From assembly GCA_025558095.1 (NCBI GenBank), contig JAIVFI010000001.1:558001-622000 (forward strand): a DNA stretch of 64,000 nt, in the 5' to 3' direction. The notes under the pieces are model-generated. The model ran no database searches, was not told where the DNA came from, and was given only the letters and a program-made list of their open reading frames with translations. Every line of letters starts with the position of its first letter. Positions within the stretch are counted from its first letter, which is position 1. The position numbers and the translations under genes were made by a program. Shown here in pieces: positions 1 to 64,000 of the stretch. This stretch comes from Hyaloraphidium curvatum SAG 235-1. Lineage: Eukaryota > Fungi > Monoblepharomycota.

Positions 1-1337
1 GTCGACTTCACCATGTTCTCGAGGTGGGCTCGGTGTGCGGCGCGTTTCTGAGCCGATCTGACCTCCCCTCCCTCCAGGTGGCCCAACAACCTTACTCTGG
101 ATGCCGACTCGGGCTACATCAGCCTGCCCGGCTACACCGGAACCGTCGAGATCAACTCGTACACCCTGCCCACCTGCGTCAAGACCGACGGCTCGTCCAG
201 CACCGCCTTCACGACCCAGGACTTCTGCTACCAGAACGGCCAGCTGAAGATCGCCATCGGCGACGTCTGCAACGTCGGCGGCACCTACGCCTTCAACTTC
301 GATACCAACTGCTTCCCCGGCGCGGCAAACACAAACACCTGCACGGGCAAGGTCCTCACCGCCAATGCTCTCATCGGCACGCCCAACGCCTCGGGCGCCC
401 TCGAGCTCGACCTCTGCAACGCCCTCCTGAACACGGTCGCCTCGGTTACCGGCGTGATGGTTGCGGACAAGCCCCAGGGCTACTTCTTCGGCGACACCGT
501 GCTGCTCACGGCCACCTTCACCTCGCCCGACCTGCCCATCTACGAGGCCCGCCTGACCAAGATGATCCTCGGACGCAACAAGGTCGAGCGCACGCCCAAC
601 ATCGGCGCCGCCACCACCGTGACCCGCAATGTCAACACGACCCTCGTCGACTCGGCCGCCGGCCCCGCCGCCGTCGGTGCCCTCTCGACTCTCGCGGTGA
701 ACACCAACTTCACCTACCTGCCCACGGCCGACCCGAACGTTGTGGAGATGAAGGTCACGCCCAACATGCTGCCCAAGCAGGCCGGCGTCGATTTCAACGA
801 CGACTCGTTCCTGACCACGGACGACTTTGATTCGATCACCGTGAGTAGCGGATGGGCGTCGCTGGCGCCTCGATCGGTCGCTCATCCTTCCTCCCCTTGC
901 AGGACTACACCTTTTACGCCACCTTCCGCATCTACTTCGACCAGCAGTCCGCCGCCGGCCAGCGCCGCCGCCGTCTGCTCGCCCGTGACGTGCAGGTGCC
1001 CGCCCCGGCCCTCCGTCAGACGACCACGAGCAACCAGAACGCGAACGCCGCCCTCACGGTGCCGCCGAACCCGAACGCCGTGCAGACCCAGCCCACCACC
1101 GCCCCGGTCGCCCCCGTCGCACAGCCCGCCGCCGCCACTTCGTCGAACGAGGCCCTCGTCATCGCCGCCATCGTCATCGGCACCCTCGCCCTGCTCGCCG
1201 CCTGCTGCACCCTCTTCGTCCTGCTGGCCATGCGCCGCAAGGACAAGAAGCGCGAGGAGGAGGACGCCTTCATCCGCCAGAGGCTCGTCAACGGCATCGA
1301 GTCGGCCAAGGCGCCGCAGTGGGGTGCCGCCGTCTAA
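1..1337 (+). CDS. 5'-partial single-pass cell-surface protein (Cys/Thr-rich beta ectodomain, polybasic RRRRLL site, stalk, TM helix)
   Basis: Introns 24-77 and 841-902 (GT..AG) join the frames. C-terminus reads ...QRRRRLLARD...ALVIAAIVIGTLALLAACCTLFVLLAMRRK...GAAV*. Confidence 0.75.
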
Positions 1338-1544
1338 GCGGACGATCGGGATAGACTGGGGGATTTCGTGGGCTCTGTTGTGACTAGTGCAGTGCAATGA
1401 GAGCTTGTCTTGCAACGATCTTGCGGGTGCTGACGTCCAGTCCAGGTCTGTTGGTTGCGAGCAGTGACTGACAACGACACCATCCATTGACGCGGCACAA
1501 TCGCCGACTTTTCCTATGTACACGAGGCCGAGCGCGTCCACTTC

Positions 1545-3412
1545 TCATATCCGCACCTTCAGCTTCCATCCCACCTTCTTGTACCGCAGCGCGATGATGA
1601 AGACGGCGCCCAGGAACCACGTCGAGGCCACGAAGCCCAGCAGCGGGCGGTAGTTGGCCCCCACGCGCTGCCCGTTGACGACGACGGTCGTCGAGTCCAC
1701 GATCAGGCCCGAGAGGGAGGGGCCGACGATCTCGCCGGGGCCGAAGGAAAGGTAGAGGATGCCCAGCACGCTGGTGTTCGGGAAAGTAGGTCAGGAAGGG
1801 ACATGCCGGTCGCATGGGGCCGAACCGACCTGCCCAGGTTGGCAGTCCCGAACTCGATGGCGGAGAGCACCGGCATGGTCACGAGCGGAGCCCCGCAGAA
1901 GAAGGCGATGAAGATGGAGGCGGTGACCGTCGTTCCAAGCTGAGTAGGGGCCGGCATCCTATGGCGCGCGGGTATCAGCGAGAGCTAGAGCACCGAGCTG
2001 GCGACCAGGGGCGTGCTTACCAAATGCAGAGCACCGCAAAGAAGGGCACAAGGCAGCCGGCGCAGAACATGTTGATCTCACCGATCCGGTCCGCGAGGAA
2101 GCCGCCGCAGATCCTGCCCGCCGCGACCATCGCCGAAAACGCGGCCACGACGCCGGCGCCGGTCGCCTGGGAGTAGCCGCCGTCGTTGAGCATCAGGGGG
2201 ATGAAGATTTGGGGCGTGAAGAAGGAAAACATGATGAGGAGGACGGCGGTGAAGAGGAGAGTGAAGGTCGTGTTCTTGAAGTAGACAAGGGTGAGGAAGG
2301 AGCCTTTCCGCTGCAGAGCTCGTGAGAAAATGCGTCGCGGGTCGCTCGTCTGAAGGGCTGCTGACCTTCTGGGGCGGGAACCGACGCTGCAACCCCAATG
2401 TCGCAAGCCCCATCCATCCGAGACACATGCCCGCCAGGACACGCATGGCCAGCCGCCAGCCTCCGGCAGAGATACACGCTTGCGTGACCCCCGAGAGGAT
2501 AAAACCTCCAATTCCCGTTCCGGAAACCGCGATGCCCATGGCGAGAGATCGCCACTTCGTAAACCACGTCGGAGTGACGCTGGTCGCCGGCATCATAACA
2601 AAGGAACCCTTGGAGAATGAAGATTTTGAGTCCAGAATGAAGTGTGTCAGATATAACTCACACCAAGACCGAAGAGCGCCTGCGTCAGGAACAGCTGCCA
2701 AAGCTCGGTGCAGAAGCTCCCGAGTAATATGCCGGTCGCCATGACGGCGGTGCCCGACATGGCCATGATCTTGATCGGCAGGATGTCGGCGAGGGAGCCT
2801 GCAAAGGGGCCGACGACCACCATGGTTGCGAACACGATCGTCCCGACAAAGGCGAGCTGAAAGTTGGTCGCGCCGTTGAACGCGTTGTCCAACAAGAGCG
2901 TCCGCTGGAAGAGGCCCCAAATGGCCGGGTATCCTATGCCCCAGACATGTGCCGAGAAGCATGCTGTAGTGGGGATGGGTTCCGTCAGCTCGGCACTCCG
3001 CTCGGCGGTCAGTGCCCCAACCAAAGACCACGAGCCACGCCTTGAGAGACTTGTCCGTGGGTGCGGGCGTCACCGGGGCAACCGGAGCTTCCTCGACTAC
3101 CACTGCCGTCTCGTCCTTGCCCATCCCGTCCCCGACGTGGTCTACGGGCAGTTTCTTCGATTCGGCCCCGTCAATCCCGTCACCGGTGTGTTCCCCGGGG
3201 ACTTTCTCCGATCCGGTCCCCTCCTTGGGGATCCCGTGCCCGAGGTGCTCTCCGGGGAGTTTCTCCGATTCGGCCTGGGGAAGGTCCGCGGACGCCCTTT
3301 CCGTCGTGCCCCTCGACGATTCCCCGTCCGAAGCCGCCGCCGTGCCAACGTCGGCATCGGCAGCAAGCGGAGGCACGCCAGCGAGCTCGACCGCGCCGGG
3401 CTCGCTCGCCAT
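1545..3412 (-). CDS. MFS monocarboxylate-porter family (MCH-like) transporter, multi-exon
   Basis: PTDKSLKAWLVVF, WFTKWRSLAMGIAVSGTGIGG, GRICGGFLADRIG, GPSLSGLIVD; multiple TM segments; short GT-AG introns. Confidence 0.9.
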
Positions 3413-3555
3413 TGCGCTGGGAGGCAGCCTGCGGAGTCGCAAACGCCAGTGCGGTGCCCTTGCCCTCACTCCCTCGTCCGCCCTTCATTCGTCGTACGAT
3501 CGATCAAAAAGAGACATCCGATTCATACAGTGGGACATGTGACGATAATGAGCAA

Positions 3556-4880
3556 TCAGTGAATGGCGCGCCCAGTGTAGCTCTTCCACTGTCGCGAGAG
3601 GAAGAGGTCCTTGCCCTTCACGTTACGGATCATGAACTGGCCGACGGTTCCGTACAGCAGGCCCATCTTAGGTATTTGGCCGAACCCGCCTGTGGTGCCT
3701 GAAAGATCGGAGCCGTCAACGCGTGCCACGGACCCCTCTACAACCGCAACCAACCTTGGGTGATGAGCATCATCCCTCCCTTGTCCTCGCCGACCTCCTT
3801 CAGCTGGCCTTTGCCGTCGATGAGGCTCTTGAGGTTGGAGACGAGCGTTCCCAGCTGGTCGAGGATCGGGGCGACGGTCTTGGTCTTGGATTGCGACGAG
3901 ACGTCCCCGATGGCAAAGATGTGCGGGAAGCCCCGGACCTGCAGCGTCGGCAGGGTGTCGATGTCGCCCTTGGCGGTAACGACGGAATCGGAAAGCGACC
4001 TGGCCGGGTCGGAGAGGAGCTTCGTGTTCCCCGTGAGGATCTGGAGAAACGGTGTCAGTCCGCGCCGCTTTGCACGAAGGCCGCGAACTGCCTCACAAGC
4101 TGGACGTCGCTGGCGATCTCGGTGCCCTTGTCCGTCTTGAGCGTCCTCCGCTCGAAGCTTCCGTCGTTCGCCAGATCCGCCGGCAGCTGGACCTTCTCGC
4201 CCAGGACCACCTTGACGCCCGCGTCCTTGAGCCGCTCGACGCCAATCTCGCGGATGCGGTCGTCGATGTTGAGGGAGCGGTCAAAGAGCTTGGATCCGGA
4301 GCTGACGAGGGTGATGTTCTTGGCCTTGCCGTACTTCTCGAAAAGCTCGAAGGCCGTCTCGACCCCGTTGGGACCGCCGCCGACGATCAGCACGTCCTTG
4401 GCGGCGGCGATGGCCTTGGCGACCCGGCGCTGCAGATCGGCGGCGTCCTTGCTCGACGTGGAAGGCGCGAATTTGAGCGGCGCCGAGTTGATGGAACCCT
4501 GCGCGGACGTTAGAGTCAGCCGAAGCGAACCGCAGCTCCCGAGGCTTGCCCACCATGGCCAGGACCGCGTAGTCGAAAGGGACGGCGGTGCCGTCCTCCA
4601 GAACCAGCTCCTTCTGCTTCACTTGCTTGACGGTCCCGACGACAAACTTGCCGTCGGGAAAGTCCTTGAGCAGGCCGTCCATGGGGATCCAGAGGTCCTG
4701 CGCCTTGACCTTCTCGCCGTCGACAAAGGCGCGGGGTGCGGCAATCATGTGGTAGGCCACGCGGCGCGCGTCCACGAGCGTGAGCGACGCTTTGCCCGAC
4801 AGAGCCTTTCGGAGCTGCGCGACCACTTGGCTCCCAGCGTACCCGCCGCCGACGACGACAATGCGCGGTTTGGAGGACAT
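3556..4880 (-). CDS. AIF/AMID(FSP1)-like FAD/NAD(P)H oxidoreductase
   Basis: IVVVGGGYAG FAD motif, FDYAVLAMG, LIVGGGPNGVE NAD motif; 3 introns; ends KDLFLSRQWKSYTGRAIH*. Confidence 0.88.
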
Positions 4881-5633
4881 CTCGGCGACCAGTTCAAGGC
4901 GTGGTCAGCCCGAAGTCCACAGCCGACTGCTTCACTGCTCCGAGCACAGGACTTCGGCGGCTCCCCTTTATCGTGTTCCGGGGGTTTCGTGGTTTCGTTT
5001 CGTTTCGTCTTCGTCGGGCGAAAGATGTGTAAACAGCGTAGGCGACCGTTTTTCCGACGGTTGAACCGTGTTTTCCACATCGCAAATCATCCGCCCCTGC
5101 CCGCTGGAGGCAAAAAGATAGATCGAGCCTGCACCTGCTCCCGACGCCATCTCCGTGTCTCCACACACGCCGATCTCGATCGGAGATGCAGCTCTGGCGG
5201 GGATTCACGTGCCGCAACGACATCGAGGGCGGCAGGAAATCGAGTATACGCGACACAGCGGGAGAGCTTCTAGCCCTGGACATCCTAGCCTGATGTGAAT
5301 CAGGCTTCGATGCGCACGTTTCGAAACGCTATCCGCGGAGGTGCTGGCGGGGGCGAGGCGGGAGACGGTCCAGAAGAATGGTCTCGCTGCTGGGCGCCGT
5401 CCGCCTCGGACGAGAGCCTGCATGGAGACACGATGAACGATGCCCCGATAGCCCGGCGGCTCGTACTGCCTCGCTGAATCCGCCAAGAGTGAGATGCGGT
5501 CGTGTGATCGCCGATTGGTCTGGGCCCTGGCCTATTGGCGCCGCAGGCGTTCCGCACCGCCCTAATCTCCGTCCTCCGGACCCACCGCCGCTGCCCTTGC
5601 GCCGCCACCGCTCCCGGCGCCACGCGACGCGGA

Positions 5634-8078
5634 ATGGCGGAAGCCGTCGACATGACCCCCGCGGCCGCCAAGGCCGTGGACAAGGATGAGCTCCAGCTCG
5701 CGAAGGTGCCGTGTCTCCTTCGCCACCCGCCCCTCCGCGGCGCCCGCCCGCCCGCGCGGCGCCGCGGACCGCTCTGCCGGGACCGGCGGCTGTGGCGCAC
5801 GCTGCTTTCGCATCGGGCGCGGGCGCCATTCGTCGTCGCGGCCGGATTTCGGGTGGCCGTGGGAGCGCCTGAACTCACTCGCGCATCGCCGCCCGCAGCT
5901 CGGCTACAAGCAGGAGTTCCACCGAGGTCTCGGCGTATTCGAGAACGTGTGTTCCCCTCGTGCGGCCTCTCTGAGTACCGCTGAAGCTTCGCCTGTCGTC
6001 TCCCACCGCTGTCGCGAACCTCCGCTGCGTCGATGATCGCGTTCCAGTTCGCCGCCTCCTTCTCGACGATTGCCTTCGTGCTCGGTCTGCCGTCGCTTTT
6101 CGGCTTCGCCATGTACACCGGTGGCCCGCTGGTCGCGTGGATCAACTGGATCGTGATTGGTCGGCGGCTCCTCGCCATTCCACATCACAGGAATCTGACC
6201 CTGACCTTCGCTATTCCTTATCTAGGTTGCTGCGCCCTATGCACGGCCCTTACTCTTGCGGTGGGAAGGGCCCTGCTGGCGGCCTTGTATCCACGCTGAT
6301 TGGCTGCTTTTCAGGAAATCTGTTCCGCGTACCCGACCGCCGGAGGCATCTACTGTGCGCCGTCTCCGTTGCGGGACAACGCGAACGGAACTAACCCCCG
6401 ATGCCTGCACAGTCTGGTCTGCCCGTCTCGGTGGTGAAACCTGGGGTCCGTTCCTATCGTGGCTCACCGCCTGGTGGAGTTGGTGCGGATGGGGTGAGTC
6501 GCAGCCCTCCTCGCGACCGCTCCAATGCTGACGTGCCGTGGATACCTTCAAGTCGTCACATGGCCCGCCGTCTGCCACACGAACACGACCTTCCTGATCA
6601 GCGCGATCCTGATCAAGTACCCCGAATACACGAACCCGCTTTGGGTGATGTACATCATGGACGTCGTCCAGATCATCCTTACGGCGCTCGTACGTGGCTC
6701 GCGTTACACTCCAGCGCCGATTCTTTGCCTCACCAGCTCCCCAGGCGAACATCGTCAACGAGGAGTTCATGAAGTGGTTCTACCGCCTCTCCAGCGTGTA
6801 CATGCTCGTCGTCTACCTCCTCTTCTTCACCTGGCTGCCGGCAAAGGTGCCCAAATGGCAGTCTGGTTCGGTGATGTTGACGTACGTCGACGGGACCGGC
6901 GCGACCGAGTACTTTGGCAACCCGCAGGGCGCCCAGGCCTACGTCTGGTTGGTGGCGATGATCCCGAGGGCATCCACGGTGCTGACTCCTGAACAGGTTT
7001 GTCGCGCTTCTCTTCCCCGCCTGGACCTTCTATGGCTACGACGCTTCGGCGCACATCGCCGAGGAAACAAAGGGAGCAGCAAAGACAGCGTCACGCGGGA
7101 TGTACACCTCCGTCGCCCTCGCCTTCATTTGCTCGTTCGCAATGCTCATCATCCTCATCTTTGCTCTGCAAGACGGCGTTGACCCCGACACGGGCGACGT
7201 CATCCCGGGCGTGACCGAGATCGTCAACGCGTACGCGATCTACCCGCAGCCCATCGCCTACTTGTTCGAGACCACGCTCGGACCCGAGGGCGCCTTGGCT
7301 TTCATGTGCATGCTCTTCGTCGTGGGCTTTAACTGCGCCATCGCCTGCGCCATGTCCGGTGCGTTTCGCTGCTTCACATCCCCAACCGAAGCTAATCCTT
7401 TGCCGCCAGCTTCCCGCGTCACCTACGCCATTTCCCGCGACGGCATCCTGCCCTTCTCGCACTACTGGCACCACATGTCGGCCGCCAAGATGCCGGTCCG
7501 GGCCATGTGGCTCTGCACCGGCCTCTCCGTCCTGATCCTGCTCCCCGTGCTGGGCTCGACCGTCGCATTCACCGCGCTCAGTTCGACGGGCACGATCGCG
7601 GTCGACACCAGCTACCTCATCCCCATCGCCGGTCGCCTGACCGCTGCGCGCCACACCTTCAAGCCCGGGGAATGGAACTTGGGCCGCCTGTCGATCCCCA
7701 TGGGCACTTTCGTCTGCATCTGGATCACCATTCTCTTCGTCTGCCTTTGCCTGCCGCAGCTGTGGCCCGTGACGCCGCAGAACTTCAACTGTACGTGCCG
7801 CGCGGTGGCGGGGAGGAAGCTGGCTAACTCGACCCGCCGCCGCAGTCGCGCCCGTCATGATCGGCGGCATCACCCTGATTTCCTCCCTCGGCTGGATCTT
7901 CTCCGGCCGCAAGTGGTTCAAGGGCCCGCAGCGCCTCATCAGCGAGGCCGAAGCCGAGGCCATGGAGGAAGCCTACGCCGCAACCCACGGCGGCGAGCAC
8001 ATGCCGCACGACAAGCTGGAATACGATAACTACGCCCTTGAAGGCGAGATTTTGGCGTCCGCTGATCGCAAGCATTGA
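5634..8078 (+). CDS. APC-superfamily amino acid/GABA/choline/polyamine permease
   Basis: LAK|LGYKQEFHRGL, YPTAGGIY, YGYDASAHIAEET, SRVTYAISRDGILPFS, FKPGEWNLG, WFKGP; many short introns. Confidence 0.92.
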
Positions 8079-8291
8079 CTGATCATTCTCCTCGAGCAGG
8101 CCTTGGATCCAAGTCTTGAACGGAGTAGGTCCGAAGGCCTGAGTTGGAAAGACCTGAGTTGGATGCATTCTTTGCGCGAACGTTCTGGTTCTGCGCTGCG
8201 TCTTGGGCCTTTGTAGGAGGCGTGAACGTTCACCTGTAGTAGGAAAGTGAGAGCGCAACATTTTACGGTTTCTTCACCACTACTCGTACGA

Positions 8292-9053
8292 TCATGTGCG
8301 GGGGCCAGATAGTTGGCGGGGCGGGACGAGAGAGGTTTTCCATCTACAAATCATAGTCCGCTTCTTGCCGTCCGCCGGGCCCCCCATGCCCCGCGCGACC
8401 TTCCTTTCGATGCGGAAGATCGAGATGCGGGAAACCGACGCCCGTCCCGGCTGGGATTCGGCGGGTCGAGCGCAGAAATCGCGGTGGTCGACGACAGCAG
8501 GTCGGAACACATCGAGGACGAACGAGGGCGCGGAAACGAGGCTGGACCGTGGACGAGGAAGGATGGATGAGGAATGCCTTCTGTGACTCGCTTGTGGAAC
8601 GGCGGCCGCGAGCTGGAACTAGGCATCCCGGGGTAGCCTATTCGCAAAGACATTGGAGAGGCCTCGAACTGCTCTGCAGCGACATCCAGCGCCGTCTCCG
8701 TGGTCCAGTCTCCAGCAAATGTCATTCTCGCCGCGATTAATTCCAATAAACCTCCGTTTCCTGCGTCCTGGTCCCTCGCGGGGTCAAGAACCCAGGCGGC
8801 GTCGGTTTGTTTACTTCTTCAACATTCGCCATCACGCCGATTTCTGCGGCCGCGTCCCGCTTCTCACCGGGGCAACGGCCTTCTATGCGCGTGAGAGAAC
8901 GAAAGGAGCAGCCATAGAAAGTTGCCGCGCCCCATACATGGGCCGGCGACTGGTTGAGGCGGCTTACATCTCGGTTTCCGTCGGAAGGCGGGTTGAGGAC
9001 GCGTCTTCGGACGCTGGTTTGCTATTGGAGGGGACAGCATCGAGGTTGGACAT
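8292..9053 (-). CDS. possible small spliced hypothetical gene (tentative)
   Basis: ATG near 9053 (MSNLDAVPS...) with plausible GTAAGC and GTGAGA donors joining to the open frame ...WVLDPARDQDAG...; fills an otherwise 1.2 kb convergent gap; no recognisable motif. Confidence 0.3.
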
Positions 9054-9289
9054 GGAGTGATGGTGTTGGCACCCTCGGAGGCCCTAAATTGTCTTTGGGT
9101 CGGTCTACCGAGGAACCCGGAGAGAACCGTTCCTCGGAGTCGTTCTCCGCCATCAGGCGGCATAAATGGACTGGTCAGGAGTTCTCAACGGAAGCAATAG
9201 AAATAGACCATGCCGTACATCTGCAGCGATTCAAGCGCGGACCTCCTCGCCCCTTCGAGAGCACAACCAACCCCCCTCCTCCCGCCCCC

Positions 9290-9849
9290 TCACAACTCAT
9301 CCCTCTTCTCGAACTTCCTGTCCCTCTTCACCTGCCTTTCCGCCCCAACCACCTCCCCCAGGGTCCGCATCCGCTCCTCGATCCGCGAAACGGAGTCCGC
9401 GCGGGCGTTGAAGCCCTGTTCGCCGCCGTGGGGGGGGAGGGGCCGGAAGAGGTAGAAGTTGGGGATGTTTGCGACGTTGCCCTGTCGCACACGGTCAAAG
9501 AGGTTTGGAAACGGGCAAACGAGAGTCAGGAATCTGCCGGAACGTTATTGGGGACCGCTGTTCCACGCACCAAGTTCGCGCACCCCGCCTTCTTCGCCAC
9601 TGCATCCGGGTCCGCCCCCTCGGCCAGCTCGACGGCGTAGTCCCCGTCCTGGGCTTCGGGCGGGGGTTGTTGCGGCGCGGGCACGCGGTGGTGGTGTCCC
9701 GAGGCCGGAGAGTACGCCGAAACCGGGGCGAGGGCGGCGAGGATGTGTAGGAGGAGGAGAAAAAGGAGAAGGAGGATTGGAAGGAGGGTACGTGGCCGCA
9801 AGGGCCGATTCCGCAGAGAGCGCAGCACCGGTGGTGTCGAACGAGACAT
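9290..9849 (-). CDS. stand-alone subtilisin/kexin (S8) pro-domain protein with signal sequence and C-terminal RDEL
   Basis: Exons 9849-9571 and 9481-9290, 89-nt GT-AG intron, 156 aa. Hydrophobic leader, then YAVELAEGADPDAVAKKAGCANL|GNVANIPNFYLF...VVGAERQVKRDRKFEKRDEL*. Confidence 0.8.
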
Positions 9850-10192
9850 GTCGGGTAGTCCGAGGTCCAAGAAGGAGCAGAATCCAAAAGGAGAAGAAGA
9901 GATGGGCCGAAAATGAGCGCAGGAAGGAGAAAAGAAGCCCCAAGGTGGTCCGCAGATGTCAAGACGTGGCGGGACCAGCAAGCGTCCCAGCGAGGCGGAG
10001 GCGGAGGGGCAGTCACGCTTCGTAAGCGCCCGTTCATGAGCCCGGGCCGACCGTGGCCATAGCTGCAGCAACTCACATGACGGCGGAGGCATCGCTGGGA
10101 GCCGTTGGTAGGCGGGCCGACGTAGTGTTGCACGCGACGCTGCTTGCTGCGGCTTCGATTGGGCTTCGATCAGCAGCACCGCACCGGACGCG

Positions 10193-11242
10193 ATGGGGGA
10201 CAAATCCGAGGCCGAACGCGCCGCAGAGGCGCGCGAGGAAAAAGCGATCGCGATTTATCTCCGCCTGCGCGCGTTGGCGCCTACGTACCCCGTCGTCTCG
10301 CCCTCCGACGCGTCCGACGCCGAGCCGGAACGGGACGCGGCGCTCAAGCTGCCCTACGGCTCCGAATCGCGGCTCCAGTTCCTGCACCTCCGCTTTCCGG
10401 CAAATTGGATTCCCGGGAAGAAGGTGCCGGTGGTGGTCGCGATCCACGGCGGCTTCTGGAAGCGCCGCTACGGTATTGGTTACTTCGAGCCCCTTGCCGC
10501 GCGCCTGGCGGAGCAGCTAGGCGCCGCGACGGCCAACCTCGAGTACCGGCGGGTGCCTTCGGCCGAGTTGCCGACCTCGGGGGGGTCGGATGAGTATTGC
10601 GAGGACGAATCGCTGGACGGGGAGCACGACAGGGGAGGGTTCCCAAGGACGATCGACGACGTGTGCCAGGCGATCGGGTTCGTGGCATCTGAGCTTGCTC
10701 CACGTTACGGCCTGGATCCTGACCGGATCGTGGTTCTCGGACATTCGGCCGGAGGGCACCTGGCGGGCCTCGTCGCAGGCATTGCGAGCGCTGGCAGCGC
10801 TGACGCCGAACCGGTCCGATCATGGGTGAAGCTTCTGCATGGTGCCAAGATCCGCGGCGCCGTTGTGCTTGCCGGGGTCATGGACCTCGTAGAGGCGTCG
10901 AAACGCGGCGTCGGCAAGGGCGCGATCGCGGGCCTGATGGGCGCCGCCCCCGGGGACGCACCTGAGGAGTACCGCGCGGCATCCCCATCCACCTACCTGC
11001 CCGCCGTGCTGCGATCGACGCGCGTGCACCTGGTGCAAGGCACGGAGGACGACGACGTGCCGGCGGACAATGCGGACGAGTTTGCCGGGCGCGCCTCGCA
11101 GGTCGATCCAGCAGCGGTCAGGGAGGGCCGGTTCGCGATCACCAGGCTGGATGGCAGGGGGCACTTTGAGATGGTGGATCCGCAGGAGGGCGCCGAGGCG
11201 TGGACGGCTGTTGTTGAAGCGTGTAGATCGGTCCTCGGGTAG
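10193..11242 (+). CDS. alpha/beta hydrolase (HSL/BD-FAE-like esterase), intronless
   Basis: IHGGFW oxyanion motif, GHSAGG nucleophile, GTEDDDVP Asp, GHFEMVDP His. Confidence 0.9.
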   Translation: MGDKSEAERAAEAREEKAIAIYLRLRALAPTYPVVSPSDASDAEPERDAALKLPYGSESRLQFLHLRFPANWIPGKKVPVVVAIHGGFWKRRYGIGYFEPLAARLAEQLGAATANLEYRRVPSAELPTSGGSDEYCEDESLDGEHDRGGFPRTIDDVCQAIGFVASELAPRYGLDPDRIVVLGHSAGGHLAGLVAGIASAGSADAEPVRSWVKLLHGAKIRGAVVLAGVMDLVEASKRGVGKGAIAGLMGAAPGDAPEEYRAASPSTYLPAVLRSTRVHLVQGTEDDDVPADNADEFAGRASQVDPAAVREGRFAITRLDGRGHFEMVDPQEGAEAWTAVVEACRSVLG

Positions 11243-11356
11243 CAGATAGAACGCCCTCGCCGGCGGCGTGATTGGTCGACGCGAGTGTCCACCAACCAGG
11301 CAGACCCCACCCTCCGCTCCCGGCCCCAGCTCCGGCGCGTTACGCGGACCGCCGCG

Positions 11357-13977
11357 ATGCCCGACAAGACGGGCGCGCGCCGGCCGGCGTCGACGTCGTC
11401 CGCGGCGTCGGACGACGAAAGGTCGTCGCTGCACGGCAACGACGAGGCCGAGGCGATGCTGTCGGCGTTCGCGCCCGTCAACGTCGCGCCGCCCGGCTCG
11501 ACTGGCTCGGGCTCGTCGGGCCTGAGCAGGACGCCGTCGACGCCGGTGCTGACAATCACGCCGTCGCGTGGGTTGCCCGGCCTTCCCACCTCGTCCCCTT
11601 AACGCCCATTATATGAAACGCCCCCCCAGTCAACGTCGTCAATGCGATCAAGAACAGGGCGGAGCGAAAGGCCCCGGAGCAGGCGGACCCGTCGATCTAC
11701 ACGCGGCCCGAGACGGGCGAGAAGGTGTCGACGCGCGAACGCGTGGTCAAAGGTCGGTGCGCCCCGCGCCGGCGGAAGGGCCGGGCTGCAACGGATCTGT
11801 GCGCAGACGTGCCGGCGCCGGCGGTCAAGAAGCCCACCGACGAGCAGTTCTACTCGGTGCCATTCGAGAAGCCGAACGTCGAGTTCCTCAAGACCCACTT
11901 TGGCGCCGAGGGCAGGCGAGTGCCGCATTATCCATCGGAACAAAAGCGTGGCGCGCTGAACGACGGCTTGTGGTAGGCTGACCAACGAGCAGGCCACGTG
12001 GCTCGTGAAGAAGGGCACGGAGCTGATGACGAAGGAGCCGAACCTGCTGGAGCTCGAGGGCCCCATCACCAGTGGGATTTCTGCGCTCGCCACGTTGCTG
12101 GAATATTGGAGGCTGAACGGGATCTCTTCCAGTTTGCGGCGACATCCACGGGCAGTACTACGACCTCATGAAGCTGTTCGAAGTCGGCGGCTCCCCAACG
12201 GACGTCAAGTACCTGTTCCTTGGCGACTACGTCGATCGCGGATACTTTAGCATCGAGGTATAGTGCGGCATTGGGCAGAGAATGGCTTCAATTAAAACCC
12301 TTCGGGCCACAGTGCACGCTTTTCCTCTGGGCCATGAAGGTCTGCTACCCGGACCGGATATTCCTCCTCCGCGGCAACCACGAGTGCAAGCATCTCACCG
12401 AGTACTTCACCTTCAAGCTCGAATGTCGGTCGCTGCCCCGCCGCCGCCCCGCCGCCCACCTGACCGACCCCATCCGCCTTCCAGGCATCCACAAGTACTC
12501 CGAGGAGCTCTACGAGCTCGTCCTCGAGTCCTTCTGCGCCCTCCCCCTCGCCGCCACGGTGAACAAGCAGTTCATCTGCGTGCACGGCGGCATCTCGCCC
12601 GACTGGGGCCAGGTGGAGGACATCAACGAGGTGGACCGGTTCCGGGAGCCGCCCACGCACGGGCTCATGTGCGACGTGCTGTGGTCGGACCCGCTGGAGG
12701 ACTACGATCGGTCCAAGGGGGAGGATCTGTTTGTGCACAACGACCAGAGGGGGTGCAGCTACTACTACAGGTCGGTCGCTTCGGCGTGGCGCCACCGCAG
12801 GACATTGACCTCGCTTTCCCAATCGTGCTCGCTCGCGCGACGGTGTCAATCTATGTCTCGTTGTGACCGACAGCTACCCCGCCGTGTGCGCCTTCCTCGA
12901 GCGCAACAACCTCCTCTCCCTCATCCGGGCCCACGAGGTCCAGGACCCCGGCTACCGCCTCTACAAGGCCCGCAAATCCACCAACTTTGCCAGCATGATC
13001 ACCTTGTTTTCGGCGCCCAACTACCTCGACACGTACAAGAACAAGGCGGCCGTGCTGCGGTACGACACCAACACAATGAACATCCGGCAGTTTTCGTGGA
13101 GCCCGCACCCCTACTGGCTGCCCAATTTCATGGACGTGTTCACGTGGAGCTTGCCGTTCGTGGGCGAGAAAGGTGCGGCTTTCGCGCGGTGCAAAGGAAC
13201 GCGGGCTGACTGGTTTCGCAGTCACGGACATGCTGCTCGCGATCGTGTCCATCTGCTCGCGCGAGGAGCTCGAGGAGGAGCTCGCGATCCGGCGGTCCAA
13301 GCGCAAGGCCCGCATCGTGATCAAGATGCCGGACGAGGCCACGGAGATGGAGGGCGTCGAGGCGGCGCCGGTGCCGGAGCTCACCGTCACCAGCCCCGAT
13401 GCGGGCGAGACCGCCGTCATCTCCACGGCCGTGAGCAAAGAGAAGCGGCAGGCGATGCGGAACAAGCTGCGGGCCGTCGGGAAGCTGGGCGGGATGTTCC
13501 GGGTGCTCAGGGAGGAGGCCGAGGCGCTGTCGGAGCTCAAGAACCTCATGGGGTCGGCGAGGCTGCCCGCAGGGAGCCTGGCCCTCGGCGCCGAGGGCAT
13601 CCGGCAAGGTGACTTGCTTTCCCTCAATATTGTCGAGATTCGGGCCCAACTGACTCGGTGCCACAGCCATTCTCACGTTCGAGGAGGCCCGCCGCGCCGA
13701 CCGCGACAACGAGCGATACCCGACCCCCGAACCCGACCGCCCGGCGTCGCCCGTCTCGGGCGAGGGCAAATCGCTCACGGGCTCGCTGAAGCGCGCGCCG
13801 TCGCTCAAGTCGGTGCAGAACCTGAAGCGGGAGAAGCTCGTCGACACGTCTGAGCAGCTGGAGGAGTCGATGGAGTACATGGACCTGGACGAAGAGGTGG
13901 GAGCGGACGGCGCGCTTTCCACGGTGCCTACTGACGTGTCTCGTTGACAGGCAAAGAGCGGGGCGCGATTCGATTGA
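11357..13977 (+). CDS. CNA1: calcineurin A (PP2B catalytic subunit)
   Basis: [53 protein letters not shown] (CnB-binding), CaM helix [20 protein letters not shown], autoinhibitory [16 protein letters not shown]; ~10 introns. Confidence 0.96.
11916..11976 (+). other. GC-AG intron in calcineurin A
   Basis: AG|GCGAGT...CTGAAC...TAG|G; removal restores the conserved EGRLTNEQA. Confidence 0.85.
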
Positions 13978-14088
13978 GAGCCGGAGGAGGGACTGGTCTT
14001 GCTATGTACCTAGGATTTGATGGAAAGGCCCTTCAAAGCAAAAGTCAGATTCCGTCCGGCGTACAAGCCGTATACAAGAGTTCCATCA

Positions 14089-15648
14089 TCATGCGTCGTC
14101 CTCCGGCCGCATCAGCACCAGCGTCCTCGCCACGGTGCCGCTGCGCAGCTGGTCGAGGCCCTCGTTGATTTGATCGAGGCTGATGGTGGACGAGACGAGC
14201 TCGTCCAGTTTCAGGCGCTGGAGCTCCGAGTCAGATGAAGCGGACGAGTGCGCGGCGAGTCAAGCTACCTTCTGGGCGTACAGGTCGAGGATCTTCAACA
14301 TGTCGGTCTGCGGTCGAGCCGAGCCGTCTGCGGGAAAGGTGAGCACAGAAGAACACCCGTCGTCAAGAGAACCCACAGAAGGAGCCCTTCAAGGTCTTTT
14401 CTTGAAGCGCAAGGGCAAATGCGGAGATGGCAGCGGTCTGGGTCTCGGCTGCGGAACGAGCGTGAGCACAAGAGCCAGGCCGCGACGACGACGTGACCCA
14501 CGCGCGATGCCGACTTCGATCGCCGTCCCGCCCGTCTTGACCATGTTGAAGCAGTTCTCCACGGTCCGCGCGCTCCCGATGGCGTCGAACGCAAAGTCCA
14601 CGCCCTTCCCGTCAGTGATCATGAGCACCTCCGCCACCACGTCCTGGACCTCCTTGGCGTTGATCACGTGCGTCGCGCCAAAGTCCTTGGCGTACTCCAG
14701 TTTGTTGTCGAGGATGTCGATGCCGATGATCTTCGAGGCCGACAGGGCGCGCGCGCCCTGGATAATGTTCAGGCCGACGCCGCCGCACCCGATGACGCAG
14801 GTGTCGTCGCCGGGCTTGATGCCGGCCGTGTTGACGGCGGCACCGTAGCCCGTCATGACGGAGCAGCCGACGAGGGCGGCGCGCTCCAGCGGCACGTTGG
14901 GCGAGATGACGAGGAGCTGCTCCTCGTGGATCACGGCGAGCTCCGAGAAGCACGACACACCGGCCATGTGGTAGGCCGGCTTCCCGTCGATTTTGATCCG
15001 GGTCTGCCCGTCGTGCAGCGTGCCGATGGGGGACTGGTGGCCCTGGCAGAGCATAGGTCGCCCGACTTGGCACTTGTCGCACCTGAGCGAATCCCGTAAG
15101 GCCGGCGCCAAGCAGGCCCCGGGTGGCGAAACCAACCTTCCGCAGTTTTTCTGGAAGATCGTGACGACATGGTCGCCCTCCCTGACGTTACGCACGCCCT
15201 TGCCGCACCGGATAACGACGCCGGATCCCTCGTGGCCCAAAACGCAGGGGAGGGGAGAAAGCACCGTCCAGTCCCCCTTGATCATGTGCAGATCTGTCAT
15301 AGAAGGTGGCCGCCAGCGTCAGCGACCGAACGGGCGCTGTGAGAAGCCATGATGGTGAACCAACCCGAGTGGCAGATGCCAGCTGTCGAGTGCCCGGGCG
15401 ACAGAGAGAACCGCGACCGGTCAGCAACCGTGTCCACGCCATGCCGACGGCGACTTCTCACCGGCCACGACCTGCACGAGGCATTCGCCGTCCCGCAGCG
15501 GGCCGACCTCGATCTCCTTGATGACGAGCGGCGTGTTGTACTCCGTGAGCACGGCGGCCTTGCAGCGCCACGTGAGGTTCTCGTCCGAAACGTCGTCCGC
15601 GCCCGCATCCGGATATGCTGCGGCGCCGTTGACCGTGACGGTCGCCAT
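14089..15648 (-). CDS. Zn-dependent medium-chain alcohol dehydrogenase (class III-like)
   Basis: AGICHSD (on an 18-nt micro-exon 15365-15382), LGHEGSG, structural Zn CGRCDKC..C, GCGGVG Rossmann motif, QEKTLKGSFYG, LKLDELVS. Confidence 0.93.
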
Positions 15649-15710
15649 CGTTCGGCTGTGGACGGGATGTTCGGCGCGGGCCGGCCGCCGCGGGTGCGCA
15701 ACAAACTCAA

Positions 15711-18076
15711 ATGCTCCCGAGGAGGTTTACCCGGCAGAGCGCCCTCCAACGTGTCATCTGTGATCGATCGAACTATGGAACCTCCCTGAATACCGTTCCG
15801 GGGCCTTGCTCGCCCGCATCCTGTTCGATTCACTCGCGAGCGACGGCGTCTCCCACGACATGCCTTCCCGCCACCACCTTCGCACCAGGGACTGCCACAA
15901 GGATTTTGCGGCCTTCTTTTGCCTACGGAGCTCGTCGTTTGCCGGGCAGGCAGCCTGCATTGTGCTCCGTTGTTGATACGTTCGCCAGGCCCCGCGCCTC
16001 CTCTGACTCGTTCGCCACGGCGCGCGGTGCGAGGCACAGCTCCACGGATTCTTCTCAGTCGGCCTCGCTTTCGCCTCTTGAGTACTCGCCCGATTATGTC
16101 CGATCGATCCTGGGGTCAGTTCAAACGATCGCAATGGTCGGCATCAGCTCGAACAGCCAGCGACCGAGCTATTTTGTCGCTAAGTACCTGCAAGAGAAAG
16201 GATACCGCGTTTTGCCCGTAAACCCTACCGCAAAGGGTGAGATACTCGGAGAGAAGGTCTGGTCGAGCTTGGAAGACGTAATCAGGGCCGGGATCAAGGT
16301 CGACATGGTGGACATCTTCCGGTCGAGCGACGCGGCCGGCCCCATCGTGGACGACATCATCCGGCTCAATGCGGACCTTCCCGAAGCCCAGCGGATCCGG
16401 GTGGCGTGGATGCAACTGACCGTGCGCAACGACGAGGCGGCCCGGCGCGGCAAGGAGGCCGGGCTCGAGGTGGTCATGGATCGCTGCCCAAAGATCGAAT
16501 TCGGGCGGCTCAGCGGGGAACTGGGATGGAGCGGCGTGGATTCGCGCGTCATTTCTTCCTCGAAGGTGGACAAGGTGCGCCCGGGGAGCAAGGGCGAGGG
16601 GACCGGCGGCTTCGGTTCGACAGGCGAGGAGCTCCACTACGGCTTCTTCACGAGGGCGGTGCACGCCGGCGCCAGGCCGGATCCAACGACGGGAGCCCGC
16701 GTGACACCGATCTACGCCAACACGTCCTACGTGTTCGACAGCGTGGACCACGCAGCATCCCTCTTCAACCTCCACACCTTTGGGTACATCTACAGCCGCC
16801 TGACCAACCCGACGCTGTCGGTTCTCGAGTCGCGCCTTGCTTCTTTGGAGAGCGGTGAAGCCGCTGTGGTCGCAGCTTCGGGTCACGCTGCCCAGTTCCT
16901 CCTCTTCTACACTCTGGTCAGCTCTAGTCTTTCGTTGGTTTGCCTTCCGCTGATCTGTGGTCTTCCTGCAGATGTCGGGCCAGGGCGACCATTTCCTGTC
17001 GAGCCAGTTCCTCTACGGCGGCACCATCACCCAGTTCAAGCACAGCTTCAAGAAGTTCGGCTGGAACTGCACCTTCTTCGACCCCCGCAAGCCGATCGAG
17101 GAGCTGCGCGCGCTCGTGGATCCGGTCAAGACCAAGGTCATCTTCTGCGAGTCCCTCGCCAACCCCGGTGGCCGCGTCACGGACCTGGCCAAGATGTCGG
17201 CGCTCGCCAAGGAGTTTGGGATCGTTCTGGTCGTGGACAACACCCTCGCGTCGCCATACCTTTGCCGTCCGATCGAGCACGGGGCGGACATCGTGGTGGA
17301 GAGCACGACCAAGTGGCTGTCGGGCCAGGGAAGCGCCATGGGAGGCGTGGTCGTCGAGTCCGGGAAGTTCGACTTTTCCGGCGCCTCGTTCGGGCACCAG
17401 GAGACCAAATACCCGAGCCTCGTGAACCAGGAGCCCGCCTACCACGGTCTTCGGGTGCGTTACACTTCGCCGGTGCCGGCTGTGAGCACGATGCTGATTC
17501 GTCTCATTGTTCCAGTTCTACGAGACCTTCGGCACGTTTGCGCTCACGAGCCACATCCGCGCCGTCGCCCTACGGGATTTCGGCCCCACCATGTCGCCCC
17601 AGAACGCCTTCCTGACGATCCAGGGCACCGAGACGCTCCCCGTGAGGATGGAGCGGTCTTGCAACACGGCGCTGGAGGTGGCCAAGTACCTCGAAGGCCA
17701 CGAGGACGTCGCCTGGGTTTCCTACGCGGGCTTGGACACGTCGCCGGACCGCGAGCTGGCTAAGAAGTACATGCGCAACGGGCTCGCCGGCGGCGTCTTC
17801 ACGTTCGGCCTGGCCGGCGACAGCAACGAGATCGCCTTCCGCCGCGGCGTCAAGTTCGTCGAATCGCTCAACCTCTTCTCGCACCTGGCCAACGTCGGCG
17901 ATTCGCGGAGCCTGGTGCTGCACCCCTCCAGCACCACGCACAGGCAGCTTTCGGCGGAGCAGCAGATCGCCGCCGGGGCCGGGCCGGACGTCGTGAGGTT
18001 GAGCATCGGGCTTGAGGACGCGGCGGACCTGATCCGCGACCTGGAGCAAGCGCTGGACAAGGCTTCGAAAGTGTAG
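15711..18076 (+). CDS. metY: fusion of CoA-binding (YccU-like) domain and O-acetylhomoserine sulfhydrylase (MetY/Met17)
   Basis: One ORF runs from TIAMVGISS..RPSYFV..GYRVLPVNP..DMVDIFR..WMQL..VVMDRCPKIE into TRAVHAG..TPIY..YIYSRLTNPT; PLP Lys in STTKW; SHLANVGDSRSL..HPSSTTH; introns 16917-16971 and 17455-17515. Start codon uncertain. Confidence 0.92.
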
Positions 18077-18203
18077 ATATTGCTTGCCTTCGCATTTTGA
18101 AGAGGATGAACATGAGCGAAAAGTCCGTCTCAAAATCCGATTCTTTCGTGCACTTCGAGTCGACACGTCACCGTCCAATCACCACAACGAACAACCACCG
18201 ACA

Positions 18204-19015
18204 ATGGCCGCTCCGAACAAGCCGCCGGTCCTTTCGCAGGGAGTTTCTGTGTCCCAGCCCGATGACAACAAGACCTCGGTGACCAAGGAGGCAGCGGGCG
18301 GCCTTGCGACCGTGCGTTGAGGACTGCTCGCCGCGATGCCTTCCCTGACGCGCAACTGCCCCCGGTGCGCAGGTCTCGACGGCCCTGGACCCGATGCCGC
18401 ACTACGGTCTTGCCGCCGCGTCTCTCGCCGGAAGCGCGTGAGTGGCCATGGATGGCCAGGCCAACGAGGGACGCCATCCTGATTGGACCTCGCTATACTC
18501 CATTGCCGCTTCTCGTTCTCTGCACCTCCGAAGTTACTACATGATGAAGAAGCCGCCTCAGCCTGGCATGCTCCCGTTCGCTCTCGCGGTCGCTGGTCTC
18601 GGATACGGCTACGGCGGGTGGGTGAAGCCGTCGATCGCTGTTCTCTGGCATCCTCATCCATTCGCTCGTCCAGTTACTGCCTTTCGAAGACGGACAGGAG
18701 CACGCAGAGGTTCGGCTACGACGTCTCCGTGGCATCGTCAGCGCTCCTCGCCGGAGCCACCCTGCCGACCGTGTTCTCCGCGGGGCTCTTTGCCGATCTC
18801 TTCCAGACCGCCTTTGCTACGTGGGTTTGACGTCGCCGGGCCCACTGGTAGGACTGATTCGCGTATCCTTCAGCGTCGGAACGATCAGCCTCGTCGGCAA
18901 CACGAACAAGGCGTGGGTGCGGCTTGGGTCTTGGTCGATCACCGACTCAACCTGCCCTTCCAGCTACCAGATGCGCACCGGGCAGCCCAAGGACCTCAAC
19001 ATCCAGCGCAAGTGA
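18204..19015 (+). CDS. small TMEM14-like membrane protein (6 exons)
   Basis: Spliced product ...PHYGLAAASLAGSAYYMMKK...GYGYGGYCL...GYDVSVASSALLAG...KAYQMR...; canonical introns. Confidence 0.7.
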
Positions 19016-19110
19016 GACGAAGGCAAGAGATTTCTTCAACGACATTCGGACATAGAAATGCTTTTGTTGGCCGCCAACGGGCAATCTAGCAATGATCCCG
19101 CCTGAACCCT

Positions 19111-20537
19111 TCAGTACTCGTGCGAATGCGCCTCCGAAACCGAATGTCCGTTGACAGGGTGGTGTCCCTCGTGGCCCGGCTTCTCGAACGCCGACGCCAG
19201 CAGGGCCGCCTTCTTCCACCTCGCCCACACGAGCTCCTTCTTGTCCGAGAACGCGTCCGTCGGCGAGAAGGCTTCGCCGCGCGGCGACAGGGCCGGGGTG
19301 CAGCACACGATCCGCCTGAAGAAGGGATGGTGGATGACCTCGTGCATCGTGGCACGGTTGGCCGGATCCGCTTGGAGCATCCGCCGCGCCAGGTCCAGGG
19401 CGTCCGGGGGGAGGTGGGCCGAGTGGCTCTCGGGGAGCTCGCCTTTCTTCTGCCAGTTCACGAAGGCGCGTTCCGAAGAGGCGGCCGCGGGCCACGGGAA
19501 TTGGTGGGTGGGGCTGGCCAGGACCAGGAGGAGGATTCCGAGGGAGAAGACGTCGGTAAGGCGGGCGTCGAACGAGACATCCTGGTAGGTCTCGGGAGCC
19601 TGGAACATTTTCGTGCCGACCATGCCCTTGATCTTCCGGACTTGGTTGGTCTCGGGATCGAAGTACGGGAACGCCGTGCCAAAGTCGATGAGCTTGAGGG
19701 TCTTGATCTTGGGCATCCAGACGAGGTTGTCGGGCTTGATGTCTTGGTGCGCGAAGCCGACCTCGTGCTTGCGGAAGCGCGGATCGTCAGAGTTGAACCC
19801 CCGAGAGGGCAGAGTGGTGGTGAACCTACCATATGTGCGACGGCCGAAACCGACTGCTTCCACAAGCACGCCCATTCTGCGGCGTTACCGACCCCGCCTT
19901 TCAGTTTTCCTTTTGTCATGGCGTCCGAGATGGTTCCGCCCTCGGCATACTCCATTACCAGCACGAATTGGCCGACCTTATCGTCAAAGAGCATGTCGAA
20001 AGTCTGCAGCACATTCGGGTGCCGGGCAACGGCAGAAGCACAGATCCATTCCCTCTGCGCCCTTCTGGCGTAAGCTTCGAAGGCCTTCTCCTTCATGGGC
20101 GTCCGGAACAGCGCCTTCGTGGCCAGCACCTGTCCGTCGCTGGTGCGCTTCACGAGCACCAGCTTCCCCTGCGCTCCTTTGGCCAGAGTTCCGCTAATCG
20201 GAACATGGTCGACGCCGAGGAGTTTCTTTGGGTCGATGAGGACCTTGCCGTTCGCGTCGAAGGAGCCGGCGGACCCCAGGGACGCGGAGGAGAGCGACGC
20301 CAGCGTCCGCGTGATCTTCTCCATGTTGAGCGACAACGAGGTTTCTTGGAACGAGCTGGAGGTCGCGCTCCTGGGGGATGAGACCACGCTCCCGGGCGAC
20401 GAGAGCACGGGGGATCGCGGCGTGGCCGGTGGCGGCGCCGCAGCGTGGGCGCCGTTCGGCACGGGCCCGCCGGGGCGCGGGGCATCTTTGGCGTCCGACC
20501 CCTTCGAGCCCCGTCGTAGAAAGTCGACGATGCCCAT
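19111..20537 (-). CDS. Ser/Thr protein kinase, NPR/HAL-like
   Basis: LATK, HPNVLQTFD, VMEY, HQDIKPDN, IDFG, APE, DVFSLG, FPW..A; one intron. Confidence 0.9.
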
Positions 20538-21002
20538 CGCCGCGCCTGGGATCAAGCGCTGATGTTGTGTGTGTCCCCAACTCGCCAACTCGATAAGCCG
20601 GGCTGCCCCTGGCCTGGGTCCGCAGCACGTCACGCCGCCCACCCGCCGCTCCGCTTCCCACGCCTTCCATCGCTATCGGTATGCAGATCGGCCGGTCGTG
20701 CATGAAAGCTTCGAGTTATCGATGATGATAGCTCACCTCATCTGCGCGCGATCCCCGAGCCAACAGTCATGTGATTCACTGGATGGAGAATGTGCCATCT
20801 CGGCAAATCCGCACAACTAGACCTCGAATTCAGTGAAACTTGCCGAGTATTAGCTTGACCGTGAACCCCGGTTCTTGCAGCGTGCGGGGGGATCGACAGG
20901 GGGGCTCTTTTCAGGGTCCGCCGCCGTCCCGCCCTGGCCGACGGCCCTTGAAACCGAGAAGCAAACTCGCCTGGGAGCGCTCCCGACTGTTTGCGGGCCA
21001 CC

Positions 21003-24000
21003 ATGGCGTCCCCACAAGACCCAGTGGTGTCTGCGTCGACGGCAAACGTGACGCCGGCCGAGGCTCTCGGCTCGGCGGCCTCGACGGGCACCGGCGGGGC
21101 CGCTCCGCCCTCGTCGATCCCGCTCGCGGACCTTGGCGCCTCGGCGGCCCCGCAGACGACTGCGGCGCCCGCGACCACGACGACGATAACGATGCCGGGC
21201 CCCACGAAGGCGCCGGAGACCGTCGGCGTGCCACCCGCCGCGGCCGCGCCGGCATCTGCCGATGCCATAACAACGCTCCCGGCCGTGGACGGCGGGAAGC
21301 CGACCGACGCTGCTGGCGGCGTGGTGGCGAATGGAACTGCGGGCACGGGAGCCAAGGCGGACGGGACGGACGCCAACGCAATGGCCGCCGATCCGTACGC
21401 GGACATCTTTGCCCAGGCGACGGAAGCGCAGCAGAAGCAGGACGAGCTCGACGAGGACAAGGTGCGATACCTTGCCGGCGCCGAGGTCCAGCCTGGGCTC
21501 TCTGGCGTGCTTCGATCCCTCGCTGACCCCGCGCCCACGGAATGCCCCTGATTCAGGTTGTTGTCCTTCGCGGCCTCGCAACGAGCACCTACTTCTCGCT
21601 GCGGCGGTTCTGGCATGCTTATCTGCTCTTTTCGGTCTATCTGATCATTGTCATTTGCGGTGAGTCGGCTCTTCGGCCGCGCGCCATGATGCCAGAAGAC
21701 TGACCAATCTGTGCCAGCCATGTCGATCCAGCTCTCGCTCTTCTTCACGCTCATTGACCCCACGGGCACCGCCGTCAATTTCTCGCGGATCGCCGCCAGG
21801 CTGTCGGCCTCCCTGCTCGTGGCCATCCTGTTTTCCATCTTCTCGTCCCAGTGCTGGGAGGTCCTCCGCGCCTTCTGGCGCGGCGAGGACGCCCTGGTCC
21901 TGCGCAAAGGCGGCTACGTTCGAGGCTGGCCAAAGGGCCTTTCCAAGTTCATCGATATCATCTCGCAGATCGCCGTGATTATTCTCATGGACATCGGACC
22001 GATCATTGCAGCTTTCGGTCTTTTCAAAGGAGACAACGGGCAGTTCATCGGGTACTTCTTCACTGCCGGTGCGTACTAGTCTGTCGCGTCGCCAGATGGT
22101 GCAGCTGACTGCCTGTTCACCTCCAGCACTGACCGGCGCTGGCGTGGTCGTTGTCATCAAAATCCTGCTCGAGTTCATCAACGGAGCCTACCAGCTCATC
22201 ATGCTGTGCGTTCGCCGCAAGTGGCAGCCCATCCCCACGCTCCGGCAGATCACGCGGAAGGCTGGGTACCAGCAGCTCGAATCCGAGCAGCTCTTCACCA
22301 CGAGGAAGAGCACCCGCGACTGGTTCTGCCTCTGGATCGTCGACAGGAGCCAGGACTCCGCAGGCGGCATGCTGCTGGCCTGTTTCCTCATCATCGTCGT
22401 CGGCGTCTTTGTCATTCTGGGCACGATCATATCGAGCTGGTTTATCATGGCAGAAGGTTCGCTCCCGCTACCCGGATCGTTGTTGTGGATCTGACCAGTT
22501 CTGTAAAGCCGTCTACCTGGCCTTCATCTTCATTTCCTGGGGCTGGATCAAGATTTGGGACCCCGTCATTGACTACGCGAAGAAGGAGGAGGAGTTCAAC
22601 GAGCTCACGCCCCTCGAACGGACCCTGATCGACCGCGACCTGGGCGGCTTCGACACCAAGTTCAACGTTGGTCCTGCCCCGCCCAGCTTTGGACTTTACT
22701 GATTCTTTCTGAAAACAGGTGCGGCCGATCATCTACCCGTGGTCCACTCCCACCCTCCGCTACGCGTCTCTCATGCTCATCTTCGGCCACATTGCGCTCA
22801 TGATCTGGATGTCGGTGCTCATCGGCCTCAAGGGCTACTCGCTGCTTCTTTTCTTGAACCTGTACATCGCCATCCCGTACATCGTCATCTTGTGCTTGTA
22901 CGTCTACTCGATGCACCCATCGAACTGGAAGTCGGACAAGGCCAAGTCTTGGTGCGTGCCAGCGTCATCTCTTCCGTAATCTGCTGACTCGTCTCCGCGA
23001 AGGCTCGAGAAGCTCAAAGTCTGGCAGCTCCAGGTGGATGCTACGAAAAGCTTCAAGGGCGTCGACGGGAACCAGAAGCCGGACATGCTGAAGCCGTTCC
23101 TGAGCACGTACACAATAACCCTCACCGTCGTCCTGATCGCCATCCCCCTTGTTGCCGCGGTCGTCTTCCTGATCTACTTCTTGGCAACATCCAGCGCCAA
23201 CGCGAACACTGCTTTGGTCGGAGGTGGGTGCCGAAGCGCGCAGCCACATTGCACACTCTGATGAGCCTGGACGGTAGTGTTTGCCGCCTTTTACCTGGTC
23301 TTCGCCATCGCGATCGTCTTTTTCCTGACCCGCGCCGTCGTCGGATTCCCGACCGAGGCCTTCCTCGCCTCCTACGTGATCCTCATGTTTGTCATCCTGG
23401 CCATCTTCACCACCGGCGTCACCTATACCGGAGACGTAGGCGGCGCGCAGGCGAACGCCGCGCCGCCCAGCACCCCGATTCCGCCATCTACGAGGCCCTT
23501 CCCGGCCTGCGAGTACACGCTTTTCAACCAGTCGATCGTCACCATGGCCTTTGCCGCGGCCATCGCGTATGACCTGCCTCAGAACGCCGGGAACGACGTG
23601 CTGCTCTGGCTTGGACCGCAGTACCAGATCGCGTACCAGTGGATCGAGCCCACGCTGCAGTTCTACGACTTCCGCAACGGGAACCTTTCGATCATCTCGG
23701 TGCGCGGCACCGCGGACGCCACTTCTGCCCTCATCGACATGGATCTCTGTGGGTGTTGCAGAATCCCTCTGTTGGCCGACGCCGTCTGACGCTTGGTACA
23801 GGGTCCCAGATCGCCATGTTCCAGTTTGTCGACATCGTGGTCCCCCTCATCCGCGTCTGGCCTATCGAAGTCACCCGCGCGATCGTCAAGTTCACCTCCA
23901 TCGGCGCCTGGATGGACGACACGCCGCTGTACGAGCCTCTGGTGGACTACATCCAGCAGGTGCAGGCACAGGGGCTCAACGTCATCGTCACCGGGCACTC

Positions 24001-24427
24001 GCTCGGCGGCGGCATGGCGTCGATCGGCGGGGCGCTGACGGGCCTGAAGTCCGTCGGCTACTCTCCGCCGGGCATCGTCTACTCCTCGCTCAAGTTCGGC
24101 ATCCAGGACGTCTACTCCCTGGACGAGACCATGATCAGCATCTACGCCGAGGGCGACGTCGTCCCCAAGGTTGACACCCACTACGTGAGGCCCGCCGTGC
24201 CCGGTCCTCCAACGGCCCGATCCTCACCCTCCTCTCTCCACCAGGGCATGCAGCAGTACATTCCCTGCGAGCCGGGCTCGACCCTCGCGTGCCACTACAT
24301 CACGCGGACCATCCTCTTCCTGCAGAAGAGCTGCGGCGACCCGTTCGGCCGGCAGATGATTCAGACCTACCTTACGCCCGCGCAGATCGACTTTATCAAC
24401 CAGCAGACCGGTCAGCCGAGCAGCTGA
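21003..24427 (+). CDS. multi-pass membrane protein with C-terminal class 3 lipase domain
   Basis: Many TM segments, then ISVRGT, VTGHSLGGG, GDVVPKVD, CHYITRT; multiple introns. Confidence 0.88.
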
Positions 24428-24986
24428 GTAGAGCATGGCATGGAGTGTATTTGGAAGGAGTGCATGGAACGATTTGTTTATATTGTTCGCGGTGTGGACG
24501 GTCAGGGGCAATGGAAGGTCCTTGACCCGTGAGCGACGGTTTCGGTGATGGAATCCGGCGCGAGGACAAGAAGGAAAGCATCCGTCTTTGTGCTTGGTTA
24601 TTGGTGGCACGGTGGCAAGGCGGGGTTAGAGGGCCCGTGGCCTGTGACCAGGGGAGGTGGATTGAGCGCACGGCTCAGTCCCCTCGATCCTCCTCTCGAC
24701 CCCAGCACCGCATCGCGCCCGCACCCGCGGCTGCGCGGTCCCGGACTTCCGCGGCGCGCGCTGTGCATCGCGCCGCCGCCCGCGTGGCCGCGTTTCTCCG
24801 CCCCGTGCGCGCCGCCGCGGAATTGGGCGTCCCCTTCGCGCCCGCAATTCGGGAGCTCCCCCCTGCCGGCACGGAACACGCCGCGGGACGCCGGCACGGC
24901 CATTTTCACGGCATTACCTGCGCGGAAAATCCCTGCGCCCGCCCTTTCGCCCCCGCGGACGGCTTCGGATCCCCACGTCACCGGCC

Positions 24987-26217
24987 ATGCACCTGCACGA
25001 GAAGGGCGTCCCCCGCGCCCGCGCCTCCGACAGCACCTCCGACGGCTCGGATCGCAGCTTTGAGGTGGCAAGGAGCGGCGGCGCGGTGCGGAAGAAGGCG
25101 AAGCGGCACCAGGTCAAGCAGGCGTGCAGTGCGTGGGACCGAGCACCGATGTGGGCGATGGATCTGACGCGATCGCCGCCAGTTGCCTGCAGGAAAGCAT
25201 GCAAGAAGTGCGCCGAGGTGCGGCCGTGCATGCGGTGCCTCAAGTTCGGCCTGGAATGGTGAGCGAGGCGGTGGTCCCGATGCGGGACAGGTGCCAAAAC
25301 CCGGACGCAGCGTGGACGTCGAGCGCAAGAGGAGGGAGAGGAGCGGTGTGAGGAAGCCCGTCGTCAAAGGGCGGAAGCGGAGGGCCAGGGATGAGAGTGG
25401 GTCAAGGCTTTGGACGTCAGCTCACGTACTGCGAGTTGACATCGTCCCACATTGTGAACCCACAGCCCCGCCGTCTTCGCCGTCTTCGTTCGAGCTCGAC
25501 GAAGACGACGAGGAGGAAGAAACCGACGAGCAGATGTCGGACGCCAAGAGCGCCGGAGCCGTCGGCGACGGGTCCCTCGCCGGCGAGATCGCTCCCGAGG
25601 GCACCAGCTTCTACGGCGAGCAGCAACCGCAGGTGCAGCTCCCCATCTTCGACGGCACTCATCTCTCCGACGAGGCCGCCGCCGCCCTCTCGGCCGCTCT
25701 CCCCGACCCCCTCATCCGGGAGCTCTACGGCGCCGCCTTCCCGAAGCCCGACCCCGCCGTTCTCGCCACCCTCCTGCAAGCGCAGTACGGCCTCCCCCCC
25801 AACCCCTTCCTGCACCCCCCCCTGCCCGTCCCCGCCGAGCCCGCCGAGGACGACGGCGGGGACTCGTACTGCGACTGCTCCGAGTGCATCGCCGAGGCCG
25901 GCGCCTACCCCTCGGCGTGCTCGGGCACCGAGTTCGGGTGCAGCTCCCCCGGCTGCCCCTGCGGCTCCGAGCCCGCCGACGACCCCACGCTGCCCTTCAT
26001 CCGGCTCGAGAGCGCGCCCGCGGCGCTGGACGCGCCGATCGGGACGGAGGGGGTGGTGTTTTCGCTGCTGGCCCCGCAGGTGCAGGAACAGGTGCACGTC
26101 TCGCCGGCGCTGCCGTCGCTGGGGTGCGAGTTTGACGACGCGGAGCTGTTTGCGGGGATCGAGTTCTCGCCGCCCCGGGGCAAGAAGGCCGCCGGAGGCA
26201 GGGTCGCGGCGCAGTGA
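24987..26217 (+). CDS. Zn(II)2Cys6 transcription factor
   Basis: Spliced KQAC|IACRKACKKCAEVRPCMRCLKFGLEC|VDVERKRR; basic NLS; acidic/Pro-rich tail with a Cys cluster. Confidence 0.88.
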
Positions 26218-26540
26218 GATCCGGGCAAGTGGACAGGGTGGCAGCGCAGTGAGCCCGGACTTTGGACATCGACGACGATTCAGTACCACCGGAATTGGAG
26301 AACGGATGGATACCTCATTTGTAGCGGCGGCAGGAAGCGGGCTTCGGCCCCATACCCATCGCTCACCACGTGTACTACAAGGCATTTCAAATCACACTTT
26401 GTCAACCATCACTACCTTGATCCGCTAGTCTGCAACTTTTGCTTGATCGGCGAGTTATCGTCCGTGCCGGCGGGCTGACTACCTGATCGGAGGTTGGTGG
26501 AAGCGGCGACGCGCGCGACGCGTCACATAAATACGGCACG

Positions 26541-27501
26541 ATGGACACGCTCCGCGCCCCTCTCCCGGCCGAAAAGGAGTTCAGCGCCCGCCTTTTGGCG
26601 CGGAGATTGCGCCGCCTCCTCCCCGGCGCCCTGGACGCGGCGCCGGCGCCGTCCCCGCCGCACCGCCCGGCCGTCTACTACTCGGCCGCCGAGCCCTCCC
26701 GGACATCCCCGAATCCCCCTCCCAGCGCGGCAGAGGCGTCGGCGGCGGAGATGGACATGGGCGTCGCCGCGGACGACCCCGATACTGCGGCGCAGAGGAA
26801 CAAGTGCCAGAAATGGGTCAACATCCTCAGCAACGACAGTGGGCTCCCTCCAGTCCACGCCCTACCGTTGCGGTCGCGGGCTAAAGCTGTTCGGCGTCGA
26901 CAGGCCCGCTGATAAACTTCATGACGACGTCGCTGAAGAAGGCCGGGTGCCCTTTGGACAAGACCCGGTTCGTCTGCGTGCCGTGCGACGGCAAGCGGAC
27001 GGGGGGCTACTCCCCCGACATGGGCGTGGGCATTCCTCCCTCTTTGCGGGGAATTTGAGCTCATTCGCGGTGTTCGCAGATCGTGGTGGTCTGCCAGAAC
27101 GCGCTCCTATCCAAATCCGACCTGGAATCCACCATCGCACACGAGCTCATCCACGCCTACGACGCCTGCACGACGGTGATCAGTCCCAACAATTGCCTGC
27201 ACGCCGCATGCACCGAGATCCGGGCGTCCAGCCTGTCGGGGGAGTGCGGGATGCTGCGCGAGTTTGGGCGGGGCAACTACACCTTCACAAAGGGGCACCA
27301 GAAGTGCGTGAGGAGGAGGGCGGTGCTGAGCCTGAGGATGAAAGAGGGGTGCGCGGTCGAGGCGGACAGGTGGGTTGACGAGGCGTGGGAGGCGTGCTTT
27401 GCGGATACCGCGCCGGTGGGTCCCGGATTCGTGGCTCGGCTCGGAGACGGGACTTTGATCGCGTTTGCCTCGTTCAGTTCCAGGAGATTTATCCGCCCTG
27501 A
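26541..27501 (+). CDS. ATP23: mitochondrial inner membrane metalloprotease Atp23 (M76)
   Basis: GGYSPD, HELIHAYD, ACTEIRASSLSGEC, HQKCVRRRAVLS, CFADTAP|FQEIY. Confidence 0.94.
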
Positions 27502-27571
27502 CGGAGATCATAGACAGAATAGAAGCATCGACCGAGTTCTAGCTTGCTGCCGAGACTGCGCACCGGTCCGT

Positions 27572-28661
27572 TCACCACGCCGAAAGCCCCGTCATCCCCT
27601 TCCCAATCTCGTACCAGATGCTGTCCTCCCCGTCCTCGGTGGGGTCCGAGATCGAGCACTGCTTCCCGAAAGCGTTAAACGGGTTGTCTTCCTCCTCCTC
27701 CTCCTCCCCGGACGGCGAGCGCGCCGCGGTTCGGCGTTCGCCGCCGCAGCGCACGACGATCCGGAAGGTCCGGTACTTGGGATTCGCCTTCAGCCGGAAG
27801 GTCTGCCTGGGCGTGAGGAAGGGGAGCAGGGGGGAGTTGGTGGAGGAGAGGCGGGGGGCGAGGGAGCGGGGGGCGTGGCAGAGGGCATGAATGGCCGTGG
27901 GGCCTGGCGGACCGGGGGCCGGTCAGCTCCGACGAGCCGGAGAGCAGCTGCAGATCCCACCGAGGAGGTTCTTGTCGATGGTCTTGGAGAACCCCACGAC
28001 GAGCTGCCTCATGGCCGAGCGGACCAGCGCCCGCCTCCGCTCCGGCGAGCCGTCCGGGGTCAGCTCCCCGTCCTCCCTCTGCGCCGGCGCCTCGTTCTCC
28101 TTCTCCCCGCTGACGTCCCCGTCCCCGGCACCGCGCACAATGTCCCGGAAGTCGAGCACCCACACCTCCTTGGGCGACGCGATGCTGGCGCCCAGGACGA
28201 GGGCGCACGTGAGCCGGCCCGCATCCGACCCGGGGAGCTCCAGTTCCAGCAGCTGCGGCAGCAGCTGCGACGTCAGGGCCGACGAAGCATGGAGGAACTG
28301 AACACCACATAAACCCAAATAGGAATATAAATGGGCATTTAAGTGGGAGAGTGAGAAAGGGGGCAGGTGTAGCGGGGTGCCAGCGACCCACATCCGCGGC
28401 GCGCTTCTCCCCCTTTTCGCCGGCCAGCCGCCGCTCCAGCTGCGCGAGCGGCATCGGCGTCTGCCCGCGCGCGAACAGTAGGTACCGCACGGCCTCCTCG
28501 GCGAGCAAAGCGCACACCGCGGGGGACGCGGAGTCTGCCGGCAGCGTCACCGCGCACACGGAATCGCGCGCCGCAGATGGCTGGAAGAGCCGCCGCGCGG
28601 GGCCCGCGGGCGACGGCGGCGAGGCCGCGTCGCTGCCGAGGTCGGGCGGCGTGAGCGACAT
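27572..28661 (-). CDS. MAD2L1BP: p31comet (MAD2L1-binding, HORMA-like) homolog
   Basis: EAVRYLLFARGQTPMPLAQL, LVLGASIASPKEVWVLD, FLTPRQTFRL and EDSIWYE..GMTGL match p31comet blocks in order. Confidence 0.75.
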
Positions 28662-28824
28662 CCCACTGCGTTGCGGGAATTCGAGACGGCAAAGGGGATT
28701 CGGGATCGTGTCAGCTTCAACACTTCGCACCCCTTGGATGATGACGATCAAGCAGACCTCCCAAGTATATGGTTGACAAAGTGTCATTTGAAATACCGTG
28801 CAGCACACGTGGTTGATCGACACG

Positions 28825-30866
28825 CTAAGATACCTGGGACCATCCGCTCCCCTGCACGCGGCCGACCCCGTTGCTCCTGCGCTGCCGCTGATCGGCAGCG
28901 CCGTTTGCGTTCACCGCGGCGCCGTTCGCGCCCACCACGCCGCCGACCGAGTCGAACCGTTTGACCTTCCAGTCGCTGGTCCTGGGCGCCCTGCCCTCGA
29001 TCCCGTCCCCGTTCGCCTCCTCCCGCCCCTTCCCGCCCTTGCCCCCGCCCCGCGGTCCGCGCGCCCAGCTCCTCCACTCGTCCTCAATGATCACCGGCTT
29101 CGGGTACCCCTTTGCCCCGCCGACGGCCCACGGCGCGATCCTCCCCGGCCCGTCGAGCCCCTTGAGCTCCGGGATCCAGCCAGCGATGTAGTCCCCCCGC
29201 GGATCGTAATCGTGCGCCTGCTTCACCACGTTGAACTTGCGCCCCTGCCTCGGGTCCGAGCCCACCCCGGAGACGTACTGCCAGTTGCCGTAGTTGGACT
29301 CGGGGTCGTGGTCCAGGAGGAGGCTCTCGTACCACTCCGCGCCCGCGCGCCAGTCCTGCTTCAGCGAGTGGGCCAGGAACGAGGCGACGTTCTGCCGGGA
29401 GCGGTTCCCGGTGAAGCCGGTGGCCAGCAGCTCGCGGGCCGAGGCGTCGACGAAGGGGACGCCGGTGCGGCCTTCGCGCCAGGCTTCGAGGAGGGAAGAG
29501 TCCTGCGCCCAGCGCTGGGTGGGGAAGTGGGTCTGCTTCCCGAGGGCCTCGTTGGGGCCCTGCAGTCGGAACACCCCCGTGCCTATCCGGAGGCACAGGA
29601 ACTTGAAGAAGTCCCGCCATAGAAGTTCGAAGATGGCCCCTGTCGAACAGGAATGAGCACGACTTCCAAGGCGGTCCGCAAGCGCACTCACAATAGGAGT
29701 TGTCCAGCTGCTCCTTGCTCCTATTCCCCGCCACCTCCCAATCCCGGATCGCCCAGAACACCGTCCGCGGTGACAGGCACCCGTTGGCCAGGAACGGCGA
29801 GAACTTGGTGGAGTAGTCCGCGCCCAGCAAGCCGTTCCGCGTGTCCTTGTACGTCCCGATGAGGCCGCGCGCGAGGTAGTCCTCCAGGTGCGCGAGGGCG
29901 GAGGACTCGCCGCCGGCAAATGGGAAGGGAGACAGGGGGTGGAAGGCCGGCTTTGCGGGGGTGGGGGCGAGGTACGAGTGCGGGGCAGGCTCGGTGCCGG
30001 CCGGCAGCATCGCCCGCGGATCCGGCAGCAGATCCCGCGGAGGAAACGGCTTGGCGAACTTCCCCGGGATCTGCAGCGGCCTGCGGGGCTCGGTGCCCCT
30101 GCCTTCGACGAGCTTGCGGAACTGAGTGAAGACCTCGGGGCAGCCCCGCTGGCCAAAGGGCACGTCCGAGACGTGGTGGAGCGTCAGGCCCCACGGCTGC
30201 TCGAAGCGGATGTTGCGCTTTTTCAGCACGCGGGCGAGGTTCTTTTCCACCGCGAGCTCCTCTGACGAGACCTGGCGGGACGCGGTACTGTCAACATTGA
30301 TCCCGGACGCTCAGAGGCTCAAGACCACGAACCTCCTTTTGAAAGTAGAGTCCCTCCACCGTCGCTTTCCCGTCCAGCCCGCGGAGCACCTCCTCGACCA
30401 CCTTTTCCGTCTTGCCCGCGAGCACGAGCAGGTCCGATCCGCGGGCGACCAGCGTCGACCTCAGGTCCCGCAGCGACTCCACCAGGAACCTGGCGCGGTG
30501 CTCGCCGCACTTCGGAAACCCGAACCAGCGCGTGCGCGGCCCGCCGTCGTCGAGCTCCTTCTTGGTGCCCCAGAACGCGTAGTCCGCGTCGACCTGCCGC
30601 GGGTCGACGACGTGCATCGGCAGCAGGTGCGTGGCGGCGGGGTGCTTGGCCAGCGCCGAGTGCAGGGATTCGTTGTCGTGCACGCGGAGGTCGCGACCGA
30701 AGAGGCAGATGACGATGCGCGGCTGCGCGGGGGCGGGGCCGGCGGGGGAGGAGGCGGATGCCGACATGGCGCGTGCCGCAGTCCGGGAGGGCGGGGAGGG
30801 CCGGAACGCGGCGGCAAAGAGGACGCCTTTAAGTCTCGGTGCCCAAGGATGGGCTCCGAGAGGCAT
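28825..30866 (-). CDS. CRY-DASH: cryptochrome DASH
   Basis: RDLRVHDN, RARFLVESL, YKDTRNGLLGADYSTKFSPFLANGCLS, FELLWRDFF, NRSRQNVASFL, NYGNWQYVSGVGSDPR; alternative ATG at 30767. Confidence 0.95.
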
Positions 30867-31017
30867 GAAAGGCGCAACGGCTGCGCGGGATCAAGGATCG
30901 CCGGCGATGTTTGGACGGGCGTCCCATTCTCCCCTTTCGGATGGACTTTACCCGACAGAAGAGCGACTAACGAAGTGCAAAAGAATCATCATATGGCCAC
31001 GATTCACGATGATAGAG

Positions 31018-32109
31018 CTAAGACATGCCCCTGAATCCGTCGACCAACGTCACCCTGACCTTCCCGCGGAGCGATCTCCAGAAGTCCCTCTCCGGCCCGG
31101 CCGCCTCCGCATCCCAGTCCGCGGTCCTCATCCGCAGCTCCAGCCCATGGGACCCCCAGTCTTTCTTGATCCTCGAAAAATCGGCCGGCGGGAGGTCCTG
31201 CCTGGGGGTTTCGAGCACGATCGCGCGGATCCAATCGGGGGGTGAAAACGAAAGCAACATCGACGTGCGCATGTCCACGCCGTTCATGACGAGCACTCGG
31301 ACAGAGGGGAAGTGTACGAGACGCTCTCCGAAACTGAGCATAGTGCCTTTCGAAGTGTTGTTCCTGAAAGAGACGTGCAGGACATATGGCGAGAAGAAGA
31401 GGACGCGGGCGACGAAGGCCCCGAGCCAGGCATTGCTGACGCGGCACACCTTGATGCGACGCAAGAGGTCGGGCGTAGTCGGAGAGAGATCATGCGCGCC
31501 AAGGTCGAGGTCCAAATCGAGCTCGCGCTGGGGCCGAAGCCTTGCTAGAACTTCGCGGAGCGGCGTGCCGTAGAAAGGGCTGTTATAGCCGAGCTGATCC
31601 CCCGTCAGGGCAATCTTCGTTAACGACGGCGGTATCTGGAACGCAACGTGGCCAGTCGACTTTGCAATCGAAAGCTCCCTCAGCTTGTAGTGAACGCTCC
31701 CCGCGGACTGATTCATCGCCACGTCAGTCAACGCCCCCGCGAGGTCGCGTCCAACGAGATCGCAATCCAATGACTCGCAGGTCCGTATGCAGGAGACCAG
31801 GAACTTCCGGAGCCCCACGACCGGCCCGTACCTCCCCCGCACGAAGATCCTCCTCACCAACCCGAGCTTGTCCGAGTCCAGCGGGAGCCCGCCCGAGAGG
31901 CTCTTGGGACCGATGCTGTCGCGACCGCTTCCGACGACGACGTCCGACATGAGCGCCGGCAGGCCGACGGCGTAGCAGCCGCGGCAGGCCAGCATGAGGT
32001 GCAGGAGTGTCCGCCGCAGTCCGAGCGAGGCGAGCGCCTCGGCGATGCCGAAAAAGAGTTCGGGAGGAAGCTCCGAAAGCTCATCTTTGTCGTGCCGCTC
32101 GTGGGCCAT
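31018..32109 (-). CDS. F-box-like protein with degenerate LRR-like C-terminus, intronless
   Basis: LSELPPELFFGIAEAL...TLLHLMLACRGCY..GLPALM. Confidence 0.7.
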   Translation of the reverse strand: MAHERHDKDELSELPPELFFGIAEALASLGLRRTLLHLMLACRGCYAVGLPALMSDVVVGSGRDSIGPKSLSGGLPLDSDKLGLVRRIFVRGRYGPVVGLRKFLVSCIRTCESLDCDLVGRDLAGALTDVAMNQSAGSVHYKLRELSIAKSTGHVAFQIPPSLTKIALTGDQLGYNSPFYGTPLREVLARLRPQRELDLDLDLGAHDLSPTTPDLLRRIKVCRVSNAWLGAFVARVLFFSPYVLHVSFRNNTSKGTMLSFGERLVHFPSVRVLVMNGVDMRTSMLLSFSPPDWIRAIVLETPRQDLPPADFSRIKKDWGSHGLELRMRTADWDAEAAGPERDFWRSLRGKVRVTLVDGFRGMS

Positions 32110-32446
32110 AGAAGTGGCAGGGGCGGCGGACACGTGAGCGGTGTTGTTGACCAGTCATTCGCACGGGCGTTGGCAAAGACATATCCTCCTTCATGCGCCA
32201 AAAGCGAATTGTTTTGACGAGCAAGAAAGTTCCGCTAGCCAGAGCTCGCCATGATGCAAGCAATGGACGGGCCGTGTAGAAGTGACGGATGGATGTTCAA
32301 ATGGGATTCGGGCGATTGGATAGCCGGCCGTGCCAGTTGCATTCAATACACGCTTCAACCTCTGCACGATCTACATATATCTTCCTGGATAAATCTCAGT
32401 CCTGCTTCTGTACCCTTCCAGCTCCGAAACTACCTCGCAGGGGTCC

Positions 32447-33016
32447 TCACAGGCCTGACCCGGCCTGCAGTGAGCCCAGCGCTTCTTCCAGCTCGGAGTT
32501 CCTGGCCCTGATTTCGCTGCCGACCCTGCGCTGCTGCCACCACACGGCGAGTGCATGTCCGGCCATGAGGGAGCCCAGCAGCACGGCACCGGTGCCGAGC
32601 CCGTACAGAAGCGGCACGTCCGCGCCCAAGTGCCCCGCGAGGGCAGTCACCGCACACAGCGCGGCCACGAGGGCGCTGGGCGGGACCACGGTCAGGTGCG
32701 GGTGTGCGAGGGCCACGCGGCCGTCGGCCAGAGCGCGGCTGATGTCCCATCGCAGCGCAGCACGTGCGTCGGCCGCGGGGAGGGCGCCGGTGGTGCCGAC
32801 GGCGGCGAGCAGCTCCTTCGCACCGTGCAGGAGGTGATCGGCGTTCGTCGAGAGCGCCTCGGCGGGGCGGCGGAGCGGGGCCGACTTGAGCCAGCCGCGG
32901 GCGGCGCCGGCGGCGGAGAGGACGCCGGCGGCGGCGAGGAGCGGCGGCGGCGCCGCGCGGAGCTCCGCAGCCGACAGGGCGCGGTCGAGGAGGATGCCGA
33001 GCACGAGGACGCTCAT
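32447..33016 (-). CDS. hypothetical helical membrane protein A (hydrophobic hairpin plus coiled coil)
   Basis: Intronless ORF with GC3-rich codons; two hydrophobic segments, then SEIRARNSELEEALGSL. Confidence 0.65.
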   Translation of the reverse strand: MSVLVLGILLDRALSAAELRAAPPPLLAAAGVLSAAGAARGWLKSAPLRRPAEALSTNADHLLHGAKELLAAVGTTGALPAADARAALRWDISRALADGRVALAHPHLTVVPPSALVAALCAVTALAGHLGADVPLLYGLGTGAVLLGSLMAGHALAVWWQQRRVGSEIRARNSELEEALGSLQAGSGL

Positions 33017-33372
33017 CGTGATAATGCGCTCGGAGGAAGCGGTCGCCGGTCGCCGGCGGATATGGGCGAGTTGAGAGCGGCGTCTCAACCTGGCTGTTGG
33101 GCGGCCGGTTGACTTGTCAGCCATTGGTTGAGAGCCCATGGCGAGAGGCCCACTGGGGTCCTTTCAACCCGGCCCCCATCCATCTGACAACCTCGGAAGT
33201 GAGTTCTTGATCCCGTGCTCGGTGCCCGAGGGTCGGCGGCGCCCTGCCGTGCACGCGGACGCCGAGAGCGCGCTCGGAAATCGAGCACTCGTCGCTCACT
33301 CTCGGATCCCGCCGCCGTTTCCGCAGCGCGTTCGCTGCATCAGACCGTCCAGTTCGCTTCTCAGCCTAAGCC

Positions 33373-34188
33373 ATGGCTTCAGAATCATCCAGTAGCGCCG
33401 GGGACGGCGGCGGTTCCGCGGCCGGGGGCTCCGGCAAGAAGTCGGCGTTCGGGGCCGCCTTCGAGAAGTACGCCCCCGAGGTCCTGCAGCACCTCGTCGA
33501 ATGGCTCAAGACCAAGATCGTGGACGGCGCGCTGCTCAGTCTCCTGAACGCTCTCTGCGGGTTCTTCGACGAGGTCTTCTCTGGCGCCGACGCACGGCGG
33601 CTCGACGGCATCTCGGCCACGTTCAGGCTCAGGTACCAAGGCGTCAGCGACGAGCTCGGGCGCTTCTGCAGCACCCTCGGTGGACGCCTCGCCTCTGCGG
33701 CGGCCGACGGCAACGATCGGCTGCAGGCGACGGTGTGGGAAATTTCCAACGAAGCCAAGGCGCTCATGTTCTCCATCGAGCGGTTCGTCTCTGACAAGGA
33801 CGTGGCCCTCGGGGCCCGGCCCTCCTGGCGAGTGCCCCGGATCTTCAAGGGCATCCTCGTGGGCGCCGGCGCCGTCGTGCTGGCCGGCAGCATCGCACTG
33901 GGCGCCGGGGGGGTCACGGTGCCCGCTGCGTGGGCGGCGATCACGTCGGGCGCCGCGGCGGCGGAGGTCGCGGGAGGCGCTGCGGTCGCGGGGACCGGGG
34001 GAGCCTTCGGCGGGCTCTGGGTCGGAGTAAACAGCTGGGACGCACGGCAGCGCTGGGATGCGGCTGCGGCCGAGCTGCATGAGATGGAGCGGCAGCTCCG
34101 GCGGTTGGCGGCGGAGGCGGGCGTCGACATAATCTTCCACGATAAGGCCGGGTTCCGGCGCGCGGACGAGCCCCGGCGCGGATCATAG
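33373..34188 (+). CDS. hypothetical helical membrane protein B (Gly/Ala hairpin plus coiled coil)
   Basis: Intronless 271-aa ORF, good start context (gccATGG); long Gly/Ala hydrophobic stretch, then ELHEMERQLRRL. Confidence 0.75.
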   Translation: MASESSSSAGDGGGSAAGGSGKKSAFGAAFEKYAPEVLQHLVEWLKTKIVDGALLSLLNALCGFFDEVFSGADARRLDGISATFRLRYQGVSDELGRFCSTLGGRLASAAADGNDRLQATVWEISNEAKALMFSIERFVSDKDVALGARPSWRVPRIFKGILVGAGAVVLAGSIALGAGGVTVPAAWAAITSGAAAAEVAGGAAVAGTGGAFGGLWVGVNSWDARQRWDAAAAELHEMERQLRRLAAEAGVDIIFHDKAGFRRADEPRRGS

Positions 34189-34403
34189 AGCTATGGTGGG
34201 TTTCCGTTGCTTGGTAGACTCATGGAACCGAACGCTCAACGTGTTCACGCGACAGGAGACGAACCATCATGTGGTTCACTCGGACTTTACCATCAGCTTG
34301 CTCGAAAGAGCAGGGACGTGCGACGAGAATCGAGATTCGACGTGTGATAGGAATGAATAGCATGCGCCGTTTGGAAGTCCCTGCATTCGAATCTCACGCC
34401 AAT

Positions 34404-34959
34404 CTACAGATCCGCCCTGCTCTCCCCGAAAGGCGTGCTGAACTTCATCGACCTCTTGACGTTGCGTATCCATTCGGTCCGTCTGCGCAGCCTGTTGACC
34501 ACCGGCACCGGGAACGGCGACATATCGATCGACAGCTCATGCGAGGCGTCCAGCTGGCAGATCACCCGGCCGTCGACCGAGATCTCGGGCTGCACCTGCA
34601 CGTCCGGTTCCCCTGTGAGCGCAGGCTTGGCGATCGCAGGAGAATATACGTACCCGGGATTGCGGGTTGGCTTTGAGCGTGATGCCGAAGTTCTGGGGGA
34701 GGACAATGCTGCGGAAGGCGAGGGACTGCGGGCAGATTGCGCAGATCTCGACAGTCTCGACCGAGGGGTGGACCAGGGGTAGAAGCTGGACGAGATTGGA
34801 CGCCGTGAGGTCTGGCCGGAGTGAGGGACGATCGGAAGTCGACCTGCCGACCCGCGTGCGGATGTCGGTGCCGTCGCCGCCGTCCTCGGTCCCGCCGCTC
34901 TCTTCGGGCGCTTCGAGTTTGAGGCGGAGGTGGTCCGGAAGCGCGCGCGTGTCACGCAT
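34404..34959 (-). CDS. truncated NAD(H) kinase (POS5-like) C-terminal domain protein, possibly a pseudogene
   Basis: PLVHPSV..ICAICPQSLAFRSIVLP..ISVDGR..SPFPVPVV..W...MKFSTPFG; one intron; N-terminal catalytic domain absent. Confidence 0.65.
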
Positions 34960-35046
34960 CTCCGTCAAACGGGACCGTGGTGCTTGTCGTTGTCGCTACA
35001 GTCAGCTTTGTGATGACTGCGCTGGTCGACTCTAGTTCCAGCACGA

Positions 35047-37443
35047 TCAGACAGACACGTCTACGGTACATTGCTCCAAAGACTCTATGCCTCCAATCCT
35101 GCAGTCGACCGTCGTCAGAACGAGGTATTCGTTCCCGTACGTATGCTGCAGCGTCGATGTCACGGCCAGCTCCTGCTCAGGCTGGCCTCGGACCGAGGCT
35201 TTGATGCTGGCCTTGTACGGCAGCGGCACGACGACCGCAAAGGCCACCACTGATCGCCCCCTGAAAGTCACCGACATGGTGCTCTCGGTCAACTCGGCTC
35301 GCACGATCGCCGCGGCCCCGTTGTACTTGCTCGTCATCCCCAGCGGCGCCACGCTCACGCGGTGCACGGGAAACAGCGGCGCAAAGGTGATCACGTCGAA
35401 CTCCTGCGGCGAGAGGAAGCCGTCGACGGGTGGGGCAATGACGGCCGAGCCCGTCAGGAAGGAGTAGGCGATGTGGCGCACCGGGTCGGGCATGCGCGAG
35501 CGGTAACGCCATCCCAGCGCGCTCTGGACCTCAGCGAGGGACGTGCGGGCCATCACCGAGACGTTGGACCCGAGCGCCTTGAGATTGAACATGCCGACGG
35601 TCCAGCATACCGCCTTGCCGGATCCGCCGGGGAAGCGCAGCTGGAAGTCGGTCGCGTTGCCGACTTTGAGCGCCGAGTTGACGTCCGGTGTCCTCGGGTC
35701 CTCGAAGATGTCGCCGACGGGGCATGCGGGCCACGCCGGACGGAGCACGCGGGTGCCGGCTTTCGAGCCAATCACGAGCGGCCGCACGACCTCAGCGACG
35801 GTGCATTCTGGAGGGTCCGCGAGGTACACGGGCCCGTTGTGCAACGCGCGGAGCGCGGCGTGGAACGCCGCGTAGGGCCTGTCCGTGCGGAGCTCGTCGA
35901 AATCCGCGACGATCCCCGCCGAAGGCTTTCCGAGGATGAGCGAAAGGTTGGCCGAATACAGGACGTTCATAATGTTGGCATAGGCGTGCGTCGGATGAGA
36001 CAGCGGGTCGTCCGGGAAGTAGTCGTCCGAGTTCCGAACGAGCCGCAACGCAGCCTGCTGCTGTTCCGAAGACCGATTCGAGAGGCTCCGGGCGTAGATA
36101 AGCGGGCTCTGCGCCATGCAGTAGATGACATCGGTGCGCTGGGTAGAGCCGGCAAGGGCGTCGAGGTAGATCCGCCAGAGGTCCGGATCGGTCGAAAGCA
36201 CCAACTCCATGCTCGCCTGGTTGTCGATTTTGAAGAAATCGATCCCCTGAGATCCCAGGTAGGCGTGCAGGTCGCGGAGGAAGGCAGCCACGTCGGCGGG
36301 GGAGGTCGGCAAGTATGCCTTGTCGCCGACGCGCCGGATGCTGGGGTACTTGGCGCGGAACGTCTCGGGGTCGAGGCCGTTCCAGTAGCCCTGCAACGTG
36401 TGCCAGATGCCGACGCGTTCGACCCCCAGGGCCTTCAAATCCCCAACGAGGCCCTTCAGTCCGTCGGGAAATTTGGTCCGGTCGGGTTCGAATGCCGCCA
36501 GCCGGGCATCTTCCGAAAGCTGCTCGTATCCGTCGTCCACAATGACGTAGCCGACCTGCAGGTTCAGCCTCGACACAACGTCGTCCACCGCCTTTGTGAC
36601 CCCTTCTGCCGTGACGTCCTGGTAGAAGGCGTTCCACGAGCACCATCCGAGGCGATCGAGCCAATGGTGACTGCCGCCAGAAGCCGAAGGAGGCGACGTC
36701 GGCTTCTCGGTTTCGACCACAGCCGGTGGCTTCGGGCCCGCAAGCCGGGCCAGAACCTGCTCGAGCCCCTTGACTGCCCGAAAGCAGGCTTCTTGCGGGG
36801 AGCGAGAGGTCACGAACAGATAGAAGCGAGAGAAGATCGGCTTGTCCGCCGGAAACGTGCTTGTCTTGGCGCAATCCAGGCCCAGAAGAAGGTCTTTGCC
36901 GTCCTTAGAAGGTCCTTGCTGGACGAAAGACAACATCGTATTGTCCACGGCCATGGGAATCAAGACGACCGTGACGCGTTCGGCCTCGCGTTCGGGAGAT
37001 GTTTCGAAAACAAGGAAGGAGCAGTGTCTGGCGTCCTCGGCCGTGGTGGTGGGCTCCATCCACCACAGGCTCTTGCGAACCAAGGCCAAATGCCGCGATG
37101 CGGCCCCTCGTGCCGCCAAAATAACCTTGCTCGTGGCCGCAAAGGGCAGTTCGCAGACGCCCGCGAGGAGGCCGCCCGCATCTTCCCCGTCACGTCGGAA
37201 GCACGAATCCAGGTTCACATCGCCCTTCGCTACGCGCAGATAAGCATCAAGGCTTGGCGGCTTGGCGGCGACCGCGCCATTCCCCTTTTCAATGCAGATC
37301 CGCTCGTGTGACTCGAGCGCCACCGAGGTCGGGCGAGCCCAGTGCCGCCGCAGGAAGATGCGACCCCGCCAGACCAAAGCGATAAGGGAAAGGACCACCA
37401 GGAGAATGCATTCCCCCACCGAGGGCCATGATGAGCCCAGCAT
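35047..37443 (-). CDS. GH36 raffinose synthase/Sip1-like alpha-galactosidase with N-terminal TM anchor, intronless
   Basis: GWCSWNAFY, IVDDGY, WHTLQGYWNG, FFKIDNQ (nucleophile), RNSDDYFP (acid/base), HAALRAL..GPVYLAD. Confidence 0.92.
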   Translation of the reverse strand: MLGSSWPSVGECILLVVLSLIALVWRGRIFLRRHWARPTSVALESHERICIEKGNGAVAAKPPSLDAYLRVAKGDVNLDSCFRRDGEDAGGLLAGVCELPFAATSKVILAARGAASRHLALVRKSLWWMEPTTTAEDARHCSFLVFETSPEREAERVTVVLIPMAVDNTMLSFVQQGPSKDGKDLLLGLDCAKTSTFPADKPIFSRFYLFVTSRSPQEACFRAVKGLEQVLARLAGPKPPAVVETEKPTSPPSASGGSHHWLDRLGWCSWNAFYQDVTAEGVTKAVDDVVSRLNLQVGYVIVDDGYEQLSEDARLAAFEPDRTKFPDGLKGLVGDLKALGVERVGIWHTLQGYWNGLDPETFRAKYPSIRRVGDKAYLPTSPADVAAFLRDLHAYLGSQGIDFFKIDNQASMELVLSTDPDLWRIYLDALAGSTQRTDVIYCMAQSPLIYARSLSNRSSEQQQAALRLVRNSDDYFPDDPLSHPTHAYANIMNVLYSANLSLILGKPSAGIVADFDELRTDRPYAAFHAALRALHNGPVYLADPPECTVAEVVRPLVIGSKAGTRVLRPAWPACPVGDIFEDPRTPDVNSALKVGNATDFQLRFPGGSGKAVCWTVGMFNLKALGSNVSVMARTSLAEVQSALGWRYRSRMPDPVRHIAYSFLTGSAVIAPPVDGFLSPQEFDVITFAPLFPVHRVSVAPLGMTSKYNGAAAIVRAELTESTMSVTFRGRSVVAFAVVVPLPYKASIKASVRGQPEQELAVTSTLQHTYGNEYLVLTTVDCRIGGIESLEQCTVDVSV

Positions 37444-37578
37444 CGCGGCAAGACGCGTCCAGATAGTGAACAGCAGCTAGAAAAGATGGCGTCTCAGAGT
37501 CGTCACCTGCTCGAGCCCGCTGCGGCGCGTTCCTATCTTCTCCTGGTTTGCTTTGGGAGCAGAGGGACAGTGGTCGCG

Positions 37579-38655
37579 ATGAGCACCGATCCGGTGCTGC
37601 TGGCCGCCTGGATCCGCGCCCTCCTCGGTGACCCTCCTTCCGGATCGGACGCGCCTGACTCGGCACCGGCATGTCGTGCCTCGCTGGCCGAGCTTGCGAA
37701 GCACATCGACTCGCTGCGGGAATCTTTGGAGGCGCTGGCCACCCCGCCGGACGCGTCCTTGGCGGAGCTCTCGCGCCGCTTGCTGGACCTCGCGTCGGAA
37801 CGGGCACGCACTGCGAAGCAGGCGGCGGATTCCGTGAGGTTGAGGGCCGTGAACGGTGGTCAGGCCGTGCCGGAAGCCGGGTGGAAGGAGGCCGAGGCAC
37901 TTTCGGACGCCGTGAGCCAGGCGGAGCTCGCTTTTCGCGCCTCGTATGATTCGGAGGAGGCGCTCTATGAGATCACCGAGTTTTCCTTCCCTCTGCCTGA
38001 TTCAAAGGATCCCAGACCGGACGTGCCCGCGATAAAGCTGAAGCTGCGGATGCTGAGGAACCCGACGGCGACTTACGGCCTCTCGCAGTGGGGCGCCGGC
38101 CTCCAATTGGCGAATCTGTTGTGCACGCGCCGTATCGAGCTCCGCTCGCCCGTGGTCGAGCTTGGCTGCGGCTCGGGCACATCTGGTTTGGTAGCGGCCT
38201 CACTTCTTCGGCATCCCGGAGCCGTCACCCTGACGGACGCGAACCGGATCGTCGTCGCCAACGTCGCCCGGAACATTGACCTCAACGGGCTCTCGGACTT
38301 CGCGGAGGCCGCGAGATACGACTGGTCATCTGCGCCTCCGCCCGGCGTGGCGAATGCTCTAACCGTCATCGCGGCCGACGTCGCCTACGACCTCGAGTGC
38401 GGCGCCGCGCTGCCGACGGCCGTTCGCGCGGTGCTCCGCCGGGACCCGCGAGCGAGGTTCCACGTCGTGCTGCCGAGGCGTTTGGGTTTCGAGACCCCGC
38501 TGGCGGTGTTCACCCGCGGGATGGACGGCATGATTGCGGAATGGGCCGAGCTCGGGTCGATCGAGGGGTGGGACGAAGGCGGGTGGAGCGACGGGTTCGT
38601 GTGGGGCACGTTCCGCTGGTCGGAAACCGACCTTGCTTTGTCCTCGAGGATCTAA
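37579..38655 (+). CDS. class I SAM-dependent protein methyltransferase (family 16, EEF2KMT/METTL21-like)
   Basis: YGLSQWGAG, VVELGCGSG, VTLTD, YDW, IAADVAYD; in-frame upstream ATG at 37486. Confidence 0.88.
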   Translation: MSTDPVLLAAWIRALLGDPPSGSDAPDSAPACRASLAELAKHIDSLRESLEALATPPDASLAELSRRLLDLASERARTAKQAADSVRLRAVNGGQAVPEAGWKEAEALSDAVSQAELAFRASYDSEEALYEITEFSFPLPDSKDPRPDVPAIKLKLRMLRNPTATYGLSQWGAGLQLANLLCTRRIELRSPVVELGCGSGTSGLVAASLLRHPGAVTLTDANRIVVANVARNIDLNGLSDFAEAARYDWSSAPPPGVANALTVIAADVAYDLECGAALPTAVRAVLRRDPRARFHVVLPRRLGFETPLAVFTRGMDGMIAEWAELGSIEGWDEGGWSDGFVWGTFRWSETDLALSSRI

Positions 38656-38989
38656 TTGACAGCTATTTCATCGCTCTCTTCCCTTTCCGCCCGCACCGTT
38701 CCTCCCTGTTGCCGCATGTTTCCGCCATCGCTCGTCCCGCTCGTCGCCTACCAGCCGTACGAGGCGAAAGAAAAGTCATCGTCCGCCACGTCGACCAGGG
38801 TGACCCCCGGGTTTGGCTAGGGAGCGTCCCGAATCGAAATAGATGCATCAATTAGCCGAAGCAGGCTCTGTACAGTCTAGGTCTATCTCTCTATACATGG
38901 CGGAGCGTGGCGGCGAGCGGCGTAGCGGCAGTTCGACGGAGCGACCAAGCATCCCGGCCAAAGATGGCCCGGGTTCATCGATCCGAGAC

Positions 38990-41397
38990 TCAGTTGAGGA
39001 TGAACCCGAGCGCACCCCTGGAATCCCTACCCTCGTCCTCCTCCATCGGCGCCGGCCCCACCTCGGCGACGTCGCCCTCGGAGATGCCCTTGACGCTCAT
39101 CCGCCGCATGAGAGCGACGGAAGCCAGGTCGTCCAGGGTCATGTGGTCCTCCCGCGGGCGCGGGTGCGGCGAAGAGTCCGAGGCGGCGGGGGTGGGCACC
39201 TGCGGCGGCGGGCCGAGGTTGAGGTCGGGGATGTGCGGCAGCGAAGCGAGCCGGGAGGCGCTCGCGTGGAGCGCGGGCGACATGGGCGAGGGGGAGGGGA
39301 ACCGCGGGGTCAGGCGCGGGGACTCGGGCTTGTGCGGGTTGGCGTAGGGGTGGTACGCGTGCCCGGCGTGCCGCCGGGGCACGGGCTGGTGCGCGAACAC
39401 GGGGTCGGGGAGCTGGGGGAGGTTGGGGGAGCGGGACTTTTCCCGGCGCTGCTGGCGCGGCGCGAGGTTGGAGCCCGAGCCGCGGAAGTCCTCCTCGAGC
39501 TGCCCTCCGGCCGGCGACGCGTTCGGGTCGTCCTCCGAAGGGCCGGGGGAGGGCGTGGGATGCGGCAGCGGGAAGTGAGGGTAGGGGAGGGCCATGGCCT
39601 TGGGTCCGAGGGAGGGCACGGGGAGCTGCGGGTACATGGTCGGGCTGAACCCGGCCTGCTGCGGCTGCTGCTGTCCGTAGTACGGCAGCGGCGCGCCGCC
39701 CTGTTGCGACTGCCTCGCGGCCCGCTGGGCCAGACCGTCCGGGTTGGTGGGCCAGGATCCGGCCATGTTCGGCGAGCTCCCGTAGCGCGGCTGCTGCTGC
39801 TGGCCGAAGCGGGTCCCGTCCGAGGAGAAGGAGGTCGGGCCGTAGCTTCCGTAACGCATGCGGTAATCGGCCTCGGGGTCCGCGGAGCTGGGCCTGCCAA
39901 TCTTGACGACGCCGCTGAACTGCGTCACCTGCTTGTGCTGCTGCTGCCCGTAGCCGCGCTTGCCGAAGCTCGATGCGCCGTAGCTCGCGCTGCGCACGAC
40001 GCCCGACGGGACCTGCTGCTGCTGCGGCGGGTAGAACGGCCCCGAGGTGCGACCTCCGCGTTGCTCCTCTTCCTCGGCCTCGATCGCGGCGTCCGACCTC
40101 CGGGTCTGCAGCGCCCCCGAGCGTGCCATGAGCGCCGCCCAGCTCTCCCTCTCCATCGACCCGATCTGGCTCTCCCCCGAACGGCGCCGCCCGCCGTCGC
40201 TGTCGCTCCCGCTCTCGTCGTCCTCGGGCCCCATCTCGGGCTCCTCGCTGGGGTCCGAGTCGTGCGGCTGCACCGGCGACATGGACATGACCTGCCTCGC
40301 GAGCGAGCTCCCGGGCGCGACGCCCTTGTTCCCCCTGCGCGCGGCGGCGCGTGGCGCCGCGGTCCTCCTCGCTCGGGGCGGCTGCGGCGTGCGCCGCGCA
40401 TCGTCCATGCCGAAGGGGAGCTCCTCCCCTTCGGGGTCCTCGTCCTCGTCGTCGGGGTAGTCCTCCTCGTCCTCGTCCGAGTCGTCGTCCGAGGACCGGC
40501 GCCGCCCGCCCTTCTTCTTGGGCCGGCCGGCGCGCTTGCCGCCGCCGCGTCGGACGGCCTTGGGGCCCTCGCCGGTGCCCGTGACGGGGTTGGCACGGGA
40601 CACGGCGCCCTGGCGGACGAGCTCGTCCCACACGCGGCCGACAAAGGTCGAGGTGATGAGCTCGTTGTTGCCCTGCGACTTTTCCAGCACTCGGGACCAG
40701 AGCGTGCGCAGGTCGGCGACGCCCTGGGCTTCGGCCTCGGGGGAGGCCGGGCGGGCGGTGCCGGGGGTGGCGCCGGCGTTCGAGAATGCGAACCGCTTGA
40801 GCGAGCGGCACAGGCGTTCGTGCGAGGGAACGTGGGGAAAGTCCTCGAGGTGCTGGGAAAGGGAAAGGGGGTGAGTGTGCGCGGGACCTGTCAACGCAAG
40901 CCGGACACACTGTCAAAACGGTGGCGCAGTCGAGGAACCGGTACACCTGCGCCCGGCTGATTTTCCAGACGCTTTTGAAGTAGGCCTCGAGGCTGGCCGC
41001 GCGCGCCTTGTAGAGCTTCTGGGTGACGATCTCGTGCGCCGCCATGACCGTCTTGCGGAATCGCTCCTGCTTGCCGTCGGCGTCCATGGGGCCCGAGGAT
41101 GCCGAGGCCAGGGTGTTGACGTGCAGCACGCGCGAGTCCATCAGGCGCTCCTGTGCGTCGAGCGACTCGAGTAGCGATCGGTGGGCTGTTTTCCCAGGGA
41201 GTTGGCGGGGTGGGAGATAGATCGGGTGGATTCGGATGAGCACGTGGGAGACGCGCCACGGCCCTCCCCTCTGGGAACCCACCTGGGTGCAGGTTGGCGA
41301 GCGGCACGGGTGCGGGCTGCTGGTAGTGCACCGGCGCCTCGGCCGGGGGCGGCGAGGCGGTTCGGCCGGGCATGGCCGGGGGTTCTTCAGCAGCCAT
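38990..41397 (-). CDS. putative transcriptional regulator (helical DNA-binding-like domain, AT-hook-like motif, acidic and Q/P-rich regions)
   Basis: 3 exons; FRKTVMAAHEIVTQKLY..SLEAYFKSVWKISRAQVYRFLDCATVL..PSHERLCRSL..LRTLWSRVL; KRAGRPKK; YHPY; LDDLASVA. Confidence 0.75.
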
Positions 41398-43088
41398 GTC
41401 CAGGGCAAAGGGAGGCATGTGTCAGGGACGCCGGCGTCCCGGTCCCCGCGTCGGTGAGAAATGGAGGGCCTTTTCGTGTGCGGAGCAGGCCGCTGCTTGT
41501 CCGCGTCGCAGCCGGGGTGCAGCCAGGAAAGGAACGGTGGAAGCTTGATTTACCGGCGTCCGACCATAACGGCCCGCAGCCGCCAAAGCACGAGCGCTGT
41601 CCGTTTCCTGGGCGAGTGCGGGCAGGCCGCCGAGTGCGCTGCCGTCCGTGCGGGGCTTTGAGAGCCGCGCTGGAGAAAAGGGGGGCGGGCGGAGGGCGGC
41701 GCGAGAAGAGGCTGAATCGAACGGCGCCCGCGGGAGAGTTCTGAGCGCGCCGACGCCGCTGCGGTTGACTGCGCCGCTGTCTCAAGCCGGTTCAGATGCC
41801 GGCAGGCGGCTCGAGGGGGCAGGGGTGAAGGGGGAAGGGGAGGCAACGGATGACGCTTGTCGGGGGCGGACTGGTCGCAATCGAAGCACATGTCGCATGG
41901 AACCGGCCGACCGATCCTGCCAACATCACCCCCTCCTTCTCGCGCAGATAACTTTTATTGCCATTTTGAAGCACATCGCAACGAACCCCGGATATTCCGG
42001 AAGGCCGATTCGTGGAAGAACCTCCTGGGAGAAAAGACGTTGGTTCCGAGGTCTCCCGAACCGCCGCCCTGCCTTGCCAATGCCCGCTCCCGCACGCCGC
42101 CGCCGACCGCAAGCTACGCCCGATGGCGCTCCTAGCTCGCGGGCATCCGATCCCGCACGATGTTGCCCATCCCATTGCCGTGAAACCTATCGACCGAAAC
42201 TTGGGTCCGCGAGTGAACATCCTTCATTTGCCACCGTCGGACGACCGCGGTGACACAATCCACTTTCGGTGGCAACTTATATCGTCCGCGGTGCTTCGTG
42301 CAGTTCGACGGACCAGCTGGATGTTTCATCGCCCGCCCATAAAGTCCTATTGGTCCTGCCTATGCAGGCAAGAAACCCGGTATGGTTTGGAAGGGCCATG
42401 ACGCGGTTCCCGATAGCGGCGCCTGACCGGCAACCCTTACAATTCGGCCATCCGGCGGCCTGCTACATCCACACGTCGCGCGAAGAAGAGTGGGAAACAG
42501 GCCGGCCGGCTGGTGTTCCACCGTCCCACCGGCGTGGCATCCCGCTCCCCAGAATCCGGCCGCGGCCACGGCAGAACCCAATGTTCCGGCGCCGGCCCCG
42601 ATCCGTCATCGTCTCCCAGGCTCATACGGGCATCGAAGAAGCATCCTAGTGCGTTATGAGCGCGATTCTTCTGCCGCCGGTCGCGGCTGTTGCGAGGAGA
42701 TCGCGAGAGACCCTGGGGCGGAGTCCGACATGTGTGGCAAGGGGTGCCATTGCGCAGTGTCCGCTCATTTCGCCCAAGTCGATGTATCGGTCGGATCGGC
42801 GGGATGCCATGTGCTCTGTATTATCGCAAGACCAGAATGGAGTCGGAACGCGACCAGTCCGTCACGCGCACGGGCTGCCCGTCCGCGGCCCGATCTGCTG
42901 CCCAGCCCACCGACGCCGTGCTACCGATCCATCAGACTTGGCCTTGTTCCTCGCTGGTTTCTTGCTTGCAGGGAACAAAGAAACAGCGCAAGCGGAACGC
43001 CGGATCTTCTCCGAATCTGTTGGTCATGCCAGCCCATTCGTTCTCCGACGATCCTCTCCTCACGCAGCGGGCGCTAAATGAGCTCAGG

Positions 43089-43120
43089 ATCGCTCGGAAG
43101 TACAATCGCTCGGAAGTACA
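43089..43120 (+). repeat. perfect 16-bp tandem duplication ATCGCTCGGAAGTACA x2
   Basis: Seen directly at 43089-43104 and 43105-43120. Confidence 0.9.
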
Positions 43121-43273
43121 AAGACAAACTTTCAAAACCTTTATTCAAGCTTCGTCTTCAGAGTCGATCCGCTTGGCTCGGCTGGTGATGCCGCCCGCCG
43201 CCCATCCCACGCCCGCGCCATCCGTAAAGCCCGAGCGGCCAACACGACACCCCGTCTCCCGCACAACGCAGCG

Positions 43274-43282
43274 TAAGGAGGT
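43274..43282 (+). promoter_or_regulatory. Shine-Dalgarno-like sequence TAAGGAGGT (possible bacterial relic)
   Basis: Full complement of the 16S anti-SD, 4 nt before ATG 43287. Confidence 0.6.
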
Positions 43283-43286
43283 CACG

Positions 43287-43679
43287 ATGCCCGCCCCCAC
43301 GACCCCCGGCGGCCTGCACGCCGCCTTCGTCGCCGCCTTCAACGCCGGCGACGTCGCCGGCCTGATGGAGCTCTACGAGCCCGACTCGGCCTTCGTCACC
43401 GCCCCGGGCCAGGTCGCCAAGGGCCTCGACGCGATCCGCGACGCGGTGCTCGGGCTGCTCGCGTACCGCGGCAAGGTGCAGATCAACACCCGCTGGGTGA
43501 CGGTGGTCGGCGACATCGCGCTGCTCCATGGGGAATGGAACCTCCACGGGACGAACCCAGCCGACGGCAGCCCGGCAGTGATCGAGGCGCTGGACACGGA
43601 GGTTGCGCGCCGCGGCGCGGACGGCGCGTGGCGCTTTGTGATTGACGATCCGTTCGGGAACGTTAAGCCTGGGGCGTGA
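43287..43679 (+). CDS. NTF2/SnoaL-like (YybH/DUF4440-type) protein, bacterial type, intronless
   Basis: FVAAFNAGDVAGLMELYEPD..GLDAIR..GDIALL..W..TEVARRGADGAWRFVIDDPFG; in-frame upstream ATG at 43188. Confidence 0.88.
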   Translation: MPAPTTPGGLHAAFVAAFNAGDVAGLMELYEPDSAFVTAPGQVAKGLDAIRDAVLGLLAYRGKVQINTRWVTVVGDIALLHGEWNLHGTNPADGSPAVIEALDTEVARRGADGAWRFVIDDPFGNVKPGA

Positions 43680-43870
43680 GAGTCGTCGCGGGCACCTCGG
43701 AGCAAGTCCTTTCTCCTCCTGTGCGGTTGCAAGCGAGCCGAGCCAGTGAAAGACGTAGTGTGAACTGAGTATGCGGTCCTCTTTTGCCAATCGGTCGTAA
43801 ATTGGATTGGAACGAACACGACGCTGCCCGTCCGCCGCCATACTGGCGCTCCAACCCGTCATCCGATCCT

Positions 43871-44948
43871 TCAGATCTTGGCCTTGTTCCTCGCGGCCCT
43901 CTTGGCTGTGCGAAGCAGTCAGCCGGTCCGAGAAAGGTCCACCCCGGCACGACCGACCCACCAGCGAGCTCCTCCGCCTTCTTGAGGAAGCGCTTGGCCG
44001 GGATGTTCTCGACGAACCTGTTGGCCAGCGCATCCGTGGCCCTGTAGTTGGCCAGGATCCTCTCCTCGCGCAGGGGCGCGTTGATGAGCCTCTTGGCCTC
44101 GAGCATCGACGAGAACTCGTTCTGCTCGAGCTGCTCGTCGAGGTACGCGCGCACGTCCTGGCGGAAGGTGGCGTCCGGGAAGACGCGGTTGACGAAGCCG
44201 AGGGCGTGCAGGTCGTCGGCGGTCATCTTGCGGCCGAGGACGAGGATCTCGTTGGTGACGCGCACGCCGAGGGACTGCTGGAAGGTGATGCCCGCGCCGG
44301 CCTCGGGGACCAGGCCGAGGGAGGAGAAGGGAACCTGCAGGTAGGCGTTCTTGGCGGCGAGGAGGATGTCGGCGTACCCGAGCCAGGCGGCGGCGACGCC
44401 GATCGCGGGGCCGTTGAGGGCGATGATGAAGATCTTGGGGTGCTGCACCGAATCGTCAGCGCCGTCGGACAACGATTCGAGCGAGAGACGACGACCCACG
44501 TCGATCATGGCCCTCTGCGCCTCCAGGATGCCGGTGAACCTCGAGGCGTGCAGCAGCCTCAGGCTCGCGCGGTCCGTCACGTCGCCGGGCGCCTCGCGCG
44601 CGTTTCCGCCGACGTCGGCGCCCGAGGAGAAGAAGCGGCCCTCGCCCGTGAGCACGGTGAAGACCTGGGGCGGCGGGGGGTGCGGGGGACAACCGGTTGG
44701 CGCGGGTTCCGGGGAGAAAAGCAACCAGCGAAACCCACGACGGCGGGGTTCTCGGCAGCCGTCAGCATGGCGTGCGCAATCTCGCTGTACACATCGGCCT
44801 TTGCGGGGTAGCAGGGCGTCAGATGCGCCTTTCGAGGAGCCCGGACGGCACCCACGGTGAGCGAGTTCAGCGTCTTGGCGCGGTTGATTTTGATCTCCGC
44901 CACGGCGCCGGAGAGCGTGAAAGTGATTTCCTTGTAGTTGACGGGCAT
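43871..44948 (-). CDS. ECI1: peroxisomal delta3,delta2-enoyl-CoA isomerase (crotonase fold)
   Basis: FFSSGADV, HPKIFIIALNGPAIG, PFSSLGLVPEAG; C-terminal AKI* (PTS1-like). Confidence 0.9.
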
Positions 44949-45390
44949 CTCGGCGGCGATGGACGGGGTGCGGGTAGTGGGCAGCAGAGAGTGCGGAGGC
45001 AATGAGGCGATCCCGCTCTCGGCGCCATTTCGTGCCGAGTAACCGCCCGGAGGCGCCTGAACACACTCCACGGGCTCGGACCGGCTCGGAAACGTCTCGA
45101 GCTTGCTCGGAGATAGGATCAGATAGACCTGTAGAGAGTAGCGAGCTAGACGGCTGGGATCCGTGGTGGATTGGTAACCTGCTTTCAAACTCAACGATCT
45201 GCAGCATCCGTCATCGTCTCGCAGACCCAAGAAAGCCGCTTGCTAGGTATAATCAGCAATAAAGGCATCTGCTGCAAGGAGAAAAGCTGCCAGAATGGCA
45301 CTGCGACGGGTTACAAAGGCCGATCTTTTGCCGCAGGCGCACGCGCTCGCGGCCGAGTCAACGCGTCGCCGACGAGCCGAACTCCACAAC

Positions 45391-47418
45391 ATGGCGGGCC
45401 AGTACACGCTCCCGGAGATCGCCCGACACAACAGCGAGACGGACGGCTGGATCGTCGTCCGCGGGAAGGTCTACAATGTGACCGATTTCCTGGATTCCCA
45501 CCCGGGAGGCAGGAAGGTGTTGGCGCGGGTCCTCGGGACGGACGCGACGAAGCAGTTCGATCAGTTCCATGCTGCCTCGGTGCTGGAAAAGTTCGGACCG
45601 AAACTGCTCGTCGGCGAGGTTGCGAGCGCGCTGCCGCCGGTCGAGGCCGGAGGGAAGAGGGGTTCCGCGCTGTTCCGGCCCGAGGGAGACAAGATGGGGA
45701 GCCTGATCCCGTTCACCGGTGGGGCCGTCCTACATGGTCTAGGAGCATCCTTTGACGCAATGCACGGTATCCGGCGCCCCACAGACCCGATGTGGATGCA
45801 GGACTGGTACTCGCCCTTCTACAACGAGAGCCACTTCCGCCTCGCGCGCTTCTGCCGCGACTTCGTGGACCGGGAGTTCGCCCCCCGCGTCGAGGAATGG
45901 GAGGAGAACCTCGGCGTGACGCCGGACATCTACAAGCGGTTCGGGCAGCTCGGCCTGCTGGCGCTGGAGCACGCACCCGGGATCTACAAGCACCTGCCGG
46001 CCGACTTCCCGCGGCCCGTGGGGCTCAAGGACGGCGAAATCGACGAGTTCCACAAGGTCGTGGCGAGGGGGGAGTACATGAAGGTCGGCAGCAGGGGCTG
46101 CGTCAACGGCATCTTTGCCGGCGTCGTCATCGCCATGAGGTGGGCGGAACCGGGCCCCACACTCCTTTTGTCCTAACGCCGCCACTTCTTGCGTCATAGC
46201 CCCGTGATCCACGGCGGCACACCCGAGGTCCAGAAGAAGGTCATCCCCGAGGTCATGTCGGGAGACTCGTGGTGCTGCCTGGCCATCACCGAGCCGGAAA
46301 CGGGATCGGACACGGCCAACATCACCACCACCGCGCGGCTGACTGACGACGGGAAGCACTACATCGTCAACGGCACCAAGAAGGTGCGGCCGGGTCCGCG
46401 CGCCTCCGCCACGCCGGTAACCGCCCGCCCCCGCAGTGGATCACCAACGCCATCTGGGCCAAATACTTCATCACCGCCGTGCGCACCGGCGGAGCCGGCG
46501 CCGGTGGCGTCTCCATGCTGCTCGTCGAGCGGCCGCCCGCGGGCAAGGAGGCCGAGCTGGGCGTCGTCAAGACGACCAAGATGAAGCTGCAGGGCGGCTG
46601 GGCCAGCGGCACGACGTTTGTCTCGTTCGAGGACGTCAAAGTGCCCGTGGGCAACATCTTGGGGAAGGTCAACGACGGGTTCCGTCTGCTCATGCACAAC
46701 TTCAGTGGGTGCCGTCTTCAGGGAAAGCCTGACTCTCTGCCTGACACTCATTCCAGACTCGGAGCGTATCTTCAACATCTGCTCCTCCATCTTTGCTTCG
46801 CGTGCTGCCTACGAGGAGGCGATCAAGTATGCTGTAGGTTTCGAGGAGTGGTATTGGTCGGACGTCGTCCTGAACCGCTTCGCACATCAGCACAAGCGCA
46901 AGACTTTTGGCAAGTACCTGATCGAGCACCCGGTGATCCGGGCCAAGCTGGCAAACAGTACGTCCGGCAAGATCATCTTCGCGGAACTCGTGCTGACGAA
47001 CGGCATCCAGTGGCGAGACAGATCGAGGCCGCGCACGCCTGGCTCGAGCTGCAGGTCTACCAGTTCACCAAGTTCCGCTCGTACGCCCTCCTCAACGACC
47101 GCGTGGGCGGCGCCGTGGCCCTGCTCAAGGCGCACGGGTCCATCACCTGCGAGTTTGTCGCCCGCGAGGCGGCGCAGATCTTCGGGGGGCTGGCGTACAC
47201 TCGCGGCGGGCAGGGCGGCAAGGTCGAGCGGATCTACAGGGATGTGAGGGCGTACGCGATTCCGGCAGGCTCGGAGGAGATCATGCTTGGTGGGTCTGCT
47301 CGCGCTCTTCTTGGTTTGCTCGCATTTTGACTCGTTCGCAGACTTCGGCATGCGCGAGAGTCTCAAGCGGGCGGCGACCATGGGGGCTCCCATCCCGGGC
47401 TTGAACTTGAAGCTGTAG
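45391..47418 (+). CDS. cytochrome b5-fused acyl-CoA dehydrogenase
   Basis: HPGG heme motif; CLAITEPETGSD, NGTKKWITN, HPVIRAKL, AAQIFGG, AIPAGSEEIM; ends NLKL*. Confidence 0.94.
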
Positions 47419-47555
47419 TCGTTGTTTGAAGCAAGCTAGAGCCAACAGCTCGACCTGCGCCGCGAGTGAGCGACTGATGACTTGCCACGGCTCATTTTTG
47501 TGCCGGGACTAGTCCTGTTTCTCCGTCGTTGGTCCCACCCCTCTCCCACCTCGAA

Positions 47556-48926
47556 ATGAACGCCGTCGAGGCCCAGGCATCGGCCTCTGGGGCCCCCGCT
47601 CCCGTCACGGCGCCCTCGGTGCCCGACGAGGCTCTCCGGGCGCACCCCGCCGAGACGACCATCGGCGGCCTCCGCGTGCCCCTGCGCTTCTGCCGCACGT
47701 CGGACGGGGCGCACATCGCATACGCCGTCGTCGGCCCCGCGGAGCACGGCACCGGCGCGCCGAAGCGGGCGGCAAAGACCCGTCGGCGGATGAAGCCGGC
47801 GTGGGCGACGACCACCCCGCTGGTCATGCTGCCCGCGCTCGGCATGCTCAAGGAGGACTGGGGCGCCTTTGCTTTCGGTACGGATCTTCCTTTTCCCTTC
47901 CAATGATCAGGTTTCTAACTGGTTTTCTTCGGTGCCCGGCCCGTCCAGAGCTGTCAAAGACCCGCCTCTGCGTGCTTCCCGACTGGCGCGGCCTCGGCGA
48001 TTCGCTGCAGCCCGGCCAACCCGTGCCCATCCACGACGGCCGCCTCGTCCCGTCGTGCGAGGTTTCGGACCCCCTGGACGTCTCCCCTGAGATGGAGGAC
48101 TTCTACGAGTCGAAGCGCTCCACGAAGCTGCCGCGGCTGGCCACGGACGTTTGCGAGGTGCTCCGCGACCTCTTCTGGTCTCGTTCGGATCCCTATGGTG
48201 GGAAGCAGTGGAAGCGGTTCAACCTCCTCGGCCTGGGCATGGGCGGCATCGTCGCCCAGACCATGTCGCTCGTGATCATGCCGTCCTCCCCGCTGGAGGA
48301 CGCGCAGTTCACGTCGGCGTTCGATCCGGACGATCCGCGCGGGGAGGGGCTCGGGATCGAGCACCTCGTGCTGCTGGGCACCTCGGCGCGGGCAAACAAT
48401 CAGGGGTACGGGGGCGGCGTGTTCGAGGCCCTGAGCAAGGGCGACATGGGGGTCGCGGGGCAGCTGATGGCACACGGGGCGGACAAGCCCGGCGTGGGCG
48501 ATATCTGGAGGGCGGGCAGGAGGCCGAGGATCGTGATCGGTGCGTTTCTCCCCGCGCCAATCCAGTGAATTCGGCTGAGCGTACCCCGACCGCAGAGAAG
48601 CAGTTCCTCTCCATCACCTCGTTCGACTACATCGACGACAACCCTCTCCTCGGCCTCTTCTCCCTCCCCACCCTCGTCCTGCACGGTCAGCAGGACACGC
48701 AGGTGCCGTACCTCGAGGGATTCCTGATCCACAAGCGGATCAGGGGCAGCGCGTGGAAGCGGATGGAGGCCGGGCACTGGATGGTGGGTTCGCGCTTCGG
48801 GGGCCACATGTTGCGTGCGCTGAAGGGTCGTTTGCCTGCCAGCACTTTGGCAAGGCCGGGGAGGAGACGGTGCGCTATGTGGCGGCGTTCCTTTCTGACG
48901 AGTGGAACGGCAAGTCCAAGCTCTGA
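47556..48926 (+). CDS. alpha/beta hydrolase-fold protein lacking the catalytic Ser, with PTS1 SKL
   Basis: SDGAHIAY, PDWRGLGDS, nucleophile elbow LLGLGMGG, PTLVLHGQQD, AGHW; ends WNGKSKL*. Confidence 0.82.
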
Positions 48927-49155
48927 TGGCCTGCTTCCTCGAGAGGACCCGGAGACGAAAAAGAGCGCTCTTTGGAGCCCCTAGAACGAGAGGTTGGGTT
49001 TTCTTCCCCCGTTTTATGTCACATAGAGCGTCACAGGAAGGCGATCCGAACCGTAACCCGTGCACGGCCGGTATCGCATACGACAAAGGGGCCCGAGCGA
49101 GAACCGCGATCCGGAACGCGATTCCGCGGGGACCGTAGAAAAGCTTGCCGACGCC

Positions 49156-50663
49156 TCAGGCGCGGCGCCCGCGCGGGCCTCCGCGCCCGCCGCCCCTCCC
49201 CGATCCGCTCCCGCCGCCGCTCCCGGCGCCGGCGCCGCTCCCCCCGCCGCTGCCGCGGCCCCCGCCCCCGCCGCCGCCGACCGCAGGGCCCTGCGCGTTG
49301 AGCGCGGCGGTGGCACCGGCGACGGTGACCAGGGTGTTGGCAGGGTATCCGCGCTCCATCATCTGCAATCGGGCGCGATCGCGGGGTCAGCGTGCGCAGG
49401 AAAAGCAGGCGCGCCGGGAGAGGTACCTTGGTGAGCACCGGGCCGACGGCCGAAAGCCACGCCGCGTTGTTGTTGGCAAAGTTCCTCACGGCGCCGGCGG
49501 TGGCCGCGTCGGGGCAGTTGCCCCCGCCGCCTCCTCCGCCGCCGCCGCCGAAGCGGGTGCACGAAGCGCGGCCGTTGGCCTGGGTGGTGAAGGACTTGAA
49601 GATGCCGACGTCGGCGTTGAGGAAGCCGGAGTTGGAGCCGCGGTTGGTCCATTGCCTGCGATCGCGGTCCGTCAGCGCCCGATCCGCGGTCGTGGAGGTG
49701 CACGGAAACACACCAGTGCCTCTCGGCCCCGTTGGGCGTCGCATCGGTCTGCGTCCACGGCCTCTGCACCATGTTCCTGTAGTACGCGTCCCCGCGGAGG
49801 TTCGTGGGCACCTGGCCCTGGCCCTGCACCCAGGGACCAAAGTTGAAGCCGCTGTTGGCCTGCAGGACGCGGCCGAGGGAGTGCATGCCGAGGAGGGCGG
49901 TGGTCTCGGCGGCGGTGAAGCCGAAGGACAGGTTGAAGAAGGCCTGTGGAGCTAGGTTGTGAGGGTTGTACGGGGAAGCAGGCGAAGAAGGAGCTCACAA
50001 AGGTGGCCGGGCCGTTGCCGTGGGCCGCAGGGAAGACCACGTTCGCCTCGGATCCAGGGCAGTTGGTCGAGTCGTCGCGGCCGAACCTCATGGCGAGCCC
50101 CTGCACCGCATGCGGGCGCGACAATCAGTAGAGAACAGGGCCAGGCGCAAAAGGACGCACGGGAACGCCGCCGTTGTTGGCGACCTCGGTCGCGACGACC
50201 ATGGCGAGCATCCAAAAGTCGGCGCGGCTCATGCCGGCCTTGATGGTTGCGTTGCCGTCGTACAAGTTGTTCAGGGCGCTGACGCGGGTATCTAGGCCGC
50301 GGTTATCGGCTGCAGGCGCGCGTCAGCGTGTTTTGGCTGACTCGCAGATGGGTCGCGGCCTGACCGGCGTTGACATTGATGCACCCATCGCACTTGGCCG
50401 ACACGCAATCGTGGAACCCGAGGCGGACGAAGCCGGGGACGAAACTCTGCCTGCGTGATCGTCAGCAGCTGTCATCAGCAGGCGGGCTTTCGAGTCGGAC
50501 GTCCGAACCTGTTGGACAGCACCAGGGTGCGGAGCGATGCCTTGGCGCCGGCGACCAGCTGCTGCGAGGGGATGGGGCCGAGCGCGTTGGCGCCGAGAGC
50601 GTTGACCAGAAGGGCGATGACCGCGAAGGCGGCGGTGAGCGAGGTCAGCTTGCCGGGCGCCAT
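49156..50663 (-). CDS. secreted heme peroxidase (peroxidase-catalase superfamily, APX-like)
   Basis: Signal peptide; distal VRLGFHDC..CDGCIN, SRADFW, RFGRDD, proximal LLGMHSLG; Gly/RGG tail; 6 introns. Confidence 0.88.
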
Positions 50664-51359
50664 GGTTGCGGCCTTGGAGGAGGGACCGCTGAAGGGAGAA
50701 AGTCAGCGAGCAATCGGGCGGACACGCGCACATCGGGCAGAGCAAATGCATCGGCGCGGCGCGGTGCGTCGCCGTCCCTCCGCGTCCCGCGCTGTCCCGA
50801 CGGCGCGTTTCACGCGGGCGACAACGCGTCTCGCTGTCCCCCACGCACCTTTCTGCCGGACGAGCGGGCGCGGCGGCGGCGTGCGACCGCGGCTGCCGCA
50901 CGCCCTTGTATGGCGGAGCATGGCGGACGCCTCAGCGAGGACACTGTTGACCGCGCTGGGTCGCGATTGACTCGGACCCAGGTGAACCCCGCGGGACTCA
51001 GCGTCCTTGCACAGCGCAGCAAAACGTTCGATCCCACGGAAGCCCGCGCACCGCGGCAAACGAGCACGCGGAAAACATCTTCGATTCCTCCCCCGCTGTT
51101 TTCGCGCCCCGGAGTGCTGCCGTTCGCCGGCTGGCGACCCCCGAACGTGCGCATCCCAACGGTCCGCAACGCCGACGCTGAACGGAATCAGCACGCACCC
51201 TCGCCGACGGTCCAGACACTTGCGGCCTCCGCAACTGTGGCAATGACCGACCCATAGCACGTGAAAGGTGCCCTTCCTGTCCCAATGGGCATTTGGATCG
51301 GAGGAAAGGAGCGCGAACCCAGCAAAACTGCACGTGCAAATGTGCAGATGCAAATGTAT

Positions 51360-52613
51360 TCAGATCAGCAAGGCAACGACGCAGAACTGCAGGGCAACGA
51401 ACGCAGATCCAGATAACAGATAGATGGCGCGCAAAGACGAGGCACCGCTGGGCAACCCCCCTGGGGTGGTCGCGGACACGGCGTTTGTGGGCACCGGCGC
51501 CATCACGCTCGTCGCCGCCGCGCCCGCCGAGGTCACCGACACCGGGGCATTGAGCTCCGTCGGCGTCGGCGCCACAGAACCAGCCGCCGATGAACCCGAT
51601 GCCGCCGTTCCGGCGGTCCGCACCCACGAGTCCAGGAAGGTCCCAACCCATCCGCCCATCCATTTGTGCACGACGGCGCTGGGGTGGACGTAGTCCCACC
51701 AAAAGCACCGATCCGGGTCCTCGCACCCCCGACCTCCCACGTAACACGGCCAGGAGGCGTTCCGCAGCGCCGCCTCCCCCAGCCTCAGCGCCCTCAGCGC
51801 CGCCGCGAACCTCGCGTTGGCATCCAGCACCGCGTGCGTCCCGTTGGACCAGTCCCTCGGCGTGCCGTCCACCGACCCGAGAAACAGCGAAGTACCCGGA
51901 AACAGCGCCACCGTGAGGTTCCCATTCCACTGCGCCACCAGCCTCCCGATCTCCGCCTGCCCCCGCGCGTTGGCGTACGACCACGCCGACGCCGGGCCGC
52001 CGCTGTCGCGCTGCACGATGGGCGAGCGGTCCACGGGGGGGACGTTGGGGAGCACGAAGCGCGCGCCGGGAAAGTCGGCGCGGAGGGAGGCGACGAGCTC
52101 CACGAGGCGGGCGACGGAGCGCTCCACCGAGGGAACCGTGGCCGAGGGGAAGGAAAGGGGGTCGGCGCGGACCACGAGTCCTTGCAGGATGTCGTTGATG
52201 CCGATCCAGATGAAGAAAACCGGGGTAGCGCCGCCCGAGCGGAGCCGCGCGGCCAGCTCCGACTTTCGGAAGGCCTCGACCTGCTGCGCGACCCCCGTCT
52301 CGCCGAATTTCGGTTCGGCATCGATCAGCCGCTTGTCCACCGTGCTCGAAGCCACGGCGTAGTTCGCCGCGGGCTCCCAGCCGCTCCCGTTCGCGGCGAC
52401 CTCGGTCCACAGCGGGCCGTTGGACACGCGGCCGTTCCAGTACGGCGGTTTGGGCCAGTACCCCTCGGAGAGCACAAGAGTCCGCCCGACGTCGCTGTAC
52501 GAGTCTCCAAAGACGATGGGGACCGCGGCAAGCGCGGGCCGCAGGCCGCCGAACAAAAGGAGGCAAAGGAGACCTGCCGCGCATTCCCACGGCGACCGGC
52601 CCGTCCGTCGCAT
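51360..52613 (-). CDS. secreted GDSL/SGNH esterase with Ser/Thr stalk and C-terminal hydrophobic (GPI-like) tail
   Basis: VFGDSYSDVG, GRVSNG, WIGINDI, WWDYVHPS. Confidence 0.9.
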   Translation of the reverse strand: MRRTGRSPWECAAGLLCLLLFGGLRPALAAVPIVFGDSYSDVGRTLVLSEGYWPKPPYWNGRVSNGPLWTEVAANGSGWEPAANYAVASSTVDKRLIDAEPKFGETGVAQQVEAFRKSELAARLRSGGATPVFFIWIGINDILQGLVVRADPLSFPSATVPSVERSVARLVELVASLRADFPGARFVLPNVPPVDRSPIVQRDSGGPASAWSYANARGQAEIGRLVAQWNGNLTVALFPGTSLFLGSVDGTPRDWSNGTHAVLDANARFAAALRALRLGEAALRNASWPCYVGGRGCEDPDRCFWWDYVHPSAVVHKWMGGWVGTFLDSWVRTAGTAASGSSAAGSVAPTPTELNAPVSVTSAGAAATSVMAPVPTNAVSATTPGGLPSGASSLRAIYLLSGSAFVALQFCVVALLI

Positions 52614-52892
52614 CGCGGGGCGGGAAGCGGGCCCGAAGGAGGCCCGGCTTCGGGGCGCGAATGCGGTCGCCGGCGGGCGGCGGCGTGTTTGTCCTTTTGG
52701 TCCGTGGCGTTGCGGTGCCGGTTTCGGCACGGCGGAGTCCCCGCTGGACCCATCCATCACCGCTGAATGCGGAAGCCCCGAAAACCCCCGGCAACTTGCA
52801 AGACCGGCGAGAATGGCCCTTCTTTTGACGACATACATACGTCTCGGACCGCCTCAGCGGGGCTGCCGGGCATCGTGCACCTCCCCGCGCCC

Positions 52893-54432
52893 TCACTTTG
52901 TCGCGGCCTTCTTCTTGCCGAACGCCGGCTTTTTCGGCACCAGCTCGCACGTCAGCAGCCCCTCCGCGTGCCCCACCCCGTCCCTGAAGTCCCAGGTCTC
53001 CATCCCCGGCGGCAGCCTCTTCTCCAGATCCGCCTTGATCCGCGCCACCCACGCCTCCTCGTCCTCCCCCTCGCGCAGGAACGCGATCGCCATGACGGTC
53101 TTGTTGTCGCACCGCGAGGTGCCCTTGGTGAGCATGTAAATCATCGCCAGGAGTTCCTCGAGCACCTTTGGCAGGGGCATGTTGCGGTAGCACAGCCTGC
53201 CGAGGACAAAGTTGAGCACGTCCTGGTCGCTCTCGTACACGGACCAGATGCCGTCCGAGGCCACGAGGAGCAGCTCGTCGTCGGGGGCCAGGGTGCGGTA
53301 GCCCACGTCGGGGACGTTGGAGATGAGCTGGTCCGCCGCGGCCCGGTTGGCCTGGGACTTGCCCGAAAAGTCGCCCAGGGAGCGCGAGACCATGATGTAC
53401 CCGTTGACGCGGCCGTCCATGTCGACCCAGCCTCCAGCTCGGGTGATGCGCGCCTTTTCGAGCTCGAGGGTGGGTTCGTGGTCCACGGTCATGCGGACCG
53501 CGCGGCCCGAGCAGGACAGCACGCCGCGGACGTCGCCGACGTTGCCGATGACCAGGCGGCGCGCGGTGGGGGTGGTGGGGGCGCCGGCGGCGGCGGGGGG
53601 TTCGGGCACGACGATGGCGACGGTGGCGCAGGCGCCGGCGGCGATCGGGTTGCTGGGATCCGTCAGGACTGAGGGCGTGGCCCGGTGGAGAAGAAGTGAA
53701 GGAGGCGCAATCGGGTGAAGGAAGCAAGTGATCCGGGATCCAGCGCAATTTGCGCGTCAGCAACGGGCAAACCAGGGGTACGCAGGGCCTGCCAACCCAC
53801 CTCCGCGCAGCTCCGTGTCCATGGCCTCGAACGCCTCCTTCATGGCGTCGATGTAGTTCCCCTGCGCGAAGCTCTTCTGCGCCGGCAGCACCTCGTGCAT
53901 CCTCCCCGCCACGTACTCCGCGGCGGCCTGCCCCGCGTGCCCGTCGAATACGCCAAAGTAGGAGAAGTAGTCCGGCACCGCGGGCGGCGCCGGCGTCGCG
54001 GGGGAGGGCTCCGCGGACGCCTGGGAGCCCCGGCGGAAGGGGGAGGCGAGGAAGTCGAGGATCGATTTGCGGCGCAGGGTCTGCGGGACCGGCGCGGGGG
54101 AAAGGTGCCCGTCGGTGCTCGTATTTCGGTGGTCTCCCGGCGACGGGCCGTCCCCCGAGGGCCGCGACGACGCATGCGAGGTCACGGACGCTGCTGCCGA
54201 CATGGCGGTGCCTCTCCGAGCGATGGGATCGGGCGCGTCCATGGGCGTCAGACCGAGCGTCTGCCAGATGCTCTTGCGCCGGGTCATGGTGGATTGCAGC
54301 GTCGAGTTGAGGGCCAGGTTCGACGGCGGCGAGGCGGGCGAGGTGTTGCCCGAGCCGCCCGCCGTGGAGGCGCCGTCCTCCCCGGAGTCCCCCCCGAAAA
54401 ACGCCAGTATGCTCCTTCGCCTCCCGGTCAGC

Positions 54433-54470
<38 letters not shown>

Positions 54471-54806
54471 GTGGCCGACGCGCATGACGACTGCGTGCGT
54501 GTCCTCCATGTACTTGCGGTCGCCCTGGATTGCCGACGACGCGTACATGAGCGCGGCCGCGGCGTCGTGCGCGCGGTCGGTCAGCGTCTCGTCGGGCTTG
54601 CGCGGCCTGCGCGAGTCGTGGATCGCGCACGACACGAGCACCGGCGACTCGGTGTACACGGCCGCCTTCTTCGGCGCCTTCTGGGAGCCGAACATCGACG
54701 ACGACGGCTTCGCCGCCGAGACGGCCACGCGCGGCGCGCCGTTGGCCGGCGCCGCGGCGGCTCCGCCCGCGGGCCCGGCGCCGCCCTTGCTGGACTTGTT
54801 GCCCAT
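52893..54806 (-). CDS. PP2C/PPM protein phosphatase, probably N-myristoylated
   Basis: MGNKSS; QGDRKYMED, FGVFDGHAG, NVGD, DHEP, VSRSLGD, ASDGIW, DNKT. Confidence 0.93.
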
Positions 54807-55609
54807 CGCGCGGGCAACGGTGCGGCGGGAGCGGAGGCGCGGATTCGCTTGGTTGTTCGCCCCAGAGTTGACTCCGTGGTCCCTCGGGATGTGGCGCCCC
54901 CACGTCATGACGATCAAACCCCGGAGGACCCGGAGCGGAATCCGCTTCACGGACAAGCGAGCCCGGACGAGCGGCAGTACGACATCAGCATCATTGGATG
55001 TCGCCTGGATGCCCTCCTGGGCCGCGATTCGCTGCGACCGAGTCCCCGATCGCTTTACCACCACGGAAACCGTACATCCAATAGAATGAAAAATCGAAAA
55101 ACACCGTAGGACGGCTCCGCAGGGACCGAAAGTGCCGTTATAACACCTCCTTTTCCATGGGAGCGACGACGAGAGAACCTGGTGGGCCGCGAAGCTGGTG
55201 ATCCCAAGTTCCGTCTTGCAATCCCCCTCGGCTCAACGAACTCCAGCGAGACAGTCGGCAAGAGGAGGCACCTTCATTCGATAGATGGCATGCTTTCAAC
55301 TCCGTCGTGTTCGTCTCCAGAGGCTTCCGTGTGTCTCGAGGTCCCGTGCGGTTCCGACGGGCACGGGCGGCGGTTCGGACACCACACCCATGCCCGCAGC
55401 GAGCTCCTCCAGCCTCCCGGGCGCCGCCGATTGCTCAGGCACTCCATGTCAGCTCTCCCAGCAATTCCGGTGAACGGCCGTCCCGCAGCGCGTCCCGTGG
55501 GCCGGCGGAAAAACGTGGATGCGTCCGGAATCGTCGGGGGCTGACGAAGCGCGCGTCGACGCCACTATCGTCTGTTTTCCTGTCCACAGATCACATATCG
55601 CAGCCCGCC

Positions 55610-58267
<2,658 letters not shown>

Positions 58268-58468
58268 TCGGACAGCCTGTGATCCGGTCCGGAAGATCTC
58301 TGTCGGGGATGCGGCTGATGTAAGGGCATGATAGATTGATTGTAATGCTCCTGGCGCGAAAAAGAAGCGATTACCCGTGCGTGCCTCGCAGTTTTCTCCG
58401 GAGGTTTGCTTGGCCTTTTGGGAAGTTCCTCCGCCGCGATCGCGGACCCGTCCGAACCCGAACACGGA

Positions 58469-59642
58469 ATGGCGCCCCCGACCGCGCTAGAGCGCGTCCT
58501 CGACTACGCCAAGGATCGCCCCGTATTGACGGCGGTGGGATGCACGATCGCGACGGCCACGGCGCTGTTTTTGCGGCGCCTGTACGTCGTGAAGTCGCCG
58601 ACGGCCGCGAAACCGTGGGCGTCGTGGCCTCCAAAGAAACCCGCCTCTCCGGCGAAAGAATCCGGTGTTTCCGTCGAGATTTGGAAGGAAGAGGACGTTG
58701 ATATCGAGGTCTGGGTGCGCAAGGCCGGTTCGGACGCGAAACAGGGGTTGCCTCCCCTCGTCTTCCTGCACGGCGGCTTCCACAACGCTAGCTGCTACGA
58801 AAACTACCTCGTCTACTTTTCCCGGCGGGGATTCGATTGCTACTCCCTCTCTCTGCGCGATCACGGCGCGTCGACCAAGGTTCCCGGCAAAGAGCTCTTC
58901 CATTCGCTCAGGGATTGCGCGTGGGACCTCGGGGTGGTTGTTGGGAGGCTGTTGAGGGAGGGGAGCAAGCCGCCGATCATTTTCGGGTGCGTTCCATCCT
59001 ATTGATACCTATGAATCTGGGTTTACCCTCGGTTGCAGTCATTCCAAGGGCTCGGCCGTCTGTCAACACTTCCTCTCGTATCATCCTCGCAACTTGGCCA
59101 ATTTTCCAACCTATTGCTCCGGCTTCGTCCATTTCAACGGGTTCCCACCTTCGCCACACGAGATATTGCCGTTCAAGAACTGGGCGAGGCTGGACTTCTG
59201 GAATCTCGCCGCAGGGATCCTGGTGTTCAATCCTTTCTGGTCGCTGAAGAGCCCCGAGGTGGCTGCGCGGGTCTTTTACTCTTCTGCGACGAGCAAGGAG
59301 CATGCACGAGCCGAATGGGAGAAACTGGAACGGATCGAGGCGGGGCCAGACCCGGAGTCGTTGACGACGCCCTACTGCGTGCCGGAAACGCTTCTTCAGC
59401 GATCGCCAAAAGTGTTTGTCGTCGGTGCTGTCGAGGACGTGCTGATGGATCCCAAGGTGGTCGCTCAGACGTTTGAGACGTTCGACTCTGCGGCGGAACG
59501 GATGGGAGGCAAGACACCGAGCGGCGTGGAGGTTGTGGTCATCCGGGTCACTGTGCCAGGCGGTCACTGCCATATGGTAGAGCCGATTTGGGAGGACGGG
59601 GCAAAGATCATCGCAGATACGTTGTTGAACTCGTCGTTTTGA
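58469..59642 (+). CDS. alpha/beta hydrolase (esterase) with N-terminal membrane anchor
   Basis: LVFLHGG, SLRDHGAS, spliced G|HSKG nucleophile, GAVED, GGHC. Confidence 0.85.
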
Positions 59643-60161
59643 TTCCGCGAGTAAGGAAAGGTGATTGGAAACCCCGGAGAAAATCTCTGCCTGGATGCGG
59701 CTCATCTAGCATTTAGATTGTTTCTACTATCCATCTGGCACGAAAAAGAAGCAGTGGCGTTGCGATCGCCTTGCGTTGCAAGGCCACTAGGGATGGTTTT
59801 GAGAGGCGGTTATCCGCGAACCGTGCGGCGAGCAACACCAATCGCATTCACCCCGCTCCCTCCCCCCCCGTCAGACGGCCTCCCTCCACGTTTCCGCCGG
59901 TGTAGAAGAGCCATCCGTTCCTGTGTATTGCGCGGAGCGTAGCCGCAGGTCGCCAGTGTTGCCGTTTCCCCGCCGCACTCCGGCCGGCCGAGCGAAAAGA
60001 TAGTGCAGAACCGGATGCGTTGATTCCGCCGCCCTTGCCGCCCCTCGCTGCCCTTTGTGGGCCTTTTCCCCTCGCAGCCGCGGGGCCGCCGCGGGCCCGG
60101 AGCCCTCTGATACCGTTTTGCACCTGGATACCCTCGGGCGGAGCTGCGGAGTGCGCCCACG

Positions 60162-62611
60162 ATGTCGGGCTCGAAGATCTTCTACAAGTTCCGGAGCGAA
60201 AATTCCTATGCGACGCTTTCGTTCGACGGGCCGTCGATGTCAGTGTTCGATGTGAAGCGGGAGGTGGCCCTGGCCAAGAAGCTCAAAGGGGACTTCGACC
60301 TGGTCATCGCCAACGCTTCCAACAATCAAGGTCGGTTTCGGTGGTTGCTGCGGGGTCGAGAGCGGGGCGGAGCGTTCGTTTCGGGCCGGTTTATGTATCT
60401 GGATCTACGGCAGTGCCGGGATCCTGCTTTCGATGCATTACCAGTACCGTTCGTTCTCTTCCTTCTTCGGAGATCGCGAAATAGCTCTCCTGAATATGCT
60501 CCTCTGAAACTTGTTGTCGCTTTTGATCTTCTTTCTGGATTTCGGATCTCTAACGTTTTCTTCCCAACCCAGAGTACGCGGACGACCTCGACAACGTTCC
60601 CCGCAACTCCTCAATCCTCGTGTCCCGCAACCCTCCCGTGGCAAAAGGACGAGGAACCCTGCAGAAGTACCTGACAACATCCGGCCCGACAGTCAGGGGC
60701 GTGCGGCCGGGGGTGGCCCCAGCGCCCGCCACGGGATCGGCCTCGACCTCCTCGACCGCTCCTCTCAACTTTTCCGGCGGCAGCAACAGCTACGTCGCCC
60801 CCAAGGAGCCGCGCAGATCCGGGTTCGAGGAACCGCTGCCGGGTTTCGAGCGGCCCGAGGAGCCTCAGTCCGCGGGTTCGCCTGCACCGGCCGGAGATAC
60901 GACGCCAAAAGCCGCCGGAGGTGACGAAGAGGACGACGTGAGCGCTTTCCTGGCGAACGAGGCGCAGCAGTGGCAGAAGCAGTCGGCCGATCTGCAAAAG
61001 TTTGTGTATTCCGTTCGGTCTGAAACCGGCCTCGTTGCTCACCGTTCCGATCGCAGCCGTCGCTTCGTTCCATACACCCGCGGCCGCGGCGCATCGCAGG
61101 GCCCTTCCCGGGGCGGCCACGAAGCAGGCGCCACCGGCGGGCGCGGCGGCTCGCACGGCCGGCCCCCTGCCTTTGACCCGCTCCACAACAAGCCGCCCCC
61201 GGAAGGCTACGTGTGCTTCCGCTGCGGGCAAAAGGGACACTGGATATCCGAGTGCCCGACGATCGGCGACAAGGAGTTTGACAACCGCCCGCGGCTCAAG
61301 CGCACCACCGGGATCCCGAGGTCGTTTCTCAAGCCGGTCGACGAAGCGACGGCGGCGGCGGGTGGAGTGATGGTCTCTGCGGACGGGTCTCTCGTCGTGG
61401 CGACGGCGAACGAGTGCGTCGCTGCGTGCGTCTCATGTATCTTTCGTATTCTTACCGTTCCGTTCCCTTCCTTCACAGGCAAGCTTTCGAAAAGGCTGTC
61501 GCATCTCGCGCAAAAGGCATGGCCGTGGACCTCTCGGAGATCTGGGACGAGGCGCCCGTCCCCAAGGAGCTCGCCTGCCCGATCTGCAAGAAGCTCATCC
61601 GCGACGCTGTAGTGATCCCGTGCTGCGGCGTCAGCTTCTGCGACGACTGCATCCGGAACCACCTGACCGCGGACGAGACGCACGGGCAGTGCCCCAACTG
61701 CCTCGAGGACGGGATCAACGCGGACCGGCTGGTGCCCAACAAGCACCTGCGTGCAGCGGCGGAGAACCACCTGCGGGAGTACGCCATGCGGAAGGAGGAG
61801 GACCCGGACTCAGTCGCGCCGCGGGAAAAGACGCCCGAACGCACGGAGCGCGCGCCGACCCCGCAGCCGCCGCCTCAACCGGACCGCGAGCCCGCGCCCG
61901 CCAAGCGCGATCGCGCCTCCCCCGAGCCCGATCCGCAGCGCCAGCACGAGAACGGCGACGGCCCGTACCAGTACCCGCCCGAACCCCCCGGCCCGTACGG
62001 CCGCCCGCCCCCGGGCTGGCGGCCCTACCCCCCTCCCGGCCCGTGGCCCCGGCCGTACGACTACCCTCCCTACCCTCCGCGCGGATACCCTCCCCGCCCG
62101 TATCCGCCTCCCCCGGGATGGTACGGCCGCCCGCCGCCGCCGGGGTGGTACGGCCGGCCCCCGCCGCCGTACTATGGCCCTCCGCGGCCGTACAGGGACG
62201 ATTACTACGGTCCGCCGCCGATGGGCCCGCCGGGGCCGGGGTGGGGGCCGCCGCCGGAGGAGGGGTGGGGCGGAGAGGAAGGGTACTACCACCCGGCGGG
62301 ACAGGGCGGGCAGCAGGGTCAAGGACAAGGACAGCAGCAGCAGCAGGGTGCGCAGGGTGGGCAGGCGCAGGGCGACGGGCAGGTGGTGCCGTTCGAGAAC
62401 ACGCCGCTGAGGCCGCAGGATCCGGCGTGGACGCAGATCATCCCCGGATACTCGACGTGAGTTTCTGCGTTCGCAGAAAGAAGGTTTGCGCTGACGGTTT
62501 CGCTGCAGTTACGAAGAACGGCTGGCGCAGCGGCAGGCCAAGAAGCGGCAGAGGGAGCAGGCGCTGGACACGGGGTACGAGTTCACCAAGCACGCGAGGT
62601 ACTTGGAGTGA
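60162..62611 (+). CDS. MPE1: Mpe1/RBBP6 cleavage-polyadenylation factor (DWNN, Zn knuckle, RING/U-box)
   Basis: IFYKFRS DWNN; PPEGYVCFRCGQKGHWISECPT; KRTTGIPRSFL; CPICKKL..PCC..FCDDCI..CPNC. Confidence 0.93.
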
Positions 62612-62952
62612 TGGGGGAGAGCCAGGCGGGCAGCGGAGCTAGCATTGCGCGATGTACGGGCGCGATGCCAAATCGAAAAACATGGAACTCGAACATGTTT
62701 GGTGTAGCTCGCAATCTATAGATCCTACACAGTTGTCTCCATGGCCGCCACAATCCCCTCGTCTATCCCGCTCCCGTGAGGCATGGGACAAGTCCATCGA
62801 TAGAGCCGTCCTGCAAACCGTGTCCTCCACAACCGAGATCTTCCAACCGTGACTCAGATAGCATCCAATCCAACGTTCTCGTCTATCTAGCCATCTACCT
62901 GGAGCGGCCCGATCAGCTCGTGCCCCCCCGCCAAGCCGCCAAACTCACTCAT

Positions 62953-64000
62953 CTACTTGCGCGGCCCGAAGTTGAGGATCTGCTGCTTGAGCCCGCCGCC
63001 CTTGGGTTTCTGCGCGTTCTCGCTTCCGATCGAGTTGCGCGGGCGCTTGCGCGGCGGCGATGTGGCGGGAGCGGCGGTGGTGGGGGCGGGGGAAGGGGTG
63101 GTGGGGGCGGGGGTGGCGGCGACGGCCGCGCAGGAGGGCGCGGGCTTCGGCGGCGCAGAGGTGGGAAGGGCGGGGGGCGCGATCGCAGGACCGGCGGGGC
63201 CGCCGGAGGAGGCGGCGTTGATGGGCGCGTTCTCGGCGTCCTCAGCGTCCTCGTTCTCGAAGAAGTCCGCGAGATCTTCCTCCTCGTCCGAAACCTCGAT
63301 CGTAGCGGCGCTGCGGCCGGACCTGCGCCTTTCCTGCTCGGCGACGATCAGTTGGGCGAACCTGCGCTTGAGCCCGCGGCCGACTGTGTTCTTGTAGATC
63401 TTTCGCAGCTCCACGAGCACCTCGTCGTCGACCTTTCGGAGAATCTCGTAGATCTTGCTTGTCGCCCCAGTGAGCGTGTCTCGGTCGACGGCGTCCCGCA
63501 GCCCGTGCTTGGCCATGATTTCGCGAACCTTGACGAGCTGCTCCGACGTCGGCCGCTTGGCGGGGACCAATCCGAAAGTCACTTCGTACGGGAAGCCGGG
63601 CAGCGGGCAACTCGGGCCCCCCGGGGTCGAATCCCCGAAAAGGCGCCTGGCCTTTGCGACCGGTCCCTCCTGCGCGCGGAAGTGCTGTTGGGCTGCGGCC
63701 TCGAGCGTTGCGGCGCGCGGCCCGTAGTCGGTTTCGGCCACCACGAGGACGATCGCGTGGTCGCGCATGGCCTTGATCTGGGAGAAGTCGGGGCGTGCCT
63801 TGATGTAGTCGCGCGAAAGGAGGGACCTGTGCTCCGCGGCGGACCGGTGAGCGGCAGTCAGCTGGATCGACGCCCATCCATCATCTCCGAGAACGCGTGC
63901 AATCTCCATTGCGGCGTCGATCTTCTCGTTCAGCGCAGCGAGCTCCTCGGAGTAGGGCTTCTTGCGCACGTCCCAGTCCTTGGCGGCGAGCATCCGGACC
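62953..64000 (-). CDS. 5'-partial hypothetical protein
   Basis: Open frame of more than 346 aa to the window edge; acidic patch, P/A/T linker, NLS-like PRKRPR. Confidence 0.65.
   Translation of the reverse strand, partial: VRMLAAKDWDVRKKPYSEELAALNEKIDAAMEIARVLGDDGWASIQLTAAHRSAAEHRSLLSRDYIKARPDFSQIKAMRDHAIVLVVAETDYGPRAATLEAAAQQHFRAQEGPVAKARRLFGDSTPGGPSCPLPGFPYEVTFGLVPAKRPTSEQLVKVREIMAKHGLRDAVDRDTLTGATSKIYEILRKVDDEVLVELRKIYKNTVGRGLKRRFAQLIVAEQERRRSGRSAATIEVSDEEEDLADFFENEDAEDAENAPINAASSGGPAGPAIAPPALPTSAPPKPAPSCAAVAATPAPTTPSPAPTTAAPATSPPRKRPRNSIGSENAQKPKGGGLKQQILNFGPRK

Follow-up and report, generated by a model that had tools for sequence, protein, structure and literature searches.

Can the prodomain of a kexin/furin-type protease exist as a gene of its own, and what would such a gene do? 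The main control on a proprotein convertase comes from the prodomain that is made as a covalent part of the enzyme itself. The question is raised by a short gene of the early-diverging fungus Hyaloraphidium curvatum SAG 235-1, which lies in a 64,000-nucleotide stretch of DNA analysed here as the window (C1:558001-622000 of the 31.9-Mb, 65% G+C genome). An initial annotation, made from the letters of the window, described the gene as a stand-alone kexin/furin propeptide that ends in an ER-retrieval tag. Here we followed up this description using RNA contigs, profile and fold searches, an orthologue, and a modelled complex. The three checks that had been named as able to refute it were all carried out, and it stood up to each of them. 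The small expressed gene is probably a free-standing ER-resident regulator of kexin/furin-type proteases.

Gene structure and transcripts

The gene is located on the minus strand, and an ATG at 9849-9847 opens a frame for a 156-aa product (ending ...ERQVKRDRKFEKRDEL / KRDEL) with KR pairs at residues 145-146 and 152-153. The coordinates of its features are collected in Table 1. Coding exon 1 encodes the signal sequence, a Pro/His-rich linker, and the beta1 strand, alpha1 helix, and start of the beta2 strand of the prodomain (DGDYAVELAEGADPDAVAKKAGCANL). Exon 2 supplies the end of beta2, beta3 (NFYLF), a loop, alpha2, and beta4 (VVGAERQ), and then KR. Every prodomain motif quoted in the initial annotation is present in the 156-aa protein. 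The gene is single-copy with no paralogue, because a six-frame search of the organism's own genome with exon 2 returned only the gene itself.

RNA evidence comes from assembled contigs of one public run (X1). These contigs have zero letters that differ from the window, and they omit GT..AG introns in the gene and in both of its neighbours, so they derive from spliced RNA. The 89-nt intron that interrupts the domain is removed in the RNA contigs exactly as predicted. The earlier description of a 156-aa two-exon gene thus holds for the length of the product and for its coding exons. It does not hold for the whole transcript, because a further 5' exon is present in the RNA and the term "two-exon" is true only for the coding part of one isoform.

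Does the reading frame end at the TGA, or is the transcript spliced further to a catalytic exon? One contig covers 9480 to 8835 continuously, stop included, with no gaps and no differing letters. Since this contig is continuous through the stop, the GTGAGG at 9293-9288, which overlaps the stop, is not a donor in that contig; assembled contigs may conceal rare splice variants. The minus-strand ORFs in 8354-9300 gave zero Pfam matches, so no subtilase catalytic region is seen downstream, as had been stated from the letters. Likewise, none of the 15 PF00082 (Peptidase_S8) matches found genome-wide falls on contig C1, and neither PF00082 nor PF01483 has a match in the window's gene or on that contig. 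A TGA lying inside a GTGAGG donor, with splicing to a catalytic exon, was considered and ruled out by the unbroken RNA contig together with the lack of a downstream subtilase signal. The stop is kept in the mRNA, and the product is a homologue of a prodomain with no S8 catalytic or P domain; it is not itself a convertase. An amino-acid permease gene in convergent orientation ends near 8029.

The 5' exon is joined to the rest of the transcript in two ways. Its end at 10077 (donor GTGAGT) is supported by RNA, it extends upstream of 10105, and the first ATG of its sequenced part is at 10092-10090. In isoform A (acceptor at 10017), this ATG opens only a 6-codon uORF (MPPPSS-stop), and the next ATG, 164 nt further on, is the one at 9849. 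In isoform B (acceptor at 9653), the excised 423 nt hold the ATG at 9849 and the signal/anchor sequence, and the ATG at 10092 is in frame with the domain (MPPPSS-QDGDYAVEL..., ~96 aa). The RDEL tag plays no role in this signal-less isoform. Both 5' joints have one donor and canonical ends on the gene's strand, with a short side of 29 letters that is under the 31-letter rule of the contig-alignment method, and the joint at 9653/10077 shares no letters across it. The second splice form, which removes the signal sequence, was absent from the initial annotation and is seen in the RNA contigs. The public annotation of the gene (KAI9034205.1, here P0001; 237 aa) starts at the ATG at 10092 and treats the 59-nt 5' intron as coding sequence; its residues 82-237 are the 156-aa protein. 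Since the RNA removes this intron, KAI9034205.1 is mis-modelled at its N-terminus. In all, two public gene models of H. curvatum are corrected by this work.

Table 1. Positions of the gene's features in the window
Feature	Position	Strand	Details
5' exon	10105..10077	-	Contigs 3 and 4: 29 letters each of 10077-10105, joined to 9653 or 10017
Isoform A 5' intron	10076..10018	-	59 nt, GTGAGT..AG; joint 10017/10077 (CT..AC on + strand)
Isoform B alternative intron	10076..9654	-	423 nt, donor common with A, acceptor AG 9655-9654; joint 9653/10077
Putative signal peptide or type II anchor	9849..9715	-	Residues 1-45; basic n-region, Leu-rich core
Coding exon 1, isoform A	9849-9571	-	93 codons
Intron	9570-9482	-	89 nt, phase 0, GTGCGT..CAG, interrupts prodomain; RNA joint 9480/9570 (+1)
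Exon 2	9481-9293	-	63 codons, end ...AERQVKRDRKFEKRDEL
Prodomain share of exon 2	9481-9317	-	Pfam match and model secondary structure
C-terminal tail KFEKRDEL	9316-9293	-	Tag R153-D-E-L156 at 9304-9293
TGA stop	9292-9290	-	Kept in RNA (contig 3, contiguous 8835 to 9480)
3' UTR, as far as RNA contig reaches	9289-8835	-	~455 nt; no similarity to any Pfam family

Homology to kexin/furin-type prodomains

The identity of the domain as an S8 prodomain, proposed at first from its motif pattern, is borne out by several lines of evidence. The Pfam profile PF16470 (S8_pro-domain) matches P0001:136-237 with an E-value of 1.5e-5 and 25.9 bits (cut-off 25.5), from position 2 to position 76 of the 79 positions in the profile. 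The match spans residues 71-148 of the 156-aa protein and is borderline, as the score on the whole 156 aa is 24.4 bits, slightly below the cut-off. When the exons were scanned separately against Pfam, neither matched S8_pro-domain and only noise was returned (UstYa, Trimer_CC), because each exon holds half a domain. The same Pfam scan gave no match to PF05922 (Inhibitor_I9) at E <= 10. A phmmer search against 177,635 PDB sequences returned three matches at E <= 10, all of them PC1/3 prodomains (E 0.03-0.19). This alignment runs end to end and places AERQVKRDRKFEKR against AEQQYEKERSKR, where PC1/3 has its primary cleavage site. With BLASTP, the prodomains of the three H. curvatum kexins also aligned in register with the segment from beta1 to beta3 (E 6e-5, 0.001, and 0.012); exon 2 alone gave no BLASTP match to these kexins.

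The predicted fold points in the same direction. An AlphaFold2 model was made from a 3-row alignment (the protein and two orthologue fragments) that contained no kexin sequence. The model has a beta-alpha-beta-beta-alpha-beta order (E17-21 H27-34 E36-41 E48-53 H70-79 E83-88) and a pLDDT of 64. In the PDB, Foldseek ranks PC1/3 prodomains, either free or furin-bound, as closest to it (9fie_B, 9fid, and 9fic; E 2e-4 to 9e-4, target TM 0.65-0.73). By shape, the closest structures in the ESM Atlas are the PCSK6, PC1, and furin prodomains, with 68-72 residues superposed at 1.9-2.7 A, and the ESM Atlas feature searches, in which all scores were < 0.9, give leads only. Taken together, the profile, PDB, and fold evidence supports well that the domain is homologous to a kexin/furin-type prodomain.

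An orthologue in a metagenome

Only one relative of the gene was found. Searching 1.84 billion cluster representatives with exon 2 (phmmer) gave 116 matches, ten of which were inspected. Eight of the ten were translated CRISPR repeats (FNPLPPHGGR and similar) that hit the PLPPHGG loop, one was the gene's own protein, and one was a real relative; the remaining matches show the same short, multi-stretch pattern. The sole real relative is P0008, encoded on a 607-nt metagenome contig (L012) whose gene lacks its 5' end. It reads ...PEATDGDYAVELEMGTDVEAVAKATNCKNI, followed by a 209-nt intron at the conserved position, and its exon 2 reads GNIANIPDHYLFRPL...SAERQYKRERNFEKREEL and then a stop, so that the C-terminus is FEKREEL. 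Searches for homologous proteins with exon 1 and with the domain found nothing, and no relative came from a metagenome scan with the exon-2 alignment or from a degenerate DNA pattern search for GN[IV]ANIPxxYLFRP.

Identity to the H. curvatum protein in exon 2 is 57%, with AERQ.KR.R.FEKR.EL invariant and the stop at the equal place. Conservation is concentrated in the strands and the tail, and the orthologue retains both basic pairs as well as the xEEL end. In H. curvatum no dibasic site occurs in the beta3-alpha2 loop, which in the orthologue is seven residues shorter and free of basic residues. Because the one orthologue is missing its 5' end, the claim of conservation covers the domain and the tail, not the signal sequence. 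Throughout the analysis the spliced H. curvatum protein was represented by P0001, and the orthologue's two exons were treated one at a time. A comparison exon by exon gave a dN/dS of ~0.5 at a dS of ~0.76, a ratio that indicates moderate constraint only.

Could the gene instead be what is left of a truncated kexin duplicate, expressed but without a current kexin-related function? The family is tiny (two sequences among the 1.84 billion cluster representatives), the constraint is moderate, and the signal region resembles that of the kexin on contig C33 (BLASTP E 0.003), as a partial duplication would leave it. However, the frame is intact, and a second species at the dS given above has the intron at the same position and the stop at the same codon. 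The strands and the tail are the most conserved blocks, the gene is expressed and correctly spliced, and no catalytic remnants lie downstream. Furthermore, the gene is no closer to the organism's own kexins than to animal PC1/3, which argues that it is old. We regard a relic as highly improbable.

ER tag and ER entry

The C-terminal RDEL fits [KRHQSA][DENQ]EL, the KDEL-type ER-retention pattern of PROSITE PS00014. Its reading as an ER signal, put forward in the initial annotation, gains support from the organism's own proteins. The BiP orthologue of H. curvatum (an HSP70 on C12) ends in ...DEDRMRDEL, a tetrapeptide identical to that of the gene, and an ERD2 receptor gene (PF00810; 89 and 86 bits) is present at C8:190154-190691. 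The sole orthologue, with its xEEL end, still fits the same pattern.

The N-terminus of isoform A has the makings of an ER-entry signal. Its best 19-aa Kyte-Doolittle window begins at residue 22 and has a mean of 2.96, and the 21 residues ahead of it include 6 K/R and no D/E. A V-S-A precedes the likely signal cleavage point, as judged by eye. By these sequence features, the N-terminus is predicted to be either a cleaved signal peptide or an anchor of type II, and in both cases the domain and the tag would face the lumen.

The RNA contigs raise another reading, in which the main product would be the signal-less isoform B, acting as a cytosolic PBI2-like inhibitor against escaped subtilases, with RDEL irrelevant or incidental. 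PBI2 and POIA1, both known stand-alone inhibitors, are intracellular and have no signal sequence. The joint of isoform B is canonical (GT..AG) and is on the deepest contig, and the ATG at 10092 is the first in the 5' exon and in frame for B, while in A it opens a mere uORF. The contig depths (326 for the A-specific part vs 772 for the shared part) suggest that the signal-less form may match the secretory one in abundance, but contigs are a poor gauge of isoform level, and the short side of the joint is under the 31-letter rule. On the other hand, kexins are luminal enzymes, isoform A encodes a strong signal/anchor sequence, and the C-terminal tetrapeptide is identical to that of BiP and conserved as xEEL in the orthologue. 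A mainly cytosolic product is, in our judgement, quite unlikely.

A modelled complex with a kexin

Can the prodomain dock on a kexin of its own organism? The genome encodes three kexins (on contigs C33, C17, and C21), and all of them have a P domain. The C21 kexin (P0117) is the annotated protein that offers a contiguous catalytic and P domain. The complex prediction with an own kexin that the initial annotation had proposed was run with P0117:17-500 and P0001:148-237 and scores 0.94, and the best control scores 0.37. Of 78 solved complexes, 51 attained this mark, as did 2 of 108 mismatched pairs. The score may reflect memory of solved convertase-prodomain complexes, and it speaks for likeness to them, not for the binding of this copy. 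The runs share at least 91% of contacts, with a partner pLDDT of at least 83. The model leaves the actual kexin partner, if any, unspecified.

The contacts with the lowest expected error are those of P0001 K233/R234, which are K152-R153 of the 156-aa protein, with kexin Asp75/76, His115, and residues 288-290. By count on the P0117 sequence, these kexin positions are the catalytic Asp, the catalytic His, and the stretch of the catalytic Ser. Since K-R is in contact with the catalytic triad, the tail is modelled as a substrate or product, with FEKR in S4-S1, K-R in S2-S1, and DEL on the prime side. All of residues 224-237 of chain 2 touch the enzyme in the model. Both the binding and its register are in silico predictions.

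The modelled position of the tail bears on a different role for the last three residues. DEL could be kept as P1'-P3' residues and not as a receptor ligand, in which case the protein would be a secreted or post-ER inhibitor or a decoy substrate whose D-E-L fills S1'-S3' and which is not retained or is cleaved at once. The model has DEL touching the enzyme, and the orthologue has EEL instead of DEL, so the tetrapeptide is not strictly fixed. However, RDEL is BiP's own end and REEL still fits the retention pattern, and in both species the chain ends exactly three residues past the dibasic site, which a prime-side role alone does not need. We consider it very unlikely that the protein is such a secreted inhibitor or decoy.

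The same model also bears on whether the prodomain inhibits kexins or folds them. The protein could be a trans-acting foldase that, within the ER, folds a kexin with a degenerate pro-region and is released once the enzyme has folded. At E <= 0.1, PF16470 finds no match in the N-terminal region of the C21 kexin (L013:4387-5088), a six-frame PF16470 scan hit just the C33 and C17 kexins, and it is precisely the C21 kexin that was used in the complex model. Still, this kexin keeps a prodomain-like stretch by eye (GCDVLGTVANLADQFAV..., matched by BLASTP at E 0.012), and a LAKR site precedes its catalytic domain. Clusters like ORF_2_N and Fervidolysin_NPro are among the feature and shape neighbours of the domain, 3wqb_B (ORF2) is among the Foldseek matches (E 0.19), and residence in the ER is compatible with a folding role. 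Chaperone and inhibitor roles are themselves compatible for subtilase prodomains, and the present data do not tell the two apart. We think a foldase in place of an inhibitor unlikely. A split gene, in which the C21 kexin lacks a pro-region that is encoded separately, was rejected, since a signal peptide and a stretch that resembles a pro-region, though divergent, lie upstream in frame.

Proposed mechanism

How might a free prodomain regulate kexins? The model that we favor, with a degree of belief only a little above even, is that a free S8B prodomain retained by ERD2 through RDEL serves as a trans inhibitor of the organism's own kexins in the ER and early Golgi. The signal-bearing isoform would enter the ER, either free or membrane-anchored, and ERD2 would recognise its C-terminal RDEL and keep it in the early secretory pathway. 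There, much like a convertase's own cleaved prodomain, the protein would bind one or more of the three kexins at the catalytic domain and place its C-terminal strand in the substrate cleft, with D-E-L occupying the prime side and F-E-K-R the S4-S1 sites. Such a prodomain would inhibit or chaperone kexins in trans; as an inhibitor it would be competitive, substrate-like or product-like, and would restrain kexins in the ER and in the early Golgi. A second, inactivating basic site is missing from the beta3-alpha2 loop, a point in favor of a stable inhibitor over a self-destructing one. All three kexins bear N-terminal pro-regions of their own, so it is not evident why a trans inhibitor would be needed.

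A more elaborate version of this model uses the juxtaposition of the tag and the dibasic site. Cleavage after K-R would take away DEL, and thereby the retrieval tag would be lost; the initial annotation had suggested such a switch. Combined with the two splice forms, this would make the protein a self-resetting two-compartment kexin regulator, having a retention switch operated by the protease and a copy for the ER or the cytosol chosen by splicing. Alternative 5' splicing would select an ER-targeted or a cytosolic free kexin prodomain. Since the P1 residue of the convertase site is also the first residue of RDEL, unbound inhibitor would be recycled to the ER, and inhibitor engaged by a kexin, its tag masked or clipped, would depart with the enzyme. 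We rate this elaborate version as rather doubtful.

If inhibition in trans is true, this fungus has turned an intramolecular inhibitor into a separately regulated factor. The gene would then be a compact natural template for compartment-restricted convertase inhibitors and a testable case of a protease clipping off a retention signal. It would also be an example of a gene whose splicing may control the entry of an inhibitor into the secretory pathway.

Comparison with known systems

The closest known relatives of the gene product are the prodomains of PC1/3, furin, and Kex2 (PF16470), which it resembles in fold and by a detectable sequence relationship. Its C-terminal dibasic K-R aligns with the primary autocleavage site at the ...AEQQYEKERSKR end of the PC1/3 prodomain, and like convertase prodomains it is predicted to dock on a catalytic domain with K-R in S2-S1. 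However, convertase prodomains precede a catalytic and a P domain, whereas the gene product is encoded separately without either and stops three residues past the dibasic site with a KDEL-type tag. Unlike animal convertases, it has no multibasic second, inactivating site in the beta3-alpha2 loop.

Regulators that act on convertases in trans have been described in animals. 7B2 and proSAAS bind PC2 and PC1/3, respectively; they meet the convertase in the ER and inhibit it via a C-terminal peptide that bears a basic pair cleavable by the enzyme. They differ from the gene product in several respects: neither their sequence nor their fold is related to it, they are not homologues of prodomains, they carry no KDEL-type tag, and they occur only in animals. 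To our knowledge, the known trans regulators of convertases are all such unrelated animal proteins, and the known stand-alone propeptide mimics all serve subtilisin-type and none kexin-type enzymes.

ORF2, the external chaperone of the kexin-like protease ASP of Aeromonas sobria (PDB 3wqb), is another separate propeptide-like protein. It serves a kexin-subfamily protease that has no functional propeptide of its own and is among the fold and feature neighbours of the gene product. ORF2 differs in being bacterial, in having two domains, in being encoded beside its protease, and in having no retention signal. The H. curvatum gene is unlinked to any kexin, and its match to ORF2 is much weaker than that to PC prodomains.

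The initial annotation knew of no description of such a system. This still stands for the kexin-type version, since no description of a stand-alone kexin-type prodomain was found in the part of the literature covered by our search. The concept of a stand-alone propeptide is less unprecedented than was first claimed, because stand-alone subtilase propeptide-like inhibitors are known in other subtilase subfamilies: PBI2, POIA1, SPI-1, TgMIC5, and Plasmodium SUB1-ProM (PMC6993865). The MEROPS I9-type inhibitors (yeast PBI2, Pleurotus POIA1, and Arabidopsis SPI-1), and also Toxoplasma MIC5 and SUB1-ProM, are likewise small independent propeptide mimics that, where tested, inhibit the cognate subtilase in trans via their C-terminal residues. 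They relate to subtilisin-, proteinase K-, and SUB1-type (S8A) enzymes and are mostly without sequence similarity to real propeptides, whereas the gene matches the S8B prodomain profile PF16470 and not PF05922. Furthermore, the gene product ends in an ER-retrieval tag that abuts its dibasic site. In other words, what appears to set the gene apart from the known systems is its membership, by profile and predicted fold, in the kexin/furin prodomain family, together with a putative ER tag that starts at the P1 arginine; a signal sequence removable by splicing may be a further distinction.

Transcription and splicing at the 5' end of the prodomain gene

The 5' end of the prodomain gene was found to be alternatively spliced, with a single donor at 10076 joined to acceptors at either 10017 or 9653. 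Use of the acceptor at 9653 splices away the start codon together with the signal sequence, and the upstream ATG at 10092 stays in frame. With the acceptor at 10017, the same ATG opens a uORF of 6 codons. The public gene model, KAI9034205.1 (P0001, 237 aa), takes ATG 10092 as its start and retains as coding sequence a 59-nt intron spliced out of the RNA contigs. Residues 1-81 of this protein are probably not produced in the annotated form.

A divergent neighbor of the prodomain gene encodes a BD-FAE/alpha-beta hydrolase (ATG at 10193, 349 aa), and no intron was seen in this gene. The hydrolase RNA contig starts at 10077, within the 5' exon of the prodomain gene. Therefore, the two transcripts overlap head-to-head or the two genes share a very short promoter region. 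Elsewhere in the window lies an HSP70 gene of the DnaK/mitochondrial type with several introns.

Positions of the features in the window and in other stretches of the H. curvatum genome
Feature	Sequence	Position	Strand
KAI9034205.1 gene model	window	9290-10092	minus
Alternatively spliced 5' end	window	9654-10105	minus
Prodomain-gene signal sequence	window	9715-9849	minus
Hydrolase gene	window	10077-11275	plus
HSP70 gene, DnaK/mitochondrial type	window	56127-58323	plus
BiP-type HSP70, last exon	C12	L024:1893-2249	plus
Kexin P0117	C21	L013:4387-6932	
C33 kexin	C33	L001:1213-2160	minus

ER-retention signal and kexins of H. curvatum

In the BiP-type HSP70 of H. curvatum, the C-terminus encoded by the last exon reads GDDEDRMRDEL. 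In other words, the retention signal of BiP in this organism is RDEL, not KDEL or HDEL.

The annotation of P0117, the kexin on contig C21 (629 aa), begins at an internal Met. Upstream of this start, the same frame also encodes a signal peptide and a pro-like region that is divergent and was not recognized by Pfam. At its C-terminus, P0117 has a stretch rich in Ser/Thr and then a short hydrophobic tail without a cytosolic tail, and this end looks GPI-like.

The signal sequences of the prodomain gene and the C33 kexin resemble each other (33% over 55 aa by BLASTP, E 0.003). The likeness consists of a basic n-region and a Leu-rich core, and could be a vestige of an origin by partial duplication or mere common composition.

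Possible relatives of the prodomain

A phmmer search with exon 2 matched P0002, P0017, P0023, P0035, P0044, P0055, P0103, and P0108, which were rejected as relatives. Among the matches whose sequences were inspected, these are translated CRISPR arrays called as proteins. Their repeats read FNPLPPHGGR, FQSTPSAWRET, and similar, and they hit exon 2 at the PLPPHGG loop by chance.

An ESM Atlas cluster of unnamed proteins (98 aa, 98 members, mostly Basidiomycota) has its entire fold in common with the AlphaFold2 model of the prodomain (TM 0.65/0.67 over 86 residues). This basidiomycete family of ~98-aa proteins may represent additional stand-alone propeptide-like proteins.
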